Source: a virus. Taken from it: a stretch of DNA of 64,000 bases. The notes under the pieces are model-generated. The model was not told the origin of the DNA. It did no database searches and was given only the letters and a program-made list of their open reading frames with translations. Positions 1 through 64,000 of this stretch are shown here, in pieces. Position 1 is the first letter of the stretch. The number at the start of each line of letters is the position of its first letter. The translations under genes and the position numbers were made by a program. The stretch spans positions 69,234-133,233 of the IMG/VR virus record IMGVR_UViG_3300042319_001830, one strand, 5' to 3'.

Positions 1-474
1 ATTATACGCAATTACATTGTTGATACACATTTAAAAGACAATGATTATTTATGGTGGGTAGATGCAGATTATGCATATATTCCTCCAAACTTTTTAATTG
101 ATGCTGTCAATTTCGATAAGGATATAATTATGCCTAGAGTTGAAGTGGACGGCAGTAATTATGATGGTATGACATGTGCCGATATAGATGGGATACCAGT
201 TAAAATTCATGAAGTCGCTAAAAGATTTGATTGCGATTTTTATCCAATGGTCATAGTTGAATGTGCTTCATTGATATCCCGCAAAGTATTTGATTATGGA
301 CTGCGATATGATAGTGGAATTTTAAAAGGAAATGATGGGATCACTGACCATTTTTTTCAGGAAGGGCCCCATTTTTCTCATAGAGCTAAATTAGCTGGAT
401 TTACATTATATGGTTCATTAAAACACGTTATAATTCATCAGTCGATAAATGGAATGGTTCCGTATAATCCTTAA
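1..474 (+). CDS. Glycosyltransferase, Anp1/GT-A-like (5' partial)
   Basis: Frame is open from base 1: IIRNYIVDTHLKDNDYLWWVDADY...KDIIMPRV. Contains a DxD motif and continues into the listed 130..474 ORF. Confidence 0.65.
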   Translation: MIRNYIVDTHLKDNDYLWWVDADYAYIPPNFLIDAVNFDKDIIMPRVEVDGSNYDGMTCADIDGIPVKIHEVAKRFDCDFYPMVIVECASLISRKVFDYGLRYDSGILKGNDGITDHFFQEGPHFSHRAKLAGFTLYGSLKHVIIHQSINGMVPYNP

Positions 475-479
475 TATAT

Positions 480-1100
480 ATGAAAATAAAATTATCTTGC
501 ATCGAAACATATATTTTGACTATAGAAAACAACTTCGGAAGATATGATCGTCTTAAAAATGAACTAAATTGTTTAGAAGATAAATTAAAAATTAATGTTT
601 TTTATGGAAAAACTATCCCAGGTCATCTCGGATGTGCGATATCAACCGTAAATATGTATAAATCCGTATCGCCACCCGTTTTATGTCTTGAAGATGATTG
701 TGGGTTAACAGAAAATTATAATGATGAATTAGAGATACCAGATGACGCGGATGCTATATATCTAGGCACTTCTGTTTGGGGCGTTACAAATGGTCAAACT
801 GATTGGAGAAATTTTACTATAAAAAAGTACAATGATAGATTTTATAAAATAGAAGGTATGTGTTCTGCTCACGCTGTTTTATTTTTGAATAATAACTTCT
901 TAGGACATATAAATAAAATTGGCGAATCGTATAATATGGAATCAACCGTTCCATTTGATTATTTAATGTGTCAAGAACAAAGCAAATTTAATGTTTATGG
1001 TGTAGCCAAACCTATGTTTTATCAAAAAGGAGATCTTAATGAAGAAGTAACTTTATATTCGATTGATCAAATTTATAAAGATAAAAATTTAATAATATGA
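480..1100 (+). CDS. GT25-like glycosyltransferase
   Basis: GCAIS, LCLEDD, YLG and SAHAV motifs; glycan-gene neighbourhood. Confidence 0.6.
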   Translation: MKIKLSCIETYILTIENNFGRYDRLKNELNCLEDKLKINVFYGKTIPGHLGCAISTVNMYKSVSPPVLCLEDDCGLTENYNDELEIPDDADAIYLGTSVWGVTNGQTDWRNFTIKKYNDRFYKIEGMCSAHAVLFLNNNFLGHINKIGESYNMESTVPFDYLMCQEQSKFNVYGVAKPMFYQKGDLNEEVTLYSIDQIYKDKNLII

Positions 1101-1867
1101 TCAGTGTTAATTGTATGGGCGGATTGGGAAACCAATTATTTCAAGTGTCTGCCACTTATTCATTAGCACTATCTAATAATGATAATGCCGTCTTTAATTT
1201 TAATAATTGTTGGACACCGCTGCAAGGCAATAAAATAATTAAATATAGAAATACAATTTTTAAAAATTTTACACACGTTGATAATTTTATTACGGAAAAT
1301 TATTATCAAGAACCATCACACAATTATAATGAAATACAATATAAACCAAATTTATTGTTAACTGGATATTTTCAAAGCGAAAAATATTTTGAAAAACACA
1401 AAGATTCTTTGATTGATATGTTTTGTTTTGATGATTATAAAGATAAAGCTTTAAATTTTTTGCGTAATATTGAGGGTACAAAAACATCTTTACACTTTCG
1501 CCGAGGAGATTATATTTTATATCAATCTGCTGTACGTTTATTAGATGAAGAATATTATACTCCAGCAACACATTATTTTAAAGATACAACGTTTGTTATA
1601 TTTTCTGACGATTTAAATTTGGCAAAACAAAAATTTAATAAACCAAATATGGTTGTATTTGATAGTAAAGATGAAGTATTGAATATGACTTGCATGAGTT
1701 TATGTGACAATAACATTATAGCAAACAGTACATTTAGTTGGTGGGGTGCATATCTCAATAAAAGTAAAAACAAAAAAGTAATAGCACCTTCACAATGGTT
1801 TGCAAAAAACTTTATATTACATTCACACGAATATGATATAGTTCCAACTGACTGGATTAAAATATGA
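1097..1867 (+). CDS. Alpha-1,2-fucosyltransferase (GT11)
   Basis: GGLGNQLFQ, GYFQSEKYF, HFRRGDY and NSTFSWWGAYL motifs. Confidence 0.9.
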   Translation: MISVNCMGGLGNQLFQVSATYSLALSNNDNAVFNFNNCWTPLQGNKIIKYRNTIFKNFTHVDNFITENYYQEPSHNYNEIQYKPNLLLTGYFQSEKYFEKHKDSLIDMFCFDDYKDKALNFLRNIEGTKTSLHFRRGDYILYQSAVRLLDEEYYTPATHYFKDTTFVIFSDDLNLAKQKFNKPNMVVFDSKDEVLNMTCMSLCDNNIIANSTFSWWGAYLNKSKNKKVIAPSQWFAKNFILHSHEYDIVPTDWIKI

Positions 1868-2442
1868 TATACGATAAATTTTTTAAATATAAGGATAATG
1901 CAACTGTTTTTATTGAAACTGGCACTTGGTGTGGGCAAGGAGTTATCAATGCTATCGATTCGGAATTTGATGAAATTCATTCTATAGAATTAGATGAACA
2001 GTTGTATAAAGATAATATAGAAAGATTTAAACATAATCCAAATGTAAATCTGTACCACGGTGATAGTTCTATAATACTATATGATGTTATCAAAAATATA
2101 AATAAAAGAATGTTATTTTGGTTAGACGGTCATTATAGTGGCCACGGCACGTCACAGTCTAATGTTACTCAATTATATGAATTTCCGTTGATATATGAAA
2201 TACAACAAATTGATAAACATCATATAAAAGATCATATTATTTTGATTGACGATTTAAGATGTTTCCCATCATTTGAAGAACAGGAAAAACTAAATTACAA
2301 AACTAAGTATTCATTGGATATATTGACCGAAGAATTATTAAAAATAAATAACAATTATAAATTTAGAAGAATAGATGGATTTGTCGATCAAGATATTTTA
2401 TTAGTTACAACAAATGATTTGCCAAACGTAGCATATGTTTGA
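1864..2442 (+). CDS. Class I SAM-dependent methyltransferase-like protein
   Basis: FIETGT, SIEL, GDS, FWLDGH and ILIDD motifs. Confidence 0.7.
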   Translation: MIYDKFFKYKDNATVFIETGTWCGQGVINAIDSEFDEIHSIELDEQLYKDNIERFKHNPNVNLYHGDSSIILYDVIKNINKRMLFWLDGHYSGHGTSQSNVTQLYEFPLIYEIQQIDKHHIKDHIILIDDLRCFPSFEEQEKLNYKTKYSLDILTEELLKINNNYKFRRIDGFVDQDILLVTTNDLPNVAYV

Positions 2443-3074
2443 TATTCAACGTAGTCCCATACATTTTGACTACCAAAATATTCATAAAAAGCCTTTTGTT
2501 CTCCTTTGTTCTTATTTCCTTTAAAATTAAACCAATCGTCAAATATTAATAAAGTTCCCTCTTGTAATACTGGAGTTATACCATCCAATACCATTTTGGT
2601 AGACATATACAAATCACAATCTATGTGAATCAATGCTGCTTTCTGATATTTGATAGGTATTGAATTGTTAATTGTAGTCAAAAAATCCCCTACTTCAATA
2701 TTTGGTTTTGGTAAATTATAGTTTTCAAATAAACCATATATTGTATCAGTTGTTACTTTATCGCCTATTTTACACATTGGATGATATGAATGATTAACAC
2801 CAAACATATTCTTTTTCCATCTGGGATGATCGTCAGAATCAGGCAATCCTTCAAACGAATCAAATCCCACTATTTTTCTATTAAAATTAAGTTTGTGTAT
2901 GCTTTCTTTGCTCTTTTCGTGAAAATATGATAGTAAAGCTAAACTTCGGCCTGTATATACACCAAATTCAAATATGTCTCCTTCTATAAGTTCGTAATCT
3001 ATAAAACGAATTGCGGTTTTGAAAAACGATGATCTTACATCGAAATCAAGTAAAACATTAATATCATTCACCAT
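2388..3074 (-). CDS. TylF/MycF-family sugar O-methyltransferase
   Basis: EFGVYTG, GFDSFEGLP, HIDCDLY and IFDDW motifs. Confidence 0.85.
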   Translation of the reverse strand: MVNDINVLLDFDVRSSFFKTAIRFIDYELIEGDIFEFGVYTGRSLALLSYFHEKSKESIHKLNFNRKIVGFDSFEGLPDSDDHPRWKKNMFGVNHSYHPMCKIGDKVTTDTIYGLFENYNLPKPNIEVGDFLTTINNSIPIKYQKAALIHIDCDLYMSTKMVLDGITPVLQEGTLLIFDDWFNFKGNKNKGEQKAFYEYFGSQNVWDYVEYQTYATFGKSFVVTNKIS

Positions 3075-3084
3075 ATATATAACT

Positions 3085-3203
3085 ATGATTGATTGGTTTG
3101 AAGACAGCGGAGATAATACTTTAAGGATAAATTATAATCTCAAAAAACACACAAGTTAACATATAATTATGATTTTGTTTGGGAAAATTGGGAACGGTTA
3201 TAA
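3085..3203 (+). pseudogene. Internally deleted remnant of an FkbM-like methyltransferase gene
   Basis: N-terminal MIDWFEDSGDNTLRINYNL is joined out of frame to C-terminal KTHKLTYNYDFVWENWERL*. Both resemble FkbM-family termini (recalled, not searched). Confidence 0.45.
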
Positions 3204-3243
3204 ATATGGGGTTTAAAACCATAATTTATATATTTATAAGTAT

Positions 3244-3777
3244 ATGAGGAAGTTAAAAGAATTGGGTGATCTCGGCGATAGAATGATGCAGGGATTGCCA
3301 TATGGTCAAGGAGGAGCTATTTCTGGCGCTTCTGATGTGTCTACCTTTGATAGTCCAGATGTGTCTCAAGATCCCAGTAATTTTGGCACACTAACTGATA
3401 AAAGTAAGATCACAGCTGATGCGAAAGATTCAATGTCAAAAATCTCTCCATTTGGTCCGTATACAGGTCAAAATCCAAAAGACTATGTAGGAGACGTTGA
3501 AAAAATCAAATATAAAGTTACTCCTGATGAAATTATTATGGGTATTGACTATGAAATGAAAAAACTTGTATTAAAAGATAAACAAGTAGCCAAACAAAAT
3601 GTCGTGAACAATTTAAAGAAAGATCATCAGTACTATAGCAAACTTCATATGTTGGATATAACAGATGAACCAGAAAAGTCAGAGGAACCAGATTATCGTA
3701 CCCCACAAGAAAAAGCTATTGCTGAAATAATGAGAGATTTGCACGAAGCGAAAAAACAACGTAGAAATTGGAATTAA
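3244..3777 (+). CDS. Hypothetical protein with DUF5661-like C-terminal module
   Basis: EIIMGIDYEM...AKQNVVNNLKKDHQYYSKL resembles the module at the start of the 3976 ORF. Confidence 0.55.
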   Translation: MRKLKELGDLGDRMMQGLPYGQGGAISGASDVSTFDSPDVSQDPSNFGTLTDKSKITADAKDSMSKISPFGPYTGQNPKDYVGDVEKIKYKVTPDEIIMGIDYEMKKLVLKDKQVAKQNVVNNLKKDHQYYSKLHMLDITDEPEKSEEPDYRTPQEKAIAEIMRDLHEAKKQRRNWN

Positions 3778-3779
3778 AT

Positions 3780-3983
3780 ATGCGAAACTTTGCTAAAGAT
3801 GGTGATCCTAAATATCGTAAACCAGATCCGCTTCATAAAGGATGGCATTATATTGGCGATGGTAAATTTCACGATCCCACGTTGGGAAGTGATGCAATGC
3901 GAGGTCGTAGATGGATGATCGATCCTGGCGCTGGTAGCGGTAAAAGCTTTTCAAAATTTCAACAAGGTCTTAAAAATGATTAA
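3780..3983 (+). CDS. Hypothetical protein
   Basis: ATG 3 nt after the previous stop; overlaps the next start. Confidence 0.55.
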   Translation: MRNFAKDGDPKYRKPDPLHKGWHYIGDGKFHDPTLGSDAMRGRRWMIDPGAGSGKSFSKFQQGLKND

Positions 3984-5244
3984 TAATTTAATAAAATTAC
4001 CAGGAGGAGTAGGCGACCGTGCGCCGTCAGATCAAATTGATCCTATTCAACTAAGTACCGGTATACAAATTGAGATGGAACACACTAATGACCCGGAAAT
4101 TGCTAAAGAAATTTCATTAGATCATTTAACAGTAGACCCTAAATATTACAGTAAATTAGTTGCTGCTGGATTAGCTAGTGAATTTAAACCATCAACTGGT
4201 TCTGGATTTGGTGATGTAAATCAAAGTATTAATGATAAATCTAGAGTTGGTAATAAAGGTTTACAAAAAGGTAATATGGGTGGAACTATTGGCGGTACAT
4301 CAAATGGAGAAGTAGATGGTAGAAATAGCGAACCAATTGTCAATAAAACAATTGATATTGAATTGGAAAATCAAACTTTTAGTAGCTTAGAAGAAGCTAT
4401 GTTAGACGAAAAGAAAAGAAGAAAATCTGGTAAAGGTAAAAGAAAACCAAAACCAACAAATCCTGCTTTATGGGCTAGAGCCAAATCCGCAGCCAGATCT
4501 AAATTTGATGTTTATCCCAGCGCTTATGCTAATGGATGGGCGGCTAAATGGTATAAGAGTAAAGGTGGTGGTTGGAGAATGAGTGAAGCTTATCCAGCTC
4601 AGGCTATGGAAAGTCCATTTCCAGAAGACGGAATGATGACTGGCTCTGGTACTGGATCTGGTACAAATGGTAGTGGATATGATTTTGTCGGATATGCAGA
4701 AAGTAAAAAAACTATGAATAAACAACAATTAAAAGAAGCTATTAAACGAATGATTCGTGAAATTGAACAAGATGACGTAAGTGTAGATGCTGAAAAAGAA
4801 TCTGTGACCATCACATTGGATCGTGAACTTGCTCAAAAACTTCACGATTTATTAATGACACAATTGGCTCCGGCCGGTGAAGATGCTGAACAAACACCAG
4901 CTGGACCCGAAGATGCAAATGCTGTGGTACCAGCTGAAGACGATACAGAGTCTTCTGCAGTTAATATGAGCGCTGATCAATTGCCAATTAAAGCTGGAGA
5001 AGAAAGTGGTGAATCTGTTGATGACGTTACATCCGATGAATCAGATTCAATGGATGAAGCTAAAAAGAAATGGATACAAAAAGCTATTACTAAACCAGGC
5101 GCTTTGAAAAAACAACTGGGTGTAGCTGCCGGTAAAAAAATAGCATCTAATAAATTATCTGACGCTGCTAAGAAGAGTGGTAAACTTGGTCAAAGAGCAC
5201 GATTGGCTAGAACACTTCGTAAGTTAAAAGAAAGTTTGAGATAA
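3976..5244 (+). CDS. Modular putative head-internal protein (DUF5661-like plus basic modules)
   Basis: GIQIEMEHT...DHL...YYSKL; KPTNPALWARAK...YPSAYANGW...GGGW; KKWIQKAI..PGAL modules separated by acidic linkers. Confidence 0.6.
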   Translation: MINNLIKLPGGVGDRAPSDQIDPIQLSTGIQIEMEHTNDPEIAKEISLDHLTVDPKYYSKLVAAGLASEFKPSTGSGFGDVNQSINDKSRVGNKGLQKGNMGGTIGGTSNGEVDGRNSEPIVNKTIDIELENQTFSSLEEAMLDEKKRRKSGKGKRKPKPTNPALWARAKSAARSKFDVYPSAYANGWAAKWYKSKGGGWRMSEAYPAQAMESPFPEDGMMTGSGTGSGTNGSGYDFVGYAESKKTMNKQQLKEAIKRMIREIEQDDVSVDAEKESVTITLDRELAQKLHDLLMTQLAPAGEDAEQTPAGPEDANAVVPAEDDTESSAVNMSADQLPIKAGEESGESVDDVTSDESDSMDEAKKKWIQKAITKPGALKKQLGVAAGKKIASNKLSDAAKKSGKLGQRARLARTLRKLKESLR

Positions 5245-5261
5245 TATCCAAATTACGATCT

Positions 5262-7160
5262 ATGAAAGAAACAGACAATTCATCACTAGCAAATTATAAA
5301 GCATATCAAAAATATAAAGGTTATGCTTTAAAAATGATATCAAAGCTTGAAAAAATAAAAGCAACTGGAAAAAGTAAAGTGACTGTTAGTGACATAGTGA
5401 CACAAAGTTCTGTATCTTCTATCCTTATTGGGCTGGGCGATAGATTTCCAGAATTAACAACTAAATTGAAAAATTTGTTGATGTATTCTTTTAATCATAG
5501 TGATCTCGTTAAGTTACACCAAACAGGTAAAATGGATCTCAATAGATGGGAAGATCAATCTTTAAGTGAAAATGCGGAAATGTCGCAAAGTGATATTACG
5601 AAGATTATTGATTATAGTGAAAAGTTACAATCAATGTTTGATGTAAATGATAACTTGGAAGATTGGGTTAAAGCTAAGTTGAATCACGCTTGTGATTATG
5701 TAGCCACAGTACGTGATTATTTGAAGTTTTATAATGAAGAAAAACAAAACATTGATAGATTGACTGAAGAAGTCAAAAACTTAGAACAAAAATTTAATAA
5801 AGAAAAGCTAGACACTGTAGTTGACGGGATTCAATACGCTTTAGATGTTGTTGGATTGGAACCGACCGTTGGAAGCTTTGCTGACGGTGCTAATGTGGTA
5901 ATTAGTTTATTAAGATCCGCATTAGAAAAAGAGACAGATGAGAAGAAAAAACATTTATTAAATGCAGCAATAAGTGCGGTATCTATTGTACCGTTTGGAG
6001 ATTTAGCTAAGATTATAAAACTTCGTGTATTAAGAAAGCCAGCAGTTAAATTATTAAGATTCATTAAGAACATTTTGAAGTCCAAAAATCCATCATATAC
6101 AGATACACTTTTGGAAAAATGGTCAAACACATATAAAAAGAGTATTAATTGTAGTAACCCAAAAGGTTTTAGTCAAAAGGCACATTGTAAAGCCAGAAGA
6201 CTTAGACAGATGGGTAAAAAGACAAAGAGTAAACCAGTAAGAGAAATATATGAAGCTGTTGTGCGTCATATGTTAAAAGAATTCGATAGCAGTATGGCTA
6301 TGGGTGCTTTGAAACAACTTAACAGTGATGCTAAAGAATTAGAGCAAATGTTGCAACCAAACTCTGAGTTGGAGGATTGGGTTAAAGCTAAGTTAAACTT
6401 GGCCGGTGAGTATTTGGATGATGTGTATCATCATCTAGATCACTTTGGTCCAGAAGGTAGAAAGTTTGACGAAGTAAAAGTTGCAAACGATATTGAAGAA
6501 GGTTGGAAAGACTGGCTTGCTGCTGGGGCTATTGGATTAGCAGCAACTACTGGTAAAGTAGATGCCGATAAAGTGAAACAACCATCTAATCCAATTGTAC
6601 AAACTGCTACAAAAGATTCTGACCCTTCTTTGTTAAACAAAAAAACAAGTGACTATGTAGGTCATTGGGAAGGTAAAAAAGATACTGTTTATAAAGATAG
6701 TGCAGGTTTGCCTACAATTGGAATTGGTCACTATCTAAACAATAGTCAAGAAGACCGTCAATTATTTAAAGCTTTATTTGGAGATACTGTAAATTATGAT
6801 AAAGTATTAAATGGTCAACAAAAGCTCACAGATGATCAAATTGAAAAGTTATTTAATATGGATGTTAAGATTAAAGAGAAACTTGCATCTAAGAAAATTA
6901 GTAATTTTACGAGTTTACCAATATATGTTAAAAATGCAGTTATAAATGCTTTGTATAGAGGAGACATTGGACCAAAAACAATTGGATTGATGAATAGTGG
7001 CGATTGGGCCAATGCGACAAAAGAATATTTGAATCATAAAAATGCAAAGAGTGGCCCATCTCAAATTCAACGAAGAATGAAGACAAATGCATTAGCATTT
7101 GCTCAATACGCAAAAAATAAGAACGAATATATAACGCAGAGTGATTACGTAATTGGATAA
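5262..7160 (+). CDS. Multidomain protein with C-terminal GH24 (phage) lysozyme
   Basis: HWEGKKDTVYKDSAGLPTIGIGH gives the E..D..T lysozyme triad; duplicated LEDWVKAKLN domain; pre-toxin-TG-like segment. Confidence 0.8.
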   Translation: MKETDNSSLANYKAYQKYKGYALKMISKLEKIKATGKSKVTVSDIVTQSSVSSILIGLGDRFPELTTKLKNLLMYSFNHSDLVKLHQTGKMDLNRWEDQSLSENAEMSQSDITKIIDYSEKLQSMFDVNDNLEDWVKAKLNHACDYVATVRDYLKFYNEEKQNIDRLTEEVKNLEQKFNKEKLDTVVDGIQYALDVVGLEPTVGSFADGANVVISLLRSALEKETDEKKKHLLNAAISAVSIVPFGDLAKIIKLRVLRKPAVKLLRFIKNILKSKNPSYTDTLLEKWSNTYKKSINCSNPKGFSQKAHCKARRLRQMGKKTKSKPVREIYEAVVRHMLKEFDSSMAMGALKQLNSDAKELEQMLQPNSELEDWVKAKLNLAGEYLDDVYHHLDHFGPEGRKFDEVKVANDIEEGWKDWLAAGAIGLAATTGKVDADKVKQPSNPIVQTATKDSDPSLLNKKTSDYVGHWEGKKDTVYKDSAGLPTIGIGHYLNNSQEDRQLFKALFGDTVNYDKVLNGQQKLTDDQIEKLFNMDVKIKEKLASKKISNFTSLPIYVKNAVINALYRGDIGPKTIGLMNSGDWANATKEYLNHKNAKSGPSQIQRRMKTNALAFAQYAKNKNEYITQSDYVIG

Positions 7161-7163
7161 ATT

Positions 7164-7502
7164 ATGAATGAATGGCCAACTGTGCCTATGGGCAACTTAC
7201 AAGCTATGATGGTAATGCGTCAACAGAGTGCGCCTACGCCATCTATTAATGGTTTTGATCCATATCAAGCTATGTTGAGACGTAAACAATCAAGTGTATC
7301 TGATGAGAGTGGTTATATTAATGCGGATGTGGAACAATACGATGTTAAAGATATTCAAGCATTGGAAGAGTTTTGTCAACAGTATGGTATAATGGGATTT
7401 AACTTTGGTAAGATGAATCCCAAATCAGCATTGCGAATGCTTAAAGGAAAGATGGGCATTGTTGATGAAAAAGTAAATAATAAAAAAATATTATTTGACT
7501 AG
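7164..7502 (+). CDS. Hypothetical protein
   Basis: Tightly packed ORF in a co-directional run. Confidence 0.6.
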   Translation: MNEWPTVPMGNLQAMMVMRQQSAPTPSINGFDPYQAMLRRKQSSVSDESGYINADVEQYDVKDIQALEEFCQQYGIMGFNFGKMNPKSALRMLKGKMGIVDEKVNNKKILFD

Positions 7503-7523
7503 TTTAAGATAGTTATTTTTGTT

Positions 7524-8912
7524 ATGGTAAAACTAATTAATGCTAAAAATTCACCTCTTAATATTGAAGTTTTGGTTGGACCCAACATTAATGGTGTAGA
7601 CGCAATGTTTTTGTGGGAGGATAATGTTACAAAAGTACCATTCCACAGTGAACTTATAAAATTGCATGCAAATACCGGATATTTTTCTGGTTTAAATAAA
7701 AATGTAGATTTTTTTAAAAATGATGTTCTGTTTAAAATAATTAGACTTGATACATACAAAGTTATATTTTCATATGTTTTTAAGAATTTTAATTTTATAA
7801 ATGGGAAAAATATTCTTTACATATCACAGAACAATTATAGCGGATATAGCTATTCGGCTAGAAATTATATATTTCAACTGTTACAAAACAATTTTAAAGT
7901 ACATTGGATAAACAATGCATTTGGTTCTTCTATATATAAACCTTGTAATGAAGAGGAGTTGCAAGTTTTTAAATGTGAAAACAAATACGATCCCACAGTT
8001 GTTTATGATTCTGTAATCATACATCACGTGCCAGATGGTTGGAATGATGCTCGGAAATATTTTAAAAACGCAAAAAAAATATACGGATTAACTACGTGGG
8101 AAACCACACACTTACACGCTGAGTGGACAGATTATATTAATTTAAGTGTTGTACACGAAGTAATTGTTCCGTCTCGTTTTAATAAAAAAACATTTATAGA
8201 TAGTGGTGTTAATAAGAATGTGAGTGTGTGGGCGCACGATGTATTTAGCTTTGTTAAGAATAAAAATTTAAAAGTATCCGATGTTTTAAATAAGTTTTAT
8301 TTATATAAAGACAATAAATACACACAGTCAAATGAGGTTATTAAAAAAATATTAGATAATAATACAGTTTATTATAATATTAGTCAATATAACGAACGTA
8401 AAAATTTAAATCAAGTTATATCAACATTTTGCAAGAAGTTTACAAGTGATGATAATGTTTGTTTGTTTATCAAAACATATTTTAAAGAATTCACAACATC
8501 TCAACAAGAAATGTTGAAGTATAAATTTGCAGAACTGCTTAATACGTATGAAAATATTCCTCCAATTATATTTTGTTTTGATAGTTTAAATGATGATGAA
8601 GTAAATTTAATTCACGAATTTGGAGATGTTTATTTTACTCTAAATAGAGGTGAGGGATTTGGCTTATGTACATACACAGCTAAAAAGATTGGTAACAAAA
8701 TTATATGCGGTAAATTTGGAGCCGAAAAAGAATTTTTATCTATTACTGATTCATTGATCGATTATACATTAGAGACTCCTTTTAATATGGAGGTATATCA
8801 TAACTGGTACAACGACGATAGACAAAAATGGGCAGTGTTTAACGATGAAGATGTTTTGGATATGTTAAAATATTATCCAAAAACGATTAAACAACAATAC
8901 AATTATAAATGA
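7524..8912 (+). CDS. GT4-like (GT-B) glycosyltransferase
   Basis: SGYSYSAR, TTWET, ERKNL and RGEGFGL motifs. Confidence 0.75.
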   Translation: MVKLINAKNSPLNIEVLVGPNINGVDAMFLWEDNVTKVPFHSELIKLHANTGYFSGLNKNVDFFKNDVLFKIIRLDTYKVIFSYVFKNFNFINGKNILYISQNNYSGYSYSARNYIFQLLQNNFKVHWINNAFGSSIYKPCNEEELQVFKCENKYDPTVVYDSVIIHHVPDGWNDARKYFKNAKKIYGLTTWETTHLHAEWTDYINLSVVHEVIVPSRFNKKTFIDSGVNKNVSVWAHDVFSFVKNKNLKVSDVLNKFYLYKDNKYTQSNEVIKKILDNNTVYYNISQYNERKNLNQVISTFCKKFTSDDNVCLFIKTYFKEFTTSQQEMLKYKFAELLNTYENIPPIIFCFDSLNDDEVNLIHEFGDVYFTLNRGEGFGLCTYTAKKIGNKIICGKFGAEKEFLSITDSLIDYTLETPFNMEVYHNWYNDDRQKWAVFNDEDVLDMLKYYPKTIKQQYNYK

Positions 8913-8940
8913 AAAAACCCCCTTTCGGGGGTTTGGTTTT
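8912..8940. terminator. Bidirectional intrinsic terminator
   Basis: AAACCCCC-TTTC-GGGGGTTT hairpin with A/T tails between convergent genes. Confidence 0.8.
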
Positions 8941-9199
8941 AAAGACTGATCTTCGCTTGTTTTAATTCAGATGGTAATAATTCGTTTAGTGGCTCAAGAC
9001 AGTTAACACAATATGGTATGTTAATTGGTACCAACGCGTCTTTATCTGTGCCAGCAAGTATTTTACTTACTTTTCTAAACATAACGCCATTTTGAAAAAC
9101 GGCGCCTTGACATTCAGTGCATTGTACTGATTGTGTCTCTTTTAGTCCAAAGTTAACATTTGGCGTTTGATTCATCCCTTGTATTTTATTGTTAAACAT
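8939..9199 (-). CDS. Small zinc-ribbon protein
   Basis: CTEC ... CVNC. Confidence 0.6.
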   Translation of the reverse strand: MFNNKIQGMNQTPNVNFGLKETQSVQCTECQGAVFQNGVMFRKVSKILAGTDKDALVPINIPYCVNCLEPLNELLPSELKQAKISL

Positions 9200-9599
9200 A
9201 ATTTATATTCCTTTTCTTTTTGTAATCTTCTAACGCTGCATTAAGCGCCTCTGTGGCCAAAACGCTACAATGAATTTTCACTGGGGGGAGGCCGCCCAAC
9301 GCAGTAACAATATCATCATTGTTAAAATTTTTCTGAAGTTCTTCTATATTACGACCTTTTATTAATTCAGTAGCCATACTGGAAGCAGCTATCGCACTAC
9401 CACATCCAAATGTCTTAAATCTTGCATCGGTTACTGTTTGTGTAGCATCATCAATTTTAAGAGTGATCTTCATAATATCACCACACGCTGCAGCGCCTAC
9501 TTCACCAGTAGCATCTGCGTCTTTTATATCGCCCATATTTCTTGGGTTCATAAAATGATCCATTACCGTTTCATTATATAATGTATAAGAGTCACTCAT
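9192..9599 (-). CDS. iscU: Fe-S cluster scaffold IscU/NifU
   Basis: DHFMNPRNMG, CGD, FKTFGCGSAIA and LPPVKIHC; all three Cys, the conserved Asp and the LPPVK motif are present. Confidence 0.95.
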   Translation of the reverse strand: MSDSYTLYNETVMDHFMNPRNMGDIKDADATGEVGAAACGDIMKITLKIDDATQTVTDARFKTFGCGSAIAASSMATELIKGRNIEELQKNFNNDDIVTALGGLPPVKIHCSVLATEALNAALEDYKKKRNINYV

Positions 9600-10711
9600 A
9601 GTCCAATTTGTTTTAAGTCATTTTTAACCATCTTTTCAACCAGTTGTTCAAATGAAGTTTCTGGTTTCCACTTTAATTCATTTCTAGCTTTGGTGCTATC
9701 CCCTAGTAATAAATCCACTTCAGCGGGTCTATAAAATTTAGGATTGATTTTTACCAAAACAGAACATACTGGTTCATATTTGTTTGCATCTTTTGTACTA
9801 ATACTAAATTCAGCAGATTCAGCTTGTCCATGCCATGCACCTTCGATCTCAGCCCCTTTAAATGCGTACCATACAAATTCAGCAATTGTATGTGTTTCAT
9901 TGCTAGATAATACATATTCATTTGGTGTTTCTTGGTTTAACATCTTCCAGATACCGTCAACGAAGTCTTCAGCGTCACTCCAATCTCTTCTGGCTTTTAC
10001 ATTACCCAATTCAATAGGTTCAAATGATTTACCTTCAACTATAGCTTTTTTGATTCTAGCTACTCCCTTTGTAATTTTACGAGTGACGAATTCTTCACCT
10101 CTTCTAGTGCCTTCGTGATTGAATAACAACCCTTGTACAGCATACAAGTTATAACTTTCTCTGTATACTTTAACCAATTGTCTAGCTGCAGATTTACTAG
10201 CACCATATGGACTACGAGGTTTAGCGGGATGGTTTTCGTCTTGTGGTGAGTAAACCACATTTCCATATTCTTCAGATGATCCCGCATTATAAAATCTACA
10301 AGTTGATTTGTGTTGACGAATAGCTTCTAGAATATGAATTATCCCAGTAGTATTACATTCCCAAGTTTGAGCTGGAAAGTCCCAGCTAGAACCAACGAAC
10401 GTCTGTGCTGCCAAATTAATAAAGTACTCTGGTTTTAGTTTTTCTACTATTTTGGATATACTATGTGCATCACTCAAATCAAAGTTAACTATCTTAAATC
10501 TTGGATTGTTTTCTAAGTGTCTAATATTTTCGTGATTTTTGATACTCAGTCTTCTAGCACCACCCACAATAAAATAGTCTGTATTTTTTAACAGATAATC
10601 TACCATAAAACTGCCATCTTGGCCAGTTACGCCTGTAACAAATACAACTGTCTTGTTTTCCGTAAAAGGAACAACATCATTAATATTATATATTTCCATA
10701 AGCTTTTTCAT
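9596..10711 (-). CDS. gmd: GDP-mannose 4,6-dehydratase
   Basis: TGVTGQDGS, PRSPYGASK, LFNHE, FVTRKIT, RDW and YRPAEVDLLLGD motifs. Confidence 0.93.
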   Translation of the reverse strand: MKKLMEIYNINDVVPFTENKTVVFVTGVTGQDGSFMVDYLLKNTDYFIVGGARRLSIKNHENIRHLENNPRFKIVNFDLSDAHSISKIVEKLKPEYFINLAAQTFVGSSWDFPAQTWECNTTGIIHILEAIRQHKSTCRFYNAGSSEEYGNVVYSPQDENHPAKPRSPYGASKSAARQLVKVYRESYNLYAVQGLLFNHEGTRRGEEFVTRKITKGVARIKKAIVEGKSFEPIELGNVKARRDWSDAEDFVDGIWKMLNQETPNEYVLSSNETHTIAEFVWYAFKGAEIEGAWHGQAESAEFSISTKDANKYEPVCSVLVKINPKFYRPAEVDLLLGDSTKARNELKWKPETSFEQLVEKMVKNDLKQIGL

Positions 10712-11193
10712 TCAAAACCAGATTCTTCGTCTTCGCCTTCGTCATCATCCTCTTCATCTAAATAGTCTTCATCATTGTCGTTATTAATATTATATTTTTC
10801 TTTAAATTCTGAAACGTCGTCATTTGTGATGCCACAGAGGAAAAATACAGCTTGTATGTATAATATTATTTCTTCTTTGGTAAATTTATTCTTTTTAAAA
10901 TATTCACTAATTTCACTTGAGGTTGAAGCTATTTTCTTTTGAACAGTCGGTTTAATTTTAATTTTTGGTGGTACGCCATCTAATATTATGCCCGGTATAT
11001 CTTCAATAGTTGAATCATCTATATGTTTACTTATAATGTGTTTATACAGTTCATTCTCGATTTTATCTTCGGGTATTCCTGTTTTTAATAGTTTCTTTTT
11101 TATATTATTTATTTTTGTAGGACTTACTTTTTTACATATATTGAATGATGTTAGTATGCCATTTTGAGATAATAGATGTTTTATATTATTCAT
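10708..11193 (-). CDS. Hypothetical protein with acidic tail
   Basis: ORF in operon-like run. Confidence 0.55.
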   Translation of the reverse strand: MNNIKHLLSQNGILTSFNICKKVSPTKINNIKKKLLKTGIPEDKIENELYKHIISKHIDDSTIEDIPGIILDGVPPKIKIKPTVQKKIASTSSEISEYFKKNKFTKEEIILYIQAVFFLCGITNDDVSEFKEKYNINNDNDEDYLDEEDDDEGEDEESGFE

Positions 11194-11213
11194 TATAATA
11201 TTAAATATGAGTG

Positions 11214-11957
11214 TTAAAATCGTTGACGCAAAATCTTTTTGCTATCTTGTAATATATCAGGATCAAATATTTTTGGTCCTTTACTGATATAACCTTTACC
11301 ACTTGTAAACGTACAATTGTAACAAAGTAATCTCATATTTTCTAATTTATGATTTTTACTATTACCATCTTCAAAGTTCAATAATAATGGTAGTTTTCCA
11401 TCAATTATACGTCTTTCTTTGAATTCACATTGTTCACACTGTGCTTTTTTGATATTGGATCTAATTAACTTATCTTTTAGTCTATGTACTGGAAACTCAG
11501 GATGTTTACCGTCCAATATATCGTCAATTGGATATTTTCCTCTATATGGACTAATTGGCCCACGTATATGTACACTTTTTGTAATAGGCCATCCTTTTGT
11601 TTTATGTACGCCATATTTTTTGGCATACGTTTTAAAAGTGGGATAACTTACTCCTAAAAATTTTGCTGCTTTTCTAGCTGATCTTGTTTTTTCTATCGCT
11701 TCTAATATTTCAGATTCATTGATGGGTTTTCTTTTTTTACCATCGGTTGGTCGTTTGGGATACAACTGATCAGCAAATTGTTTTTCTAAATGTGGAATAA
11801 TAATGCCCTTGGATTGTAACATTCGTACTTCTTCAATTTCAATACGTACATCTTCTCCAATTTTACTCAATGATAATAATTTTTCGACTTTGGTTTTAAG
11901 ATCTTCAAGTTCGTTTAACCGTCGAGTTATTTGTTCGTTGTCAAATATAGGTTCCAT
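11214..11957 (-). CDS. HTH plus degenerate HNH-like protein
   Basis: SARKAAKFLGVSYPT HTH; CEQC...DGNSKNHKLENMRLLCYNC. Confidence 0.65.
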   Translation of the reverse strand: MEPIFDNEQITRRLNELEDLKTKVEKLLSLSKIGEDVRIEIEEVRMLQSKGIIIPHLEKQFADQLYPKRPTDGKKRKPINESEILEAIEKTRSARKAAKFLGVSYPTFKTYAKKYGVHKTKGWPITKSVHIRGPISPYRGKYPIDDILDGKHPEFPVHRLKDKLIRSNIKKAQCEQCEFKERRIIDGKLPLLLNFEDGNSKNHKLENMRLLCYNCTFTSGKGYISKGPKIFDPDILQDSKKILRQRF

Positions 11958-12292
11958 TAGTATTTAGATGATGATAATGGTTCTTTAGCTAAATCTACGT
12001 CGGTACTATCATAAAATACTCTACGTAGAGTTTCTGCTCTAAATGGAAATGATGCGTTTAAAAGTACTTTATAGGTATTTACTATTTTTTCTTTACTATT
12101 TTTTCTTTTTAAAGATTTAACAATCATTATGGGATTTACCAAAAAATCATCTTCTTCTTTTAACTTTTTAATTTTGGTTTCTATACATCTAGTGCATGCT
12201 TCTATATGAGGATCATCAAATATAGTTTCATCAATTTGTATTGTCATAGACCAATTTGCAGATTTAACCCAGTAGTTATTTTTATTTATCAT
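11957..12292 (-). CDS. Hypothetical protein
   Basis: Overlaps neighbours in the operon. Confidence 0.55.
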   Translation of the reverse strand: MINKNNYWVKSANWSMTIQIDETIFDDPHIEACTRCIETKIKKLKEEDDFLVNPIMIVKSLKRKNSKEKIVNTYKVLLNASFPFRAETLRRVFYDSTDVDLAKEPLSSSKY

Positions 12293-13889
12293 AATTCATA
12301 TCTCCATCGTTAAGTAAATCCAAGTTAGCTAACTTTTGATTTACACTGTTACATACCTTTTCTTCAACTGTGCCTGACACAAACACAATCTTCTGTATAC
12401 TTTTACTTTTTGCACTGTCACGCCATACTCTACCCGTTGCCTGTCTCATATTAACAGCCGAGTAAGACGGACTGATCAAAGCTAAACGAGGATACTTACC
12501 AGTAACATCGTGTAAACTCAAACCAGCACCCCCCGCAGCGAGATTTATCAATATAACCCGTTGTTTGTCTGCCTGAAAATCGTCTATGTTTTGTTGACGA
12601 GCTTTTGCGTATTTTGCTTCACCGTTAACAATACATTTAGTATTCAATCGTTGACTAAGTGCTTCTATTGTCTCTGTGAAATTACAGAACACAACGATGC
12701 TCATATTATTTTCTAGAGCATCTTCAACCATTTCAACAAATAATGGCACCTTAATCATTTCTACTTTTTGCCTAGCTCTCAATATTGCTGTTAGTTCTGT
12801 TGACTTTTTATCTTTCTTGAGTAGTTTTTCAATTTTCAATAACTCAAGTTGCATTTCTTCATAAGCTGAGTTAATTTTGTCTTGGTCTTCTTTGTCCATT
12901 TCATAACATTCAGCGATAATTTGACTTTCTGGGAAGTTAGGGATGGAATCACGATTAAGGCGAACTCCTCTATTAACAAATATGTCATTGCTTAGTTTCT
13001 TTAAAGCATCTACATTACCACGAAACTCCATTCCAAATCTACCTTTTACAACGCCGTGAGCATATGCCCATTCATAATACTGCTTGTTGTTCTTAAACAA
13101 TTGAATACATTGACCAACTGTACGTAGTTCAAGTGGATTAGTAGCCATAGTAGCACTACAAAATACCATCTTGTAACCTTGTTTAAGTGCTGCCATACAC
13201 ATTTCACTGTTTTTGGTCTTAGCATTCTTTAGTTTTTGAGCTTCGTCCCAAATAATAAGAGTATTTTTTGGTACTTTCCAGACGAATTCTTTACGGTGGG
13301 TATCTCTACGTCGTACATATGAAGCGAATATATTATCTGTTTTACCTGTGCGTAGAGCTTCATAGTTAATAATACCTACACATTTACCCCACATCTTAAA
13401 GTGATTTTTAATAACACGTTTCCAACTTTCTTTAACCGCTTTAGGACACACAATCATAATGTCCATATTTAGTTCTCTAGCAACAGCAGTCGCCGTATAT
13501 GTTTTGCCGATGCCTACGTCACTCCCATCAACTGCAGCACCCCATTTTTTGAGTGACGATACTATTTTACCAACAGCTCCAACTTGCCAAGCTCGTAATC
13601 CATCTGGATTTTTTACTTCGTATAATGGTAGTGATTCTTCTACCTTTTTTTTGTGTTCTATTGGATCTTTGAATAACGTTGGATTATCATTGGTTTGTGT
13701 AAGAATCCATCCTTGTTCTCGTTTAACGACACCGTAACCTTTACTTTTCAAAGTTAATTTGTTTACCTTCCAATAAGCAAAAAACTGATTGAGGTAAGAT
13801 GGAGTAATTGTCCACTCACGTTGAAACGTTACGTCTCCGTTTTTTTCGATTTGAACTGGATCTGACCACTTGATATCCAAGTTAATCAT
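12282..13889 (-). CDS. SF2 (SNF2/DEAD-like) helicase
   Basis: GIGKT Walker A, WDEAQ, SAT, GAGLSL and QATGRVWR motifs. Confidence 0.88.
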   Translation of the reverse strand: MINLDIKWSDPVQIEKNGDVTFQREWTITPSYLNQFFAYWKVNKLTLKSKGYGVVKREQGWILTQTNDNPTLFKDPIEHKKKVEESLPLYEVKNPDGLRAWQVGAVGKIVSSLKKWGAAVDGSDVGIGKTYTATAVARELNMDIMIVCPKAVKESWKRVIKNHFKMWGKCVGIINYEALRTGKTDNIFASYVRRRDTHRKEFVWKVPKNTLIIWDEAQKLKNAKTKNSEMCMAALKQGYKMVFCSATMATNPLELRTVGQCIQLFKNNKQYYEWAYAHGVVKGRFGMEFRGNVDALKKLSNDIFVNRGVRLNRDSIPNFPESQIIAECYEMDKEDQDKINSAYEEMQLELLKIEKLLKKDKKSTELTAILRARQKVEMIKVPLFVEMVEDALENNMSIVVFCNFTETIEALSQRLNTKCIVNGEAKYAKARQQNIDDFQADKQRVILINLAAGGAGLSLHDVTGKYPRLALISPSYSAVNMRQATGRVWRDSAKSKSIQKIVFVSGTVEEKVCNSVNQKLANLDLLNDGDMNYDK

Positions 13890-13892
13890 AAA

Positions 13893-14192
13893 TTAATCTC
13901 CCATTTCGTTTCGGTATTTGTTATTTCTAGCCAATTCGTGAATGTTGGTTCGTACTAATTTACCATCTTTTTTAAGTGCTCCAACTTCGAAATGATCACT
14001 CATCAAATTGGTAAAATTTATACCTTGTGGATCATCATAACCATGTCCAAGTTCAGACATATCATACATAAAGTCTTTGCGACTCTTTCTATTTTTCTTA
14101 ATGCATAAATTTTCTAGGTAATTAACCGTTTCGTTTATGTCATTAAATGTTATGACTTTGTTTATCGTTGTGTCTTTGATATAGTAACTCAT
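13893..14192 (-). CDS. Hypothetical protein
   Basis: ORF preceded by the TATTTATA motif on its own strand. Confidence 0.55.
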   Translation of the reverse strand: MSYYIKDTTINKVITFNDINETVNYLENLCIKKNRKSRKDFMYDMSELGHGYDDPQGINFTNLMSDHFEVGALKKDGKLVRTNIHELARNNKYRNEMGD

Positions 14193-14250
14193 ATATTTCT
14201 TATATTACTATATAAATATGTAATGTTCAACACTAATTAATATTATAATC

Positions 14251-14853
14251 TTAATTGGATACCATAGGTACAGCCGAACATATATTTCGTTCTGTTTGAC
14301 TTCGTATGGTTTCAAAATAATTAATCAAATGATTGATTGTATAATCCGCAATGGCTTCTAACCAATCTTCTGGTTTGAATTCGGTTGTACTTATACCACC
14401 GTGAATAGGTTTTAAATGACCGTCTTGAAATTCTTGTCTTAAAAAATCAATTAAATCTTTTTTAAGACCTTGTTTTTGATCAATTACAAATATCTCACTC
14501 AATGATTCTTTGTAACTTACTCTTACTGGAGACTGACCTTTACCACCAGTGCCTTTTTCACCTCTTCCAGCTGTTCTTTGTGCTGACTTCTTTCTTTTAA
14601 CCCAATTAGCAATTGCTTTTTTTCCGCCTTTTGCTCTCAGTCTACTCACATACTTTTTACCCAAACAAGCACTATAACTACTTCCTTGTTTAGCGTCACC
14701 ACATTTACCAGCTTTTTTACCACTACTATCATATCGATCCCATCCACCACCAGAACTACTGCCTGCTCCACCTTTGCCAAACCACGCACGTAATCCGCCG
14801 GCATAGGCTTCTAATAAAAATTTGTCGTATTGATTCACAACAATAAATATCAA
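14251..14853 (-). CDS. Basic modular protein, putative head-internal
   Basis: LLE|AYAGGLRAWF...GGWDRY...KCG...ACL...RKK module; true start probably the GTG near 14838. Confidence 0.55.
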   Translation of the reverse strand: MIFIVVNQYDKFLLEAYAGGLRAWFGKGGAGSSSGGGWDRYDSSGKKAGKCGDAKQGSSYSACLGKKYVSRLRAKGGKKAIANWVKRKKSAQRTAGRGEKGTGGKGQSPVRVSYKESLSEIFVIDQKQGLKKDLIDFLRQEFQDGHLKPIHGGISTTEFKPEDWLEAIADYTINHLINYFETIRSQTERNICSAVPMVSN

Positions 14854-15026
14854 TTAGATTCATTATGTTTATTAAAAATAACACCTAAGTTTGTAAAAAA
14901 CTTTTCAATTTTATCTTTGTTTACGGTTTTATTTTTTGTTTCGGATAAATAAAATTTGATTTTTGATTCATCTAAAACGACTTCATTTCCATTGATATTG
15001 ATGGTGAGGGTTTTGTTTTTTTTCAT
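14850..15026 (-). CDS. Small hypothetical protein (58 aa, below ORF-track cut-off)
   Basis: MKKNKTLTININGNEVVLDESKIKFYLSETKNKTVNKDKIEKFFTNLGVIFNKHNESN*, read by hand. Confidence 0.5.
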   Translation of the reverse strand: MKKNKTLTININGNEVVLDESKIKFYLSETKNKTVNKDKIEKFFTNLGVIFNKHNESN

Positions 15027-15039
15027 AACGATGCAAAAA

Positions 15040-15069
15040 AAATATATAATCGGTTAAGATTATATATTT
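15040..15069 (-). terminator. Possible terminator hairpin
   Basis: AAATATATAATC-GGTTAA-GATTATATATTT inverted repeat followed by a T-run on the minus strand; AT-rich, so weak. Confidence 0.4.
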
Positions 15070-15097
15070 GTAAATTTTAAAACTATGTGATATATGT

Positions 15098-15742
15098 TTA
15101 AACTCCCATCAAAAAGTGTTCCCAATCTTTGTGTTTTGCTTCTTTAATTAGTGCTGATACTGGAATTGGTTGTGGGATACTTGGTTGTTTGATCAATTTC
15201 AAACCAACTTCTGTATTCAGTCTATTACCTTTCTTAGAGTTAATATCACGTGAACACAACACAAGATTAGTCCAACTATCTTCACCACCCTTACTACGAG
15301 GTAGAATATGATCGACTGTAGCTGAATTACGATCAATCTTTTTACCGGTGTATTGACAAATACCGTTATCACGGGTGTAGATTGCGTCTTTGCTGGGTTT
15401 TCCTCTAAATGACTTTACAGGCATTTTATTGAAATTAACAGCGATGATCACAGTCGGTACACGTACAGACATATGAGCGGAATTGATAACCAAATCCCAC
15501 GGCCGAATAGGCAGTTTCAACCATTCTGTCCAACTGATAGGATTCATATTCTTGGGAGCTGAAAGATTTGGTTCTCCATTCTCAAGCAACTCGTAATCAA
15601 TGTCCAAGGCCAAACTAGAAGATTTACCGTCGGCTTCACCACCACAAAGATCAACAATTGCATCTTTTACGGTTTTGAAACCAATTGGTTGCCAGTTCGC
15701 ATTTAGGTTTAAACAGATTAATTTATTAGCTATTGTGTTCAT
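15098..15742 (-). CDS. HNH endonuclease (McrA-like)
   Basis: LNANWQPI, RDNGICQYTG, TVDHILPRSKGG and WTNLVLC...NSKKGN; probable start MNTIANK. Confidence 0.88.
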   Translation of the reverse strand: MNTIANKLICLNLNANWQPIGFKTVKDAIVDLCGGEADGKSSSLALDIDYELLENGEPNLSAPKNMNPISWTEWLKLPIRPWDLVINSAHMSVRVPTVIIAVNFNKMPVKSFRGKPSKDAIYTRDNGICQYTGKKIDRNSATVDHILPRSKGGEDSWTNLVLCSRDINSKKGNRLNTEVGLKLIKQPSIPQPIPVSALIKEAKHKDWEHFLMGV

Positions 15743-15754
15743 AACTATGCTATA

Positions 15755-15782
15755 ACTATACACCCCTTTTTATAAACGTCAA
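15755..15782 (-). promoter_or_regulatory. sigma70-type promoter for the HNH gene
   Basis: TTGACG-16nt-TATAGT on the minus strand, 12 nt before the ATG. Confidence 0.5.
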
Positions 15783-16121
15783 CACATTTTCTTCGGGTTC
15801 TAAACTTTCATCCAATCTACCCTTGACAATTTCCAGATCACATCTGAACCATTCGTTCTTGATGTCTGTAGCAAAGTATCTTAACTTTTCAGCTATTTTC
15901 TTTTCGGCATCATAACAATCTGGGTGATGAACATAATACTCAATTCTATAGTTACGTAGTGGGGAAGCTGTTTGATAAGTACGTAATCTCGCCTTTATAT
16001 CATTAGTAACACCCACCTTATAATAACTTGGAAAGTTACTATTGCTAATTATATATACGTATCCCTCTTTATCTCTAGATGATTTCATCAGCAAGTCCGT
16101 ACTTAATAGCATCTTCCGCAT
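15756..16121 (-). CDS. GIY-YIG / T5orf172-domain protein
   Basis: GYVYIISN...YKVGVT...RL..YQT..P...EWF. Confidence 0.8.
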   Translation of the reverse strand: MRKMLLSTDLLMKSSRDKEGYVYIISNSNFPSYYKVGVTNDIKARLRTYQTASPLRNYRIEYYVHHPDCYDAEKKIAEKLRYFATDIKNEWFRCDLEIVKGRLDESLEPEENVLTFIKRGV

Positions 16122-16674
16122 TTAGATAAAGGTCACGTTTTAATAGTGTGTTTAATTCATCTTCGGTAAATTTGGTATGTTTCAAATATATGCCTTTTAC
16201 AACTTTCATTATCAAATCCATATTTTGTTTTTCATCGTTAAAGTCTTCATATGTACCTTCAAACCAACTTCTTACTTGGTGAATCAATAAAATGGTATTT
16301 TTACGTATGTATCGTTTATGACAACTTACGCTGATAAGTGTAGAAGCACTTGCTACTAATCCTTCTGCATATGAATGTATAGGTACTTTGGATGCTTGTA
16401 TTCTATCTACAATACTCAAAGCACCAAATACTTCTCCACCATCACTGTTTATGTGCAATTTGATATGTGGCGTTTCTTGTAGATCAAATGTAATTTTAGC
16501 TATTAGTAATTGTCTAGCTAGATCACTTAGAGTTTTGTTTATCACCAATGCAGATTCTACATTTACGTCATTATAAAAGTATAACTCGTTATTGTCGATG
16601 ACAGATACGTATTTTTGTTTATCAGATGATACGTCAGATATATCATCATTGTTGAGCATTAATTTTTTGGTCAT
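16075..16674 (-). CDS. ClpP-like serine protease
   Basis: HINSDGG, VASASTLI (Ser), IHQ (His) and RDLYLNAEDA.KYGLAD (Asp). Confidence 0.88.
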   Translation of the reverse strand: MTKKLMLNNDDISDVSSDKQKYVSVIDNNELYFYNDVNVESALVINKTLSDLARQLLIAKITFDLQETPHIKLHINSDGGEVFGALSIVDRIQASKVPIHSYAEGLVASASTLISVSCHKRYIRKNTILLIHQVRSWFEGTYEDFNDEKQNMDLIMKVVKGIYLKHTKFTEDELNTLLKRDLYLNAEDAIKYGLADEII

Positions 16675-17137
16675 ATGTTTTTAGTATTGTTCGTAACTCT
16701 TCGTCATCAACGAAGTTAAAATCATTTTTATTTTTGGCTAAATCTTTATGTAGTACTTCTACAGATCCATTGTGGTTATAACCAACGTCAATAGTATTTC
16801 CAGTTTGTTCACAAATATAACCAGATATAAATGTTGTATAATCAATTACGGTCTCAGTGTGCTGATTTCCGCCGTCAGAATAAAATCTTAATGTGCCAAA
16901 CTTTTGTTTTACTTGTCTAGCAACAATTTGTTTTACAGGTAGATAGTTTTGTGGATGTGATTTAGCCATTTCATTCTGTTGAGTGATATACATTTCTAGA
17001 TATCGACTTAACCACAATAAAAGTCTAAACCAACCATCATTACATTCAAATGAAAAGTCCGGCGGATATAACTCTGGAAACTTTTTCTTTAAATAACGTT
17101 GTAACTCAATTTTCATTTTCAATATATAGTTTGTCAA
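16646..17137 (-). CDS. Conserved phage hypothetical protein
   Basis: FECNDGW ... QVKQKFGTLRFY ... ICEQTG motif. Confidence 0.65.
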   Translation of the reverse strand: MTNYILKMKIELQRYLKKKFPELYPPDFSFECNDGWFRLLLWLSRYLEMYITQQNEMAKSHPQNYLPVKQIVARQVKQKFGTLRFYSDGGNQHTETVIDYTTFISGYICEQTGNTIDVGYNHNGSVEVLHKDLAKNKNDFNFVDDEELRTILKTYDQKINAQQ

Positions 17138-17223
17138 TTGTACTTTCTGATTATCAAAATTTTTATATTTGAATGTTAACTATATTTTAATGTCCTTCAA
17201 CTATATCAAGATATTTATTAACA

Positions 17224-17421
17224 ATGTTCAGCGGCGCTAAAAAGACGGGATATGTAAATGGTATAAAATTTGAAATAAAAGATACCAACACTATTCGTAT
17301 CTGGAAGCCATCTGAAATTGCTTTTTATGATTTTAAAACTCGTTGTGATTTGACTGTTAAATATTTGATCGACGAAGGATTTTTTAATAGAACCAAATGT
17401 AAAGTTGAAGTGGTTACCTAG
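17224..17421 (+). CDS. Hypothetical protein
   Basis: TATTTAT motif 5 nt upstream of the ATG. Confidence 0.55.
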   Translation: MFSGAKKTGYVNGIKFEIKDTNTIRIWKPSEIAFYDFKTRCDLTVKYLIDEGFFNRTKCKVEVVT

Positions 17422-17424
17422 GTT

Positions 17425-18444
17425 ATGTCTAAAAATGTTATATTGTTTTTAACCAGTCCAAATTCGGTTAATAGATCAAAAATGTGTTTGAAGAATTTCA
17501 AACAACTTGAAAATCTGGGTTATGATATAATAACTTTATCTACCACAGACTTATTGTCTTCTTACATTGTAGAAAAATCAAAACATTTGATTTATGACTA
17601 CACAAGTCATAAATGTGACAAGAAGTTTTATTTTGATTATTATAAATCATCAGGCGGTGGTTATTTTATGTATGATACAAATTCAAATCATAAAGTAATG
17701 TTTTATCACGATACACATTTTCCATCGTTGCTTCGCAATTATCGTTCTTTAGTAAGTTATGCTAAATGTCTTGGATATGAAAATTATTTTTACATTGAAG
17801 ATGATCACTTTATACATGATCACGATCTTTGCAATGTAAGAAATTACATCGACAAATTAAAAGAATATGATTTAATTACTTTTTGTTTTAACAGATTGTT
17901 AACATCTAACGAACAGGTGTATGCAACTTATTTCAATATTGGCAAAGTAAACACAATGTTTGATATTATAAAAAATGCTGCTTATACTGAGTATGAATAT
18001 AAAAATAATGATGTTAATATTTACGGTCAATTTTTTGAAACTGTTTTTACTAAATTGGTTACTAAGTACAAATCTGAGAACTGTAAGATATTAGAAGAAA
18101 CTGCAAGTCTACACGATATATTTAAATATTCGTCTCTCAATCAAGTATATTCTTATACAAATTTAATTGACGATGCTAGATGTAATTTCATATATGATAT
18201 AACCAGTCATAAACCTGTTTTTTATTACTCAACTGTTTTGTTGGCTGAACCTGTGAATTTAAAATTATACGTGGGAGACGCTTGTTTCGTAGACATCACC
18301 ATTTACCCAGGATGTTGGTATTATAATCATATAGACCCACATTTAATTGGCAATACAAAGGTTGTAATAAATAATAAAGTTGTTAAAACGTTCGATGCTT
18401 CACAAAATTTTATTTATAACGGCGAACTCTTCTTTAACAGTTAA
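17425..18444 (+). CDS. Putative glycosyltransferase-related protein
   Basis: LGYENYFYIEDD motif; Tyr/Phe-rich sequence. Confidence 0.4.
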   Translation: MSKNVILFLTSPNSVNRSKMCLKNFKQLENLGYDIITLSTTDLLSSYIVEKSKHLIYDYTSHKCDKKFYFDYYKSSGGGYFMYDTNSNHKVMFYHDTHFPSLLRNYRSLVSYAKCLGYENYFYIEDDHFIHDHDLCNVRNYIDKLKEYDLITFCFNRLLTSNEQVYATYFNIGKVNTMFDIIKNAAYTEYEYKNNDVNIYGQFFETVFTKLVTKYKSENCKILEETASLHDIFKYSSLNQVYSYTNLIDDARCNFIYDITSHKPVFYYSTVLLAEPVNLKLYVGDACFVDITIYPGCWYYNHIDPHLIGNTKVVINNKVVKTFDASQNFIYNGELFFNS

Positions 18445-18735
18445 TATATCTTTATATACCAATTGGGACGCGTCGTAAGATTTATTTGGATTCAATAACA
18501 TTATTTCTTTGTAATTAAAGATTTCAAGATAAGTCAATACAGATGTCAAATTGTTTAAACACGATGTCATATCTTTGAAATAAAAAATATTTTCAATTTT
18601 ATTATAAATTGATTTGTTTGGATTAGTCACGTCGGTAATAATAAATTGATTAACATCATAAGTTAGTTGTTTTTGAATATCTTCTATGTAATTATCCTCG
18701 GTGTCTTTAAAGACAAAATATATAACTGCTTTCAT
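18400..18735 (-). CDS. Hypothetical protein
   Basis: TATTTATA upstream on its own strand. Confidence 0.5.
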   Translation of the reverse strand: MKAVIYFVFKDTEDNYIEDIQKQLTYDVNQFIITDVTNPNKSIYNKIENIFYFKDMTSCLNNLTSVLTYLEIFNYKEIMLLNPNKSYDASQLVYKDILTVKEEFAVINKIL

Positions 18736-18802
18736 TAAATATAAATAATCGATTTATTTTTGTTTTGGTTATTTTATTCTGAATATGATATTTATATCTA
18801 TT

Positions 18803-19162
18803 ATGATAGTAACAAACTTACTTACTTTACACAACCAGTTAAAAATACATCACTGGCAAACTAAAAGTTATGCTGAACATCAAGCTCTCGGCGGTGCCTA
18901 TAATGAATTCTCAGAATTGATCGACGAGTTTGTCGAAGTGTTTATGGGTAAATATGGAAGAATTGAAAGTAAAGATGGCTTTAAAATTGAATTGTCTAAT
19001 TACAAAGATATCTCCGCGTCAGATTTCGTGGACAAATATATTGATTATTTGATAAATGAATTGACTAAGTCTTTAGAAGAAACTGATACAGATTTGTTTA
19101 ATATCCGAGACGAAATGTTGGCTCAATTACATAAACTAAAATATTTGTTAACATTGTCATAA
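18803..19162 (+). CDS. Ferritin/Dps-like protein (DUF5856-like)
   Basis: HHWQT...EH.AL...Y...D.FVE...G.YGR and RDEM...YLLTL. Confidence 0.75.
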   Translation: MIVTNLLTLHNQLKIHHWQTKSYAEHQALGGAYNEFSELIDEFVEVFMGKYGRIESKDGFKIELSNYKDISASDFVDKYIDYLINELTKSLEETDTDLFNIRDEMLAQLHKLKYLLTLS

Positions 19163-19163
19163 T

Positions 19164-19616
19164 ATGCCATACGAATATCATGCAACAGTAACTAACATTG
19201 TAGACGGAGATACAATCGTTATCGATATAGACCTAGGATTCGATGTAGTACTGTCCAATCAAAGTGTAAGATTGGCGGGTGTTGATACGCCTGAAAGTCG
19301 TACAACCGACAAAATTGAAAAAGTTTTTGGATTAATTAGTAAAGAATACACCAAGAAATTTGTAGAATCGTGTAATAAACACGTAATTGTACGTACACAA
19401 AAGCCAGATTCTTCTGAGAAATTTGGTAGAATTCTTGGGGATGTTATAAATCCAGAAACCAAAGAAGTGTTAAATGAGTCTTTGATCAAAAATGGATATG
19501 CAGTTGGATATCTAGGCGAAAATAAAAATAATGTAATAGATCAACACAAACTTAATCGTAAACGTTTGATCGATGAGGGTAAAGTTAAGATGTCTTATAA
19601 AGAAGCAGGTCTTTAA
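19164..19616 (+). CDS. Thermonuclease (SNase) family protein
   Basis: VDGDT, RLAGVDTPE, KFGRILG and LIKNGYA motifs. Confidence 0.88.
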   Translation: MPYEYHATVTNIVDGDTIVIDIDLGFDVVLSNQSVRLAGVDTPESRTTDKIEKVFGLISKEYTKKFVESCNKHVIVRTQKPDSSEKFGRILGDVINPETKEVLNESLIKNGYAVGYLGENKNNVIDQHKLNRKRLIDEGKVKMSYKEAGL

Positions 19617-19617
19617 T

Positions 19618-19986
19618 ATGGATAAGTTAAACAAATACACAATTGTTAAGTTCATCAAGTTTGTCAAAGAAGAACTTTCTTTGACTCAGCCATTCAAAGT
19701 TAAGCTGGTAAATCAACGTGATGATGATTTGAAAACATATGCTTATTACGATGTGTCAAATGGAACTGTAAAAGTATACTGTAAAGATCGTGGTTTAGCT
19801 GATGTGTTACGTAGTATTGCACACGAATTAATACATCATCATCAAAACCAAGGTGGTAAGTTAGAACAACCTACTCAAGACGTAGGCGGCGAAATTGAAG
19901 ATGAAGCTAATAGTGTGGCTGGTCAATTGGTGAAGAAATTTGGATACGGCAATCCAAAATTATTTATATACAATAAAAATCTATGA
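19618..19986 (+). CDS. Zincin-like metallopeptidase
   Basis: AHELIHH...EDEAN. Confidence 0.65.
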   Translation: MDKLNKYTIVKFIKFVKEELSLTQPFKVKLVNQRDDDLKTYAYYDVSNGTVKVYCKDRGLADVLRSIAHELIHHHQNQGGKLEQPTQDVGGEIEDEANSVAGQLVKKFGYGNPKLFIYNKNL

Positions 19987-20367
19987 CTCCATAACAGAGT
20001 CAAAGAAGTTGATATTGGCTTTATCTGTTTTGTATACCTTTATATCATCGTCTTCCAAGTTGAAGTATTTACGGGATCGTTTGTACATCTTTGTTGCTAT
20101 ACCCGCTCGTCTATAAAGACGTTTGATATATACCATAAATTCAAAATATCCTCTAACACCTATTTTTTTCTTTAGTCGTATAATAGACCATCCTACTATT
20201 TTACCATTCTCTTTGGCTAAGTATACTCTATTTGGTATTTTTTTATCTGGGGTACAACATTCAACATACACCGAATATATTGATCCTGAAGACACTAACT
20301 TTCCACAGCTCTTTTCTTCAAAGAGCGTTAAGTCCTTGGCTTCTTTAGAATAAATTCTAACGGGCAC
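19981..20367 (-). CDS. GNAT acetyltransferase
   Basis: VYIKRLYRRAGIATKM acetyl-CoA motif; terminal N..FF. Confidence 0.7.
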   Translation of the reverse strand: MPVRIYSKEAKDLTLFEEKSCGKLVSSGSIYSVYVECCTPDKKIPNRVYLAKENGKIVGWSIIRLKKKIGVRGYFEFMVYIKRLYRRAGIATKMYKRSRKYFNLEDDDIKVYKTDKANINFFDSVMES

Positions 20368-20370
20368 ATA

Positions 20371-21336
20371 TTATAAATATGATTTGACCGTTTCCAAAAT
20401 AGCAATATCAAATTTAGTTGTGTTAAATTGAGGAAACTCCATCTTGAAATCACGATTGTCTATACCGTATCTACCATCGTGTCCTTTGCGATCCTCAACA
20501 TATTTAAACCACTCCCAGTCTACTTCTATACCAGTTATAGTACTGTATACATCTTTAATCGTGTGTATTAGATCATAGTTAGACAGTTCGTTATCAGAAC
20601 CTATCAAATACTGATTTCCTATTTTACCATCTAATAGTACGCATATAATTGCATTAACGTGGTCCTTGACATAGATCCAATCTCTTACATTTGAACCGTT
20701 GCCATATAAAGGTATAAAATCTTTATTAATCAATTTCTGAATACATACAGGAATCATTTTCTCAGTGTATTGTCTGGATCCAAAATTGTTGCTGCAGTTA
20801 GTAATTATTGATGGAAAATTGTAAGTTTTGTTATAACTTCTAACCAATAAATCACTAGCAGCTTTAGTAGCAGCATATGGATTATTTGCTCGGTAAGGAC
20901 TATCCGTTGTAAAAGATGATTCTTTGTGATTTAATGAACCATACACTTCATCCGTAGATATATGAATAAATTTCTTTATATTTGTACCCTTGAATATTTC
21001 CAATAAATTAAAAGTTCCGATAATATTTGTTTCAATGAACTTTTTTGGGCCTTTAATAGAATTATCCACGTGTGATTCAGCCGCAAAGTGAATTACATAA
21101 TCTAAGTTTAACGAATCAATATATTTCTTTTGATCTGGAAAATAAGGTGCAGCGATGTCCAGTGATAGTCTACGATATCTAGGATCATTTTGAAAAGGGA
21201 GTTTTTTATTTGCTGCGTAAGTACCGCAATCAATGTTGTATATCATAACAACATCATCTCTTTTTAGAATTTCTTCTATAAAGTGACTTCCAATAAATCC
21301 ACATCCACCTGTTACTAATATATTCATATGGTCCAA
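20371..21336 (-). CDS. rfbB: dTDP-glucose 4,6-dehydratase
   Basis: TGGCGFIG, FAAESHVDNS, STDEVYG, YAATK, RDWIYV and DRKGHD motifs. Confidence 0.93.
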   Translation of the reverse strand: MDHMNILVTGGCGFIGSHFIEEILKRDDVVMIYNIDCGTYAANKKLPFQNDPRYRRLSLDIAAPYFPDQKKYIDSLNLDYVIHFAAESHVDNSIKGPKKFIETNIIGTFNLLEIFKGTNIKKFIHISTDEVYGSLNHKESSFTTDSPYRANNPYAATKAASDLLVRSYNKTYNFPSIITNCSNNFGSRQYTEKMIPVCIQKLINKDFIPLYGNGSNVRDWIYVKDHVNAIICVLLDGKIGNQYLIGSDNELSNYDLIHTIKDVYSTITGIEVDWEWFKYVEDRKGHDGRYGIDNRDFKMEFPQFNTTKFDIAILETVKSYL

Positions 21337-22190
21337 TTATTAATGCAATAATCAATTGCTTCATCTGCTGTTCTCATTTTAATTCCAGTTGATAACAATT
21401 TCTCATTGCTCATCACACAATTGGATCTGGGTGTTTTAGCTACATTCTTATAAAAGTCACCTTCTTCTATGAAGTTAAAAGTTTTATCTTTTGCAATTGT
21501 ATTTTTAAACTTTTCTGTCATACTCTTAGTTGTGATATAACCGCCGTTAGTCACATTGTACGTGCCATATGGAACCTGTTTAATAATAGTTTGAATACAA
21601 GCACTTACAAATTCTTGTTTGTTACTTACACTATTTTCAGCATCCAATAGTTTCTCATACTTTAATATTTTACTTATATAATTTCTAGAATTATCAAACT
21701 CTTCAAATGGAATCCGCAGTCTCCAAATATAGTGCTTTTCCCACTTCTTCACCACTTGCTCACCTATTACTTTAGTACCACTATAAAAACTACAGTTATT
21801 TTGCGCAAAACTAAAGTTTGGCGCATCTTCTTCAGTAAAAGGAGTACCATCAACACGTCTACCTTCATATATACAACCACTTGAAACATGCGCTAATGGT
21901 ATATCGTTTAACATACACCAATCAGTTAATATTTGCGGCCATACAATATTGCCGTGAATAGTGTCATCCTTGTGTAATTCGCAGTTATCCACGTTGGGTT
22001 TACCAGTATATCCAGCAGCATTTATTACAGCGCCTATAAGCGGATAACCAGTTTCATCATACCATTTTTCTAAATCTGCAAAAGTAGTAGTTTTTGCATT
22101 TGGCCAAAGAAAAACAGGTAGCTTTAATTCAGCTAATTGCTTTTTAAATTCACTTCCTACATAACCATTTGATCCGAATAATATAATCAT
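21324..22190 (-). CDS. NDP-4-keto-6-deoxysugar reductase, RmlD-like, possibly a bifunctional 3,5-epimerase/4-reductase
   Basis: GSNGYVG, AGYTGKPNVD.CE, SSGCIY, FYSGTK and LRIP motifs. Confidence 0.8.
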   Translation of the reverse strand: MIILFGSNGYVGSEFKKQLAELKLPVFLWPNAKTTTFADLEKWYDETGYPLIGAVINAAGYTGKPNVDNCELHKDDTIHGNIVWPQILTDWCMLNDIPLAHVSSGCIYEGRRVDGTPFTEEDAPNFSFAQNNCSFYSGTKVIGEQVVKKWEKHYIWRLRIPFEEFDNSRNYISKILKYEKLLDAENSVSNKQEFVSACIQTIIKQVPYGTYNVTNGGYITTKSMTEKFKNTIAKDKTFNFIEEGDFYKNVAKTPRSNCVMSNEKLLSTGIKMRTADEAIDYCINNWTI

Positions 22191-23029
22191 AATAATTTAT
22201 TTAAATATTTTTTATACTCACTAGTTGGTAATTTTTCTATAAGCGCTTTAAGCTGCTCTTTGCTTATATACTTGCGCTTGAAGCACTCTTCTTCTATACA
22301 TCCTATTTTAATTCCTTGTCTTGATTGAATAGTTTGTATATAAGCACCACTTTCAAATAATGTTTCAGCACTTCCAGCATCTAACCACGCAGTGCCTTTA
22401 GCAAATTTTACAGCGGTAAGCTGCTTCTTGTCAAGATATATTAAGTTCAAATCAGTTATTTCAATTTCACCTCGACTGGAAGGTTTAAGCGATTTAGCAT
22501 ACTGAACTACCTTTTTATCATAAAAATATAAGCCTGGTACCGCATAATTACTTTTAGGCTCAGCAGGCTTTTCTTCTATGCTTATTACACGGTCTTCATT
22601 ATCAAATTCAATAACTCCATAAGCTTTAGGATCATTAACTTCATAACCAAAAATAACCGCTCCTTCAAGTAAAGGCTTGACTCTGGGCATTCCGTGGAAT
22701 ATATTGTCTCCTAGTATAAGAGCAACATTATCATCATCAATAAAGTCTTCGGCTATAATAAAACTTTCAGCTATGCCTCTGGGCTTATATTGTACTTTAT
22801 AAGTAATTTTAACACCTAACTGACTGCCGTCTTCAAATAACTTTTCATAAGAAGGTAAATGTTCAGGAGAAGAAATAATGCAGAAATCTTTGATGCCACA
22901 CGATAATAATGTGCAAAATGGATAATAAATCATTGGCTTGTCATATACAGGCAATAATTGTTTATTTATCGTACTGGTTAATGGATATAATCTACTGCCA
23001 GTACCCCCCGCTAAAATAATTCCCTTCAT
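22187..23029 (-). CDS. rfbA: Glucose-1-phosphate thymidylyltransferase
   Basis: GIILAGGTGSRLYP, KQLLPVYDKPMIYYP, LGDNIF, EEKP and WLDAG motifs. Confidence 0.95.
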   Translation of the reverse strand: MKGIILAGGTGSRLYPLTSTINKQLLPVYDKPMIYYPFCTLLSCGIKDFCIISSPEHLPSYEKLFEDGSQLGVKITYKVQYKPRGIAESFIIAEDFIDDDNVALILGDNIFHGMPRVKPLLEGAVIFGYEVNDPKAYGVIEFDNEDRVISIEEKPAEPKSNYAVPGLYFYDKKVVQYAKSLKPSSRGEIEITDLNLIYLDKKQLTAVKFAKGTAWLDAGSAETLFESGAYIQTIQSRQGIKIGCIEEECFKRKYISKEQLKALIEKLPTSEYKKYLNKLL

Positions 23030-23070
23030 CCCTTATATCTATTTTTTATATTTTGAAATAATTTTTTATA

Positions 23071-23099
23071 TTGACAAAATCCATAGTTTGGTGTAGACT
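23071..23099 (+). promoter_or_regulatory. sigma70-type early promoter
   Basis: TTGACA-17nt-TAGACT, 8 nt before ATG 23108. Confidence 0.75.
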
Positions 23100-23107
23100 T
23101 TTATTAT

Positions 23108-23341
23108 ATGGAAGTAGAACTAACAATTAAAGATAAAGCGACCCCCCCCGCCATTATTCAACACGATGATCTTAAGTTTGATGGTAAAACAATTACCATT
23201 CCAGGTTATTATGTTAATACCATCTTAGACTATATTAAATATTGGAAACTTGATGGTGAAAAACAAGTAGACGTTGAAGATTACGTTTTATTTCGTAATT
23301 TTCTTTATGATATTCAAGAACACAAAAATCAAGGAAACTAA
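23108..23341 (+). CDS. Hypothetical early protein
   Basis: Directly behind the promoter. Confidence 0.6.
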   Translation: MEVELTIKDKATPPAIIQHDDLKFDGKTITIPGYYVNTILDYIKYWKLDGEKQVDVEDYVLFRNFLYDIQEHKNQGN

Positions 23342-23344
23342 TTT

Positions 23345-23929
23345 ATGGGAATGTTCGATGACATAGTATGTAAGTATCCACTTCCGTTTCCGGAAGATAC
23401 TAAGGGATATATTCCTAATGGATTTCAAACCAAAGATTTAGATTGCGGATTGGATTCTTATGAAATCCGTGAAGATGGCACACTATGGTTGCGTGAATGC
23501 GAACGAGAACACATTGAAGGTGATCCAAATGGTAAAACGTTTTCTGAAAAGTTTGGTATTATAAAAGAAATCAAACATTGGTGGACTCATGTAAAAACAA
23601 CCAGAACCATTCGTATGTATGATTATCAAAATAATGATGGCGGTGTATATGACTATTGGGTTGAATTTGAAGTTGTATTTATTGACGGAGTTATTGACAA
23701 GATTAAATTAATTAAGTTTGAAATAAACGATAACACCAAAAGAAAAGAACTCCATAAACAACATATGGAAGAACTCAAAAAACAAAAAGCGGTTGAATCT
23801 GCTATGTTTTATAAATTAATCATCAAACCATATAATAAAATTATTAGATTTATCTGTAGATTGATATATAAATTTGGTTCCTTTTTGATTGCTAAAGTTT
23901 GGAAATTGGAACGTATACTAAGTATATGA
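23345..23929 (+). CDS. Conserved phage hypothetical protein
   Basis: MGMFD.I.C...FQTKDL.C.L..Y.I..DG.L motif. Confidence 0.65.
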   Translation: MGMFDDIVCKYPLPFPEDTKGYIPNGFQTKDLDCGLDSYEIREDGTLWLRECEREHIEGDPNGKTFSEKFGIIKEIKHWWTHVKTTRTIRMYDYQNNDGGVYDYWVEFEVVFIDGVIDKIKLIKFEINDNTKRKELHKQHMEELKKQKAVESAMFYKLIIKPYNKIIRFICRLIYKFGSFLIAKVWKLERILSI

Positions 23930-24186
23930 AAGATCAAGATTCAATATTTCTAATTTGTGATTGTTTTGAACACGGACTTCTTGTAGAAAAATTCAAAGAT
24001 GAAGAAGAAGTATCTTTGAGTTTATTTGAACGAGGACTCAATGGCAGAACACTATGTTGGTCAGAAAGACTAAGATGGTGTTGGCAAATTCTAAGATATG
24101 GCAAACCTTGGTCTGATTTTATCATCTTAAATACCGAAAACCAAAAACAATTAAAGGATTTTCTAAATGAAGTTCAAAAACTTTGA
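23926..24186 (+). CDS. Hypothetical protein
   Basis: ATGA overlap; CDC..H and W..RLR..W..LR.G. Confidence 0.6.
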   Translation: MKDQDSIFLICDCFEHGLLVEKFKDEEEVSLSLFERGLNGRTLCWSERLRWCWQILRYGKPWSDFIILNTENQKQLKDFLNEVQKL

Positions 24187-24436
24187 AGGTATTGAATATA
24201 CAGTCAATTATAACAAACCGTCGGGTAAATATAATGCTTCTGGTTTGTGTGATAACCCAGATATTAAAAATCCCGAAATACTTGTAGATCCAACATTATT
24301 AACACGTAGACAACTTAATGTATTGATTGAAGAAGTATTTCATGCACACTTATATGATTTACCAGAAAAGAAAGCACGTAAATTTGCAGCTAATTTAGGC
24401 AAATTAATTTACAATAGATTTTTGAAAAATGAATAA
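24167..24436 (+). CDS. Small zincin-like protein
   Basis: GLCD ... LIEEVFHAH, a degenerate HExxH. Confidence 0.5.
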   Translation: MKFKNFEGIEYTVNYNKPSGKYNASGLCDNPDIKNPEILVDPTLLTRRQLNVLIEEVFHAHLYDLPEKKARKFAANLGKLIYNRFLKNE

Positions 24437-24587
24437 AGTTATAGACTTGACAGTTGGATTAGTATTTGGTAGTATATTTGCAATAGTCCTATTGATAGTA
24501 CTCACAATATTCTTTGTGATATTGGTACCATTTGTATTTTACTTTACAGTAAAAGAAGTATTAAAAGCTCTAACAAAAACTAAATAA
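24429..24587 (+). CDS. Small membrane protein (52 aa, not in ORF track)
   Basis: MNKVIDLTVGLVFGSIFAIVLLIVLTIFFVILVPFVFYFTVKEVLKALTKTK*; fills the gap between neighbours. Confidence 0.55.
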   Translation: MNKVIDLTVGLVFGSIFAIVLLIVLTIFFVILVPFVFYFTVKEVLKALTKTK

Positions 24588-24591
24588 ACAT

Positions 24592-25110
24592 ATGAAACAT
24601 ACACCAAATATAGTAAGTAAAAATATTATTATTACTTACGCACAGAAAATTCGAAGTGTTCAATCAGAACAAATTGACCCATATATTGAGTTAATTGAAC
24701 AAGAATTAATTAAAATCTACCCAGAACTAAAAGATCGTGAAGATAATGCATTGAACTGGGCATATGACATTATCAATGAAACATCCAATAACGATGTAGT
24801 AGAAACACTAAATAGATTGGATGGTATTGTTACTAATGAACGAAAATCACAATGGATATGTGATCATTGTGGTAAAAATACGTATAATGATGACTGTGAG
24901 TATCTATTTGGCAAAAATCATATTGGATGCGTGCTATCAGAAGATATTAAGAATAGGGAACATTCAGATCCAGACTATATTTTAGATTCAAACCTCAGAA
25001 AGTTCACTGAACTTGAATCCGAACTACGACATACTAAACGACAACTTGTTAATCTGGAGCTAAAACTTGAACGTCTACGAGGAGATTATCCTCACGAACC
25101 AACTAACTAA
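24592..25110 (+). CDS. Hypothetical protein with CxxC/HxxC motif and coiled coil
   Basis: CDHC...HIGC. Confidence 0.6.
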   Translation: MKHTPNIVSKNIIITYAQKIRSVQSEQIDPYIELIEQELIKIYPELKDREDNALNWAYDIINETSNNDVVETLNRLDGIVTNERKSQWICDHCGKNTYNDDCEYLFGKNHIGCVLSEDIKNREHSDPDYILDSNLRKFTELESELRHTKRQLVNLELKLERLRGDYPHEPTN

Positions 25111-25116
25111 AATCTC

Positions 25117-25143
25117 AAGCGTACCGAGTGGTACGCTTTTTTT
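25117..25143 (+). terminator. Intrinsic terminator
   Basis: AAGCGTACC-GAGT-GGTACGCTT followed by a T-run. Confidence 0.85.
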
Positions 25144-25144
25144 A

Positions 25145-25173
25145 TTGACATCCACCAAATCGTCGTATATACT
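25145..25173 (+). promoter_or_regulatory. sigma70-type early promoter
   Basis: TTGACA-17nt-TATACT, 8 nt before ATG 25182. Confidence 0.8.
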
Positions 25174-25181
25174 TTTTATAT

Positions 25182-25433
25182 ATGATTAAATGTGGATGTG
25201 GCAATGAAATTCATTCTGAACGATATGAACTTGGTTACAAAATTTGTTTGACATGTGGTGACAAATCCGCTAAACGTAGTCAAAAGTTTGGATATTTACA
25301 TTTTGGACACAAAACTGCGGGTAGCATTGTGATCACTACAAAGAAAGCATTTGATAACTATACCAAAGTATCATATCGTAAAGGAAAAGCCAGTAATATG
25401 GCATATGCCAGTCGTTTGAGTACTTCGTTTTAA
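25182..25433 (+). CDS. DksA/TraR-like C4 zinc-finger protein
   Basis: CGCGNEIHSERYELGYKICLTC. Confidence 0.55.
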   Translation: MIKCGCGNEIHSERYELGYKICLTCGDKSAKRSQKFGYLHFGHKTAGSIVITTKKAFDNYTKVSYRKGKASNMAYASRLSTSF

Positions 25434-25445
25434 TATTTATACTAT

Positions 25446-25697
25446 ATGACGGCATCATTTTATAAGACAGTATATCAACGTAAATTCAATGAAATGCCAC
25501 GTTGGAAACAGTTGGCAATTGTAGAGGATAGTACCCGCAATAATTGGAGCGGTCTACTTACAGATTTTGTTAAAGCTGTAATTGAAGAAGCTGAAAAAGA
25601 GTACGCTAACTCCAAATCAACAGTTTCAAACCCCCCAAATAAATACGTGTCCGAGACTGATAATAAGGTCAAAAAGACAATCAAGAAAAAGAGTTGA
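25446..25697 (+). CDS. Hypothetical protein
   Basis: TATTTATA upstream; co-directional. Confidence 0.55.
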   Translation: MTASFYKTVYQRKFNEMPRWKQLAIVEDSTRNNWSGLLTDFVKAVIEEAEKEYANSKSTVSNPPNKYVSETDNKVKKTIKKKS

Positions 25698-25722
25698 CTT
25701 ATTATAAAGTTCGTGGTATAGT
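25694..25722 (+). promoter_or_regulatory. sigma70-type promoter with extended -10
   Basis: TTGACT-17nt(...TGG)-TATAGT, 9 nt before ATG 25732. Confidence 0.75.
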
Positions 25723-25731
25723 AATCTTACT

Positions 25732-26274
25732 ATGAACGTTTTGGATCACTTAAAGAACAGTTCCGTGGACGATATTAAGTCCTACTGTAAAAACAATTGT
25801 ATTGATGCTAGCGTTGCTATGATGCACGTTAATGGCGATTTTAATCTATCCACTTTAGTCCGTAATGCCAACTTCTTTGGCTTCAAGGAAGCAATGTATG
25901 TAGGCGGAAGCAAACAGTGGGATCGTCGTGGTACTGTTGGTACACATCATTATACCGATTTAAATCATCTTAAGACTGAAGAAGAATTCGTACAGTATGT
26001 AAATGATAATGGTTATACACTACTCGCTGTAGAAAACAATATTCCCAAGTATAGTGATAAAACTGTTTCCATATTTAATCACTGGGTATTCAGTGGTGTA
26101 GATAAGCCAATGTTTGTATTTGGCGAAGAAAAGAGCGGATTGAGTGATTACATTCTTGACAATGCTGAAACTGTCATCACTATTCCAGCATATGGTAGTG
26201 TACGATCACTTAACGTGGGTACCACTAGCGGAATTGTAATGGGATTTTATCGCAACTATATTGATAACAATTAA
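25732..26274 (+). CDS. SpoU/TrmH-family (SPOUT) RNA 2'-O-methyltransferase
   Basis: FNLSTLVRNANFFG, FVFGEEKSGL and IPAYGSVRSLNV motifs. Confidence 0.88.
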   Translation: MNVLDHLKNSSVDDIKSYCKNNCIDASVAMMHVNGDFNLSTLVRNANFFGFKEAMYVGGSKQWDRRGTVGTHHYTDLNHLKTEEEFVQYVNDNGYTLLAVENNIPKYSDKTVSIFNHWVFSGVDKPMFVFGEEKSGLSDYILDNAETVITIPAYGSVRSLNVGTTSGIVMGFYRNYIDNN

Positions 26275-26280
26275 AATTAT

Positions 26281-26490
26281 ATGAGTACAAAATACATTAT
26301 GGATGGTAAAAATATCCGAATTGGATATGTTAAGGATAGTGGTAGCGTAATTTATGCACACGGCCCCAATGGTGAGAACGTAGGTTCTTACAACAAAAAC
26401 AACGATACTACGTTTGATCGCAACGGCAAGCGTTATGGTTTTGGCGATTTGACCAATGCTCTCGTTTTTGAGGCTGCTCGAAAGAATTAA
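26281..26490 (+). CDS. Small beta-rich hypothetical protein
   Basis: Repeated D/N-G-x-x-I/V-G turns. Confidence 0.55.
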   Translation: MSTKYIMDGKNIRIGYVKDSGSVIYAHGPNGENVGSYNKNNDTTFDRNGKRYGFGDLTNALVFEAARKN

Positions 26491-26500
26491 AAAAAGAACG

Positions 26501-26529
26501 TTGACATTTTTCAAAAGCCGTGGTAAGAT
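26501..26529 (+). promoter_or_regulatory. sigma70-type promoter with extended -10
   Basis: TTGACA-17nt(...TGG)-TAAGAT with an upstream A-tract. Confidence 0.8.
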
Positions 26530-26568
26530 AAGTTTGTAGTCGGTAAACATTAACAAAAAACAAAAAAT

Positions 26569-26841
26569 ATGAACAAGAACAAGACAGGCCGTAAGGCAAC
26601 CGTAGTAAACGAAATCACTGATCGCAATTTCACTATTGTTGATCTGGTTAATATCAACTCAACTGTGAAGGCGCCAACAATTCGGATGCACGTTAAGCGA
26701 AGTGTATCCGCTGGACGATACAAGATCAGTGGGTCGCAAAAGACTGGTAAGCGAGGTAAGCCAAGTCTAGTATATACATATGACGCAACTCCCGCTGTCA
26801 CATCAACCACTGTTGAATCTACTCAGACTTCTGCAAATTAA
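26569..26841 (+). CDS. Putative winged-helix DNA-binding protein
   Basis: FTIVDL...APTIRMHV...GKRGKPSLVY wing-like motif. Confidence 0.5.
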   Translation: MNKNKTGRKATVVNEITDRNFTIVDLVNINSTVKAPTIRMHVKRSVSAGRYKISGSQKTGKRGKPSLVYTYDATPAVTSTTVESTQTSAN

Positions 26842-26855
26842 ACAGTATCTAGATT

Positions 26856-26890
26856 AGGGATTAATAAAAAAAACTTGTTAATCCCTTTTT
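26856..26890 (+). terminator. Intrinsic terminator
   Basis: AGGGATTAA...TTAATCCCT followed by TTTT. Confidence 0.65.
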
Positions 26891-26919
26891 CTACCACTAT
26901 TTATTTTTAAAAGTAGTAT

Positions 26920-27075
26920 ATGGGAAAGTCATTCAAAGATCGTCGTTCACGCAGTGAAGGAAATTGGCGCAACAAATCAACCAAAAAGGTTAACAAAAAG
27001 TGGCAAAACACTGAGGTAAAACCATCACGGTACAATTCAAAATATGAAGACGAAGACAACTCAAACAGTAATTAA
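26920..27075 (+). CDS. Small charged protein (51 aa, not in ORF track)
   Basis: MGKSFKDRRSRSEGNWRNKSTKKVNKKWQNTEVKPSRYNSKYEDEDNSNSN*. Confidence 0.5.
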   Translation: MGKSFKDRRSRSEGNWRNKSTKKVNKKWQNTEVKPSRYNSKYEDEDNSNSN

Positions 27076-27226
27076 CAATCTTAAAGCGAAAATCGCAAGT
27101 AAAAATTTACAACTAACAGATCTATACGCAGAATATTACTATAAAGCTGCTATCAAACAAGCGGTAGATGAAAAGTTTGGTACTGAACCAAATCGTGATC
27201 TACTACGCTACGTCGAAAAAAAGTAA
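27044..27226 (+). CDS. Hypothetical protein
   Basis: Co-directional small ORF. Confidence 0.45.
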   Translation: MKTKTTQTVINNLKAKIASKNLQLTDLYAEYYYKAAIKQAVDEKFGTEPNRDLLRYVEKK

Positions 27227-27250
27227 ATTAAACATTTAAATAAAGGTTAT

Positions 27251-27538
27251 ATGAAAGATACTACACTCAAACAGTTGGTACGTGACCGCAATGGTCAACC
27301 CCGTGGTATGGTAGTTGCCACAGTAATCGATGGATCTATCCGATTTGGTTGGAGTCATACCAATACAAAAGCGGGTGATCGATTCGATAAATGCAAAGCA
27401 CTCACTATTGCTCTAGGTCGTGCTGAAAATGGTTGGGGTCCAAAAACAAATGTACCTGTTTCAACAATCAAAATTCTAAACAAGATGATTGATCGTTCCG
27501 TTCGATATTACAAAAATGTACCAGTCTACGGTATTTAA
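27251..27538 (+). CDS. Conserved small phage protein
   Basis: GWS.....D.FDK..AL.IA..RA motif. Confidence 0.6.
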   Translation: MKDTTLKQLVRDRNGQPRGMVVATVIDGSIRFGWSHTNTKAGDRFDKCKALTIALGRAENGWGPKTNVPVSTIKILNKMIDRSVRYYKNVPVYGI

Positions 27539-27555
27539 TTTAATTATTCATAAAT

Positions 27556-27888
27556 ATGGACAAGTATATTACTGACAATTTCACGGGGTCAATCGACGAT
27601 CTATTAAATCATTGTACAAACCTTGATATAGATAAAGTTGAAGCGCAAGTAAAAGTCGAAGAAAAAGAAGCTTGTATTCAAATAATTATGAAAGAAGCAA
27701 GCTGTGATGAATCAGAAGCTAATGTCATTTATAACGAAATTCTTTTGACAGAAACAAAAACAACCGTTGACAAAATGGTAGCTGACGGCATACTATATGT
27801 ATCAGGCCATAACGAAGATGGCGAACCACTGTTTAATCTGACCGAACTTGGTAAATCAGTTCGTAACGAACTAAACGACAACAAGTAA
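27556..27888 (+). CDS. Hypothetical protein, wHTH-like C-terminus
   Basis: MVADGIL...FNLTELGK. Confidence 0.55.
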   Translation: MDKYITDNFTGSIDDLLNHCTNLDIDKVEAQVKVEEKEACIQIIMKEASCDESEANVIYNEILLTETKTTVDKMVADGILYVSGHNEDGEPLFNLTELGKSVRNELNDNK

Positions 27889-27903
27889 AAACTATACTAT
27901 AAC

Positions 27904-27984
27904 GCTCCGGTAATGGCGGGGACTTCTAAGCCCTAAGTGCATAATTGGATGAAAATGGGGGTTCAATTCCCTCCCGGAGCGCCA
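27904..27984 (+). tRNA. Atypical D-armless tRNA-Arg(UCU)-like RNA
   Basis: Acceptor GCTCCGG/CCGGAGC, G73, CCA; T-arm GGGGG-TTCAATT-CCCTC; anticodon loop CT-TCT-AA; no D-arm; 22-nt extra region. Confidence 0.65.
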
Positions 27985-28712
27985 TTTCCATAAAGTCTGT
28001 CTATTAAATTCCATCCGTATTTTTTATACATATGTAAATTTTCTCTTTTAGTTTCTTTGGTGATGCCATTCTTTTCAATGATAATTTTCTTTGTATTAGA
28101 ATTATAAAGATGTGTATCTGCGCATACGGTTGTACAGTATTTGTGAATAGAAGTTCTTGGTAAAAATAGTTTGTTACAATGAACACATTTTGTTTCTTTT
28201 GATTCAAATTTTGGTAAAAAATGTTTCTCCCAGTTAATCACTCTGCCAGAAATCCATCCAATAGGAACATTGTCCGTATAAAATTTATTGCTTAATTTTA
28301 ATTCTACATTGTGATACCATTTTTTTCCATAACAACTATTAGATGTACCCGATTGTGAATATGATTGAATTTTACTAAATTCAATTTTCAATTTTTGATA
28401 GATTCTATTATTTATTTTATATTCTCTACATTGATTTTCACTCTTATACCAAGACATTAAAGCAAATGATTTCCACATTTTTTTATATTCTTTTGAAGAA
28501 GGTGGAAATACGGAAGTTAATAAAAGATGACATATATAATGTTCTCTTGCCGTCAATTTAACTAAATTTGAAGAATAATTTGACCCTCCTAAACATTTTG
28601 GAATTATATGGTGGGTTTCTGTATATTGATTTAAGATTGGATTGGTTAAACGATTATTGATTATACGATAATACCAATTTTTATATTTATTGTTCTGTTC
28701 TTCTAAAGTCAT
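27963..28712 (-). mobile_element. Free-standing HNH homing endonuclease
   Basis: ETHHIIPKCLGG...NLVKLTAREHYICHLLL; sits antisense in the tRNA region with its 3' end overlapping the tRNA-like gene. Confidence 0.85.
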
Positions 28713-28828
28713 AATAAAAGTTATTTACTTATAAATATACTTTAGAAGTTGTAAACATATTGTTTTTTGAATGTATTCATATATTTTACATATATATATG
28801 TTACCTCAAAACTTCTCGAAAAAAGAAG

Positions 28829-28875
28829 TTGATCTTTGAAATTTTAGTGGTAAGATAAAAGAGTAGTAAGTAATA
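28829..28875 (+). promoter_or_regulatory. Stable-RNA promoter copy 1
   Basis: TTGATC-16nt-TAAGAT; 29-mer GTGGTAAGATAAAAGAGTAGTAAGTAATA identical in three copies. Confidence 0.7.
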
Positions 28876-28988
28876 AGTATTTTGTTCTTTCAGCACGGTG
28901 GGAGTGGCACTCCTCTAGAACATCTACGTATGGCGGAACTGCCTTGACCTTTAATCAAAGGGAGTCACCAACGAAAGAATGAAAACTT
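28876..28988 (+). ncRNA. Candidate structured ncRNA A
   Basis: GC-rich non-coding island closed by TTCTTTC/GAAAGAA and GGTG/CACC, with four internal hairpins. Confidence 0.55.
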
Positions 28989-28991
28989 AAG

Positions 28992-29049
28992 TTGACTTTA
29001 GAATAAAACGTGGTAAGATAAAAGAGTAGTAAGTAATAGTTCTTTAACA
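28992..29049 (+). promoter_or_regulatory. Stable-RNA promoter copy 2 plus boxA-like motif
   Basis: TTGACT-16nt-TAAGAT, the shared 29-mer, then GTTCTTTAACA. Confidence 0.8.
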
Positions 29050-29058
29050 AATTTTAAT

Positions 29059-29135
29059 GGCCTTGTAGCTCAGTTGGTTAGAGCAGAAGCCTTTTAAGCT
29101 TTTGGTCGTGGGTTCGAGTCCCACCGGGGCCACCA
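29059..29135 (+). tRNA. tRNA-Lys(UUU)
   Basis: Canonical cloverleaf, GAAGC-CTTTTAA-GCTTT, encoded CCA. Confidence 0.95.
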
Positions 29136-29139
29136 TTTT

Positions 29140-29353
29140 AACTGGTAATAAACGAAGTAAATTATATATTGTGGTACTACTACACTTTTTAGTATCGTGA
29201 TTGATTACGAAAGCATTTTTTCCGTGTAAAATTTGACTTTCATCATTAAACAAATTAAATGATTAAACCAAACACAACTGTGTGTCGTGCTGAAAAATGT
29301 CGGTAACACAGCGATGCTTACGTAGATAAGTAACTCAATGAATATTACCAGTT
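29140..29353 (+). ncRNA. Candidate structured ncRNA B
   Basis: 11-bp terminal stem AACTGGTAATA/TATTACCAGTT spans the whole Lys-Glu spacer; several internal hairpins. Confidence 0.6.
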
Positions 29354-29357
29354 TAAC

Positions 29358-29432
29358 GGTCCATTCGTCTATCGGTTAGGACGCTGCCCTTTCAAGGCGG
29401 AGAGAGGAGTTCGATTCTCCTATGGACTACCA
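29358..29432 (+). tRNA. tRNA-Glu(UUC)
   Basis: Cloverleaf, CTGCC-CTTTCAA-GGCGG, CCA. Confidence 0.93.
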
Positions 29433-29443
29433 TTTTATGTTTG

Positions 29444-29596
29444 TCCGTTGCTTAAAAGAAACGGAATGGTGGAGGGTACATAACCAAAATACCCCTAGAG
29501 TTGGAAGTTCTCTTAAAAAACTTCTTGGTTGCGGGGTTAGCAAATGGTATACTTTGTTTGTTGGGTGGATAAAGTATTCAATAATTACACCCAACA
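29444..29596 (+). ncRNA. Candidate structured ncRNA C (hairpin chain)
   Basis: Five consecutive hairpins with possible pseudoknots, between tRNA genes. Confidence 0.45.
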
Positions 29597-29627
29597 CAAT
29601 TTTTAAAATAGTTCTTTAAATTTAAAC

Positions 29628-29702
29628 AGCTGGCGGCAGGTTATTATTTGACGATGGCTCATAACCATTGGTAACTAAGTGAAATTCTTAGGCGAGCGAC
29701 CA
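29628..29702 (+). tRNA. Atypical tRNA-like RNA, anticodon CAU
   Basis: CGATGG-CTCATAA-CCATTG; T-arm CTAAG-TGAAATT-CTTAG; two acceptor mismatches; ACCA end. Confidence 0.6.
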
Positions 29703-29709
29703 TTTCAGT

Positions 29710-29781
29710 GGCTGGGGTTTCAGCAAACGACGAATCCTCATAAGGTTTGTTAAGTGGGGGCAGCACCCATACCAGCTACCA
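29710..29781 (+). tRNA. Atypical tRNA-like RNA, anticodon CAU
   Basis: GGCTGG/CCAGCT acceptor; mini D-arm GTTT-CAGC-AAAC; T-arm GTGGG-GGCAGCA-CCCAT; ACCA end. Confidence 0.6.
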
Positions 29782-29805
29782 TTTTAGTTCTTTAACAAAA
29801 CAATT

Positions 29806-29883
29806 TGCGGGTGAGTGAAACGGAAAATCATTCCTGGCTCATAACCAGTGAGATAGTGGGTTCGACTCCCACACCCGCTACCA
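29806..29883 (+). tRNA. Initiator-like tRNA-Met(CAU)
   Basis: TGCGGGT/ACCCGCT with 1:72 mismatch; CTGG-CTCATAA-CCAG; canonical T-arm; CCA. Confidence 0.85.
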
Positions 29884-29889
29884 TTTAGT

Positions 29890-29983
29890 GGTTCCGTAGT
29901 TTAACGGTAGAACGCAACGCTTATAACGTTGATAAGCTCTAGATTTGAGCACGGTCTCGGTTCGAATCCGGGCGGAACCACCA
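29890..29983 (+). tRNA. tRNA-Ile(UAU) with long variable arm
   Basis: GGTTCCG/CGGAACC; CAACG-CTTATAA-CGTTG; variable hairpin GCTC-TAGATTT-GAGC; CCA. Confidence 0.85.
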
Positions 29984-30058
29984 TTTTTAATAGTTCATTG
30001 AAAATAAAATTAAATTGGTAGACGCTTCTAATGGTAGACGCTACTATTTATTAGTAGT

Positions 30059-30736
30059 ATGAAACCATATGTCTACAAGATAACATCAAAAAATAAAGAA
30101 TATTATTTCGGGGTAAGATGGGGATATATATCAACTCCACAACAAGACTTGTGGAAAGATTATTTTACTTCATCTACATTAGTTCACGAATTAATCCAGA
30201 AAAATGGAAAAGAATATTTTGATGCTGAAATTTTATTTCTTTTTGATTCAAAAGAAGATGCTCTTAATAAAGAAATAGATTTGATAAAATCATCAATGAA
30301 AGATGAAAAATGTCTAAACAGAGCGTGTGGTAAATGTACAATATGGGATGACAATCTTAAAAAAAGAATGACGGAAAATATTAAGAAATTTTACAAAGAA
30401 AATAAAGATATATTAAAAAAATTAAGTGATGCTAAAAAAGGAGATAAAAATCCTAATTTTGGATGTCCGCCGTGGAGAAATGGTTTAGGTCACAAAAAAT
30501 CTTGGGTAAAAGCAATTGATATTTATAATGATTATGTTGTAGAAAACTGGCCTATTTTTGGTAAAAACAAAAAGTCTTACGGAAGAGTCTTCCTAACTAA
30601 GAGATATGGCATAGTTACAGGAACAGCAAGAAAATTGTTGATTTTATTGCAAAATGGTTGGAGTCCATATCAAGATAAAGATTTTCAAGAATTTTTGAAA
30701 AGTCAGTTGACTTCAGAAGAAAATGTGGTAAGATAA
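30059..30736 (+). mobile_element. GIY-YIG (seg-like) homing endonuclease
   Basis: YVYKIT....YYFGVR...YFTSS...E...LN; NUMOD3-like KKLSDAKKGDKNPNFG; inserted in the tRNA array. Confidence 0.82.
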
Positions 30737-30764
30737 AAGAGTAGTAAGTAATAGTTCTTTGTAA
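30707..30764 (+). promoter_or_regulatory. Stable-RNA promoter copy 3 plus boxA-like motif
   Basis: TTGACT-16nt-TAAGAT, the shared 29-mer, then GTTCTTTGTAA; overlaps the endonuclease stop. Confidence 0.78.
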
Positions 30765-30776
30765 CTAATTTTTAGT

Positions 30777-30864
30777 GGGCAAGTGGCGAAATTGGCGAAA
30801 CGCAAGGGACTTAAAATCCCTTACTTAAGAAACGTTGTGGGTTCGAATCCCACCTTGCCTACCA
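30777..30864 (+). tRNA. tRNA-Leu(UAA)
   Basis: AGGGA-CTTAAAA-TCCCT, long variable region, CCA. Confidence 0.92.
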
Positions 30865-30879
30865 TTTTTTGAATTTAAT

Positions 30880-30952
30880 GCGGGTCAGGTGTAAAGAGAG
30901 CACGTTAGTCTACCAGACTAAAAGGCGAAATGCAAAGTTCGGACCCGCTCCA
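30880..30952 (+). tRNA. Atypical tRNA-Gly(ACC)
   Basis: GCGGGTC/GACCCGC, U73, CCA; TTAGT-CTACCAG-ACTAA; degenerate T-arm. Confidence 0.7.
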
Positions 30953-30960
30953 ATTTTAAT

Positions 30961-31036
30961 GCGATATTAGTGTCTATGAGGAGCACGGTGGGCCTTCCAG
31001 TCCACAAGGCCGGTGCAAGTCCGAGATATCGCTCCA
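30961..31036 (+). tRNA. Atypical tRNA-Gly(UCC)
   Basis: GCGATAT/ATATCGC, U73, CCA; anticodon loop is 6 or 8 nt rather than 7; T-loop TGCAAGT. Confidence 0.65.
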
Positions 31037-31045
31037 GTTTTACTT

Positions 31046-31121
31046 GGGTCAATAGCTCAATGGTTAGAGCGTAGAACTCATAATTCTTTGGTTACCGGTT
31101 CAAGTCCGGTTTGACCCACCA
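31046..31121 (+). tRNA. tRNA with CAU anticodon (Ile2/lysidine-type or elongator Met)
   Basis: Canonical cloverleaf GGGTCAA/TTGACCC; loop CTCATAA; CCA. Confidence 0.9.
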
Positions 31122-31133
31122 TTTAAAGTTAAT

Positions 31134-31164
31134 AAAAGCCCCATCATTAATTTGGTGGGGTTTT
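31134..31164 (+). terminator. Terminator of the tRNA operon
   Basis: AAAAGCCCCATCA-TTAATT-TGGTGGGGTTTT. Confidence 0.75.
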
Positions 31165-31190
31165 GTGGTTATTATATTTTGATATTTTGC

Positions 31191-31219
31191 TTGACTGTTG
31201 AGTATAGATGGTATATATT
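31191..31219 (+). promoter_or_regulatory. sigma70-type promoter
   Basis: TTGACT-17nt-TATATT, 10 nt before ATG 31230. Confidence 0.55.
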
Positions 31220-31229
31220 AATAGGTGAT

Positions 31230-31472
31230 ATGGCACATTTTGTAAAACTCTCGGTATTGGATCCTGGTCACGATGATCTTGAAAACACAACAAATAGAAA
31301 ATATAATCCACAGTTAATTAACTTGGATATGGTTATCAACGTTGAGCAATCGAAGGTTCATAGTTTGATTTTTACTAAAAATAACACACAGCATCCTATA
31401 CGAGTGAGAGAGTCTCTTGATGAGATTTTATCTGTATCGATGGGATGTGTTAAAAACGTTTTAAACGGTTAA
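31230..31472 (+). CDS. Hypothetical protein (FlbD-like pattern)
   Basis: MAHFVKL...LINLDMVINVE...IRVRESLDEI; start moved downstream of the terminator and promoter. Confidence 0.55.
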   Translation: MAHFVKLSVLDPGHDDLENTTNRKYNPQLINLDMVINVEQSKVHSLIFTKNNTQHPIRVRESLDEILSVSMGCVKNVLNG

Positions 31473-31475
31473 TAT

Positions 31476-32180
31476 ATGATTAATATAAAAAGCATCAATG
31501 TTTCTTCTTATAAAGAGGAATTTATTAAAAACAGGCGGATTGTAATAGATAATTTTTTAACTGAGGAGTGGGCGGACAAGTTGTATAAGTATTATACGAC
31601 TGAGATGGGCAAAGAATATTGGTCTGCTACATATATGCCTTCGCTTAGGTATGAGGGTGATTGGGAGTGGTGGCAGAATATTTCTGGTAACAGATATGTT
31701 ATGGAGCAGGCGTATCAGCATGCTTGTAATGCTAGAGACAACAATTTGTTTAGTTATTTTTTCTATAAAACGATGCCTAGTATTATGGAGAAGGCTAAGT
31801 CTACTGTTTATGAAGAAACGATGGCATTTTTTAACGGTAAAGAAATGGTTGATTTTATGAATAGTGTAACTGATTTGGATATTACGATAGGAGACAAAAC
31901 GTTTGTTAGTCGTTATGCTGAAAACTGTTTTTTGAGTAATCATACAGATGATGTAAATGGTAAATTGGCGTTTGTGTGTCATTTGACCAAAGATTGGAAT
32001 CCTGATTTTGGTGGATTGTATTTGGATTTGAGAGACAAAAGCAATATTAAGGCGATTAACCCATCTTTTAATAAATTAGTAATATTTGAAGTGACGGCTG
32101 GAGTTGCGCCTCATAGTGTGACACAGATTGTTAATAATTCAAACAAAGAAAGAATCAGTGTATCTGGTTGGTATAATTAA
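31476..32180 (+). CDS. 2OG-Fe(II) oxygenase (prolyl-hydroxylase-like)
   Basis: IDNFL, HTD, GGLY, P.FN.LV.F, HSV and R.SVSGW motifs. Confidence 0.85.
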   Translation: MINIKSINVSSYKEEFIKNRRIVIDNFLTEEWADKLYKYYTTEMGKEYWSATYMPSLRYEGDWEWWQNISGNRYVMEQAYQHACNARDNNLFSYFFYKTMPSIMEKAKSTVYEETMAFFNGKEMVDFMNSVTDLDITIGDKTFVSRYAENCFLSNHTDDVNGKLAFVCHLTKDWNPDFGGLYLDLRDKSNIKAINPSFNKLVIFEVTAGVAPHSVTQIVNNSNKERISVSGWYN

Positions 32181-32193
32181 AAAATAAATTGTT

Positions 32194-32886
32194 ATGTATA
32201 TTCCTGTAGAGCATGAGCATATTCCACTTGTAGTAATTGATAATTTTCTTCCCAGAGATTATGTTACTAGATTATATGAAGATTTTATCAAGTTAAAGCC
32301 ACATTTTGGCATTCCACATTGGAGTGGTGGTTATAATGATGGTGCTGCTTATAATCCGGATGAACCGTTGAGTCCATTGTGTACTGGTCAAGATCTTTGG
32401 TTACCTTTTGAAACAGATCAAGTGGAAAAGAACAAAGATTTGGGTTTTTACGTATCAAATTTAAGCAAATATATTTTTCATCAGGGAATATTAGATTTTT
32501 TAACCCACGCTAAAAATGAACAATTGACTGCGTATGCTAAATATAGATACTTGTATAAGTATCATATCATTAACTATGGTGATGGTGGATATTATAATTG
32601 GCATAGGGATTTGGCGGTTAGTGGAATGACTTGGGATGGTGTAGATGTAAATAAACAAAACGCATTTACATTTGCGCTTACTTTGGTTAAAGATCCTAGT
32701 GTAATGAAAGGTGGAGAACAATACTTTATGTATAAAAATCATACATACAGATTGCCACTTACAAGCAATCAGTTAACAATCTTTCCATCCACAGTGTTTC
32801 ACGCTTGTAGTGAGATTACTGCTCCGAAGGATTTGCCTTGGGAAAACAAGAGATTTAATATGCAAGCTTGGCTATGTCATGGTTGA
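32194..32886 (+). CDS. 2OG-Fe(II) oxygenase
   Basis: IDNFL, YNWHRD, GGE, IFPS..FH and RF motifs. Confidence 0.85.
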   Translation: MYIPVEHEHIPLVVIDNFLPRDYVTRLYEDFIKLKPHFGIPHWSGGYNDGAAYNPDEPLSPLCTGQDLWLPFETDQVEKNKDLGFYVSNLSKYIFHQGILDFLTHAKNEQLTAYAKYRYLYKYHIINYGDGGYYNWHRDLAVSGMTWDGVDVNKQNAFTFALTLVKDPSVMKGGEQYFMYKNHTYRLPLTSNQLTIFPSTVFHACSEITAPKDLPWENKRFNMQAWLCHG

Positions 32887-32889
32887 TGT

Positions 32890-33189
32890 ATGGAGTTTAT
32901 TCACACTTATTTGGGTTATAACAATAACAGAGATGAGTACAACTGTGAAATTTTAAATGAAATTAAAAATCCGGTTGGTTTTTGTAAATATTATAAAAGT
33001 AATAGTTATGATGACATTGTGTGTATAGAATTTGTAAATATAGGTTATGAACATCGTCGTAGAGGGTATGCTACGATGATGGTTAAAGAATTGCAGCGTA
33101 TGTATACATTAAAATGGGATTATAGATTTAGCGAGATTGGTAGAAAATGGTATGATGGAATGTTAAAAAAAGAAGTGATAACTAATTGA
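32890..33189 (+). CDS. GNAT-like acetyltransferase
   Basis: [12 protein letters not shown] ... SEIG..W. Confidence 0.65.
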
Positions 33190-33221
33190 TTGTAATATTT
33201 ATTTATATTAACAACAATATT

Positions 33222-33758
33222 ATGACCAAAGAAGATTTAAAAAAACTCATACAAGAAGTCTACAAAGAAGTAGCTTCTGAACCAAAGGCTGAAAAAGCAA
33301 AAGCTGAAAAACCAAAGTCTGCTCCTGCGGCTGAAAAGCCAGCTGTTAAAAAAGTTGCAAAGGTTGTAAAGGATGTAGCTCCAAAAGCGGAAGATCCAAA
33401 TAAGATTACCAAGTCATTTGTCAAGACAATTGACAAACACGGTGATAAGAACAAATTTGCTGGTGACAAAGGTGATGCTGATTTGTTTGGTAAAATCAAG
33501 AAAATACTTACTCCATATGTTGGCAGAAGATTGGAAGAATCTGATCTTGATAAAGTAATGGAAGAAATGGAATGTGAAGAATGTTATGAAGAAGGAATGG
33601 ATGCTGTTGGTAAAGAAGATGATGATATCAATAATGATGGTAAAACAGATGGTACTGATAAATATTTAAAAAACCGTCGTGAAAAGATTGGTCATTCTAT
33701 TAAAGGTAAAAATACAAAGAAGTTAAAAGAAATTATAGAAAAAGCTAAAAAGATTTAA
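33222..33758 (+). CDS. Putative head-internal protein with DxNxDG motif
   Basis: [12 protein letters not shown]-terminus, K/A/P linker, [23 protein letters not shown]. Confidence 0.55.
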
Positions 33759-33773
33759 AGTAAAAATTGATTG

Positions 33774-33801
33774 ACCCGTTCAGAAATGAACGGGTTTTTT
33801 T
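33774..33801 (+). terminator. Intrinsic terminator
   Basis: ACCCGTTCA-GAAA-TGAACGGGT followed by a T-run. Confidence 0.88.
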
Positions 33802-33816
33802 GTGTAATAAAATATT

Positions 33817-33990
33817 ATGAAAACGCCGTGCAAAAGAATATGTGTGGTTGTGGATGCTAAACTGTGTGAAGGGTGTGGTCGTACTTGGGAACAGTTACGA
33901 GATTGGTCATTTTATAGTGATAAACAGCGTGAGGAGATAATGGAACGGTTAAAACACTTTAAAAGTAAGCATAAGAGTAGATTTGACTGA
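33817..33990 (+). CDS. DUF1289-like small Cys-rich protein (57 aa, not in ORF track)
   Basis: MKTPCKRIC...LCEGCGRT..Q...W...SD..R..I. Confidence 0.75.
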   Translation: MKTPCKRICVVVDAKLCEGCGRTWEQLRDWSFYSDKQREEIMERLKHFKSKHKSRFD

Positions 33991-34004
33991 TATTTATAAC
34001 TATT

Positions 34005-35483
34005 ATGAAGCTATTTAGAGACTTACTTTTAGAGAATCCCGATACTGTATATTATAAGCGAAAGACATATAGTTATACTTCTCCAGCGAATAGATGTGCT
34101 TTTCTTGTATATAAAGATGAAAAGAGTGGTAAAAATGTTATATTTGGATATAGTGTGGTTAAAAAAGATTTTGTTTGTGATGATAGTGATGTATTAAAAG
34201 AACTCAAAGAATTGGAAAATAGTAAAGATGTTAAATATGATTCTAATAATAGAGATCAATTAGATTATTGGGCACAACAGGGTATTAAGAATTTAAAAAA
34301 TGGAAATAATGGTGGCGGTCATTTACAATTGGAGAATATTTTAAAAGGTATGGGTAGATTTGGTGCTTATGCTGATCCACTTTTGAAGGGTAGAATATTT
34401 GAAGTTGATGATGCTAAAGATGTGGTTGATGATTCTGATTTAAAGATTGAGAGTACAATACCCAGTGGCAAAGCTATTATTGTAACATTCTGGGATGCTA
34501 GAAGAGAAAAAATAATTAAATATAAAGATCAATATGAAAAAGTAATAGAGTTCAATGGATATGACCCCAAAGAATGTTTGTATGAACCAAGCCTCAAATT
34601 TTATACTTATACTGAATTTTATACCAATGAAGAACCCAAATCAATTGAATCTAAACCTGTTCAACCACTTGCTGGTACCAAAGCTTCAGATAGTTTCAGC
34701 GTGGGTGATAAAGTAAAAGTTAAAGGAATGAATGTTGATGGAGTGGTATTATCTGTCAGCGCAGCTAATACTATTAAATTAAAAGTAAACAAGTCAGATT
34801 TAAAAACTGTACCTGTTGGTTCTGAATTTGATTTTCCATATTATGGTTTACAACTTGATACCAGTCATACTACAAAATTCAAAGTGGGTGATAAAATAAG
34901 ATTAAAAGGTTTACCTGATATGACTGGTGACGTAACGCATGTTGATGGTAATCATATTACTATTGAAATAACAAGTTCAAAATATTCATTTGGTGCGTTT
35001 AGACAAGGAAGAGCTCTTAAAATACTAGCTTCTAGTGCGGAACTTGTTCAACCACAATCAGATGATACTGTGGCTGCTTCAGCCAAGCTTGATAAAGTGA
35101 TTGATGATAAGACTCAAGAGTTTGTTGAAAAACGAGGTAAATTACATTCAACTGGTGCTACATTTACTCCAGCGGAAAAACAAAATTTAGAAAATGAAGT
35201 GGATAGTTTAGAAATTGAAATCAAGATACTAAATGATTTATTGACTTCGGGTGAAAAGTATTATACAGACAATGTAAAAGACGTTGTAGCTACATCTGTA
35301 CAACGTAAGTTGGATGCTAAACAAAAAGAAAAACAAGATAGATATAGTTTGATAGCCCAAGCTGAAAAGCAATATGGTATGCCTATTGCACAAATAAGAC
35401 AAAAGTATAGAAATGTGCCATTGGATCAATTGGTTAAGAAAGAATCATTATATAAGAAACTATTGAAAGCATTACGAGGATGA
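34005..35483 (+). CDS. Modular protein with two KOW/SH3-like repeats and a coiled coil
   Basis: FSVGDKVKVKG...GVV and FKVGDKIRLKG...GDV; N-terminal MKLFRDLLLE. Confidence 0.55.
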   Translation: MKLFRDLLLENPDTVYYKRKTYSYTSPANRCAFLVYKDEKSGKNVIFGYSVVKKDFVCDDSDVLKELKELENSKDVKYDSNNRDQLDYWAQQGIKNLKNGNNGGGHLQLENILKGMGRFGAYADPLLKGRIFEVDDAKDVVDDSDLKIESTIPSGKAIIVTFWDARREKIIKYKDQYEKVIEFNGYDPKECLYEPSLKFYTYTEFYTNEEPKSIESKPVQPLAGTKASDSFSVGDKVKVKGMNVDGVVLSVSAANTIKLKVNKSDLKTVPVGSEFDFPYYGLQLDTSHTTKFKVGDKIRLKGLPDMTGDVTHVDGNHITIEITSSKYSFGAFRQGRALKILASSAELVQPQSDDTVAASAKLDKVIDDKTQEFVEKRGKLHSTGATFTPAEKQNLENEVDSLEIEIKILNDLLTSGEKYYTDNVKDVVATSVQRKLDAKQKEKQDRYSLIAQAEKQYGMPIAQIRQKYRNVPLDQLVKKESLYKKLLKALRG

Positions 35484-36496
35484 ATACAAAGAAACTTAGA
35501 ATTTTTGATTTTGATGATACGCTTTTTGAAACAGAAGCTAAAGTTATTATTACTTCAGCCAATAATACTAGTAGACAAATTACCCCGGCTGAATATGCTG
35601 TATATGAACCATTGCCAGGTGATAAGTTTGATTTTAGTCAATTTAATGCTATTATTAATCCTACATTGATTCGTTCAATTGCTAAGCGATTTTATAAAAT
35701 AGTTACATCTACGGATGGTGGTCGTAAGAGTGTGATATTGACGGCTAGGGGATCTGAAGCAGCACCACACATAAAAGATATAATTAGAAAGTACTTTAGA
35801 GTAAACATTGAGGTGGTTACATTGGGCACTGGTGATCCTATGGCCAAAGCTAATTGGATATTGAACAAGATACAAAATGAGGGTTACAATGATATATTCT
35901 TTGTGGATGATAGCAGCAAGAATATATTGGCTACTTATAGAACTATTAGTAACTTGCCTATTAAGTATAAGTTAGTTGATATTACTACCCCAAGAAAATA
36001 TGAGGGTAACAATCTTCCAACTACTAATAGTTTAACTGAGATGTTAAAGAATGTGGTTGATAAAGAAAGAATTAAGAAGGCTTATAAGTATTTTGTGAAT
36101 AAGTTGAATCTACCCAGTGGAAAAATTAAATTAGAATTTGGTAGTTTAGATGGCGATGTACAGGGTAAAGTAAAAGTTGAGGGAGATAAAAATCCATATA
36201 AAATAAAAAGTTATGTGGTTATAATGCGCACAAACAGTCCACATAGTAGTGATGATCAGATCAAGACTTTGGCGCACGAGTTGCATCATATTAGACAGGT
36301 GGAGGATGGTAGATTGAATGTATTTGAAAATAGTTGGGATGGTAAAGTTTATCCTAAATATGACGACGATGATCCCAAAGAAAGAATGTTGCCTTGGGAG
36401 ATTGATGCTCGAATGAATGCCGAGACATTGTATGTGGAATATAACAGATATGCTAGAGAAAAAGGTGCGACTACCAAGATTATAAAGATTAAATAA
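35480..36496 (+). CDS. HAD-family phosphatase fused to a zincin-like domain
   Basis: IFDFDDTLF, LTAR, K and FVDDS; then AHELHH..Q...PWEIDA. Confidence 0.75.
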   Translation: MNTKKLRIFDFDDTLFETEAKVIITSANNTSRQITPAEYAVYEPLPGDKFDFSQFNAIINPTLIRSIAKRFYKIVTSTDGGRKSVILTARGSEAAPHIKDIIRKYFRVNIEVVTLGTGDPMAKANWILNKIQNEGYNDIFFVDDSSKNILATYRTISNLPIKYKLVDITTPRKYEGNNLPTTNSLTEMLKNVVDKERIKKAYKYFVNKLNLPSGKIKLEFGSLDGDVQGKVKVEGDKNPYKIKSYVVIMRTNSPHSSDDQIKTLAHELHHIRQVEDGRLNVFENSWDGKVYPKYDDDDPKERMLPWEIDARMNAETLYVEYNRYAREKGATTKIIKIK

Positions 36497-36497
36497 T

Positions 36498-37634
36498 ATG
36501 TTAATCGATTCGCCACTTGTTAAAGATGGAGTAATGTCTGGATCCAGTGTATTTACTGGATCGGTAAATATAAGACCTAGTGATTTGACTATACAGTCAA
36601 ATGCTGTATATCTAACTTTAGATATTAATACAGGTAAAATAGGAAAATCAACCGATATATCAACAACTACTAGTGGTACATCTGGCGTATCTGGAACAGC
36701 GGGTACAGCAGGTACTAGTGCTACAGCCGGTACCAGTGGTTTGACTGGTTATCCTGGCAGTAGCGGTACAAGCGGTGCGGCAGGAACTATATTGTATACT
36801 GGTAGCACTTATCCTATTACGGCGAGTAGGGCAATTACAGCCAGTTATGCACTAAATGCAAATTCTGGTGGTGGTGTTCAGTTGTATACTGGTAGCACTT
36901 ATCCTATTACTGCCAGTTGGGCGGTAAGTGCTAGTTATGCGGTGTATGCGTTGAGTGGTGGTACCAAATTGTATACTGGTAGCATTTATCCTATAACATC
37001 CAGTTGGGGTATTACTGCTAGTTATGCTTTGAATAGTGGTAATAGTATAGCTGTATTATTTACGTCTTCATTTTTCAAAGGTGAATTATTATCTAAAATA
37101 ACTTGTTCTGCTTATTATTCATATTATCATTTAAGTACTGAAAACAATTTAAATATAAGATTGACTGGTAGTAATACTCCATCTGCTTTTTCTATTAGAT
37201 TGGTGAACAGTGGTAGTGCTAGTAACCGTGTACGATTATCTCCATATAATACTATTGAATGGGCTGGTGTTGCTAGTGGATTTGATAATACTGGGTCCAT
37301 ATTGATGGCGGGTAATCAGGAGTTATTCTTTTCATTTATTTTTTATAATAATGCTGGTATTGGCAGACCTGTAAGCAAGTCTATAGCATTTATCACTGAT
37401 TTAAAGACACCTGGTTTACAAAACAAAACTACAGCTCAAAATTTGTATATATTGGGAGATGGTTTATCAGGAATGGTATCTGGTAGTATAAATGACCCAA
37501 ATACATACATATTTACAGTTGATGGAGGTGGTACTGAACCATCTGTAGCTGGATTAAATAGCAAACCTTTTTGGGGTTGGATGCCAGTGTATGTGGAAGG
37601 ATATGGTAGAAAATTCTTACCTCTATATGAATAA
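36498..37634 (+). CDS. Virion fibre-related protein
   Basis: SGTSG linker and three LYTGS.YPIT.S.A.TASYAL repeats. Confidence 0.6.
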   Translation: MLIDSPLVKDGVMSGSSVFTGSVNIRPSDLTIQSNAVYLTLDINTGKIGKSTDISTTTSGTSGVSGTAGTAGTSATAGTSGLTGYPGSSGTSGAAGTILYTGSTYPITASRAITASYALNANSGGGVQLYTGSTYPITASWAVSASYAVYALSGGTKLYTGSIYPITSSWGITASYALNSGNSIAVLFTSSFFKGELLSKITCSAYYSYYHLSTENNLNIRLTGSNTPSAFSIRLVNSGSASNRVRLSPYNTIEWAGVASGFDNTGSILMAGNQELFFSFIFYNNAGIGRPVSKSIAFITDLKTPGLQNKTTAQNLYILGDGLSGMVSGSINDPNTYIFTVDGGGTEPSVAGLNSKPFWGWMPVYVEGYGRKFLPLYE

Positions 37635-37682
37635 ATAAATATTAAGTATATCTTCTTTCTATTTATAACTATAACATTATCT

Positions 37683-39752
37683 ATGACAAACACACGTGTA
37701 GAAAAAGAACAAATAGTAACATTACACAGAACAGTAAAGGGTTTTTATAAAGCCTCTGTAATGGGCGTTGACGACAATAATCAGGTTAGCGAACAATTTT
37801 CAACAGGCTGGAAACCCAACACAATTTTAAACTGTGGTTTGGACAAAATTGCTTATATGCCATGGGCACAAACATTTCAATTTTGTTTGGTTGGCGATCA
37901 TAAATATGGATCTATGGAACCATTGACGGCTGCTTTTAGTGAAAAGATGTTGAAAAGACCAAGAAAAATTAATGCTTTTTATCTAACAGGCGAAAACAAC
38001 TGCGGTCACAAAATTTCAGGTAGTATGGTTAGATTATATAGAACATTCGATTTCTATAAAGAATTAGACAACACCACATACACCGAATTGGGTTTTAAAG
38101 AAACACCTGCTGCAACTACATTGTTTAGTAAAATTCGTTTGGATCCACCAATTACTTTGCACGCTGGTCAATATCTTCGTGTAAACTACGAACTGCGTGT
38201 AAATATGAGTCCATTTAGCAGTAGCAATGGTGGCAGAATTCCAGCTCAATATCCTTCTTTTACAGGTTGGACAAGTGGTTCATTGGATAGAGAAGCAATT
38301 CAAAAGATTGGTTTGTGTGGCATTGATAGTGGCAGTGGTTTGGCAATTCCTATTGATGAAGGTGGTTTTTGTAACGAACCATTTGCTCCTGGTCAAATCA
38401 GCTTTGGACCTGGGTATGGGTTCGTGAATAGATATTATAATGGTAGTAATGTAAACTATGTTCCTACAGGTTCATTTTTTCCATCTGTAAGTTATGAACA
38501 AAATGTATTCAAAGCAGTTGGTCCACTTGAAGAATTTTATGCAAGCTATCAAAATCCATATCAATTTTTAGATTTGGGTATATCTGCTAGTTTGAGTGTT
38601 TCAACGGGTAGATATAGTGGAAGTTTTTGTATTCCTAATATCGCCGCATATAAACCTAGAAATTATTTCACCAGTGATTTATTTTATCAACTATCTGAAG
38701 CTTTTTCTAGTATCTATGCTGACGCAGGCGCAAATTGGGCAGTTAAACCAGTCAGTGGACCGACGCAAGGCGAGACTACAGAAACTGACGGAACTTATTA
38801 CGTTAGTCAAGCAGTGACAAATTCTCCCTCTAATGGGGTATGGGGATTCAAAACTGGTATAACAATTGCAGATACAGCTGTGTACTATACTTCAGATAAA
38901 TTTCCAAAATTAGATAATTTGTGGACTCCGTATTCTAAAATAGCAACATTAAGCAGTATACCTGGTATAACGCCTAAGTTGAACACTTATAATAACAATA
39001 CTAATTTGTTTAATGATTTCTTTTATGATCCGTCTTTGCAAAATAGTGGCAGTTTGAGTTATCCAAAGTTTCCAAGTAGTTTATTGGTGCCAAGTGGTAA
39101 AGGTACAGGATCAAAGTATGAAATAGTAGAAAGTATGAATACCATTACCACAGATGAGGGTAAAAAAATGGTAGAAGGTAATGGTATTATAGACAAAAAA
39201 ATACCGCTTCATTTCTTTTATTGGGATGATTGGAATCCATATCAAACTACCAATTCATTGGCAAGTATGCCATTGTGGGTAAAACGTACTGGTTGGACAG
39301 GTACATCTTCTCCAACAAGTGGTCGTAAGATTGGTACAAACTATTATGTGCGTGGTAGTAGTTGTTTTCTATCAACATTTAGTGGATCTGCTACATCTTC
39401 ATTTAATGCAAAGGATAGATCTAGAAATTCGACTACCAAGATATATTCGGTTGAATTGCCTATGTATATAAATCCATATACACAAAGTACTTATAGCAGA
39501 GACAAAGTGGTTATTTTTAGCAATGGTGTTGCTAACAATGAAGATATTCCGAACTTATATAGACCAGATCCGTCGGTTGCTCCGTTGTGGAGAACAATTG
39601 GTGTGGGTCCGACGAGTATTAATTTGACACCTGAAGCGATGAATGATGCTGCTAAGAATAATGGTTATGTGTATGTGTTACAAACTGGGCAAACCAAGAG
39701 CAAAGATTATTCATTGAAGATGGTGTTTAGATATACTTGGGGTAGAGGATAA
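37683..39752 (+). CDS. Putative tail/baseplate protein
   Basis: N.ILN.GLD and TELGF...LFSKIRLD.PIT....LRV.YEL patterns; structural-gene context. Confidence 0.5.
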   Translation: MTNTRVEKEQIVTLHRTVKGFYKASVMGVDDNNQVSEQFSTGWKPNTILNCGLDKIAYMPWAQTFQFCLVGDHKYGSMEPLTAAFSEKMLKRPRKINAFYLTGENNCGHKISGSMVRLYRTFDFYKELDNTTYTELGFKETPAATTLFSKIRLDPPITLHAGQYLRVNYELRVNMSPFSSSNGGRIPAQYPSFTGWTSGSLDREAIQKIGLCGIDSGSGLAIPIDEGGFCNEPFAPGQISFGPGYGFVNRYYNGSNVNYVPTGSFFPSVSYEQNVFKAVGPLEEFYASYQNPYQFLDLGISASLSVSTGRYSGSFCIPNIAAYKPRNYFTSDLFYQLSEAFSSIYADAGANWAVKPVSGPTQGETTETDGTYYVSQAVTNSPSNGVWGFKTGITIADTAVYYTSDKFPKLDNLWTPYSKIATLSSIPGITPKLNTYNNNTNLFNDFFYDPSLQNSGSLSYPKFPSSLLVPSGKGTGSKYEIVESMNTITTDEGKKMVEGNGIIDKKIPLHFFYWDDWNPYQTTNSLASMPLWVKRTGWTGTSSPTSGRKIGTNYYVRGSSCFLSTFSGSATSSFNAKDRSRNSTTKIYSVELPMYINPYTQSTYSRDKVVIFSNGVANNEDIPNLYRPDPSVAPLWRTIGVGPTSINLTPEAMNDAAKNNGYVYVLQTGQTKSKDYSLKMVFRYTWGRG

Positions 39753-39769
39753 TTATAAAATAAATTGTT

Positions 39770-39991
39770 ATGGCTTATATTTTAGTAAATACAGGATCTA
39801 TAGCTAATAGTGATACTGCTGATACTATCAGAGTTGGTTTTCATAAAGTGAACAGTAACTTTATTAGTTTAAACACTAGTGGTATTACCAGTTCGCTTAA
39901 TTTGGCTGGTGCTGCTGGAGGTAGTAGTGGATATTATTTACCAATAGTTATAAATGGCACCACGTACAAAATAGTATTGAACAATAATTAG
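39770..39991 (+). CDS. Small virion protein with baseplate-wedge-like N-terminal motif
   Basis: VNTGSIANSDTADTIRVGFHKVNSNF resembles the N.G...NDGTGD..R..F.K.N.NF motif. Confidence 0.55.
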   Translation: MAYILVNTGSIANSDTADTIRVGFHKVNSNFISLNTSGITSSLNLAGAAGGSSGYYLPIVINGTTYKIVLNNN

Positions 39992-40040
39992 TATACCTGA
40001 TTATACATTATACAAAGTACTATTTATATCTTAGTAAATT

Positions 40041-43000
40041 ATGTCTTTAAAGAAGTTAGATTTATTAAGAATTATAACCAGCTCAAATTATCTTTATAAT
40101 TTTAGTTCCAGTTATTCAAATAAAGCATTAACCGCGAGTTATTCTATGAACGGCGGTGCGGGCGGTAGTGGCACATCGGGTACCAGTGGAGCTTCAGGAT
40201 CAAGTGGTTCAAGTGGTCAATCTGGCACAAGTGGTTCGTCTGGAAGCAGCGGTACATCCGCAACTGCAGGTAGTAGTGGAACCAGTGGATCAGGATCTCC
40301 AGGATCAAGTGGTTCAAGTGGAACATCAGGATCAAGTGCTACTGCGGGAAGTAGCGGCACCAGTGGAGTTGGTTCTCCAGGCACAAGTGGTTCAAGTGGA
40401 TCAAGTGGATCAAGTGGATCAAGTGGATCAAGTGGAACATCAGGATCAAGTGGTAGCAGTGGTTCCACAGGATCAAGTGGATCAAGTGGTGCAACTGGTA
40501 CCAGTGGTAGTAGCGGATCAAGTGGTGCAACTGGTACGCCGGGATCAAGCGGTACCAGTGGAGCAGGCGCCGCAGGCACACAAGGCACCAGTGGATCAAG
40601 CGGTGTAAGTGGTACCGCAACTTTGCAAACAGGCAGCTTAGCAAAACAAACCATATTTTACAATGTAATCTCAGGCAGTTCAAACACTATTACCGGCTTA
40701 AATTTAAGCAGCAACAAGTGGGGCGTGGACATCAAAGAGGAGTGGGATGCTAAATCAATAACAGGCGGAGATCAATATTATCCAAGTTGTAGTTTATTGA
40801 TGCATTTAAATGGTACAAATGGAAGCACCACATTTATAGACAACAGTCCGGTTACAAAATCATTTACAGTTAATGGTAATTCACAAATCAGTACTGCTCA
40901 AAGTAAATTTGGAGGAGCAAGTGCTTATTTTGATGGTACCGGTGATTATTTGAGCACAAACAGTTCAAACAATTTCGCATTTGGTACTGGAGATTTTACT
41001 ATTGAATGTTGGATTTATTCATCGGATGTGTCTAACCCAGCTCAACGAGGATTTTTACAAACATCCGATACAGCGGGTGGTTTAAAAACAAGTTATACAA
41101 CTGGTATAACTATACTCCAAGGGTCAACCCCTAGCGCTGGTTTAAGTGGCGCATTAACGGCTAATGTTGCTGGAACAAGTGTTGGTTCGTCAACGGCGGT
41201 AATAACAACAAATACTTGGTATCATATTGCTTTAGTAAGAAATTCAGGAACATCTACATTATATCTTAACGGAACATCAGTTGGTTCAGGAACAACCACA
41301 GGTAATTGTTCTGGAACTTATTTGTCTATTGGTGGATATTACAATACATCATATTTGTATCAAGGTTATTTAGATGAATTAAGAATAACAAAAGGAGTAG
41401 CTAGATATACCACTAATTTTACACCACAAACATCTGAATTTCCCAACACTCAATTTTTAACGCAATATGCGACTAAGTATGTTGGTTTGATTGGCGGATT
41501 GAATGATAAAAGTGTAGATTACGGCGTACAAAAGTTAAGTGACAGTTCACTTAAAGTGGTGAAGATGACGCAGACCACATCACCATTTCCAAGTGGATCA
41601 TTGAGCGCATCTGTTGATAGAGTGTATGTTAATGTGCTTGATTACACTAAAGTTAGTGTGACAAGTAGTTACGCTACCAATGCTTTGACTGCGAGTTATG
41701 TGATGGGAGGCGCAGCTGGATCAAGTGGTACGAGTGGTGCAAATGGCACTAGTGGGTCTAGCGGACAAAGTGGAACAAGTGGAACAAGTGCTACTGCGGG
41801 TAGTAGCGGAACAAGTGGAGTTGGTTCTCCAGGCACTAGTGGTAGTAGTGGTACGAGTGGTGCTTCCGGATCAAGTGGATCTAGTGGTGCTTCTGGAACT
41901 GCTGGTAGCAGTGGAAGTAGTGGTACGAGTGTATCTTTAACAACGGGTAGTTTATATCCTATAACTGCTAGTTGGTCACGTAGAGCTATTACGGCTAGTT
42001 ATGCTTTAACTAGTGCGGGAGGAGGAGGAAGTGGCACAGTGTCTTCTGGCACTGTAAACAGATTGGCTAAATACACAGGCGCAACTACTGTGGGAAGTTC
42101 TGCTATAGTTTATGAAAGTGGGTCAGCATTTATTGGTATAGGTGTAACAGGTAGTTTAGTATCTAGTTTACAAGTGTATCGTAGTGGTAGTAACGCGAGT
42201 GTATTGAAGGTGGATGGTGGTAGTGGCACATTGTTTGAAGTTACTGATAATTTAAGCGGTAGTTTGTTTAACGTTAATGATATCACGGGTTTGCCTATAT
42301 TTGAAGTATTCAGTAACAACCGAATTGTGGCGGGTAAGTATGCTGCAAATGATTTGGTGATTAGTGGTAGCAGAGTTGGTATAGGTACAGCTACACCCCA
42401 AGCAAAGTTGCATATTATAGGAAACATAAGTGGCAGTCAATTTACTTCAAGTAGAAGAAATGCTATAGGTTTTTCTGGTACCGCGAGTTATGCAAGAAGA
42501 TCATTAACCGCGAGTTACGCTTTGAATGCAAGTGGAGGTGGTGGTAGTACATTAAGAACTGGCAGTACATATCCAATTACAAGTAGTTTTGCCAGAAGAG
42601 CTATTACTGCGAGTTTTGCTTTAGCTGGGGGAACAAGATTAAATACAGCTAGTAGATATCCTATAACTGCAAGTAGAGCTATAACAGCTAGTTATGCTTT
42701 ATCTAGTGCGGGTGGTGGGGGAGGTAGTGGTACAGTGTCGTCTGGTACTGTAAATAGATTGGCTAAATATACAGGTGCAACTACTGTGGGAAGTTCAGCT
42801 GTGATATATGAGAGTGGATCTGCTTTTATTGGTATAGGTGTAACAGGCAGCTTAGTGTCTAGTTTACAAGTGTATCGTAGTGGTAGTAACGCAAGTGTAC
42901 TTAAAGTGGATGGTGGAAGTGGTACGTTGTTTGAAGTTACTGATAATTTGAGTGGTAGTTTATTCAATGTAAACGACATTACAGGATTGCCTATATTTGA

Positions 43001-45917
43001 AGTATTTAGCAACAATAGAATTGTGGCGGGTAAGTATGCTGCAAATGATTTAGTAGTTAGTGGTAGCAGAGTGGGCATTGGTACTGCAACTCCAAGTGCT
43101 AAACTACACGTTATAGGAAACATAAGCGGTAGTCAATTTACTTCAAGTAGAAGAAACGCCGTTGGTTTCTTTGGTACTAGTAGTTATTCAAGAAGATCGT
43201 TAACCGCGAGTTATGCTTTGAATGCGAGTGGTGGCGGCGGTGGAAGTAGTGGCACAAGTGGCGCAAATGGTACATCAGGTAGTTCAGGCACAAGTGGATC
43301 AAGTGGCACTAGCGGAAGTAGTGGTGCGAGTGGCACTAGCGGATCAAGTGGTGCGAGTGGTACTAGCGGAAGTAGTGGTGCGAGTGGTACTAGCGGATCA
43401 AGTGGTGCAACTGGTGCAAGTGGATCAAGCGGATCAAGTGGTGCGAGTATATCTGTATCTGGTACAACAAATAGATTGGTTAAATTTACCAGTGCGTCTA
43501 CGATTGGTAATACATCGACTGTACACGAAAGTGGATCTGCATTTTTGGGTGTGGGTGTATCATCAAGTTTAGTATCAAGACTACAAGTTTTCCGCAGCGG
43601 AAGTAATGCTAGTGTACTTAAAGTGGATGGTGGTAGTGGCACACTATTTGAAGTTACTGATAATTTAAGCGGTAGTTTATTCAGTGTTAACACTATAGCA
43701 GGCTTTCCTATACTAGAAGTATTTAGCAACAATAGGATGATTGCTGGTGCTTATGGTTCAAATGCTTTAGTAGTAAGTGCCAGTAGCGTTGGCATAGGTA
43801 TTGCCACACCGAGTACTAAACTACACATTCAGGGAAATGTGAGTGGTAGTCAATTTACATCAAGCAGACGAAATGCTGTGGGTTTTTCTGGTACTGCGAG
43901 TTATGCAAGAAGAACATTGACTGCGAGTTATGCTTTGAATGCAAGTGGTGGTGGTGGTGGTAGTACATTAAGAACTGGCAGTACATATCCAATTACTGCT
44001 AGTAAAACATCAGCAATTGCTGGGGGTACAACCAATAGATTTGTTAAATACACAAATGCTTCTGTTGTGGGTCAATCATTTAGTCCTATTTTTGAAAGTG
44101 GATCTGCTTTTATTGGAGTTGGGCCTATTTCCACCAGTTTAATATCAAGACTGCAAGTATATCGTAGTGGTAGTAATGCTAGTGTATTGAAGGTGGATGG
44201 TGGTAGTGGCACACTATTTGAAGTTACTGATAATTTGAGTGGTAGTTTATTTAGTGTAAATACCATAGCTGGTTTTCCAATATTGGAAGTGTTTAGCAAC
44301 AACCGAATGGTTGCTGGTGCTTATGGTACCAATGCTTTGGTTGTGAGTGCCAGTAGCGTTGGCATAGGTATTGCTACGCCAAGTGCTAAATTACATATAC
44401 AAGGTAACATAAGCGGCAGTCAATTTACTAGTAGCAGAAGAAATGCAGTTGGCTTCTTTGGTACTAGCAGTTATTCAAGAAGAGCGTTGACCGCGAGTTA
44501 TGTATTGGGAGGTGCAGCTGGATCAAGTGGCACAAGTGGCGCAAATGGTACATCAGGCAGTTCAGGTGCAAGTGGCACTGGTGGAAGTAGTGGTACAAGT
44601 GGAACAAGTGGTGCAACTGGTGCAAGTGGAAGTAGTGGAACAAGTGGAAGTAGTGGAACAAGTGGAAGTAGTGGAACAAGTGGTGCAACTGGTACTAGTG
44701 GAAGTAGTGGAACAAGTGGAGTTGGATCTCCTGGCAGTGGTGGAACGAGTGGCACCAGTTCTACCCCAGCTTTATCTTTGGCTCAAACATTTGTGTTAAC
44801 TGCGTCTGTGAGTCAATTTCAATTGACACAAAGCGTGGCTAACAAGGATCAAATATTGGTTATATTAGACGGGTTGGTTCAATCCAGAGTAGGTACTTAT
44901 ACAGTATCAGGTTCCACTTTGACTTTGACCGAAAATGCGCTTTCAGGTTCAAATGTTGATATCAGATATTTTGGTGGGGGTTCTTCTATTAGTAGCAGTT
45001 TTTCAAGAAGAGCATTGACCGCGAGTTATTTGTTGCCTGCTTCAAATAACACAACCAAAGCTATTTTTGGTTATGGTTTAACAAGTGTAGCTGTATCTGT
45101 GACAAATTTAGTGAGTAATACAGGTATAGTTGCAAATGATACAACGGGTGTAGGTACAGCTAGATATCAGATAGCAGCTGCTGGATATGGTGGTGATAAA
45201 GCTATATTTGGTTATGGTACAGATGGTGTATCAATGTTTTCTGTAACAAACTTAGTAAGTAATACTGGTGTGGTTGCGACAAATACAACAGGTGTAGGCA
45301 CAGCTAGAGTTGCTCTTGCAGCTGCGGGATATGGAAGTGATAAAGCTATCTTTGGTTATGGTTATAGTAGTGCGGTTGTATCTATGACAAATTTAGTAAG
45401 TAACACAGGTGTGGTTGCGACAGATACAACAGGCGTAGGTTCTGCTAGAACTAATTTAGCTGCAGCTGGATATGGTACTGATAAAGCTATATTTGGGTAT
45501 GGTGACAGGTTCCCTGCTGGGGTTGTATCTATAACAAATTTGGTAAGTAACGTAGGTGTAGTTGCGACAGATACAACAGGCGTAGGTACTGTACGATATG
45601 ATTTAGCTGCAGCTGGATATGGTACTGATAAAGCTATATTTGGTTATGGTTATAATGGTAGTACTTATTATTCAATAACCAATTTAGTTTCTAACACAGG
45701 TGTGGTTGCTACAGATACAACCGGTGTGGGTACAACTAGACAAACTCCTGCAGCAGCAGTATATGGCAGTGATAAAGCTATATTTGGTTATGGTTCAACT
45801 GGTACGGTTGTATCTATAGTTAATTTGGTAAGTAACACAGGTGTGGTTGCTAATGACACATTGGGAGTGGGTACTGCTAGAAGGTATATAGCAGCAGCAG
45901 GTTATTCGACGACATAA
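40041..45917 (+). CDS. Giant modular tail fibre/adhesin
   Basis: SGS/SGT linkers, one LamG cassette, four VGIG.ATP..KLH shaft repeats and six C-terminal KAIFGYG repeats. Confidence 0.8.
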
Positions 45918-45932
45918 AGTATATATAATAAT

Positions 45933-47900
45933 ATGCCATTTACAAGATTACGACAATCATTAATTAAGCCAAACGGATCTATAACAGGATCATTAAGTGG
46001 TACCAGTAGTTATTCAAGAAGATCATTGACCGCGAGTTATGCTTTGAATGCAAGTGGCGGTTCAATTAGTTATATTACTGGTTCGCCTGTTGTTGGACAA
46101 TATATTGTTGTGAGTGGTAGTAGTACAACACAGTACGCATTAATACAGAGTGTAAGTAATCCAGAACATTTGTTAGTATCTGTAAATGGTGTTGTACAAA
46201 ATTATAGTTCTAGCTATACAGTAACTGGTTCTACACTTAATTTTTATCAATCATATGATGACGGTGATGAAATTGATGTAAGATTTTTAAATGGTGGTAC
46301 TACCGTACAAACAGGCAGTATTGCAAAACAAACACTTTGGACCAATGTAACCTCAGGTAGCACAAATACTATAAGTGGATTAAGCTTAAGTAGCAACAAG
46401 TGGGATGTAAGCGTGGTGGAAGAATGGGACGCTGCGACATTGGATCAGTACTACAATAGTTGTAGCTTGTTGTGTCATTTTGACAGTATAAATCCTGCGG
46501 GAAGATTTATTGATAATAGCAGAAATAATTTTGCAATCACTTCTAGCGGTGACGCTAAATTAAGCACATCACAATATAAATTTGGAGGAGCAAGTGCATA
46601 TTTTGATGGTACAAATGATTATTTGTTAATACCAGATAACAATGCATTTGAATTAGGTAGTTCGGATTTTACATTAGAATCATTTGTTTATTTTGTAACA
46701 TTACCATCTTCTAATGGACATTACTCCACCATAATATCAAAATGGGCATCAAGTAATAATTCTTATTTTATTTATTTATATAATGCTGCTGGAACTTATC
46801 AATTATATTTAACTTATTCAACTAACGGAACTTCTTCCACAAATTTAGGTGTAAATTGGACTCCCAATGTTGGTCAATGGTATCACATTGCATGCGTAAG
46901 AAGTTCTACAAATATATATTTTTGGGTCAACGGCGTTCAACAAGGCACAACACAATCTATTTCCGGAACGTTATATAATGGTACGGCGCCTTTGGAAATA
47001 GGAGCAAACCTTCTGGGTTCAACAAATACAGTTTTAAATGGATATCTAGATGAATTAAGAATAACAAAAGGTGTTGCTAGGTATACATCTAATTTTACAC
47101 CTCGAAATTCACCATTTCCAAATTCAAGAAATCAAGTGCTTACAAGATATGTGGGATTGGTTGGTGGTATTGATGATAAATATGTGGATTATGGTGTACA
47201 GAAGTTAAGCAACAGTTCGCTTAAATTGACAAGGCTTACATACCCAAATCAACCTATAGTTGGTAGCGGATCATTGAGTGGCAGTGTAAGCAGAGTATAT
47301 GTAAATGTATTGGATTATGATAATGTTTCAATATCTGGCAGTATAAGTAATGCTGTTACTGCTAGTTATGCTGTCACTGCTAGTTATGCTTTGACAAATA
47401 TCACAGAATGTGTTCATTTGGCCAGTACAGTATCATATACTTTACCTAACGCAAATATAGTGATTGTGCCGTTTAATACCGCATTGATTCTACAAAATAT
47501 AACGATTAATGCCACGGCATCAACCGTGAATGGTATTGAAGCTTATCATTGGCGACATTTGAACACTGGAATATTCCGGTTGGTATATCAGGTAAGAGCC
47601 ACAACAGATACATGGAATATGATATCGGTGTGTAAAAATAATAATACTACATTGCCTGTGGGCAACGGATATAGATCAGGAATACCAACAGGAGGTGCAT
47701 GGGGTATATCATTTGAATGTCTATATCGTGTAACTAATACATCAGACAGATTTGGACTTTTTCATTGGGGGGATTCCAACGCTGGTACACAGTTGGCACA
47801 TGCAGGTACTAACCCTCCTAGCACATTTTTTGTTACTCCAGATGTAGGAACGGCTCCTACTACTGGTTATTATAATTCCATTACAATTACAAAGGTCTAA
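45933..47900 (+). CDS. Fibre protein with LamG cassette
   Basis: FDGTNDY...WYHIA.VR...[11 protein letters not shown]; unique C-terminal beta domain. Confidence 0.78.
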   Translation: MPFTRLRQSLIKPNGSITGSLSGTSSYSRRSLTASYALNASGGSISYITGSPVVGQYIVVSGSSTTQYALIQSVSNPEHLLVSVNGVVQNYSSSYTVTGSTLNFYQSYDDGDEIDVRFLNGGTTVQTGSIAKQTLWTNVTSGSTNTISGLSLSSNKWDVSVVEEWDAATLDQYYNSCSLLCHFDSINPAGRFIDNSRNNFAITSSGDAKLSTSQYKFGGASAYFDGTNDYLLIPDNNAFELGSSDFTLESFVYFVTLPSSNGHYSTIISKWASSNNSYFIYLYNAAGTYQLYLTYSTNGTSSTNLGVNWTPNVGQWYHIACVRSSTNIYFWVNGVQQGTTQSISGTLYNGTAPLEIGANLLGSTNTVLNGYLDELRITKGVARYTSNFTPRNSPFPNSRNQVLTRYVGLVGGIDDKYVDYGVQKLSNSSLKLTRLTYPNQPIVGSGSLSGSVSRVYVNVLDYDNVSISGSISNAVTASYAVTASYALTNITECVHLASTVSYTLPNANIVIVPFNTALILQNITINATASTVNGIEAYHWRHLNTGIFRLVYQVRATTDTWNMISVCKNNNTTLPVGNGYRSGIPTGGAWGISFECLYRVTNTSDRFGLFHWGDSNAGTQLAHAGTNPPSTFFVTPDVGTAPTTGYYNSITITKV

Positions 47901-47961
47901 TAATCTAAGATGACAAATTATTTGAATGTGGTAATAAAACGACATTAACTATTTATAGAAT

Positions 47962-50334
47962 ATGCCTACACTAGGAAAAACAAAAGTATCACCCAGTTTA
48001 ATTTCAACAGGATCACTGTTTCAAGGTACATCCAGTTACGCTGTTACCGCTTCATTCGCTTTGAATGCAAGTGGAGGTGGTGGCGGCGGATTAGTGCAAA
48101 CAGGCAGTATTGCGAAACAAACCATATTATACAATGTAACTTCAGGCAGCCAGAATGTAATTACCGGCTTAAATTTAAGCAGCAACAAATGGGGCATAGA
48201 TATCAAAGAAGAATGGGATGCTAAAACAATAACAGGCGATCAATATTACAATAGTTGTAGTTTATTATTGCATTGTGATGGTTCAAATGGAAGCACCACA
48301 TTCACCGACAATAGTCCGTCACCAAAAACAGTTACTGCTACAAATGGAGCTGCAATTAGTACTGCGCAAAGTAAATTTGGTGGGGCAAGTGCATTATTTG
48401 ACGGAACAAATGATTATGTTTCTATACCAGATAATGAAGCCTTAGAACCAGGTACTAGTGATTTGACTTGGGAGATGTGGATAAAAACTACAAGTAGTGT
48501 TCAATACACTACTCTTTATTCTAGGTCGCCTTCTTTATTTAGCAGTGGTATGTGGTCGTTGATGATAAATCAGGCATCAAGTACTGCAGGTGATATTGCA
48601 TTATATTTGGGTGACTTTTCCGATAGCAGCCCTCTGTTATTAACAACAGGTATAAGTATTAGAGACGATGTATGGCATCATATTGCTATAGTAAGAATTG
48701 GTAGTGCGTGGGCGTGCTATGTTGATGGAATATCTCGTGCAACTGGCACTTTTAGCGGCGGTATCAGTAATATTAGCTCAGGACCTAGAATAGGATCGGA
48801 CCAAAATTATGGTAGATATTTTGCTGGTTATATAGATGAAGTAAGAATTACAAAAGGTGTAGCTAGGTATACGAGTAATTTTACCCCACAAACATCAGCA
48901 TTTCCAAATAATGCTAGTGTAACGCAATATGCTACAAAGTATGTAGGTTCGATTGGTGGGCTGAATGATAGTAATGTGGATTACGGCGTACAAAAATTGA
49001 GTGACAGTTCGCTTAAAGTGGTAAAGATGACGCAGACTACATCGCCGTTTCCAAGTGGATCATTGAGCGGCAGTGTGGATAGAGTGTATGTGAATGTATT
49101 GGATTACACTAAAGTAAGTGTGACTAGCAGTTATGCTACCAATGCATTAAATTCGGTTAATTCATTAGATATTCCCAAAATTAAATCTATTATTTATACA
49201 AACAGTGGTTATACACCAACCACAGCTTCTGCGGTAGATCTTGTAAAAGGTAATAAATATATAATTATATCTGGTAGTAATTTTAAATCTAGCGCATCTG
49301 TTTTTATTGATGCAACTACGGGTTCTATAGTAAGTTATGTAAATGAAAATCAATTAAATGTGAATGTAGCAACAAAAACGGCAGGAACATATCCAATATA
49401 TTTGATGAATACGGATGGCGCTTCTACATTTAAAATAAACGCTATAACATATATAACGGGTTTAAGTGGTACTCAAAAAGCTATTTTTGGTTATGGTACA
49501 ACAGGTGCAAATGTATCTATGACAAATTTAGTTTCTAACACAGGTGTAGTTGCGACAGATACAACAGGTGTTGGTACTGCAAGACAATCTTTAGCTGCTG
49601 CTGGATATGGAACTGATAAAGCAATATTTGGTTATGGTGATTCAGGGGCATCAACAGCGCTAACAAATTTAGTAAGTAACACAGGTGTGGTTGCGACAGA
49701 TACAACCGGTGTAGGTACCGCTAGATATGCACCAGCTGCAGCTGGATATGGTGGTGATAAAGCTATATTTGGTTATGGTTATAGTAGTGCAACTGTATCT
49801 GTGACTAATTTAGTAAGCAACACAGGTGTAGTCGCTACAGATACAACGGGCGTAGGTACTGCTAGATATTATATAGCAGCCGCAGGATATGGAACTGATA
49901 AGGCTATATTTGGATATGGTTATAGTACAGGACAAGAATCTGTAACAAATTTAGTAAATAATACAGGTGTGGTTGCGACAAATACAACCGGTGTAGGTAC
50001 CGCTAGACATGCTTTAGCAGCAGCTGGATATGGCGGTGATAAAGCTATATTTGGTTATGGGATTACATCTGTAGATTTATCTATGACAAATTTGGTAAGT
50101 AACACAGGTGTGGTTGCGACAGATACAACCGGCGTAGGTACCGCTAGACATATATTAGCAGCAGCTGGATATGGCGGTGATAAAGCTATATTTGGTTATG
50201 GAAAAATAGTATCTACAGTCACATTTGTATCTATGACAAATTTGGTAAGTAACACAGGTGTAGTTGCGACAGATACAACAGGTGTAGGTACTGCTAGAGA
50301 GCGTTTGGCAGCAGCTGGATATTCGACGACATAA
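47962..50334 (+). CDS. Fibre protein: LamG, IPT/TIG-like domain and Kelch-like propeller
   Basis: Same cassette; ISGSNF..SASVFI; six KAIFGYG repeats with 141-nt period. Confidence 0.78.
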   Translation: MPTLGKTKVSPSLISTGSLFQGTSSYAVTASFALNASGGGGGGLVQTGSIAKQTILYNVTSGSQNVITGLNLSSNKWGIDIKEEWDAKTITGDQYYNSCSLLLHCDGSNGSTTFTDNSPSPKTVTATNGAAISTAQSKFGGASALFDGTNDYVSIPDNEALEPGTSDLTWEMWIKTTSSVQYTTLYSRSPSLFSSGMWSLMINQASSTAGDIALYLGDFSDSSPLLLTTGISIRDDVWHHIAIVRIGSAWACYVDGISRATGTFSGGISNISSGPRIGSDQNYGRYFAGYIDEVRITKGVARYTSNFTPQTSAFPNNASVTQYATKYVGSIGGLNDSNVDYGVQKLSDSSLKVVKMTQTTSPFPSGSLSGSVDRVYVNVLDYTKVSVTSSYATNALNSVNSLDIPKIKSIIYTNSGYTPTTASAVDLVKGNKYIIISGSNFKSSASVFIDATTGSIVSYVNENQLNVNVATKTAGTYPIYLMNTDGASTFKINAITYITGLSGTQKAIFGYGTTGANVSMTNLVSNTGVVATDTTGVGTARQSLAAAGYGTDKAIFGYGDSGASTALTNLVSNTGVVATDTTGVGTARYAPAAAGYGGDKAIFGYGYSSATVSVTNLVSNTGVVATDTTGVGTARYYIAAAGYGTDKAIFGYGYSTGQESVTNLVNNTGVVATNTTGVGTARHALAAAGYGGDKAIFGYGITSVDLSMTNLVSNTGVVATDTTGVGTARHILAAAGYGGDKAIFGYGKIVSTVTFVSMTNLVSNTGVVATDTTGVGTARERLAAAGYSTT

Positions 50335-50356
50335 ACAATATATATTAAACAAACAT

Positions 50357-50965
50357 ATGGCATCAAATTTGAATTCAGAATTTAATTATCGTTATCAAGT
50401 GATAGGCAGTACCCCGTGGGAAAAGTTAAAAACATTAAAAGGTTTTCTTGTGGGTAGAAAAAGAGCAGCTGTTTTGGAACAAGTGGCTGATATAAAATAT
50501 AAAGCTAAATTAGCAGAACTAAAACATTTAAAAGAATTACCAGCATTACCACACGTAATTCTAAACTTAGAAGCAGAAATTTTAGAACTTGAATCACATC
50601 TAGATGATCAAAAACACGCATTTGAATTAAACCGTCAAGAAATAAAGATTTTAGAAAATCTAATGGCTGAATTATATACAATAGTTGAACCCACCAGAAT
50701 ACCTGGTTATACAGATGATCAAATGTTTGAAGCAAATGCTAATAACGAATTCACCGTAACAATTGGACGGGAAATACAAGCCGAAATTATTGCCAATGGT
50801 AGACCATCCCCAGCCAAATTACTAAACGCAATGAGCAATCCACAAACACTAGAATCTTTAAAACTAATCGGATTAGTACCAAAAGAAACAATATTGATAG
50901 AACAAAAAGATATTGTTGATGCGTTAAAATTAAACAACATAAATGAACCAAAACTACTAGAATAA
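50357..50965 (+). CDS. Coiled-coil hypothetical protein
   Basis: Helical L/E/K-rich ORF following the propeller gene. Confidence 0.6.
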   Translation: MASNLNSEFNYRYQVIGSTPWEKLKTLKGFLVGRKRAAVLEQVADIKYKAKLAELKHLKELPALPHVILNLEAEILELESHLDDQKHAFELNRQEIKILENLMAELYTIVEPTRIPGYTDDQMFEANANNEFTVTIGREIQAEIIANGRPSPAKLLNAMSNPQTLESLKLIGLVPKETILIEQKDIVDALKLNNINEPKLLE

Positions 50966-50966
50966 T

Positions 50967-51344
50967 ATGAAACTTTATAAATTACCATCCCAAAATTTTG
51001 AATTGTTATTCGGTAAACCAGAAGAAAGAAAACAAGTAACTGATGTTGTGATTATTGCGCAAACAACTGATTGTTCCAGTTTCTTGGTATTATCCAAAAC
51101 AAATTATGAAGCGTTTGAACCATTCGCTAGTTACAATGGATACGATTTCACTTATTGTCAACAATGGGGATTAACAATAAATGAAGAAGTGGTTGTAAGA
51201 ACCATATCTGACCTAAGAAAAAATGCATATCCACCAATGGCAAATTATTTGGACGCTATTGTTAAAAATGATACAGAAGCATTACAAACTTATCTGGATG
51301 CGTGTCTTGCAGTAAAAGATAAATATACCAAATTAGAATCTTGA
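50967..51344 (+). CDS. Putative fibre-assembly chaperone
   Basis: C-terminal LRKNAYPPMANYLDAIVK...AVKDKY motif typical of small fibre-associated genes. Confidence 0.45.
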   Translation: MKLYKLPSQNFELLFGKPEERKQVTDVVIIAQTTDCSSFLVLSKTNYEAFEPFASYNGYDFTYCQQWGLTINEEVVVRTISDLRKNAYPPMANYLDAIVKNDTEALQTYLDACLAVKDKYTKLES

Positions 51345-51348
51345 GTTT

Positions 51349-52041
51349 ATGTATTACGGACCCAGAATTGTGTCAAATGGATTGGTACTGTGTTTGGATG
51401 CGGCTAATAAACGTAGTTATCCTGGCACTGGCACTACTTGGACCGATTTAAGTGGTAATAGTAATAACGGCACATTAACCAATGGTCCTACATTTAGTGT
51501 TAGTAACGGTGGTGTTATAGTATTTGATGGTACTGATGATTGGATTAATTTACCAACTGCCGGATTTGGGGGGACAACATTTTCGATTGATTTTTGGATT
51601 AAATTTAATGCAACGGGTAATGGTAGTTATTGGTGGACTATCGCAAATTCAGGTGGAGATAATCCCGAACTTAGACTTATGTTTGATTCAAGTAATAAAT
51701 TGAAATATATTTGGTATGATGCGTCGGCATATATTATAAATTCATTTTCACAGGCAACATTAACAGTTGGTACTTGGTATCATATAACCAATACAACACA
51801 AAATAATGACTATAAATTCTACATTAATGGTGCAATTGATAGTAGTTTCACCGGAACAACATATAATGGTGGAACATTAGCATGTCATTCAATTGGTACA
51901 TATAATTTATACGGTACATCTCCTGGTTATGGCGGATACACATCAATGAGTTTAGGTTCATATAAATTCTATAACAGAGTATTGAGTGCAGGTGAAGTGT
52001 TGCAAAACTATAATGCGGTTAAAAGTAGATTTGGTAGATAA
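51349..52041 (+). CDS. LamG/concanavalin-A-like protein, paralogue 1
   Basis: LVLCLDAAN..SYPGTGTTW.DLSG ... YNR.LS..EV.QNYNA.KSRFG. Confidence 0.8.
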   Translation: MYYGPRIVSNGLVLCLDAANKRSYPGTGTTWTDLSGNSNNGTLTNGPTFSVSNGGVIVFDGTDDWINLPTAGFGGTTFSIDFWIKFNATGNGSYWWTIANSGGDNPELRLMFDSSNKLKYIWYDASAYIINSFSQATLTVGTWYHITNTTQNNDYKFYINGAIDSSFTGTTYNGGTLACHSIGTYNLYGTSPGYGGYTSMSLGSYKFYNRVLSAGEVLQNYNAVKSRFGR

Positions 52042-52052
52042 TTATAATATAT

Positions 52053-52769
52053 ATGTCAGGAAAAAGTGGACCAGATATTGTTGAAAATGGATTAGTATTG
52101 TGTTTGGATGCGGCTAATAAATTTAGCTATCCTGGCACAGGTACCACTTGGACCGATTTAAGTGGTAATAGTAATAATGGCACATTAACCAATGGTCCTA
52201 CATTTAGCGCTGGTAATATGGGTAGTATTTTATATGATGGGGCTGATGATCAAATAGATTGTGGAAATAATTCTTCTTTAAATATATCTACTAATTTAAC
52301 ATTAGGTATTTGGGTAAAATTTAATAGTTTATCATCTGATCCTAATTTAATATCTAAACAATGGTGTAGTGGCAATCAATTTTCATACTCTTGGGCTGTA
52401 TTAAGTGATGGTAGAATATACTATGGATTTGATTCAGATGGACAGTGTTCATCTATTACTGGTGAATATACATCTACAAATACTGTGTGTACTACAGGAA
52501 TATGGTATTGCTTAAATATAGTACACACATCAACATCTATTAATTTGTATAGTAATGGTATTTCAATACCAGGAACATTAGCAGGAAGTTATGGTACTAT
52601 ATATACCAGCACTGTTCCAGTTAGATTAGGAGTGTATAGAAATTTATCAGGAGCTTTTGCTAGCTATTTAAGTGGTAATATATCCAATGTTCAAATATAC
52701 AATAGAGCATTAAGTGCTACTGAAGTATTGCAGAACTATAATGCTACAAAAAGTAGATTTGGCAGATAA
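52053..52769 (+). CDS. LamG/concanavalin-A-like protein, paralogue 2
   Basis: Same conserved termini, different core. Confidence 0.8.
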   Translation: MSGKSGPDIVENGLVLCLDAANKFSYPGTGTTWTDLSGNSNNGTLTNGPTFSAGNMGSILYDGADDQIDCGNNSSLNISTNLTLGIWVKFNSLSSDPNLISKQWCSGNQFSYSWAVLSDGRIYYGFDSDGQCSSITGEYTSTNTVCTTGIWYCLNIVHTSTSINLYSNGISIPGTLAGSYGTIYTSTVPVRLGVYRNLSGAFASYLSGNISNVQIYNRALSATEVLQNYNATKSRFGR

Positions 52770-52780
52770 TTATACTGTAT

Positions 52781-53512
52781 ATGGGTATATCTAGAGGACC
52801 AAAAATTGTAACAAGTGGATTAGTATTGTGTTTGGATGCGGCTAATAAATTTAGCTATCCTCGCACAGGTACCACTTGGACCGATTTAAGCGGTAATGGT
52901 AATAACGGCACATTAACCAATGGTCCTACATTTAGCGCGGGTAATCAAGGTGGTATAGCACTTGATGGAGTAGATGATTATATATCTATTGGTAGTCAGA
53001 ATATAGTTGGAACTGGTACGTCTCCATTCTCTGTGGAATTATGTATATATAATACTAAAAATTGGGGTGTTGGAGAATATACGTTGCCTTTTAGGGTTAA
53101 ACAAGACAGTGAAGTTTTTGCAGCGTTGTATAATCCATCTGGAACTTTATTAAACTACATGACTTTCAGAGGATACACTCAGTGGGGTACTCCGGTTACC
53201 CAGGCTAATTTTGTGAATAAATGGATATTTTTGAATTATGTATATAATGGCGGAGATAAAAGTACGGCATCATCGTATGTTTCATATTTAAATGGGGTTC
53301 AACTTCCAACTGCAACTGTAAATCTGGGAATTGCCGGCGGTCTGTCAGCTAATTGTAATATTATCGGCGCAGATGGAGATAATGGATGTAATAGTACTAA
53401 TAGTGGATTACTGCAAGGTAAAATAAGTTTGTATAAATTGTACAACAGAGTATTGAGTGCAGGTGAAGTGTTGCAAAACTATAACGCAACTAAAAGTAGA
53501 TTTGGAAGATAA
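52781..53512 (+). CDS. LamG/concanavalin-A-like protein, paralogue 3
   Basis: Same conserved termini, different core. Confidence 0.8.
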   Translation: MGISRGPKIVTSGLVLCLDAANKFSYPRTGTTWTDLSGNGNNGTLTNGPTFSAGNQGGIALDGVDDYISIGSQNIVGTGTSPFSVELCIYNTKNWGVGEYTLPFRVKQDSEVFAALYNPSGTLLNYMTFRGYTQWGTPVTQANFVNKWIFLNYVYNGGDKSTASSYVSYLNGVQLPTATVNLGIAGGLSANCNIIGADGDNGCNSTNSGLLQGKISLYKLYNRVLSAGEVLQNYNATKSRFGR

Positions 53513-53557
53513 ATATCTTAATTTGATGAATGTGTATAATTATGATATTTATATGAT

Positions 53558-56500
53558 ATGTTGACGTTAACAAAGGTATTACCAGCATTAATTTCAAGTG
53601 GTAGCTTTACTGGTTCATTTCGTGGTACCAGCAGTTATGCAGTTAGAGCATTAACCGCAAGTTATGCGTTGAATGCGAGTGGTGGCGGCGGTGCTTCATT
53701 ACGAACTGGTAGTACTTATCCAATTACTGCTAGTTATTCAAGAAAAGCAGTTACTGCTAGTTATTTAGCCACCATAAGTCAATCTTTAATACCCGCTAAA
53801 AATAACACATATAGTTTGGGTAATGCTACTAATAAATGGAAAGATATATATGTAAGTACCGCGAGTATTTATTTTGATAATTATCCACTTACAGTTACTG
53901 TCACAAATAATAGTCCAAAACTCAATTTCTTCAGTAGTAGTATAGTAACAGTACCAATAGGTTCAAATACAAATACATCCAGTTATGCACTTAAAGCGTT
54001 AAGTGCAAGTTATGTAACAGGTGGTGGAGTGGGTAGTAGCGGTACAAGTGGTAATAACGGATCATCAGGTACAAGCGGTAATAACGGATCATCAGGCAGC
54101 AGTGGCGCTTCTGGCACATCAGGAAGTAGTGGTGCAAATGGTACATCAGGCAGCAGTGGCACTGCTGGTAGTAGTGGTTCCACAGGCACAAGTGGGTCAA
54201 GTGGTGCAACTGGTACCAGTGGTAGTAGTGGTGCAACTGGTACACCTGGATCAAGTGGTACAAGTGGAACAGGTGCAGCAGGCACACAAGGTACCAGTGG
54301 ATCAAGCGGTGTAAGTGGTACCGCAACGTTGCAAACAGGTAGTTTAGCTAAGCAAACCATATTGTACAATGTAGTATCAGGCAGCCAAAACACTATTACA
54401 GGCCTAAATTTAAGCGGAAACAAGTGGGGTGTAGACATTAAAGAAGAATGGGACGCTGTAATTATAGCTGGGGATCAATATTATAATAGTTGTAGTTTGT
54501 TACTACATTGTAATGGTGCAAATGGAAGTACCACATTCACCGATAATAGTAAAAATAATATAACAGTTACAGCTAATGGCAATTCACAAATTAGTACTGC
54601 TCAAAGTAAATTTGGTGGAGCGAGTGGATTATTTGATGGTAGTGGTGATTATTTGTATGTACCAGCATCTTCTATACAGGTTTTAGGAAATACATGGACT
54701 ATTGAGTGTTGGTATCAAGCAATAAGCAGATCAAACACGTACCCAACAATTATTTCTGTTAGTGATAATAGTTACGCAGGTACAATAGTTTTATTTGATA
54801 GACATGGATCCGCAAGTACTAAATTTTCTTTTGCTGTTGCAAATGCCGGGGCGATTGTTACTGGGACAACTAATGTATCAAACGGAACGTGGTATCACTT
54901 GGCATTGGTCAGTAATAACGGCGTTGTAACTATGTATGTTAATGGTATTTCTGAAGCATCACAAAGTTCAACCACAAATTCTGCAAATAAACAAATTTAT
55001 ATTGGGGCAAATTTTGACTATGCATCTTATCCAACATACCTTAACGGATACATAGATGAACTTCGTATAACAAAAGGAATTGCAAGATACACCACTAACT
55101 TTACCCCGCAAACTTCTGAATTTCCAAATAATGTTAGTGTAACGCAATATGCGACTAAGTACATTGGTTTAATCGGCGGGTTAAATGATAGTAATGTAGA
55201 TTACGGCGTACAGAAATTGAATGATAGTTCGCTTAAAGTGGTGAAAATGACACAAACCACATCGCCACTGGTTGGTAGTGGATCATTGAGCGGCAGCGTG
55301 GATAGAGTGTATGTGAATGTATTGGATTACACAAAGGTGAGTGTGACTAGTAGTTATGCTACCAATGCTTTGACTGCAAGTTATGTGATGGGAGGTGCAG
55401 CTGGATCATCAGGCACAAGTGGTGCTTCTGGTACAAGTGGATCAAGTGGATCAAGTGGTGCTTCTGGTACATCAGGTACATCTGGAAACAGTGGTACAAG
55501 CGGAAGCAGTGGTACAAGCGGAAACAGTGGTACAAGCGGAAGCAGTGGTACAAGCGGAAGCAGTGGTACAAGCGGAACTTCAGGTAGCAGTGGAGCAGCT
55601 GGTTCATCGGGATCTAGCGGTGCAACTGGTGCTTCTGGATCAAGTGGTACAAGTGGTGGGGGTGCTTCATTAATAACTGGTAGTTTATATCCTATAACAA
55701 GCAGTTGGTCACGCAGATCTTTAACTGCTAGTTATGCTTTAAATGCTAGTGGTGGGGGATCTTCACTTGCGGTTGGACAAACATTTATAAGCAATGGTAG
55801 TCAAACTGTATATACTTTAAGTCAGACCGCAGCAAATAGAGATCAAATACTTGTTGTAACCAATGGTGTGGTTCAAAGTCGAACCGGTAGCAATTATACC
55901 GTGAGTGGTACTACATTAACTTTGAGTGAAGCTGTTCAAAGTGGTGGTTTGATTGATGTTCGTTTTATAAACGCTGGTCAAGGTTCAAGTGGCACAAGCG
56001 GTATAAATGGCACTGTGCAAACAGGCAGCTTAGCAAAACAAACCATACTATACAACGTAATCTCAGGTAGTCAGAATGTTATAACCGGCTTAAATTTGAG
56101 CGGTAACAAGTGGGGTGTGGACATTAAAGAAGAATGGGATGCTGTAACTGTAGTGGGTGATACTTATTATAATAGTTGTAGTTTATTATTACACCTTAAT
56201 GGTACAAATGACAGTACTACATTCACCGACAATAGCCCATCACCAAAAACAGTTACAGCAAATAATGGAGCTGCAATTAGTACTGCGCAAAGTAAATTTG
56301 GTGGGGCTAGTGCATTTTTTGATGGTACAGATGATTATCTTTCGATAAATTATAATTCCGCTTTTAATTTTGGTACAAATTCTTTTACTTGGGAATCTTG
56401 GATATACCCAACTAATATATCTGGAATCGATGGAATCTACGCAACTTCTGGTGGGTCAGGTGTTAATCCTAAATTTGTCATTCATCTAAATGCAGGCACT

Positions 56501-58159
56501 CCTAGTATACACTATAACAATCTTACAAACGGCAATGATCTTTATACAACCGCAACATCTGCTGTTTCTATTAATACCTGGACTCATTTAGCATTCGTAA
56601 GAAATGGTTCGAATTGGACTTGGTATATCAATGGTAACTCTGCTGGAACAGGTACTAATAACACAAATATAACTTTTACATCACAACCAACATATATCGG
56701 ATATGGTGGAGAAGCTTATTTTACACCATTTAATGGTTATATAGATGAATTACGAATTACGAATGGTGTAGCTAGATATACCGGTAATTTTACCCCATCA
56801 ACAACTGCGTTTCCAAATAATGCTGGTGTAACGCAATATGCTACTAAGTATGTTGGTTTAATCGGCGGGTTAAATGATAAAAGTGTGGATTATGGTGTGC
56901 AGAAATTGAGTGACAGTTCGCTTAAAGTGGTGAAGATGACTCAGACCACATCGCCGTTTCCAAGTGGATCATTGAGCAGCAGTGTGGATAGAGTGTATGT
57001 GAATGTATTGGATTATACAAAGGTTAATGTAACGAGCAGTTATGCTACAAATGCTTTAAATTCGGTTAATTCACTAGATATTCCCAAAATTAAATCTATT
57101 ATTTATACAAATAGCAGTTATACACCAACCACAGCTTCTGCGGTAGATCTTACGAAAGGTAATAATTATATAATTATATCGGGTAGTAATTTTAAATCTA
57201 GTGCATCTGTTTTTATTGATTCTACATCTGGGTCGGTAGTTACATACGTTAATAGTACTAAACTTAATGTAAATGTAATTTCAAAAAATATTGGAACATA
57301 TCCAATATATTTGATGAATACTGACGGTGCTTCTACATTTAAAATAAATGCTATAACATACATTGCTTCGGCATATACAATTGGATATTTAATTGTTGCA
57401 GGCGGAGGTGCAGGTGGGTCTGCTGGATCAAGTGACAATCGTGGTGGTGGAGGCGGCGCCGGCGGATTTGTTAGTGGATCTATGAGCGTGTACAAAACAG
57501 GATCATTTGTTGTTACAGTTGGAACAGGTGGAGCCAGAGTTTCTCCTGGTGGGACAGGAACAAATGGTAATACTTCTTCGTTCGGATCTAACATTATATC
57601 TCTTGGTGGCGGCGGTGGCGGCGGCGCCGCTTCAACTGGTCGATCCGGAGGTTCTGGAGGCGGCGGCGGAGCTTCCAGCGGACCTGGCACCTGGGCTGGT
57701 GGTATAGGATCGCAACCTTCACAACCATATGGGGGATTTGGAAACAACGGTGGTACAGGTGGTACAGATAACGCAACTTATAGAGCCGGCGGTGGTGGTG
57801 GTGGTGCCGGTGGCGCTGGAGGCAATGCTAGTATTAGTAATGCAACAGGAGGAGTTGGTAAAGGATCATATTTAACCGGAAGTTTAAAATATTACTCTGG
57901 TGGTGGAGGCGCTTCAAATGGTGCAGCAAGTCCACAAGGAGGAGGTGGACCAGTTGGACAGCCGGGAAGTGTAAATACAGGTGGTGGTGGCGGCGGCGGA
58001 GACTCCGCAGTCTACTCCGATGCTCAAGGTGGAAATGGTGGTAGTGGGATTGTAATTATACGATATGCTGGTGCACCAAAAGCCACAGGCGGAACAATAA
58101 AAGAACTGGGTGGATATACAATACATACTTTTTTTACAAGTGGTGTGTTCACTGTATAA
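53558..58159 (+). CDS. Fibre protein: two LamG cassettes, IPT-like domain and glycine-rich C-terminal domain
   Basis: YSLG....KWKDIY shaft motif; YLIVAGGG...GGSGIVIIRY. Confidence 0.8.
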   Translation: MLTLTKVLPALISSGSFTGSFRGTSSYAVRALTASYALNASGGGGASLRTGSTYPITASYSRKAVTASYLATISQSLIPAKNNTYSLGNATNKWKDIYVSTASIYFDNYPLTVTVTNNSPKLNFFSSSIVTVPIGSNTNTSSYALKALSASYVTGGGVGSSGTSGNNGSSGTSGNNGSSGSSGASGTSGSSGANGTSGSSGTAGSSGSTGTSGSSGATGTSGSSGATGTPGSSGTSGTGAAGTQGTSGSSGVSGTATLQTGSLAKQTILYNVVSGSQNTITGLNLSGNKWGVDIKEEWDAVIIAGDQYYNSCSLLLHCNGANGSTTFTDNSKNNITVTANGNSQISTAQSKFGGASGLFDGSGDYLYVPASSIQVLGNTWTIECWYQAISRSNTYPTIISVSDNSYAGTIVLFDRHGSASTKFSFAVANAGAIVTGTTNVSNGTWYHLALVSNNGVVTMYVNGISEASQSSTTNSANKQIYIGANFDYASYPTYLNGYIDELRITKGIARYTTNFTPQTSEFPNNVSVTQYATKYIGLIGGLNDSNVDYGVQKLNDSSLKVVKMTQTTSPLVGSGSLSGSVDRVYVNVLDYTKVSVTSSYATNALTASYVMGGAAGSSGTSGASGTSGSSGSSGASGTSGTSGNSGTSGSSGTSGNSGTSGSSGTSGSSGTSGTSGSSGAAGSSGSSGATGASGSSGTSGGGASLITGSLYPITSSWSRRSLTASYALNASGGGSSLAVGQTFISNGSQTVYTLSQTAANRDQILVVTNGVVQSRTGSNYTVSGTTLTLSEAVQSGGLIDVRFINAGQGSSGTSGINGTVQTGSLAKQTILYNVISGSQNVITGLNLSGNKWGVDIKEEWDAVTVVGDTYYNSCSLLLHLNGTNDSTTFTDNSPSPKTVTANNGAAISTAQSKFGGASAFFDGTDDYLSINYNSAFNFGTNSFTWESWIYPTNISGIDGIYATSGGSGVNPKFVIHLNAGTPSIHYNNLTNGNDLYTTATSAVSINTWTHLAFVRNGSNWTWYINGNSAGTGTNNTNITFTSQPTYIGYGGEAYFTPFNGYIDELRITNGVARYTGNFTPSTTAFPNNAGVTQYATKYVGLIGGLNDKSVDYGVQKLSDSSLKVVKMTQTTSPFPSGSLSSSVDRVYVNVLDYTKVNVTSSYATNALNSVNSLDIPKIKSIIYTNSSYTPTTASAVDLTKGNNYIIISGSNFKSSASVFIDSTSGSVVTYVNSTKLNVNVISKNIGTYPIYLMNTDGASTFKINAITYIASAYTIGYLIVAGGGAGGSAGSSDNRGGGGGAGGFVSGSMSVYKTGSFVVTVGTGGARVSPGGTGTNGNTSSFGSNIISLGGGGGGGAASTGRSGGSGGGGGASSGPGTWAGGIGSQPSQPYGGFGNNGGTGGTDNATYRAGGGGGGAGGAGGNASISNATGGVGKGSYLTGSLKYYSGGGGASNGAASPQGGGGPVGQPGSVNTGGGGGGGDSAVYSDAQGGNGGSGIVIIRYAGAPKATGGTIKELGGYTIHTFFTSGVFTV

Positions 58160-58170
58160 TATTTATACAT

Positions 58171-58494
58171 ATGTCTAATTTTGCTTATATAAATAATGAC
58201 GGTATAGTTACTAAAGTTATTGTTGCTGATCAAAACTTTATTAATAGCGGCGTTGTTGGCGATCCATTTAGATGGATACAAACAAGTTACAATCAAAATT
58301 TTAGAAAAAACTTTGCTGGAATTGGATTTAAATATGACAGAATAAGAGATGCGTTTATAGCACCAAAACCATATCCAAGTTGGATATTAAACGAAGAAAC
58401 TTGTAGATGGGAAGCTCCTGTTTTATATCCAAATGACGGAAAATTATATGTTTGGGACGAAACAACACTATCTTGGAAATTAATTTCAGAATAA
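58171..58494 (+). CDS. Small partner of glycine-rich adhesin
   Basis: QTSYN..FRKNFAG.G..YD..RDAFIAPKPYPSW; paralogue of 62833..63201. Confidence 0.7.
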   Translation: MSNFAYINNDGIVTKVIVADQNFINSGVVGDPFRWIQTSYNQNFRKNFAGIGFKYDRIRDAFIAPKPYPSWILNEETCRWEAPVLYPNDGKLYVWDETTLSWKLISE

Positions 58495-58495
58495 T

Positions 58496-61400
58496 ATGCC
58501 ATTACTAAAAATATTACCATCTTTAATATCCCAAGGATCTTTTACAGGATCTTTCAGTGGTACAGGCAGTTATGCTCGTAGAGCACTAACCGCAAGTTAT
58601 GTATTGGGTGGTGCAGCTGGTTCGCCAGGTACAAGTGGTACAAGTGGTGCAAATGGCACTAGTGGAACAAGTGGTGCAAATGGAACAAGTGGTACTAGTG
58701 GAACAAGTGCTACTGCGGGTAGTAGCGGTACAAGCGGCGTGGGTTCTCCAGGCACAAGTGGCACAGCAGGATCCAGTGGTACAAGTAGCACCGCAACGGT
58801 GCAAACAGGCAGTATTGCTAAACAAACCATATTATACAATGTAATCTCAGGCAGCCAAAATACTATTACCGGCTTAAATTTAAGCGGTAACAAGTGGGGC
58901 GTAGACATCAAGGAAGAATGGGACGCTGTAATTGTAGCGGGTGATACTTATTACAATAGTTGTAGTTTGTTATTACATTGTGATGGTGCAAATGGAAGCA
59001 CCACATTCACTGATAATAGCCCATCACCAAAAACCGTAACATCAAATAATGGTGCGGCTATAAGCACTGCGCAAAGTAAATTTGGTGGGGCAAGTGCATT
59101 ATTTGACGGTACAGATGATTATTTAAATACACCGAGCAGTGCTGACTTTGATTTTGGAACTGGGGATTTTACGGTTGAATTTTGGGTTAATCCATCATCG
59201 TTAGGCGGCAGTGCTGCACTTGTCGGTACTAGAACAAACGATACATCTACAACAATTAGATGGTGTATTCTTGCTACAACAGATGCTGGTATAAATGTTT
59301 TGGGATGTGATATTTGGTCTACATCAGATGCGAGAATTGCACTGTTTAACCATCAATCACAAATTCCAACTGGACAATGGACACATTGTGCTTTAGTTCG
59401 TTACGGTACATCGTTTAAACTTTATCAAAACGGAGTTCAATCAACCAGTGGTGCAACAACATCAGCGCCAGTTGCAAATAGTAGTACTGTTGTAAATATT
59501 GGTTCTTTTATTAGTTCTGGTGTTTTAAAACTTAACGGTTATATTGATGAATTAAGAATAACCAAAGGTGTAGCTAGATATACTGGCAATTTTACACCAC
59601 AAACATCAGCATTTCCAAATAATGTCGGTTTAACACAATATGCGACTAAGTATGTAGGTTTAATCGGCGGGTTAAATGATAGAAGTGTGGATTATGGTGT
59701 GCAAAAGTTGAGTGACAGTTCGCTTAAAGTGGTGAAGATGACACAAACCACATCGCCGTTTCCAAGTGGATCATTGAGCAGCAGTGTTGATAGGGTATAT
59801 GTTAATGTGCTTGATTATACTAAAGTAAGTGTGACTAGCAGTTATGCTACAAATGCTTTGACTGCGAGTTATGTGATGGGCGGTGCAGCTGGATCAAGTG
59901 GTACGAGCGGTGCAAATGGAACAAGTGGTAGTAGCGGTAGTAGTGGTAGTAGCGGAAGTAGTGGTACTTCAGGTTCATCAGGCAATAGTGGAACATCTGG
60001 AACAAGTGCTACTGCTGGTAGCAGTGGTACAAGTGGAGTTGGATCTCCAGGCACAAGTGGTAGTAGTGGTGCTTCTGGAACTGCTGGTAGCAGTGGATCA
60101 AGTGGTAATAGTGGTACAAGCGGTAGTAGTGGTGCTACAGGCACCAGTGGTACAAGTGGCACTGGATCGCCAGGTTCTAGTGGCACCAGTGGAACAAGTA
60201 GCACACCGGCTTTATCATTGGGTCAAACTTATATTGGAAATGGTAGCACTACCAATTATGCTTTATCACAAAGTGTAGCTAATCGTGATCAAATATTGGT
60301 AAATGTAGACGGTGTATTGCAAGGAAGAAGTGGTAATTATTATACTGTAAGTGGTACCACTTTAACTTTAAGTTCCCCACCACAAAATGGTAGCATCATT
60401 GATATACGTTATATTAACGGCGGAAGTGGAATCGTCACAACAGGCAGTATTGCTAAACAAACCATACTATACAACGTAATCTCAGGTAGTCAAAACACTA
60501 TTACCGGCTTAAATTTAAGCGGTAACAAGTGGGGCATAGATATCAAGGAGGAATGGGACGCTGTAATTGTAGCGGGTGATCAATATTATAATAGCTGTAG
60601 CTTGTTACTACATTGTGATGGAAGCAACGGAAGCACCACATTCACCGATAATAGCCCATCGCCAAAAACAGTTACTGCTACAAATGGCGCTGCAATTAGT
60701 ACTGTGCAAAGTAAATTTGGTGGGGCAAGTGCATTATTTGATGGAACAAATGATTATTTATCTACAAATTCAACAGCGGCATTTACATTTGGCACAGGTG
60801 ATTTTACTATTGAACTATGGATATATCAAACAGTATCATCTGTTGGTGCATATAAAGTGTTGGTAGGCGATAATGTTTATGGATCGGTTGGTGGGTGGCA
60901 ATTATATAGTTATAATAATCAATTGAATTTATGGAAAACTGGAACAGAATTGATTGCACCTTCAGGAACATTAACATTAAATAGTTGGAATCATATAGTA
61001 TGGACTAGATCGTCAGGAAATAATAGAATTTTTATTAATGGGACGCAAGTCGGGACAACTGTAAGTGACAGTACAAATTATATATTAACCGCAATTTATA
61101 TTGGGGCAGCCAAAGATGGATATGGTTATTATGCTGGTTATATAGATGAACTTCGTATAACCAAAGGTGTTGCAAGATATACTGGTAATTTTACACCACA
61201 AACATCAGCATTTCCAAATAGTATTGGTGTTACGCAATATGCGACTAAGTATGTTGGTTTGATTGGTGGTTTAAATGATAGAAGTGTGGATTATGGTGTG
61301 CAGAAATTGAGTGACAGTTCGCTTAAAGTGGTGAAGATGACACAAACCACATCGCCGTTTCCAAGTGGATCATTGAGCAGCAGTGTGGATAGAGTGTATG

Positions 61401-61531
61401 TGAATGTATTGGATTATAGCAAAGTAAGTGTGACTAGTAGTTATGCGACTAGAACTTTGACTGCTAGTTATGCTTTAAATTCAAGTGGGGGTGGAACTGG
61501 TGAATCGTTTCATCCATTTTTGTTGGCGTAA
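58496..61531 (+). CDS. Fibre protein with two LamG cassettes
   Basis: Same cassette flanks; ends in GESFHPFLLA. Confidence 0.8.
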   Translation: MPLLKILPSLISQGSFTGSFSGTGSYARRALTASYVLGGAAGSPGTSGTSGANGTSGTSGANGTSGTSGTSATAGSSGTSGVGSPGTSGTAGSSGTSSTATVQTGSIAKQTILYNVISGSQNTITGLNLSGNKWGVDIKEEWDAVIVAGDTYYNSCSLLLHCDGANGSTTFTDNSPSPKTVTSNNGAAISTAQSKFGGASALFDGTDDYLNTPSSADFDFGTGDFTVEFWVNPSSLGGSAALVGTRTNDTSTTIRWCILATTDAGINVLGCDIWSTSDARIALFNHQSQIPTGQWTHCALVRYGTSFKLYQNGVQSTSGATTSAPVANSSTVVNIGSFISSGVLKLNGYIDELRITKGVARYTGNFTPQTSAFPNNVGLTQYATKYVGLIGGLNDRSVDYGVQKLSDSSLKVVKMTQTTSPFPSGSLSSSVDRVYVNVLDYTKVSVTSSYATNALTASYVMGGAAGSSGTSGANGTSGSSGSSGSSGSSGTSGSSGNSGTSGTSATAGSSGTSGVGSPGTSGSSGASGTAGSSGSSGNSGTSGSSGATGTSGTSGTGSPGSSGTSGTSSTPALSLGQTYIGNGSTTNYALSQSVANRDQILVNVDGVLQGRSGNYYTVSGTTLTLSSPPQNGSIIDIRYINGGSGIVTTGSIAKQTILYNVISGSQNTITGLNLSGNKWGIDIKEEWDAVIVAGDQYYNSCSLLLHCDGSNGSTTFTDNSPSPKTVTATNGAAISTVQSKFGGASALFDGTNDYLSTNSTAAFTFGTGDFTIELWIYQTVSSVGAYKVLVGDNVYGSVGGWQLYSYNNQLNLWKTGTELIAPSGTLTLNSWNHIVWTRSSGNNRIFINGTQVGTTVSDSTNYILTAIYIGAAKDGYGYYAGYIDELRITKGVARYTGNFTPQTSAFPNSIGVTQYATKYVGLIGGLNDRSVDYGVQKLSDSSLKVVKMTQTTSPFPSGSLSSSVDRVYVNVLDYSKVSVTSSYATRTLTASYALNSSGGGTGESFHPFLLA

Positions 61532-61559
61532 AACAAAGTGTAAAAAATATATATAGAAT

Positions 61560-61889
61560 ATGGCAACAGTTTATAAAATTCTAGGACAAGTTAATCCAGC
61601 TTTAACATCGAGTGTTGATTTGTATACGGTGCCGGTGGGTAAGTCCACAGTATGTTCGACTTTAAATATAGCTAATTTGTCTACGAATAATGGTACATTT
61701 AGATTGTCTGTAGTTCCATCTGGTTCAACGTTGCAAGCTAAAAATTATTTGGCATACAATACAGTTATACCTGCCAATGACAGTATTTCTTTAACTATAG
61801 GTATGACGTTGGGACAATATGATAAAGTGAAAGTATATGCTTCATCTATAAGTCAATCATTTAATCTATTCGGTACAGAAATAAGTTAA
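61560..61889 (+). CDS. Small beta-sandwich virion protein
   Basis: YKILGQ..P......LYTVP.....STL.IAN ... GMTL...D ... FNLFG.EI. Confidence 0.65.
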   Translation: MATVYKILGQVNPALTSSVDLYTVPVGKSTVCSTLNIANLSTNNGTFRLSVVPSGSTLQAKNYLAYNTVIPANDSISLTIGMTLGQYDKVKVYASSISQSFNLFGTEIS

Positions 61890-61890
61890 T

Positions 61891-62817
61891 ATGGATACTA
61901 AAACATTAAGCACATCAAGATATAATTCAACAAATACTGCGATATCAATTGTTGTTGAATATTTAGTCGTTGCTGGTGGTGGCGGCGGCGGTGGCGGATC
62001 GATTGCAGGAGGTTATACCGGCGGTGGCGGTGGCGGTGCCGGCGGTATGCTTACAGGTAGTGGTTTAACATTATCTGTGAATACACCGTATACTGTTACA
62101 GTTGGTGCTGGAGGTAATGCCGGCGGAACGAATGCTTCCGGATTAAATGGTAGCAATTCAGTGTTTCATACTAATACTGCTATAGGCGGTGGTGGGGGTG
62201 CTATAGGCGGTGGTGGTGTGATAGGGTCAAGTGGCGGATCAGGTGGTGGTTCAGGATATCGTACTACAAGTGCCGGCGCCGGCACTGCGGGTCAAGGTAA
62301 CAACGGCAATAGTGCTAATTGTAGTGGTTGTGAAAATGGATCGGGTGGTGGCGGTGGAGCCGGTGCAGTTGGCGGAGCCGGTGGAGTAGGTACCTACCAA
62401 GGTGGAAATGGTGGCATAGGATTACAATCCAGTATTACTGGGTCCGCAACATACTATGCGGGTGGCGGCGCTGCAGGCGGTTTAGGAGTAGGAGCAACTG
62501 TTGCTATTGGAGGTACCGGCGGCTTAGGCGGCGGTGGTGACGGCGGCGGAAAAAATAGTGTTTATACCGCACCGGGCGGTAATGCTACTACGGGCGCAGC
62601 TAATAAAGGAGGCGGTGGTGGTGGTGGTGCGAGAAACGAGTCCCCCAATACACCAGCAGCAGGTGCGTCGGGTGGATCAGGAATAGTTATTATAAAAATA
62701 TCAAATTTAAGAACTGCATCATTTAGTGTCGGTTTAACAAGTTTATTGTCAACATCCGTATCAGGATATAAAATATATATCATAACAGCAGGCACAGGAA
62801 CAGTAACATTTACATAA
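61891..62817 (+). CDS. Glycine-rich domain protein (adhesin-like)
   Basis: EYLVVAGGGGGG...YYAGGG...GGSGIVII. Confidence 0.75.
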   Translation: MDTKTLSTSRYNSTNTAISIVVEYLVVAGGGGGGGGSIAGGYTGGGGGGAGGMLTGSGLTLSVNTPYTVTVGAGGNAGGTNASGLNGSNSVFHTNTAIGGGGGAIGGGGVIGSSGGSGGGSGYRTTSAGAGTAGQGNNGNSANCSGCENGSGGGGGAGAVGGAGGVGTYQGGNGGIGLQSSITGSATYYAGGGAAGGLGVGATVAIGGTGGLGGGGDGGGKNSVYTAPGGNATTGAANKGGGGGGGARNESPNTPAAGASGGSGIVIIKISNLRTASFSVGLTSLLSTSVSGYKIYIITAGTGTVTFT

Positions 62818-62832
62818 TAAAAAATAAATAAT

Positions 62833-63201
62833 ATGGCACATTACGCATTTTTAAATGAAAACTATATAGTTACAGAAGTTATTGTTGGTAAAGACGAAAG
62901 TAATTTTGACTGGGAAAGATATTATGGGGATATTCGTGGACAATTATGTAAACGCACTAGTTACAATACAATAGGTGGCGTACATAAAAATGGAGGAATT
63001 TCTTTTCGTAAAAATTACGCTGGTTTAGGATTTACTTACGATCCAATTAGAGACGCGTTTATAGCACCCAAACCATATCCGAGTTGGATATTAAACGAAG
63101 GAAGTTGTATATGGGAAGCTCCTGTTTCATATCCAAATGACAATCAATTGTATAGTTGGGATGAAACTACAAAATCTTGGGTATTATCAACAAATAAATA
63201 A
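62833..63201 (+). CDS. Small partner of glycine-rich adhesin
   Basis: MAHYAFL...RTSYNT...FRKNYAG...PKPYPSW. Confidence 0.7.
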   Translation: MAHYAFLNENYIVTEVIVGKDESNFDWERYYGDIRGQLCKRTSYNTIGGVHKNGGISFRKNYAGLGFTYDPIRDAFIAPKPYPSWILNEGSCIWEAPVSYPNDNQLYSWDETTKSWVLSTNK

Positions 63202-63208
63202 CTAATTT

Positions 63209-64000
63209 ATGCCATTGCTTAAAATACGACCATATCTAATAAACTCAGGTTCATTCACAGGATCCTTTAGTGGTACAGGCAGTTATGCTCGTAGAGCACT
63301 AACAGCGAGTTATGTATTGGGAGGCGCAGCTGGTTCATCAGGCACAAGTGGTGTAAGTGGAACAAGTGGATCTAGCGGTGCTTCTGGCACATCAGGAAGT
63401 AGTGGACAAAGTGGTACTAGCGGATCAAGTGGTACTGCTGGCAGTAGCGGTACAAGTGGATCTAACGGATCAAGTGGTACTGCTGGCAGTAGCGGTACAA
63501 GTGGAACAAGCGGTGCAACTGGTGCACCGGGGTCAAGTGGTACCAGTGGAGCAGGTGCAGCAGGCACACAAGGTACTAGTGGATCAAGTGGTGTAAGTGG
63601 TACCGCAACGGTGCAAACAGGCAGTATTGCGAAACAAACGCTTTGGACCAATGTAACTTCAGGCAGCACAAACACCATAACTGGACTAAGTTTAAGTAGC
63701 AACAAGTGGGATGTAAGTGTGGTGGAAGAATGGGATGCTGCGACATTGGATCAATATTATAACAGTTCTAGCTTATTGTGCCACTTTGATAGTTTGAATG
63801 CAGCAGGTAGATTTATTGATAATAGCAGAAATAATTTCGCCATTACTTCAAGTGGAGATGTTAGTTTAAGTACTTCACAATATAAATTTGGAGGAGCAAG
63901 TGCATATTTTGATGGAACAGGTGATTATTTAGTTACACCCACCACATCGGTGCTTACATTTGGTACAAATGATTTAACAGTTGAACTATGGATATATCAA
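63209..64000 (+). CDS. Fibre protein with LamG cassette (3' partial, absent from ORF track)
   Basis: [35 protein letters not shown]..., open to the window end. Confidence 0.8.
   Translation, partial: MPLLKIRPYLINSGSFTGSFSGTGSYARRALTASYVLGGAAGSSGTSGVSGTSGSSGASGTSGSSGQSGTSGSSGTAGSSGTSGSNGSSGTAGSSGTSGTSGATGAPGSSGTSGAGAAGTQGTSGSSGVSGTATVQTGSIAKQTLWTNVTSGSTNTITGLSLSSNKWDVSVVEEWDAATLDQYYNSSSLLCHFDSLNAAGRFIDNSRNNFAITSSGDVSLSTSQYKFGGASAYFDGTGDYLVTPTTSVLTFGTNDLTVELWIYQ

Follow-up and report, generated by a model that had tools for sequence, protein, structure and literature searches.

Direct reading of positions 27904 to 27984 (plus strand) of the window, the 64,000-nucleotide stretch of viral DNA analysed here, revealed a phage gene for an arginine tRNA-like RNA with the anticodon UCU, in which the pieces of the D-arm follow one another in a non-textbook order. 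From sequence comparison, we consider it probable (about 0.8) that the product of this gene is a functional tRNA-Arg(UCU) of the phage whose backbone departs from the cloverleaf topology. Canonical tRNA can be divided into segments A (1-9), B (10-21, the 5' D-stem strand plus the D-loop), C (22-47, comprising the 3' D-stem strand, position 26, the anticodon arm and the variable loop) and D (48-76). The window gene would follow the order A-C-B-D, with segments 10-21 and 22-47 swapped and their lengths still canonical. No report of swapped-core tRNAs of this kind was found in the literature searched.

The 5' strand of the acceptor stem (positions 1-7, 27904-27910) pairs at 7/7 positions with 27974-27980 and is followed by T8 and A9 (27911-27912) and by a 5' linker, ATGGC (27913-27917), which would be equivalent to canonical positions 22-26, that is, the 3' D-stem strand plus position 26. 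The original prediction, made from the letters of the window, had described an RNA with no D-arm and with TAATGGC as the sole link between the acceptor and anticodon stems. This was confirmed: the link is only 7 nt long (27911-27917), with 5 nt of it after TA9, and the canonical D-arm hairpin between positions 9 and 26 is absent. The anticodon arm (27-43, 27918-27934) has the loop CTTCTAA (27923-27929) with the anticodon TCT at 27925-27927; four of its five stem pairs are standard in the window copy and the loop-closing pair 27922/27930 (31:39) is A.G. Downstream lie the connector AAGT (27935-27938), equivalent to variable-loop positions 44-47 and giving a 5-nt variable loop together with position 48, and GCAT (27939-27942), the putative equivalent of positions 10-13 (5' D-stem strand), here located 3' of the anticodon arm. 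The D-loop equivalent (27943-27955) reads A14 A15 T16 T17 G18 G19 A20, then TGAAA and an A21-like base, and is followed by T48 (27956), the Levitt partner of A15 (27944). The whole 22-nt stretch 3' of the anticodon stem (27935-27956) holds AATTGGAT. The T-arm (49-65, 27957-27973) has the loop TTCAATT and 5 bp including one G.U. The remainder (27974-27984) comprises the 3' acceptor strand (66-72), the discriminator G73 at 27981 and an encoded CCA at 27982-27984, all read directly. The perfect 7-bp acceptor stem, G73-CCA, normal T-arm and Arg anticodon loop noted previously were all present in the sequence. The D-loop had also been described as displaced to the 3' side of the anticodon arm; it is displaced, but the 5' D-stem strand moved together with it.

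To place the gene among relatives, viral contigs were examined in five pattern scans. Parsing of scans 1-4 by a fixed descriptor yielded 126 distinct relatives, and each of them had an Arg anticodon (UCU, CCU, UCG, ACG or GCG). The anticodon was NCT or NCG in 126/126, with the TCT loop fixed in scans 1 and 4; the 64 unique members from scans with an unconstrained anticodon were Arg in 64/64 cases (TCT 47, CCT 11, TCG 3, GCG 2, ACG 1). TA at positions 8 and 9 was found in 126/126 members. The parser demanded TA[A/G]-N(1-2)-GGA, so this motif occurs in 126/126 by construction. The discriminator was A or G in 109/126 members (66 and 43, respectively), T in 15 and C in 2, and CCA was encoded in 65/126. 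Segment lengths were canonical in at least 107/126 members (4 nt for 22-25, 1 nt for position 26, 5 nt for the variable loop). The D-loop equivalent was long across the family (9-15 nt), which, like the A.G pair at 31:39 of the window copy, counts against the proposed tRNA. U33, C35 and A37 of the anticodon loop were invariant in family alignment A1, as were G53-C61, T54, T55, C56 and A58 in 64/64 family sequences.

Cultured carriers of the family include phages of Streptomyces, Rhodococcus, Pseudomonas, Alishewanella and Limnohabitans. When the window sequence was used as the query against the phage collection it retrieved two Alishewanella phage records only, and the others were reached by queries from other subfamilies. 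Different Arg isoacceptors occurred within single genomes, as TCT+CCT pairs and as TCT+TCG+ACG. A swapped tRNA-Ile was also present in a few jumbo phages and in Mildred21; these copies carry U or G, never A, at position 20. By these matches the element is a member of a large, mostly unannotated phage family, and is neither a one-off nor a pseudogene.

Covariation was examined in 95 sequences. With the rewired structure, 95.1% of cells were paired, compared with 63.1% after shuffling and 37-44% when the partners were slid. Double changes were identified at 7/7 acceptor pairs, 5/5 anticodon pairs, 4/5 T pairs and 3/3 pairs of the rewired D helix. This last helix, of 3 bp, pairs the 5' linker with the three bases immediately 5' of the D-loop motif and surrounds the anticodon arm; it covaries, with CG/UA/GC, GC/AU/CG/UA and GC/CG/AU at its three positions. 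Many combinations were found: CGG/CCG (25), CAC/GTG (10), CGA/TCG (6), CAG/CTG (4), CGT/GCG (2), CCC/GGG (2), and CAT/ATG, CTG/CAG, CCG/CGG and CGC/GCG once each, with ACC/GGT in Mildred21. Outside the TGG/GCA type of the window, 54/60 members had 3/3 D-helix pairs; the mean for these 60 was 2.88 pairs compared with 1.91 after shuffling, a value reached in 0/2000 shuffles. The family is widespread, and this covariation supports a non-cloverleaf backbone wiring.

In the window itself, T27914-A27941 corresponds to alignment columns 12-40 (CG57/UA34/GC4 in relatives) and G27915-C27940 to columns 13-38 (GC69/AU15/CG6/UA2). The original prediction had paired the linker ATG with the CAT 3' of the anticodon arm. 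Its T-A and G-C pairs fall at these covarying positions, but its A:T pair is unconserved: opposite the invariant T at 27942, the base after TA9 (A27913) may be A, T, C or G, and is unpaired in 22/64. The compensatory changes expected of a real linker helix were found in relatives, apart from the A:T pair. The third D-helix pair, G27916 with G27939, is G.G in the subfamily of the window, in which the D helix never varies, so that its support there is homology with the other subfamily. An alternative register, G27916.T27938 plus C27917-G27937, is also available, and two relatives carry C for T. A D-like hairpin formed locally within the 22-nt region (CAT, loop, ATG) was considered and rejected; its 3' ATG is unconserved in relatives, and the partner indicated by covariation is the 5' linker.

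These data bear on the possibility that the rearrangement exists in the gene alone, its transcript being cut and rejoined into a canonical tRNA in the manner of permuted or split tRNA genes. The canonical lengths of the segments, once placed in canonical order, would agree with such repair, and in a red alga permuted tRNA genes are matured via circular intermediates. In the phage family, however, the two acceptor strands keep their usual order and only internal segments are exchanged. Repair would take two cuts and two ligations, at sites that lack any bulge-helix-bulge or intron-like motif, and the helix around the anticodon arm covaries in the DNA order. We regard repair of this kind as very unlikely.

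Evidence for a tRNA-like core came from position pair 15:48, which is A:T in 124/126 members. A scan demanding G15 gave 24 unique matches, 8 of them family members, and C48 was present in 8/8. By this comparison the tertiary 15:48 pair covaries. U8, A14, G18, G19 and the T-loop bases were all present and conserved and never varied, and from these invariant bases we infer that the other tertiary contacts form as usual, with A14 as the partner of U8 as in canonical tRNA structure. Thermodynamic prediction was rejected as a test of a 3-bp helix stabilised by tertiary contacts, since the full fold was seldom recovered. The minimum-energy fold of the window sequence was a misfold (z -0.73), single-sequence folds contained all four helices in 7/60 and 0/66 members, and RNAalifold on alignment A1 returned only the three classical stems. 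Because minimum-energy folds rarely give the proposed structure, the 3-bp helix would have to rely on tertiary contacts. Together, the family, the linker helix and the 15:48 covariation support the earlier proposal of a topologically rewired tRNA-Arg with its elbow rebuilt 3' of the anticodon arm.

We also analysed how tRNA finders treat these genes. ARAGORN identified 6 ordinary tRNAs in the window and made no call at 27904-27984, and it called 0/126 family members in their native order. When the segments were put in canonical order 102/126 were called; a control with the moved block reversed was still called in 73/126, so the reordering test mainly shows correct spacing. The Rfam model RF00005 aligned 27904-27981 at 28.6 bits, below its gathering score of 29 (E = 0.0071); in this alignment 4 nt stand in place of 15 D-arm model positions, and the variable region carries 18 inserted nt. 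With a covariance model built on the family, the window site scored 73.2 bits compared with at most 28.5 for the ordinary tRNAs of the window, and the match of the site to the family is far above chance. In GenBank phage records the site was mostly blank, and otherwise annotated as tRNA-Ser, tRNA-Phe(gaa), tRNA-OTHER or a hypothetical protein. That such a gene would escape tRNA finders, as originally anticipated, was borne out. Since swapped genes are missed or mislabelled, phage tRNA repertoires and analyses of AGA, AGG and CGN codon supply would be systematically incomplete.

The Rfam score below threshold could be taken as a sign of a decayed or scrambled tRNA pseudogene, damaged by an adjoining homing-endonuclease gene, or of a leftover attachment-site fragment. 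A MobD-like endonuclease gene does abut and overlap the 3' end of the window tRNA gene. Decay is nevertheless a scarcely credible explanation, as the same architecture is found in 126 distinct sequences with compensatory changes, and is kept in relatives with no endonuclease insertion and in phages of unrelated hosts. An attachment-site fragment was likewise rejected. Both acceptor strands are present, so the window gene is not such a fragment, and no integrase was identified among the seven neighbouring ORFs scanned, which encode endonucleases, a SpoU methylase and oxygenases.

Arginine identity was assessed against the bacterial set, described in PMC9976931 as A20, C35, U/G36 and A/G73, with A20 as the main ArgRS determinant. 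The corresponding bases in the window are A27949 after GG, C27926, T27927 and G27981. The GGA of G18 G19 A20, which the original prediction had recognised as part of a displaced Arg D-loop, was retained in 64/64 unique members from a scan in which the D-loop was unconstrained, and C35 was invariant in the family alignment. By these bases the window gene and the family match the bacterial tRNA-Arg identity set. Codon demand pointed in the same direction. AGA, noted earlier as common in the window, is the commonest Arg codon there, with 303/478 Arg codons in ATG-started ORFs of at least 150 aa on both strands, some of which are perhaps spurious. No ordinary tRNA-Arg was found by ARAGORN in the window, and none was found in the cluster regions of PAK_P2 (5.1 kb) or Alishewanella phage Slicko01 (6.1 kb). 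The likeliest function suggested by these sequences is that of a working tRNA-Arg decoding AGA.

A different function can be envisaged for an RNA with these bases. It could be made but take no part in translation, serving as a decoy or sponge for a defence nuclease that targets tRNA-Arg, for ArgRS or for a modification enzyme; Arg identity elements would then be mimicked with no need of a working L-shape. A role of phage tRNAs against host defences that target tRNAs has been proposed (PMC10264068, PMC5764925), and a particular protein target could account for the unusual connectivity and for the confinement to Arg and Ile. A decoy, however, needs no covarying 7-bp acceptor stem, A/G discriminator or frequently encoded CCA, no conserved T-loop or covarying 15:48 pair, and no set of five different Arg anticodons present as isoacceptors in individual genomes. 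In addition, neither the window nor the cluster regions of PAK_P2 and the Alishewanella phage yielded any Arg tRNA other than the swapped one. We therefore regard a decoy as unlikely, and return to the proposed tRNA-Arg that would act in translation.

For such a tRNA-Arg, the following path of the backbone is proposed. The 5' linker (the 22-26 equivalent) would lead directly to the anticodon stem, after which the 4-nt connector (the 44-47 equivalent) would pass to the 10-13 strand, which pairs back with the linker; as a result, the short D-stem would close the anticodon arm and not the D-loop. The D-stem and anticodon stem would stack coaxially as in the L-shape, here as one continuous hairpin. 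The D-loop (A14, R15, G18, G19 and A20) would exit strand 13 as usual, and its A21-like base would join U48 and the T-stem directly. The usual tertiary layers could then form, with U8-A14, R15-Y48 and G18/G19 contacting the T-loop. RNase P and 3' processing would be expected to act on the normal acceptor/T minihelix, and the host ArgRS to charge the RNA via A20, C35, U36 and G73. The product would decode AGA, the main Arg codon of the phage, which is read by no ordinary tRNA of the window. The swapped order is likely to have arisen when B-C was duplicated in tandem and the first B and last C were then lost.

Comparison with canonical tRNA-Arg (RF00005) revealed extensive likeness. The 7-bp acceptor stem, A/G73, CCA, 5-bp T-stem and TTCRA loop are shared, as are the 5-bp anticodon stem, the 7-nt loop with U33, C35, U/G36 and A37, and also U8, A14, R15:Y48, G18, G19, A20 and the segment lengths. 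The differences lie in the order of the core: position 9 leads to the anticodon stem with no intervening hairpin, the anticodon arm is enclosed by the D-stem, and position 48 follows directly on the D-loop. A non-canonical segment order is also known from the permuted tRNA genes of Cyanidioschyzon merolae, in which the 3' half lies upstream of the 5' half and circularisation leads to a canonical mature tRNA. In contrast, the phage genes have normal termini and an internal swap, and covariation supports the swapped order as the folded form.

Mitochondrial D-armless tRNAs, such as tRNA-Ser(AGY), resemble the phage genes in having no more than a short connector between the acceptor and anticodon stems. 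They are not known to carry G18/G19 and are used with co-evolved mitochondrial factors, whereas the phage family retains a D-stem, a GG-bearing D-loop, the T-loop and the 15:48 pair, and has to rely on ordinary bacterial machinery. As described in PMC7609411 and PMC11551756, the connector of the mitochondrial tRNAs replaces the D-arm and gives a less rigid, non-L (Y-shaped) fold. PMC11551756 also describes mini HisT, a synthetic D-arm-deleted tRNA used by evolved E. coli, for which a pnp mutation was needed; bacterial aaRS, EF-Tu and ribosomes can, by that account, accept a tRNA that has no cloverleaf D-arm. As presented there, mini HisT is artificial, lacks bases 11-25 and is predicted to be Y-shaped, whereas the phage family is natural and has its D elements relocated. 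Allo-tRNAs, with 8/4 or 9/3 acceptor/T stems, were found in bacteria and phages by metagenome mining according to PMC5389517, and share with the phage family a non-standard architecture in these organisms. As described, they remain cloverleaves with a D-arm and deviate in stem lengths; the phage family deviates in backbone connectivity.

Extending the argument beyond the window, the sequences make it reasonably likely that phages of many bacterial phyla carry natural elongator tRNAs, mainly Arg and sometimes Ile, that are A-C-B-D isomers of the cloverleaf, keep every layer of the L-core and work with unmodified bacterial ArgRS or IleRS, EF-Tu and ribosomes. The altered connectivity may be selected as an escape from host nucleases or factors that read the canonical D-arm. 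In the account of PMC11551756, all known bacterial tRNAs are cloverleaves and natural arm-less tRNAs occur in mitochondria only. If the proposal is true, these would be the first non-cloverleaf tRNAs used in non-mitochondrial translation, and the L-shape would be reachable in nature by more than one strand topology. The family would offer a natural test of which features of the tRNA core are recognised by ArgRS, IleRS, RNase P, EF-Tu, modification enzymes and the ribosome, and could supply orthogonal tRNAs with a new scaffold. The question is directly testable, since cultured carriers include phages that grow on laboratory hosts, such as the vB_PpuM phages of Pseudomonas putida KT2440 and the Streptomyces phages Mildred21 and Gilson.

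Finally, we examined the genomic setting and RNA coverage of the locus. A run search led to lake-water DNA runs and 6 metatranscriptome runs, and the contigs of 4 RNA runs were compared with 26500-31500. RNA contigs spanned the upstream ORFs as far as 27888 and, downstream, portions of the tRNA cluster; 27904-27984 and the endonuclease gene lay outside the RNA contigs of these 4 runs, and such contigs cannot show small-RNA ends. Between 27400 and 29200 there were 9 promoter-like sites compared with 9.2 expected, and 0 terminators. A tblastn search with the SpoU protein of the window gave no match in the relatives' loci, which have short flanks. The window tRNA and that of relative L004 differ at 1 position, whereas their flanks are 85% identical, a contrast that points to selection on the tRNA. 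Family members sit in phage tRNA arrays, and in Mildred21 the swapped gene lies within such an array, 5 nt after a tRNA-Gly.

Inspection of positions 27904-27984 (+ strand) revealed every element listed in the original prediction, which had proposed a rewired tRNA-Arg(UCU) with a D-loop-like sequence located 3' of the anticodon arm. The acceptor stem (27904-27910 with 27974-27980) formed a perfect 7 bp helix, and G73 and an encoded CCA came next. The T-arm (27957-27973) carried the loop TTCAATT, and the anticodon loop CTTCTAA (27923-27929) contained TCT at 27925-27927. The acceptor and anticodon stems were separated by 7 bases, and the 22 bases between the anticodon stem and the T-stem included AATTGGAT. 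The pair that closes the anticodon loop (27922/27930) was A.G in the window copy. ARAGORN identified six ordinary tRNAs in the window between 29059 and 31121 (Lys, Glu, Met, Ile-UAU, Leu-UAA and Met) and called no tRNA at 27904-27984. The Rfam tRNA model aligned 27904-27981 at 28.6 bits against a threshold of 29, with 15 D-arm positions deleted and 18 nt inserted in the variable region; as anticipated, the element thus escapes standard tRNA finders.

When GenBank phages were searched by BLAST with the element, two Alishewanella phage records gave an aligned relative, which both label tRNA-Ser; ARAGORN made no call at this relative either. The two sequences had the block GTGCATAATTGGAT in common and differed in all stems, and this shared block was used to build pattern scans of IMG/VR. 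The pattern with a UCU loop returned 15 loci and the pattern with a free anticodon 51 loci, including GCG and TCG anticodons. Fixing only TGGC, GTGCA and the T-loop returned at least 120 loci; among the matches listed 97 were unique, and in these family members were readily separable from chance hits. Parsing with fixed thresholds (at least 6/7 acceptor pairs and at least 4/5 T pairs) yielded at least 64 unique members, all Arg (TCT 47, CCT 11, TCG 3, GCG 2, ACG 1). In the alignment of 64 members of the window's subfamily (A1), changes on both sides were observed in 7/7 acceptor, 5/5 anticodon-stem and 4/5 T-stem pairs, and 93.8% of cells were paired compared with 71.6% after shuffling and 32-51% with slid partners. 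The 5' linker N-TGGC, which lies between T8 A9 and the anticodon stem, and the block GTGCA were invariant across A1. A covariance model (R1) built on the swapped architecture scored the window element at 73.2 bits compared with 28.5 bits or less for the window's ordinary tRNAs. The element belongs to a large and conserved family of predicted segment-swapped tRNAs, mainly tRNA-Arg, carried by phages. A separate feature of A1 was a recurrent U.U mismatch at acceptor pair 6:67 (columns 6/77) in 16/64 members; this pair is G-C in the window copy (27909/27975).

An unannotated relative in Pseudomonas phage PAK_P2 differed both in its linker and in the block that precedes the TAATGGA motif. A scan excluding the window's own block returned 79 loci, in which three bases of the 5' linker were complementary to the three bases preceding TAA, in many versions. 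Application of a general parser to all loci gave at least 126 unique members, with the window's linker/block type TGG/GCA in 66, CGG/CCG in 25, CAC/GTG in 10, CGA/TCG in 6, CAG/CTG and GCC/AGC in 4 each, CGT/GCG and CCC/GGG in 2 each, and CAT/ATG, CTG/CAG, CCG/CGG, CGC/GCG, CCC/ACG, CGG/CTG and CTC/TAG in 1 each. All three pairs were present in 54/60 members not of the window's type, and the mean number of pairs in these 60 was 2.88 compared with 1.91 for shuffled combinations (matched by 0/2000 shuffles). In a MAFFT alignment of 95 sequences (A2), pair 12-40 was CG in 57, UA in 34 and GC in 4, with none unpaired; pair 13-38 was GC in 69, AU in 15, CG in 6, UA in 2, GU in 1 and other in 2; and pair 14-37 was GC in 31, CG in 13, AU in 7, UG in 2, UA in 1 and other in 41, the last being for the most part the G.G seen in the window's subfamily. 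Compensatory changes in the linker-block helix therefore exist among homologues, and at the level of covariation the second subfamily demonstrates the rewired D-stem. In the window copy, T27914-A27941 and G27915-C27940 were homologous to covarying A2 positions, and G27916 lay opposite G27939. An ATG/CAT pairing had originally been proposed here; its T-A and G-C pairs fall at covarying positions, and its A:T pair was not supported because the base after T8 A9 varies (A, T, C or G in A1) opposite an invariant T, leaving 22/64 members unpaired. An alternative register, not proven, would combine G27916.T27938 with C27917-G27937 and is compatible with the C found in place of T27938 in two relatives.

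A further covarying contact was observed between positions 15 (directly following TA in the D-loop motif) and 48, which were A and T, respectively, in 124/126 members. When G15 was demanded, the scan returned 31 loci with 24 unique matches, 8 of them family members from several subfamilies. All 8 carried C48, and one swapped tRNA-Ile likewise combined G15 with C48. In canonical tRNAs this contact is the Levitt pair, and it would put the relocated loop in the core layer of a normal D-loop. From established tRNA structure, we infer a mapping onto canonical numbering in which the gene order would be 1-9, 22-26, the anticodon arm 27-43, 44-47, 10-13, the D-loop 14-21, 48 and the T-arm, with segments 10-21 and 22-47 exchanged relative to the cloverleaf. 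Canonical segment lengths (4 nt for 22-25, 1 nt for position 26 and 5 nt for the variable loop including 48) were found in at least 107/126 members. In the canonical L-shape the D-stem is stacked on the anticodon stem, with strand 39-44 followed by strand 10-13 in the stack. Joining these strands would just close a nick, and the new joins 9-to-22 and 21-to-48 would connect bases of neighbouring core layers.

ARAGORN called 0 of the 126 members in their native order and 102 with segments in canonical order (anticodon unchanged in 95), a result that shows mainly correct spacing, as a reversed-block control was also called in 73. Minimum-energy folding recovered the proposed fold in only 7/60 and 0/66 members, and not in the window copy; the short helix must therefore depend on tertiary contacts. 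The element lacks the D hairpin between positions 9 and 26, keeps every other cloverleaf-defining feature that could be tested, and is a variant of tRNA, not a canonical member. Family comparison thus supports and extends the structural interpretation of a putative topologically rewired tRNA.

Bacterial ArgRS relies on A20, C35, U/G36 and A/G73, according to a review (PMC9976931). The GGA containing A20, which had been expected to be conserved in homologues, was present in all of the at least 64 unique members from the scan that placed no constraint on the D-loop; GGA was required by the parser that gave 126 members, so that set is uninformative on this point. C35 was invariant in A1, and the discriminator was A or G in 109/126 members. 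R1 identified 1-4 high-scoring copies in 14/15 whole phage records, and the 10 hits that scored above 50 bits across five jumbo-phage records comprised 6 Arg (5 UCU, 1 UCG) and 4 Ile (2 GAU, 2 UAU) copies; the topology is therefore not strictly Arg-specific. The swapped Ile copies had U or G at position 20, and the Ile copy of Streptomyces phage Mildred21 carried U12-A23, G16 and U20, all listed among bacterial Ile determinants in the same review; this suggests that the relocated loop acts as an identity-bearing D-loop. No ordinary Arg tRNA was detected in the window or in the PAK_P2 and Alishewanella phage cluster regions examined. AGA, correctly described beforehand as a common Arg codon, made up 303/478 Arg codons in window ORFs of at least 150 aa. 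Swapped genes sat within tRNA arrays and several genomes carried isoacceptor sets, a setting that fits real tRNAs. The window copy differed by one base from its relative on a related contig (L004), with flanks ~85% identical. Based on the identity elements, genomic setting and this conservation, we read the element as a working tRNA-Arg(UCU), and infer that it would be charged and would supply AGA decoding.

The DNA runs containing the window stretch were lake-water metagenomes. Mildred21 (MF155946.1) carried a swapped Arg-UCU labelled 'tRNA-OTHER', a swapped Arg-UCG (10989-11064 of its locus L188) labelled 'tRNA-Phe(gaa)', and unannotated Arg-ACG and Ile-GAU copies (record positions 73703-73779 and 94857-94933), with Ile-GAU directly following the phage tRNA nucleotidyltransferase gene. 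The paper announcing the genomes of Mildred21 and its relatives gives 43-48 tRNAs and, in the portion available, mentions nothing unusual. One phage BLAST returned 39 records, among them an uncultured jumbo phage and phages of Streptomyces (26 records), Rhodococcus (1) and Pseudomonas (10), and the site was unannotated in 34/39. A second returned 15 records, including Limnohabitans phage DC31, of which 13 were unannotated and 2 had the site under 'hypothetical protein'. A restrictive pattern applied to GTDB representative genomes (one per species, 185,579 prokaryote species) had 66 matches, and nine of these parsed as family members. These were mostly on short MAG contigs, including two archaea-binned contigs (L270, L301; Nitrosotalea, Thermoplasmata), together with one isolate scaffold (L290), which is 464 kb long and comes from a cultured alphaproteobacterium; the occurrences would fit prophage or mis-binned phage DNA. 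A full-text literature search, with subscription journals and supplements outside its scope, found no account of phages or bacteria having tRNAs with swapped segments or without a cloverleaf D-arm, and the terms 'phage' and 'virus' were absent from a review of non-canonical natural tRNAs (PMC7609411); an earlier description may exist.

Several other features were observed near the element. Contigs from two metatranscriptome runs (X15, X16) both stopped 16 nt short of the tRNA, at 27888, where the upstream ORF has its stop codon; strain variation, or a boundary of a transcript or of processing, may account for this. A 180-aa ORF 1.6 kb upstream (25732-26274, + strand) matched the SpoU-family RNA 2'-O-methyltransferases (79.9 bits) and is a possible tRNA-modifying enzyme; a search of the short flanks at other loci returned no SpoU homologue. 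A 249-aa ORF (27963-28712, - strand) had DNA-level likeness to MobD-type homing endonucleases of T4-like phages and a weak HNH_5 match (19.8 bits, cut-off 27.5). It lay inside a ~776-bp insertion (27988-28763) missing from three related contigs (L004, L005, L010), whose synteny with the window ended 3 nt past the tRNA CCA and restarted at 28764/28780, and its final 22 nt, including the stop codon, overlapped the T-loop and 3' strand of the swapped tRNA. Another free-standing endonuclease gene, the second in the tRNA region, was a 225-aa ORF flanked by ordinary tRNA genes (30059-30736, + strand) with a SegE-like GIY-YIG domain (24.8 bits, cut-off 25). A sub-threshold wcaG RNA motif (29435-29539, + strand; 33 bits, gathering score 42, E 0.0023) was located between tRNA-Glu and the next tRNA. 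The ordinary tRNA-Ile(UAU) (29890-29983, + strand; 94 nt by ARAGORN) had a 21-nt variable-region insert in the Rfam alignment, which is unusual for an Ile tRNA, and two adjacent 2OG-Fe(II) oxygenase ORFs (31476-32886, + strand) were present immediately past the tRNA cluster.

Follow-up and report, generated by a model that had tools for sequence, protein, structure and literature searches.

What is the non-coding sequence that separates the tRNA-Lys and tRNA-Glu genes in the tRNA array of a freshwater lake phage? The element, RNA B, occupies positions 29140–29353 (214 nt) of the window, the 64,000-nucleotide stretch of viral DNA analysed here. It lies between tRNA-Lys(UUU) with an encoded CCA (29059–29135, plus strand; Rfam tRNA 73.7 bits) and tRNA-Glu(UUC) (29358–29432, plus strand; 56.4 bits), both called by ARAGORN. 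A preliminary description took it for an end-paired RNA with an elaborate internal architecture and a potential double pseudoknot, belonging to a new structured RNA class. Its G+C content (30.8%) is below that of the window (35.1%), well below those of the tRNAs (50–56%) and the neighbouring spacer RNA A (44.2%), and near that of two homing-endonuclease-like ORFs (27.5–28.3%) that flank the array or sit inside it. Within the array there is a SegE-like GIY-YIG ORF.

The ends of the element are complementary to one another. The left terminal inverted repeat, AACTGGTAATA (29140–29150), pairs perfectly over 11 bp with the right terminal inverted repeat, TATTACCAGTT (29343–29353), and both are invariant in the three known variants; the pairing extends to 14 nt with one mismatch (29137–29150/29343–29356). 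As had been described, the stem stops 4 nt short of each tRNA (TTTT on the left, TAAC on the right). Of 1000 dinucleotide shuffles, 1.5% contained a perfect stem of at least 11 bp at any position. The window and 13 related loci together supply 29 distinct inter-tRNA spacers 60–450 nt long; the ends of the three RNA B variants pair over 11 bp and those of the other 26 over only 3–8 bp. The terminal stem is real and exceeds chance. A third exact copy of AACTGGTAATA at 39883, in an apparent small coding frame among GGT-rich genes, was taken as a chance occurrence.

All folding signal of the element is carried by this stem. Folding of the whole element gives −44.9 kcal/mol (z = −2.06; 9 of 200 shuffles equally good). 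For the A+T-rich, non-coding interior alone (29151–29342, plus strand, 31.2% G+C), z is −0.34; 72 of 200 shuffles do equally well, and local hairpins are no better than chance. The opposite strand of the element folds equally well (z = −2.37) because the terminal stem is symmetric. Stems of at least 6 pairs, G-U allowed, numbered 44 against 52.2 ± 7.1 in shuffles. Those of at least 8 pairs numbered 6 against 8.1, so that the 8-bp A/T-rich partner of one proposed pseudoknot is expected by chance. The spacers RNA A and RNA C, used as controls, had z-scores of −1.24 and −1.41 and were uninformative. The internal stems and both loop complementarities listed in the preliminary description are all present where it placed them, but the CGTGA/TTACG stem shares C29196 with GGTACTA/TAGTATC, and neither the elaborate architecture nor the double pseudoknot found support in these comparisons.

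Covariation analysis had almost no power among three variants that are 94–99% alike, and no compensatory change was seen in the 57 pairs of the proposed structure or in the 62 pairs of an RNAalifold consensus; the topology of the three-variant consensus fold is unlike that of the single-sequence fold. Six variable columns are paired in the proposed model, of which five break the pair and one converts G-U to G-C, and another six are unpaired; three uncompensated changes fall within one predicted hairpin (helix 2). No change among the three variants falls in either partner pair of the proposed pseudoknots (helices 3 and 5), a neutral observation. Rfam cmscan of positions 27500–32500 at E-values up to 1 assigned no family to the element, GOLLD and ROOL included. 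The lone match touching it was HPnc0260, on the minus strand, which scored 36.5 bits where the gathering score is 59 (E = 0.23). The only homologues found were the three near-identical variants, all occupying the same site in lake phages of one narrow clade, and 10 sister contigs lack the element. Folding at the level of shuffled sequence and a lack of conserved homologues, two of three outcomes named beforehand as counting against a new structured RNA class, are thus largely what was found; with an interior like shuffles, no diverged homologues and no covariation, the class has no support.

Two other kinds of product were ruled out. The plus strand of the element has no ORF of at least 40 aa, and its sole ATG frame, of 15 codons in the window and 24 in a relative, is unconserved, with three replacements and loss of the stop, which excludes a small protein. 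An antisense RNA was dismissed as there is no minus-strand promoter-like site near the element and the minus-strand fold reflects the symmetric terminal stem.

Comparison of related phages showed that the element is present in some strains and missing from others. Filled sites were found in the window, five IMG/VR contigs and three metagenome contigs, one of which equals an IMG/VR contig in length and may duplicate that record. In 10 viral DNA contigs a spacer of 7 nt separates tRNA-Lys from tRNA-Glu: seven IMG/VR contigs that share the tRNA-Lys allele of the window read CCACCATTTTAAC up to the GG that opens tRNA-Glu, and three with another tRNA-Lys allele read CCACCAATTTAAC up to the same GG. 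Each of two tRNA-Glu alleles occurs both with and without the element, and the 400-nt flanks of element-bearing lineages are 46–90% identical to those of empty-site contigs. The insertion length is 215 in the window and L052, and 219 in L010, L036, L003 and L005.

The junctions carry a short flanking duplication that can be read in two ways. TTTAAC, part of the 7-nt spacer TTTTAAC of element-free strains, is exact on both sides (29137–29142 and 29352–29357, 6 nt), yet its left copy overlaps the left inverted repeat, and exact TTTAAC pairs go with 8-bp repeats offset by 1–5 nt. The L010-type right junction, TTCATTTAAC, is 4 nt longer than that of the window and yields a second CATTT(T); it reads CCAGTT-CATTT-AACGG and echoes the CATTTT left of the element. 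Here the 11-bp repeats go with CATTTT/CATTT flanks, which differ by one T, and the window, compared with the L010 type, shows a 4-nt loss from the right CATTT(T) copy. RNA B is an insertion/deletion polymorphism of 215–219 bp whose termini are 11-bp inverted repeats and whose flanks carry a short duplication, read as TTTAAC or as CATTT(T). Because precise deletion between direct repeats would leave identical empty sites, the direction of the event, insertion or deletion, is not fixed.

The element is part of a tRNA operon whose transcript presumably starts at a promoter-like TTGACT-16-TAAGAT (28992–29019, plus strand) ahead of tRNA-Lys, identified by consensus match only (9 of 12 positions, with TG preceding the −10). 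Its core is also found at 30707–30734 and in repeat family D2. No plus-strand terminator-like site occurs before 30136, itself downstream of tRNA-Glu. Contigs from three of four RNA libraries cover the element (X15, 29137–29357; X17, 29113–29386; X18, 29185–29350), although such contigs show neither RNA ends, strand nor level and the libraries may contain DNA. The word depth of the element contig was 44.4 and 35 in two of the three, above most array contigs, but these depths cannot rank parts of the array. A joint that skips 215 positions (29136→29352), with six letters that fit either side, appears in contigs of three of the four libraries (X15, X16 and X18). These contigs differ from the window at 19–24 other letters downstream and therefore come from other strains. 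Parts of the array left uncovered in some libraries, such as 29146–29321 in X16, which contains the empty-site strain, are not evidence against transcription.

Our preferred reading, held with middling confidence, is that RNA B is a MITE-like accessory insert, co-transcribed with the tRNAs, closed by its own ends and excised as a by-product of tRNA maturation. A dispensable, strain-variable, non-coding insert of 215–219 bp would sit in an otherwise 7-nt TTTTAAC spacer and, being inside the tRNA operon, would be transcribed along with the tRNAs. The inverted ends would pair in the RNA (11 bp, or 14 with one mismatch), loop the insert out and bring the tRNA-Lys 3′ end within 8 nt of the tRNA-Glu 5′ end, near the geometry of the empty site. 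As the ends abut two tRNAs, the general tRNA maturation pathway should free the element: RNase P cleavage at the 5′ end of tRNA-Glu would set the 3′ end of the spacer RNA and, with trimming of the tRNA-Lys 3′ end, would leave a by-product of about 214–222 nt that the closing stem may shield. What the data show are the repeats, the presence/absence polymorphism in DNA, the absence of a fold or covariation signal and the occurrence in RNA-library contigs; a transposition-like origin, co-transcription, release and stability are inferred. MITEs are described as elements of 50–800 bp with inverted repeats of at least 10–15 bp and duplications of 2–10 bp, and as rare in phages (PMC11602168). At 214 bp, RNA B is non-coding and falls within this size range, its perfect, invariant 11-bp repeats exceed the minimum of about 10 bp, and empty sites are seen in 7 + 3 viral DNA contigs and as the joint in contigs of three RNA libraries.

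Against the MITE-like reading, all copies found sit at one site. An nhmmer profile of the three variants recovered only the orthologous site, with no second copy in the 64-kb window or any related locus. In IMG/VR, a 32-letter word gave no match, the relatives carrying differences within it; both ends separated by a gap matched five contigs, and two internal patterns gave the same five. Left-end and right-end words, designed for a longer parent element, returned these five plus an unrelated coding stretch (L076), and no transposase-bearing parent with the same ends. An 18-letter word matched 46 metagenome stretches, three of them homologous. A species-genome scan with the two ends matched three Bacteroidota MAG contigs without interior similarity or tRNAs, taken as chance against an estimated expectation of about one. 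GenBank phages and plasmids gave no blastn match with 11-letter words; a wider GenBank query found tRNA parts only among the matches listed, with no record covering 80% of the query. Whole-record searches of two relatives for extra copies yielded 14–15-nt chance matches only. Neither multi-site copies nor a related autonomous element emerged from these IMG/VR, metagenome, species-genome and GenBank searches, in which the scans need exact words and could miss diverged copies. The flanking duplication, as seen above, is not clean.

Sequence conservation bears on both this reading and its main competitor. The window and the L010-type element are identical at 202 of 214 positions (94.4%), and only three positions differ between the window and L052. 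Between the same two lineages tRNA-Lys is 96.1% identical (74 of 77 positions), but tRNA-Glu only 69.3%, RNA C 73.3% and the promoter regions 84–88%, so that an element 94.4% identical stands amid neighbouring segments 69–88% identical. Such conservation above the surroundings fits recent spread and, equally, purifying selection on a function.

The competing reading, possible but on balance doubtful, is that RNA B is an accessory gene, within the phage tRNA operon, for a functional small RNA, T4 RNAC/RNAD-like or spacer-sponge-like. It would be freed by tRNA processing, stabilised by the closing stem and active through long invariant single-stranded stretches, by base-pairing or protein binding, with no ornate fold. 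The island of conservation would suit such a gene, as would retention of the element in lineages with flanks 46–90% identical to those of empty-site contigs, and the depth of its contig in two of three libraries gives a weak hint in the same direction. There is also precedent: bacteriophage T4 encodes the small stable RNAs RNAC (species 1) and RNAD (species 2) in its tRNA cluster, described as of still unknown function (PMC3014915, PMC9697503), and the NC_000866 annotation places rnaC and rnaD next to tRNA-Arg and to segB, a GIY-YIG gene, as the present array holds a SegE-like GIY-YIG ORF. In E. coli, the 53-nt 3′ETS-leuZ, which is reported to act with Hfq, is a functional excised spacer (PMC8166272). 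However, RNA B is dispensable, being missing from 10 sister DNA contigs, and no homologue beyond its narrow clade was found in the databases searched. It has no Rfam match, interior fold signal or covariation, one predicted hairpin has taken three uncompensated changes, its G+C content lies below the genome mean, unlike other array RNAs, and it shows no similarity to the T4 tRNA region.

A more ambitious reading, which we consider unlikely, is that the element may be a miniature site-specific mobile RNA cassette that targets the tRNA-Lys tail in phage tRNA operons and is expressed and excised by host tRNA-processing enzymes. It might pass between lake phages during co-infection, as a selfish hitch-hiker or through an RNA that helps the phage, for example against a host defence aimed at tRNA-Lys, and could belong to a wider, undescribed set of inter-tRNA elements clamped by inverted repeats.

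It seems rather improbable that RNA B is instead a local recombination product, and neither a mobile element nor an RNA gene. On this view a decayed cassette (for example one that was once a tRNA or a foreign spacer) would be exchanged through illegitimate recombination, or recombination stimulated by an endonuclease, between the short motifs at cassette ends (ACCA-TTTT...). The array is mosaic: L003 and L005 lack about 28925–29029, three other cassette joints occur in RNA-library contigs (29618→29798, 29709→29787 and 29536→29624), and the two homing-endonuclease-like ORFs lie beside or inside it. ACCATTT ends all six ARAGORN tRNAs (repeat family D1), and the right end of the element, ACCAGTTTAAC, agrees with the tail of tRNA-Lys, ACCATTTTAAC, in all but one of 11 positions, although this match is interrupted in the L010-type junction. 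Recombination of this kind leaves unexplained the perfect 11-bp inverted termini, which are absent from the other spacers of these arrays, and no trace of a decayed tRNA was detected by ARAGORN or by the Rfam tRNA model at E-values up to 1.

Finally, splicing of an intron-like RNA, which would account for the joined tRNA-Lys/tRNA-Glu form in contigs of three of the four RNA libraries, is rejected as very improbable, as the same form exists as DNA in the seven and three empty-site contigs, the joined RNA-library contigs belong to other strains, and no group I or II intron family matched in Rfam.

If the MITE-like reading is right, RNA B exemplifies a small insert tolerated in a tRNA operon at little cost, whose pairing ends restore, in the transcript, the spacing seen by processing enzymes, and it adds to the few transposon-like elements of phage genomes. 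If RNA B is functional, the tRNA operon of the phage would include a strain-specific accessory RNA in the class of T4 RNAC/RNAD. Whichever holds, end-paired spacers beside phage tRNAs are not on their own evidence of ornate RNAs.

Several known systems resemble RNA B in part. The RtT RNA (Rfam RF00391) of the E. coli tyrT operon contains an inverted and a direct copy of a tRNA tail, a design faintly echoed by the similarity of the element's right end to the tRNA-Lys tail; in RNA B, however, the copied tail spans no more than about 10 nt and Rfam gave no RtT match at E-values up to 1. RtT and 3′ETS-leuZ arise by excision from polycistronic tRNA transcripts, as RNA B may. GOLLD and ROOL are likewise phage non-coding sequences adjoining tRNA genes, but they are described as several hundred nucleotides long, against 214 nt (PMC12286853), and RNA B has neither their covariation-supported multi-helix fold nor a diverged family.

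The T4 RNAs share more of the setting. Like RNAC and RNAD, RNA B occupies a phage tRNA cluster with a GIY-YIG homing endonuclease gene, abuts tRNAs within a few nucleotides and would presumably be freed by tRNA-processing enzymes. The sequences are dissimilar (29136–29357 against the T4 region, best BLAST E = 0.21), and RNA B differs in lying between two tRNAs and in being missing from sister strains. Moreover, rnaC folds with z = −4.57 and has what we read as a tRNA-like T-arm, whereas RNA B has a shuffle-like interior and no tRNA-like part.

Among mobile elements, the mycobacteriophage element MPME1 presumably has a small ORF; RNA B, half as large, has no conserved ORF and was found at one site. 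MPME1, described as 439 bp long, present at several different sites and adding 6 bp at one end, and its relative MPME2 are ultra-small mobile DNA of phages that, like RNA B, is bounded by short inverted repeats (IR-L and IR-R) and varies in presence between close relatives (PMC3029335). With MITEs, the differences are that RNA B was found at a single site, with one copy per genome, that its duplication is imperfect or ambiguous, and that neither a multi-copy family in host-like genomes nor an autonomous parent was found. The likeness lies in a small (214 bp) non-coding element with 11-bp inverted ends, a short, if ambiguous, direct duplication and empty sites in relatives, whose ends would fold back on one another on transcription.

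The window is a segment of a phage genome encoding a lysozyme domain, a SNF2-type helicase and fibre-like proteins, and several uncultivated viral contigs of up to 171-184 kb share ~85% DNA identity with it. The sequencing runs that contain it are lake-water or freshwater metagenomes, with 96-99% of its words present in 14 DNA runs and 25-43% in six RNA runs. ARAGORN places six tRNAs at 29059-31121, and the 214-nt RNA B (29140-29353) lies between tRNA-Lys(UUU) (29059-29135) and tRNA-Glu(UUC) (29358-29432). Sequence matching picks out a promoter-like TTGACT-16-TAAGAT at 28992-29019, and there is no terminator-like site on the + strand upstream of 30136, a position downstream of tRNA-Glu. The tRNA-centred neighbourhood includes features at 25732-26274, 27963-28712, 30059-30736, 31476-32886 and 35480-36496. 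A SpoU-family RNA methyltransferase is encoded near the array (E 2.6e-22), as are two 2OG-Fe(II) oxygenases and a protein with a polynucleotide-kinase-like N-terminal part; the endonuclease ORFs of the window, one SegE-like GIY-YIG and one weakly HNH-like, flank the array or lie inside it. A tRNA-like sequence at 27904-27981, uncalled by ARAGORN, scores 28.6 bits against the Rfam tRNA threshold of 29. The Rfam alignment shows 21 nt inserted at the variable region of tRNA-Ile(UAU) (29890-29983), and the same 94-nt form occurs in the related loci L010 and L011.

What is new here is a clean presence/absence polymorphism of RNA B, with transposon-like ends. Three related loci, L011, L012 and L015, align to the window with a leap from 29142 to 29347; their sequence at this point is ...CCACCAATTTAAC-GGAGTC..., tRNA-Lys being followed after 7 nt by tRNA-Glu. 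In seven further IMG/VR contigs the window's tRNA-Lys allele runs straight into one or other of two tRNA-Glu alleles, as ...GGGGCCACCATTTTAAC-GG...; both tRNA-Glu alleles are also found with RNA B, in L052 and L010. A joint from 29136 to 29352, skipping 215 nt with six letters that fit both sides, is present in contigs of three of the four RNA libraries examined; these contigs show 19-24 other differences downstream and therefore derive from other strains. RNA splicing is ruled out as the source of the joined form, because that form is present in DNA.

The insert measures 215 nt in both the window and L052; the L010-type loci (L010, L036, L003 and L005) have 219 nt, with a right junction that reads CCAGTT-CATTT-AACGG. 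The insert fits an element with 8-bp inverted ends between exact 6-nt direct repeats, TTTAAC. Judged from the junctions, it may be described more economically as a CATTTT/CATTT duplication (one T short) around exactly 214 nt whose inverted ends match perfectly over 11 bp; a later loss of 4 nt from the right copy would then account for the window. Slippage between direct repeats would recreate the empty site exactly, so the change may have been a gain or a loss. Filled and empty contigs share only 46-90% identity in the 400-nt flanks outside the tRNAs. The tRNA arrays are mosaics, and other cassettes come and go too: L003 and L005 lack one at approximately 28925-29029, and RNA-library contigs have further joints at 29536-29624, 29618-29798 and 29709-29787, skipping 87, 179 and 77 nt, the 179-nt joint lying between two copies of TAGTTCTTTAA.

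The element itself also appears in RNA libraries. X15 yielded a 251-nt contig over 29137-29357 (word depth 44.4), X17 one over 29113-29386 (depth 35) and X18 one over 29185-29350 (depth 2.87), while X16 holds the empty-site form only. Metatranscriptome contigs reveal no ends, strand or level, and DNA is possible in such libraries; these contigs show that RNA B is present there, and no more.

The preliminary description proposed a new class of structured, doubly pseudoknotted RNA. Its terminal pairing is real: the 5′ end, AACTGGTAATA, has a perfect reverse complement at the 3′ end, each end lies 4 nt from a tRNA, and the complementarity extends to 14 nt if one mismatch is allowed. Only 1.5% of 1000 dinucleotide shuffles contained a perfect stem of at least 11 bp anywhere, and among 29 distinct inter-tRNA spacers of 60-450 nt from the window and 13 related loci, end pairing reaches 11 bp in the three RNA B variants and 3-8 bp in the 26 others; the terminal stem is therefore not chance. 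The RNA B tail, ACCAGTTTAAC, equals the tRNA-Lys tail, ACCATTTTAAC, at 10 of 11 positions, a match that is broken in the L010-type and may serve as a lead only.

The internal stems and both loop-loop complementarities can be read in the places described, but are no commoner than in shuffles. Stems of at least 6 pairs number 44 (52.2 ± 7.1 in shuffles) and those of at least 8 pairs six (8.1), and the interior (29151-29342) folds with a z-score of −0.34, 72 of 200 shuffles being as good. The hairpins and A/T-rich 'pseudoknot' partners are therefore the chance yield of an A+T-rich sequence this long; two hairpins and a 3-bp remnant are all that remain in the interior centroid. The whole element reaches −44.9 kcal/mol (z −2.06), which 9 of 200 shuffles equal or better, and the opposite strand is on a par with it (z −2.37). 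As a test the MFE z-score is weak: the two neighbouring non-tRNA spacers give −1.24 and −1.41 and T4 rnaD −0.83, and the fold result alone is not decisive.

Word scans located RNA B in five IMG/VR contigs, mutually identical across the element, and in three of the 46 metagenome stretches returned; they used exact words of 18-28 letters, which homologues below roughly 90% identity would escape. The conserved homologues amount to three close variants at one site, flanked in every copy by the same two tRNAs: the window, L052 (3 differences) and the L010-type (12 differences in 214). A profile of these variants found no further copy in the window or any fetched locus, no Rfam family matched at E up to 1 (GOLLD, ROOL, RtT and introns included), and nothing in GenBank phages and plasmids resembled it. 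Three species-genome matches and one extra viral match were rejected, having only the query letters in common with RNA B.

Across these three close sequences, where the power to see covariation is minimal, 0 of 57 pairs in the proposed doubly pseudoknotted structure changed on both sides. Three pairs of GGTACTA/TAGTATC are broken and uncompensated (29175 T>G and 29178 T>A in the L010-type; 29190 is T, A or G across the variants), and TGCTGA/TCGGTA has two pairs broken and one G-U turned to G-C. The terminal stem, the remaining hairpins and both pseudoknot partners do not vary and are uninformative either way. Variable columns are divided between six paired and six unpaired, so pairing gives positions no shielding. 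RNAalifold favours long-range pairs over local hairpins, with 0 of 62 pairs compensatory, and the L010-type folded alone adopts yet another topology. What little signal there is runs against a fixed internal fold, and the ornate RNA first envisaged is not supported.

Paired, stem-preserving swaps among sister phages were seen in the anticodon stems of both flanking tRNAs (window, L010, L052, L011 and L069-L075). The tRNA-Glu stem-loop takes the forms GCC-CTTTCAA-GGC, GGA-TTTTCAC-TCC and TCC-CTTTCAC-GGA, with overall identity of only 69%; in tRNA-Lys, AAGC/GCTT becomes TTCG/CGAA and the remainder is nearly invariant. The pattern resembles rapid, compensated evolution of the anticodon arms, of the sort that attack by host anticodon nucleases might produce. 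A tRNA-Glu-like unit lies behind tRNA-Lys at L006 5644-5722. It retains the acceptor stem, CTTTCAC loop and ACCA, with CGGGGCAGCACCG where the T-arm would be; a CAU tRNA-like unit of the window (29753-29784) has the same odd arm, GGGGGCAGCACCC. The 5′ part of RNA A, an upstream spacer (TTTCAGCACG, 28888-28897), is perfectly complementary over 10 nt to RNA B (CGTGCTGAAA, 29286-29295); three of these pairs become G-U wobbles in the L010-type, through the transitions AC>GT on the RNA A side and C>T on the RNA B side. The complementarity may well be chance, since this 2.6-kb region contains five perfect inverted repeats 10-11 nt long. RNA C, the spacer after tRNA-Glu (29435-29539), shares 73% identity with the L010-type, 33 positions being gapped, and matches the wcaG RNA motif (RF01761) below threshold, scoring 33 bits (E 0.0019) where the gathering score is 42.

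Our leading interpretation, held with middling confidence, is that RNA B is a MITE-like accessory insert in the Lys-Glu spacer, co-transcribed, end-paired and released as a by-product of tRNA processing. It would be transcribed together with the tRNA operon, and pairing of its inverted ends would draw the tRNAs to within 8 nt, compared with 7 nt where the insert is missing. A by-product RNA of about 214-222 nt would then be left by RNase P and 3′ trimming. Its G+C content is 30.8%, compared with 35.1% for the window, 50-56% for the tRNAs, 44.2% for RNA A and 27.5-28.3% for the two endonuclease-like ORFs.

The main rival, possible although less probable, sees RNA B as a small accessory RNA with a function, akin to T4 RNAC/RNAD. 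The strongest point for a function is that RNA B is clearly better conserved than its surroundings: identity between the window and the L010-type is 94.4%, against 84-88% in the promoter regions, 87.8% at 29611-29790, 73.3% in RNA C and 69.3% in tRNA-Glu, with tRNA-Lys at 96.1%; a recently spread insert would look equally so. The T4 RNAC/RNAD genes abut tRNA-Arg beside the GIY-YIG gene segB (T4 annotation), which lies inside the tRNA cluster much as endonuclease-like ORFs flank or lie inside the array here. RNA B shares this setting, but has neither the sequence of rnaC/rnaD nor the tRNA-like part read in the rnaC sequence. Two papers give the roles of RNAC/RNAD as still unknown (PMC3014915, PMC9697503). 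A recombination scar in the array seems unlikely, and an intron is barely credible given the joined tRNA-Lys/tRNA-Glu form in DNA.

As for the MITE-like insert, MITEs are characterised by their size, by inverted repeats of at least 10-15 bp and by duplications that span 2-10 bp (PMC11602168). RNA B agrees in size and inverted repeats, its flanking duplication reads two ways (TTTAAC or CATTTT/CATTT), and neither copies at other sites nor a parent element turned up in the scans; we therefore describe it as working like a MITE rather than filing it as one.

Follow-up and report, generated by a model that had tools for sequence, protein, structure and literature searches.

What does a tRNA-Gly gene with the anticodon ACC do in a phage: does it read glycine codons, or does it carry glycine for an enzyme? 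The window, a stretch of 64,000 nucleotides of viral DNA (positions 69,234 to 133,233 of IMG/VR record IMGVR_UViG_3300042319_001830), derives from a large lake-water phage. At 30880..30952 on its plus strand lies a gene of 73 bases, named A-type here, which reads from the sequence as a non-canonical tRNA-Gly with the anticodon ACC. The initial annotation had described Gly identity, an ACC anticodon, a perfect anticodon arm and a D loop without GG, and all of these features are seen. The acceptor stem consists of seven base pairs, all paired and beginning with G1-C72, C2-G71 and G3-C70, and is followed by U73 and an encoded CCA. The D arm has a 4-bp stem and a 7-base loop without GG, position 8 is A8, and the variable region has four bases. 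The anticodon arm has a flawless 5-bp stem and a 7-base loop, CUACCAG, with U33, A34 C35 C36 and A37. The 7-bp acceptor stem, the D stem and the 5-bp anticodon stem are those of a cloverleaf, and the seven loop bases with U33 and a purine at 37 are those of a decoding loop; judged from these features, the anticodon arm could be fit to read codons. The identity set of bacterial GlyRS is composed of G1-C72, C2-G71, G3-C70, U73, C35 and C36, and all six elements are found in A-type.

The T arm had been called degenerate, but it is instead an alternative hairpin that is invariant in all seven distinct A-type copies. It has 16 bases, with four Watson-Crick pairs, an A-G apposition and a 6-base loop with the core UGCAA, compared with 17 bases and UUCRA in the usual T arm. 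The T-stem pairs that face EF-Tu are 49-65, 50-64 and 51-63, and all three are Watson-Crick pairs in A-type. In comparison with the canonical elbow, G18-G19 is missing, position 55 is G, and A and G occupy positions 53 and 61 in the numbering that we assigned. The fold has an energy of -24.2 kcal/mol (z = -3.14), and none of 200 shuffled sequences is as stable. ARAGORN lists six other tRNAs in the window, A-type being absent from its calls, and Rfam RF00005 (gathering score 29 bits) gives no match at 30880-30952 even at E <= 10. The sole Rfam contact with A-type is a chance-level sX4 match at the 5' end (15.8 bits, E 2.8).

A gene that is left uncalled by two tRNA finders could be an artefact, with an A in the anticodon that was misread in sequencing, or a relic, a pseudogene in decay. 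The A-type element was found again in 20 of 20 viral contigs obtained by a pattern scan, and ACC is the same in the seven distinct A-type sequences and in one sequence of B-type, the tandem paralogue described below, across 19 other contigs from different samples. The loop CUACCAG is unchanged in all seven distinct A-type copies. In 18 distinct family sequences, in an alignment that was fitted to the model, 99.6% of cells are paired and 10 of 16 pairs are altered on both sides; the three Gly-identity acceptor pairs are constant and pairs 4 to 7 covary. The A-type gene shares 72 of 73 bases (99%) with its copy in the relative G001, a higher identity than that of any other RNA in the cluster (57-94%). 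For the A, on which the initial annotation had called for read support, four public runs supply contigs. Three of the runs are RNA libraries and one is DNA, and every contig that covers position 34 (30913 in the window) has A there, these being assembled contigs and not raw reads. Since the element recurs in 20 contigs with compensatory changes and the contigs of four runs all have A, A34 is not a sequencing error. Conservation, covariation and the run contigs thus rule out both error and pseudogene, and we give an artefact or relic practically no credence. The RNA-library contigs also bear on inosine, as they show plain A at 34, but they span several genes and so are probably precursors or DNA, with little weight for the modification state of A34. 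A pattern scan of the genomes of 185,579 species gave 17 matches, about the number expected by chance on our own estimate, and model R1 confirmed none of them, so that the scan pointed to no host; blastn against cultured phages returned ordinary tRNA matches and nothing else. A-type is a genuine, conserved and oddly built gene of tRNA-Gly type with a very rare ACC anticodon.

A-type belongs to a run of RNA genes on the plus strand. A canonical tRNA-Leu(UAA) gene (30777..30864, +), called by both ARAGORN and Rfam, lies 15 bases upstream; it is found at the same position in relatives where it is called, and the copies of the window and G001 are 94% identical. Downstream lies B-type (30961..31036, +), a tandem Gly paralogue with the Gly identity set, the anticodon UCC and U73-CCA, which scores 80.2 bits with model R1. 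The B-type anticodon loop has eight bases, or six if a C-G pair closes it, the T loop is UGCAAGT, the T-stem pairs 49-65 and 50-64 are mismatched, and the fold is no better than those of shuffled sequences (z = 0.06). In relatives of B-type, the anticodon loop has 6, 7 or 8 bases and the T loop as many as 13, and B-type is called neither by ARAGORN nor by Rfam. A canonical tRNA-Met(CAU) gene (31046..31121, +; 71.9 bits) closes the run. Upstream of tRNA-Leu and the Gly-like tandem, the slot at 30059..30736 (+) holds a homing-endonuclease gene (phrog_314, E = 9e-24), the start of whose product we take, by our own reading of the sequence, to be GIY-YIG-like. One RNA-library contig (X17 record 12) covers the Leu, A-type, B-type and Met genes; a joint transcript is possible, and DNA in that library could also account for the contig. 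Abnormal tRNA-like RNAs of a CAU type lie further upstream at 29630-29783, and an ORF resembling polynucleotide kinase is found at 35480-36496 (phrog_415, E = 9e-6).

One explanation is that A-type acts as an elongator tRNA-Gly, its elbow being unusual yet workable, and supplies extra capacity for GGU in Gly-rich late genes by Watson-Crick A34-U pairing, perhaps reading other GGN codons weakly. As the sole role of A-type this seems rather doubtful to us, and it would be more probable if the tRNA serves two uses. The 7-base loop with U33 and A37 and the perfect anticodon and lower T stems argue for it. The other tRNAs of the same operon fit codons favoured by the phage (AGA, AAA, GAA, AUA and UUA). 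The Gly-like tandems of all relatives keep a 7-base loop in the first gene, the second having 6 or 8 bases, and in the relative L017, which is without A-type, ACC yet returns on the other backbone. In the available text of one reporter study, the A34-U3 pair at GGU is nearly as efficient as G34-U3 (PMC6720975); the same source describes tRNA-Gly(ACC) as avoided by nearly all organisms, which speaks against a plain decoding role.

The unusual elbow is weaker evidence against ribosomal use than it appears. In 174 distinct tRNAs called by ARAGORN in these phages, G55 is present in 6, of which 5 lack GG, compared with 6 of 161 U55 tRNAs without GG (p = 2.6e-6). G55 is found in these phages in ordinary tRNAs for Leu, Glu, Cys, Tyr and Asn, and so the elbow with G55 and no GG is no mark of a non-decoding tRNA. 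The idea that G55 denotes a non-proteogenic tRNA, as in Staphylococcus, was dropped for this reason. Orthologous tRNA-Leu(CAA) and tRNA-Glu(UUC) genes swap between this elbow and the canonical one, indicating that the odd build of A-type says little against decoding on the ribosome. A8 is likewise not specific to A-type, being present in 13 of the 174 distinct tRNAs. The A-type T arm, with its four pairs, A-G apposition and 6-base loop, is nevertheless outside the range of these 174 tRNAs, which counts against a plain decoder. Among the matches listed in the scans described below, non-canonical elbows are found in 37 of 55 ACC sequences, compared with 14 of 123 UCC and 11 of 99 GCC sequences, and the other 18 of the 55 phage ACC tRNA-Gly sequences are fully canonical, as a decoding role would allow. 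Because orthologous, otherwise ordinary tRNAs exchange the two elbows, a missing T-psi-C does not safely mark a tRNA as non-decoding, and phage tRNAs are undercounted by tRNA finders.

The codon usage of the window gives the decoding role partial support. Gly accounts for 14% of the codons in 36.5-64 kb, single genes reaching up to 17% and 33%. The fibre genes had been called GGT-saturated; GGT is indeed the commonest Gly codon, but this wording is overstated, since GGT accounts for only 50% of the Gly codons, followed by GGA (29%), GGC (17%) and GGG (4%). GGT represents 4.6% of all codons (938), and AGT is nearly as frequent (839). G001, the only complete genome of a relative, has canonical tRNA-Gly(GCC) and tRNA-Gly(UCC) genes in a second tRNA cluster, and hence GGU is already served in G001. 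A-type and these canonical tRNAs have the same first six acceptor pairs, so that A-type is an extra, rebuilt copy. The cluster of the window contains an A34 or G34 tRNA for no other U-ending codon. In L018, a relative that lacks ACC here, GGT makes up 58% of 149 Gly codons, and the GGT share is 40-58% in the flanks of all relatives with at least 50 Gly codons, L018 included. A test of codon coadaptation was therefore uninformative, the GGT share being alike with or without ACC. The proposal of a tRNA dedicated to the Gly-rich fibres thus retains a real ACC tRNA-Gly, an anticodon arm fit for decoding and a GGT share of 50%, whereas the dedication itself is weakened by the canonical Gly tRNAs of G001, by the lack of any other A34 or G34 tRNA, by L018 and by the linkage of ACC to DruA and Mom genes.

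Type I Druantia defence begins with the gene DruA, which is uncharacterised. Viral contigs were searched by three symmetric scans differing only in base 34 (ACC, UCC and GCC), the UCC and GCC scans serving as the control; the flanks of about 8 to 9 kb per locus were similar across the three scans, and loci L001-L200 were excluded from the counts. Among the matches listed, the DruA profile is found in the flanks of 33 of 90 ACC loci, compared with 6 of 128 UCC and 4 of 111 GCC loci. For ACC versus UCC and GCC together (10/239), this corresponds among those matches to an odds ratio of 13 and a Fisher p of 4e-13, a test that ignores kinship among loci that share ancestry and are not phylogenetically independent. 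All 34 DruA ORFs at ACC loci, among the matches listed, are on the same strand as the tRNA; the gap has a median of 562 bases, 15 ORFs lying within 500 bases of the tRNA and 21 within 2 kb, and at least 10 different arrangements of the DruA and ACC genes are seen. When DruA ORFs with a same-strand Gly tRNA of 7-base loop within 2 kb are considered, base 34 is A in 21 of 25 and U in 4 among the matches listed, and the window's own loop CUACCAG is present in seven of these tRNAs. Eight of eight neighbouring ORFs tested against the Pfam DruA family PF14236 scored above the cut-off. Mom matches are found at 5 of 90 ACC loci, compared with 3 of 128 UCC and none of 111 GCC loci, among the matches listed, and at locus L205 the tRNA-Gly(ACC) gene lies inside the 3' end of a Mom-family ORF (E = 1.4e-44). 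Neither a tRNA-Gly(ACC) encoded by a phage nor an association of such a gene with DruA or Mom is described in the available text of the literature searched. Codon supply leaves it unexplained that DruA/Mom adjacency goes with ACC and not with UCC or GCC, and so the physical linkage points to an enzyme partnership.

These observations lead us to favour, tentatively and at somewhat less than an even chance, the hypothesis that A-type is a partner RNA, probably the glycine carrier, of a DruA/Mom-type enzyme, for which it may carry glycine as well as, or instead of, aiding the Gly-rich fibres. A-type would then be a working paralogue of tRNA-Gly that GlyRS can charge, one of a class found across phages and characterised by ACC, a class that appears to travel with DruA-family and less often with Mom-family genes; both families have a GNAT acyltransferase fold, predicted in the case of DruA. 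It is most likely transcribed with the tRNA operon and then processed, host GlyRS would charge it with glycine, and the charged tRNA would be the phage enzyme's own carrier of activated glycine. The ACC anticodon and the rebuilt body could tag the tRNA as belonging to the enzyme, A-type acting as a donor and not as a target of modification. The window phage's own genome would have to encode a DruA/Mom-type enzyme, and some ribosomal reading of GGU may run alongside. The precedent is Mom of phage Mu, which, in the available text of Silva et al. (Nat Commun 2026), transfers glycine from tRNA to adenine N6 in double-stranded DNA, with Gly-tRNAGly as the co-substrate and Gly-tRNAAla being rejected (PMC13219725).

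Structural modelling is consistent with such a relationship at the level of the fold. The DruA protein model, which is confident (pLDDT 84.4), has a predicted GNAT fold, and its top structural match is Mu Mom (8bv8; Z 9.9, rmsd 3.9 Å, 167 residues aligned), with a Z that is tied, within 1 unit, with those of generic GNATs. Foldseek with this model gave no match at E <= 0.001, and a first, poor model (pLDDT 63.7) gave weak matches to MYST-type GNAT acetyltransferases. Homology of DruA and Mom by sequence is unsupported, as phmmer against the PDB found nothing and hhalign of DruA against Mom profiles detected no similarity (probabilities 0.1% and 0.4%). A broader proposal, plausible but held with still more reserve, is that ACC tRNA-Gly and a DruA-family GNAT constitute a widespread two-gene phage module of which the RNA of the window is an unlinked member. 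The phage would thereby supply its own glycine carrier, recognisable by A34 and in many cases also by a rebuilt elbow, for a nucleic-acid-modifying transferase that depends on aminoacyl-tRNA. If this is true, DruA is a tRNA-dependent acyltransferase, which provides a concrete, testable hypothesis for the action of DruA.

Because the linkage is specific to base 34, with the bias to A34 (21 of 25 DruA-adjacent Gly tRNAs among the matches listed) that is expected if the enzyme recognises or modifies A34, A-type could also be the target of a DruA-type enzyme and not its donor. The enzyme would acylate A34 or another base and thereby alter the range or accuracy of Gly decoding. The predicted GNAT fold of DruA is in keeping with this. 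TmcA acetylates C34 of tRNA-Met. In the available text on Mu Mom, TmcA is named as a GNAT enzyme acting at tRNA position 34, and Mom-type chemistry takes place at adenine N6 (PMC13219725). Against a target role, authentic Mom genes, which have a known donor chemistry, are found with ACC tRNAs as well, and the RNA-library contigs show a plain A at 34, an observation of little weight as these contigs are multi-gene and may be precursors or DNA. To our knowledge, no chemistry has been described for DruA. We consider a target role unlikely.

The glycine-carrier role has to be reconciled with the gene content of this phage lineage. A-type in the window has no same-strand DruA or Mom gene within about 2 kb, its adjoining ORF being the homing endonuclease, and tblastn with Mom and DruA proteins gave no match in the whole 64-kb window. 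The same search gave nothing in the flanks of 19 of 20 relatives, the exception being L017, with 24.6 bits against Pfam DruA (cut-off 27). Mom adjacency within this RNA family was rejected on 80 Mom loci (1.25 Mb), none of which has a model R1 match within 10 kb. Both enzyme families are, however, present in relatives. The complete genome G001 combines A-type with two Mom genes (E = 1e-50 and 3e-43) and a single DruA gene, although it is moderately distant, blastn with 20 kb of the window yielding six short pieces of 68-93% identity. In each of G008, G009 and G010, the distance between Mom and DruA is about 5 kb. G002 has DruA, and its slot equivalent to 30059..30736 contains an HNH-like ORF and a 241-aa DruA/Mom-like ORF, the latter directly upstream of tRNA-Leu and two Gly-like genes and with weak matches to both the DruA and Mom profiles (E = 0.005 and 0.05). 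No Mom match was obtained in the fragments G003 and G026-G030, nor a DruA match in G003, and the DruA-bearing fragments G008 and G009 gave no model R1 match. Model R1 matches are present in 7 of 15 Mom-bearing records, one being a false positive (tRNA-Phe), and in two of the records with an R1 match a further match is canonical Gly(UCC). Only four of the eight Mom-bearing genomes that are at least 90% complete have a non-canonical Gly-like RNA by model R1, which counts against the carrier role, as do the location of the enzyme genes away from the RNA in this lineage, the anticodon arm fit for decoding, the Watson-Crick T-stem pairs, the rank of GGT as the top Gly codon and the sequence dissimilarity of DruA and Mom.

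The several abnormal tRNA-like RNAs of the cluster, namely B-type and the CAU type, and the polynucleotide-kinase-like ORF would also suit a decoy or sponge, an abundant and chargeable look-alike that absorbs a host factor aimed at tRNA-Gly and thereby shields the translating pool. The factor could be a tRNA nuclease or a GNAT toxin that acetylates Gly-tRNAGly, and GNAT toxins acting on charged tRNA are listed in the available text of PMC13219725. The analysis turned up neither a toxin nor a nuclease, and a decoy leaves both the link of ACC to DruA and Mom and the conserved, decoding-grade loop unexplained, so that we regard it as very unlikely.

How, then, does A-type compare with known systems? 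Canonical tRNA-Gly(GCC) and tRNA-Gly(UCC) share with it the identity set, the 7-base loop geometry and, in G001, the first six acceptor pairs; unlike them, A-type has A34, A8, no G18-G19, G55 and a 16-base T arm and is unrecognised by RF00005 and ARAGORN. In the available texts on natural or engineered tRNAs with unmodified A34, an anticodon starting with A in a four-codon box is likewise expected to read U and, more weakly, other bases; these studies concern decoding only, with no link to an acyltransferase gene and no rebuilt tRNA body (PMC11066159, PMC6720975).

The tRNA-Gly NP1-NP3 of Staphylococcus aureus and S. epidermidis, as described in the available text of PMC7826273, are non-proteogenic glycine donors for FmhB, FemA and FemB, with weak EF-Tu binding and no ribosome binding. 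They resemble A-type in the T loop, where A-type has TGC for TTC and the relative L005 has TGT, in their coexistence with canonical isoacceptors and in the proposed logic of a separate Gly-tRNA pool for an off-ribosome reaction. They differ in being chromosomal, in having UCC where A-type has ACC and in serving the Fem enzymes of the cell wall; among the Pfam matches in the window, from scans that covered part of the ORFs, there is no Fem-family partner. G55 in phages is not specific to Gly tRNAs, and the comparison was made by description and not by alignment; the resemblance has probably arisen by convergence.

Mu Mom (Pfam PF25680, PDB 8bv8) differs in that Mu encodes no tRNA and, in the available text, Mom accepts all three E. 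coli isoacceptors (PMC13219725), so that a private donor is not required, whereas here a rebuilt phage tRNA carries a special anticodon; moreover, DruA and not Mom is the more frequent neighbour of ACC, and neither gene is in the window. The anticodon that nearly all cellular genomes avoid is kept by phages, preferentially with a rebuilt elbow and beside DruA or Mom, and by bringing a private Gly-tRNA, large phages might keep translation and tRNA-dependent DNA modification from competing. In both cases the setting is a phage, and a GNAT-fold enzyme takes glycine from charged tRNA-Gly in Mu (PMC13219725) as one may do here. True Mom homologues are present in relatives of the window phage, other phages have tRNA-Gly(ACC) genes beside or inside Mom genes, and the acceptor end, the presumed recognition site of Mom, comprising the Gly identity pairs, U73 and CCA, is invariant in this RNA family.

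As read from the sequence, the ACC RNA (window 30880–30952, + strand) forms a cloverleaf with a perfect 7-bp acceptor stem whose pairs 1 to 3 are G-C, C-G and G-C, A and G at positions 8 and 9, a 4-bp D stem with a 7-base D loop lacking GG, a perfect 5-bp anticodon stem with the loop CUACCAG, and a 4-base variable region. The 16-base T arm is built from four Watson-Crick pairs plus an A-G apposition and has UGCAA as its loop core; the gene closes with U73 and an encoded CCA, after which comes a T run of the kind that also trails the cluster's other RNA genes. ARAGORN called six tRNAs in the window, the ACC RNA not among them. The Rfam tRNA model left it unmatched at the gathering score and also at E ≤ 10, and the sole Rfam overlap is a chance-level sX4 match (E 2.8) touching its first bases. 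Its folding beats 200 of 200 shuffles (z = −3.14). Nine bases 3′ of it lies a tandem paralogue (B-type, 30961–31036) that shares the Gly identity set. Its anticodon, UCC, sits in an 8-base loop, and two pairs at the foot of its T stem are mismatched. In the relatives, the B-type RNA has an anticodon loop of 6, 7 or 8 bases and a T loop that can reach 13 bases, and a 7-base loop is seen on this backbone only where it is first in the tandem (L017, L018).

A pattern derived from both window copies matched 20 viral contigs, and all 20 contain a Gly-like element. A covariance model (R1) built on 13 distinct sequences gave 35 matches in the window and these 20 loci, 18 of them distinct. In the model-fitted alignment of the 18, which is biased toward the model, 99.6% of cells pair and 10 of 16 pairs show both-sided change; acceptor pairs 1 to 3 are invariant, and pairs 4 to 7 covary freely. 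With the GlyRS identity set of tRNA-Gly as the yardstick, this is the pattern that selection to keep recognition by GlyRS would be expected to leave. All seven distinct A-type copies carry the ACC anticodon, as does one copy, in L017, that is built on the other backbone. The ACC RNA is also covered by contigs from lake water, which come from one DNA run and three runs of RNA libraries; these show only A at 30913, and the strain variants among them change the two strands of the acceptor stem in concert. Since no other letter occurs at this position in these contigs, as distinct from raw reads, the A is real, and the ACC anticodon described in the initial annotation is no sequencing error. Expression of the gene is suggested at most, because the evidence consists of contigs and RNA libraries may contain DNA. 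The ACC RNA is identical at 72 of 73 bases between the window and the complete relative genome G001, compared with 57–94% for the other cluster RNAs. A homing-endonuclease gene lies immediately upstream of the RNA genes, which makes gene conversion a possible contributor to the near-identity of the copies. The ACC RNA is real and functional, and it is extremely improbable that a gene so conserved, even one passed over by both programs, is an artefact.

Codons were counted in 80 ORFs of the window, 20,199 in all, 9.3% of them Gly, with shares of 50% GGT, 29% GGA, 17% GGC and 4% GGG. Gly accounts for 14% of codons across 36.5–64 kb and for up to 17% and 33% in individual genes, and in-frame AGT-GGT pairs reach a maximum of 41 within one gene, so that the earlier remark on dense GGT codons is substantively right. 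The flanks of the 20 relatives share a common tRNA set (Arg UCU, Lys, Glu, Met, Ile UAU, Leu CAA and UAA), and a canonical tRNA-Gly was found in none of the 20. In G001 (295,831 bp), some 22 tRNA genes make up a second cluster, in which canonical tRNA-Gly(GCC), canonical tRNA-Gly(UCC) and a tmRNA (L177:383-767) are found; acceptor pairs 1–6 of its canonical Gly tRNAs are identical to those of the ACC copy, and homologues of its GCC tRNA are found in the relatives G008 and G009. G001 is only moderately related, 20 kb of the window giving six short blastn pieces of 68–93% identity, and so the phage of the window may differ from it. The suggestion that a dedicated tRNA sustains translation of the Gly-rich fibre genes agrees with GGT being the commonest Gly codon, but plain codon supply would not be enough to account for the ACC RNA, since G001 has both canonical Gly tRNAs. 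That the ACC RNA is simply a GGU decoder is doubtful, although conceivable.

Three symmetric viral-contig scans, differing only at base 34 (A, U or G), were compared over the loci that they brought in (L201 upward), once sequences whose acceptor or anticodon stem does not pair had been removed (20 of 75 distinct ACC, 7 of 130 UCC and 9 of 108 GCC sequences). Among the matches listed, a canonical elbow is present in 18 of 55 ACC sequences versus 109 of 123 UCC and 88 of 99 GCC sequences (p about 1e-13), and the flanks contain the profile of DruA, the first gene of type I Druantia defence, at 33 of 90 ACC loci versus 6 of 128 UCC and 4 of 111 GCC loci. The profile of Mom, the DNA-modifying enzyme of phage Mu, is found at 5 of 90, 3 of 128 and 0 of 111 of the listed loci, respectively. 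Also among the matches listed, the ACC loci have 34 DruA ORFs, every one on the strand of the tRNA, at a median distance of 562 bases and in some cases just 8 to 53 bases away. Where a Gly tRNA with a 7-base loop neighbours DruA in these matches, base 34 is A in 21 of 25. The counted loci belong to non-independent lineages, with at least 10 distinct ACC-DruA arrangements. Pfam confirmed DruA in all eight neighbour ORFs tested and Mom in L205, where the Mom-family ORF (1649-2371) contains a complete tRNA-Gly(ACC) in its 3′ part on the same strand (2257-2330). The same overlap is seen in L286. A further A34 tRNA, a tRNA-Leu with an AAG anticodon, is present in a Mom-bearing phage (G013, L174:2077-2159).

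Mu Mom moves glycine from Gly-tRNAGly onto adenine of double-stranded DNA, accepting all three E. coli Gly isoacceptors and rejecting Gly-tRNAAla (PMC13219725). The Mom proteins of this lineage match the profile of the Mu Mom structure 8bv8 (E = 1.2e-15). Comparison of the DruA and Mom profiles detected no similarity. The confident predicted model of DruA (pLDDT 84.4) has a GNAT fold, and its top structural match is Mom (Z 9.9, rmsd 3.9 Å, 167 residues aligned), in effect tied with generic GNATs, which lie within 1 unit. G001 encodes Mom twice and DruA once, and in G008–G010 each Mom gene is about 5 kb from DruA (regions with this spacing: G001 48.0–54.6 kb, G008 30.6–39.0 kb, G009 20.9–30.2 kb, G010 11.6–21.0 kb). 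A 407-aa ORF directly upstream of the other Mom gene of G001 (L021:204-1427) looked like a putative adenine methyltransferase. The relative G002 has a DruA gene as well as a small DruA/Mom-like ORF, the latter lying immediately 5′ of tRNA-Leu and the two Gly-like genes that accompany it. No Mom match was found in fragments G003 and G026–G030, no DruA match in G003, and neither gene in the window. We tentatively favour the ACC RNA as the partner RNA of a DruA/Mom-type enzyme, for which it would most likely serve as the phage's private glycine carrier. For such a role off the ribosome, the stronger evidence is the linkage of ACC to DruA; an argument from the elbow does not hold. It is unlikely that the ACC RNA is instead the target of such an enzyme and decodes afterwards, and very unlikely that it acts as a decoy; a small part of the probability goes to none of these readings.

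The cluster includes other unusual RNAs. A UAU-anticodon tRNA (29890-29983) with A73 and a 21-base class-II-type variable arm, 92–94 bases long, is kept across the lineage, most of the 20 relatives carrying it once or twice in their flanks. ARAGORN also leaves uncalled some additional tRNA-like RNAs (window 29630-29783 and L002:7632-7703, the latter scoring 15 bits with R1), which combine CAU loops with T loops of non-canonical sequence. A wcaG RNA motif match lies between tRNA genes (29435-29539; 33 bits versus a gathering score of 42, E about 1e-3). A tRNA-like gene of G001 (L177:11002-11077) has an 8-base loop, read by ARAGORN as the four-base anticodon CUCU, and the T loop UGAAAAU. A stand-alone SpoU-type RNA methylase gene (25732-26274, Pfam E = 2.6e-22) precedes the tRNA cluster by about 2.8 kb, and an ORF with a polynucleotide-kinase-like N-terminus (35480-36496) follows it; the products of both may act on tRNA. 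Two 2OG-Fe(II) oxygenase genes follow the RNA cluster, with a collagen-repeat protein further along (31476-32886 and 36498-37634), and these oxygenases could hydroxylate collagen-like fibres.

Among 174 distinct ARAGORN tRNAs from all loci fetched to that point, six have G55, five of which lack GG, compared with 6 of 161 U55 tRNAs. Orthologous tRNA-Leu(CAA) (L008:5677-5760 and L016:3417-3500 versus L006:4416-4499, L178:2862-2945 and L010:7585-7668) and tRNA-Glu(UUC) (L017:8218-8292 versus window 29358-29432) swap elbows between relatives, a D loop change from GG to AG being coupled to a T loop change from UUC to UGC. In the numbering assigned here, the coupling suggests that the tertiary pair 18-55 covaries. 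The same variant is seen in Cys, Tyr and Asn tRNAs of G001. Other T loops start with A and have T at the fifth place, positions 54 and 58 being apparently swapped (ATCGTTA in Lys, L017:8451-8525; AGCGTTA in Ile, L036:2641-2733; AGCGTAA in Gly GCC, L174:477-548). After this comparison, the short T arm, A8 and A34 are still unusual in the ACC RNA. In PMC7826273, UGC in the T loop is the mark of staphylococcal non-proteogenic tRNA-Gly. We rejected it as such a mark in these phages, whose ordinary tRNAs also carry G55 without GG; unlike in the staphylococcal system, the G55-type T loop here is shared by tRNAs other than the Gly copies.
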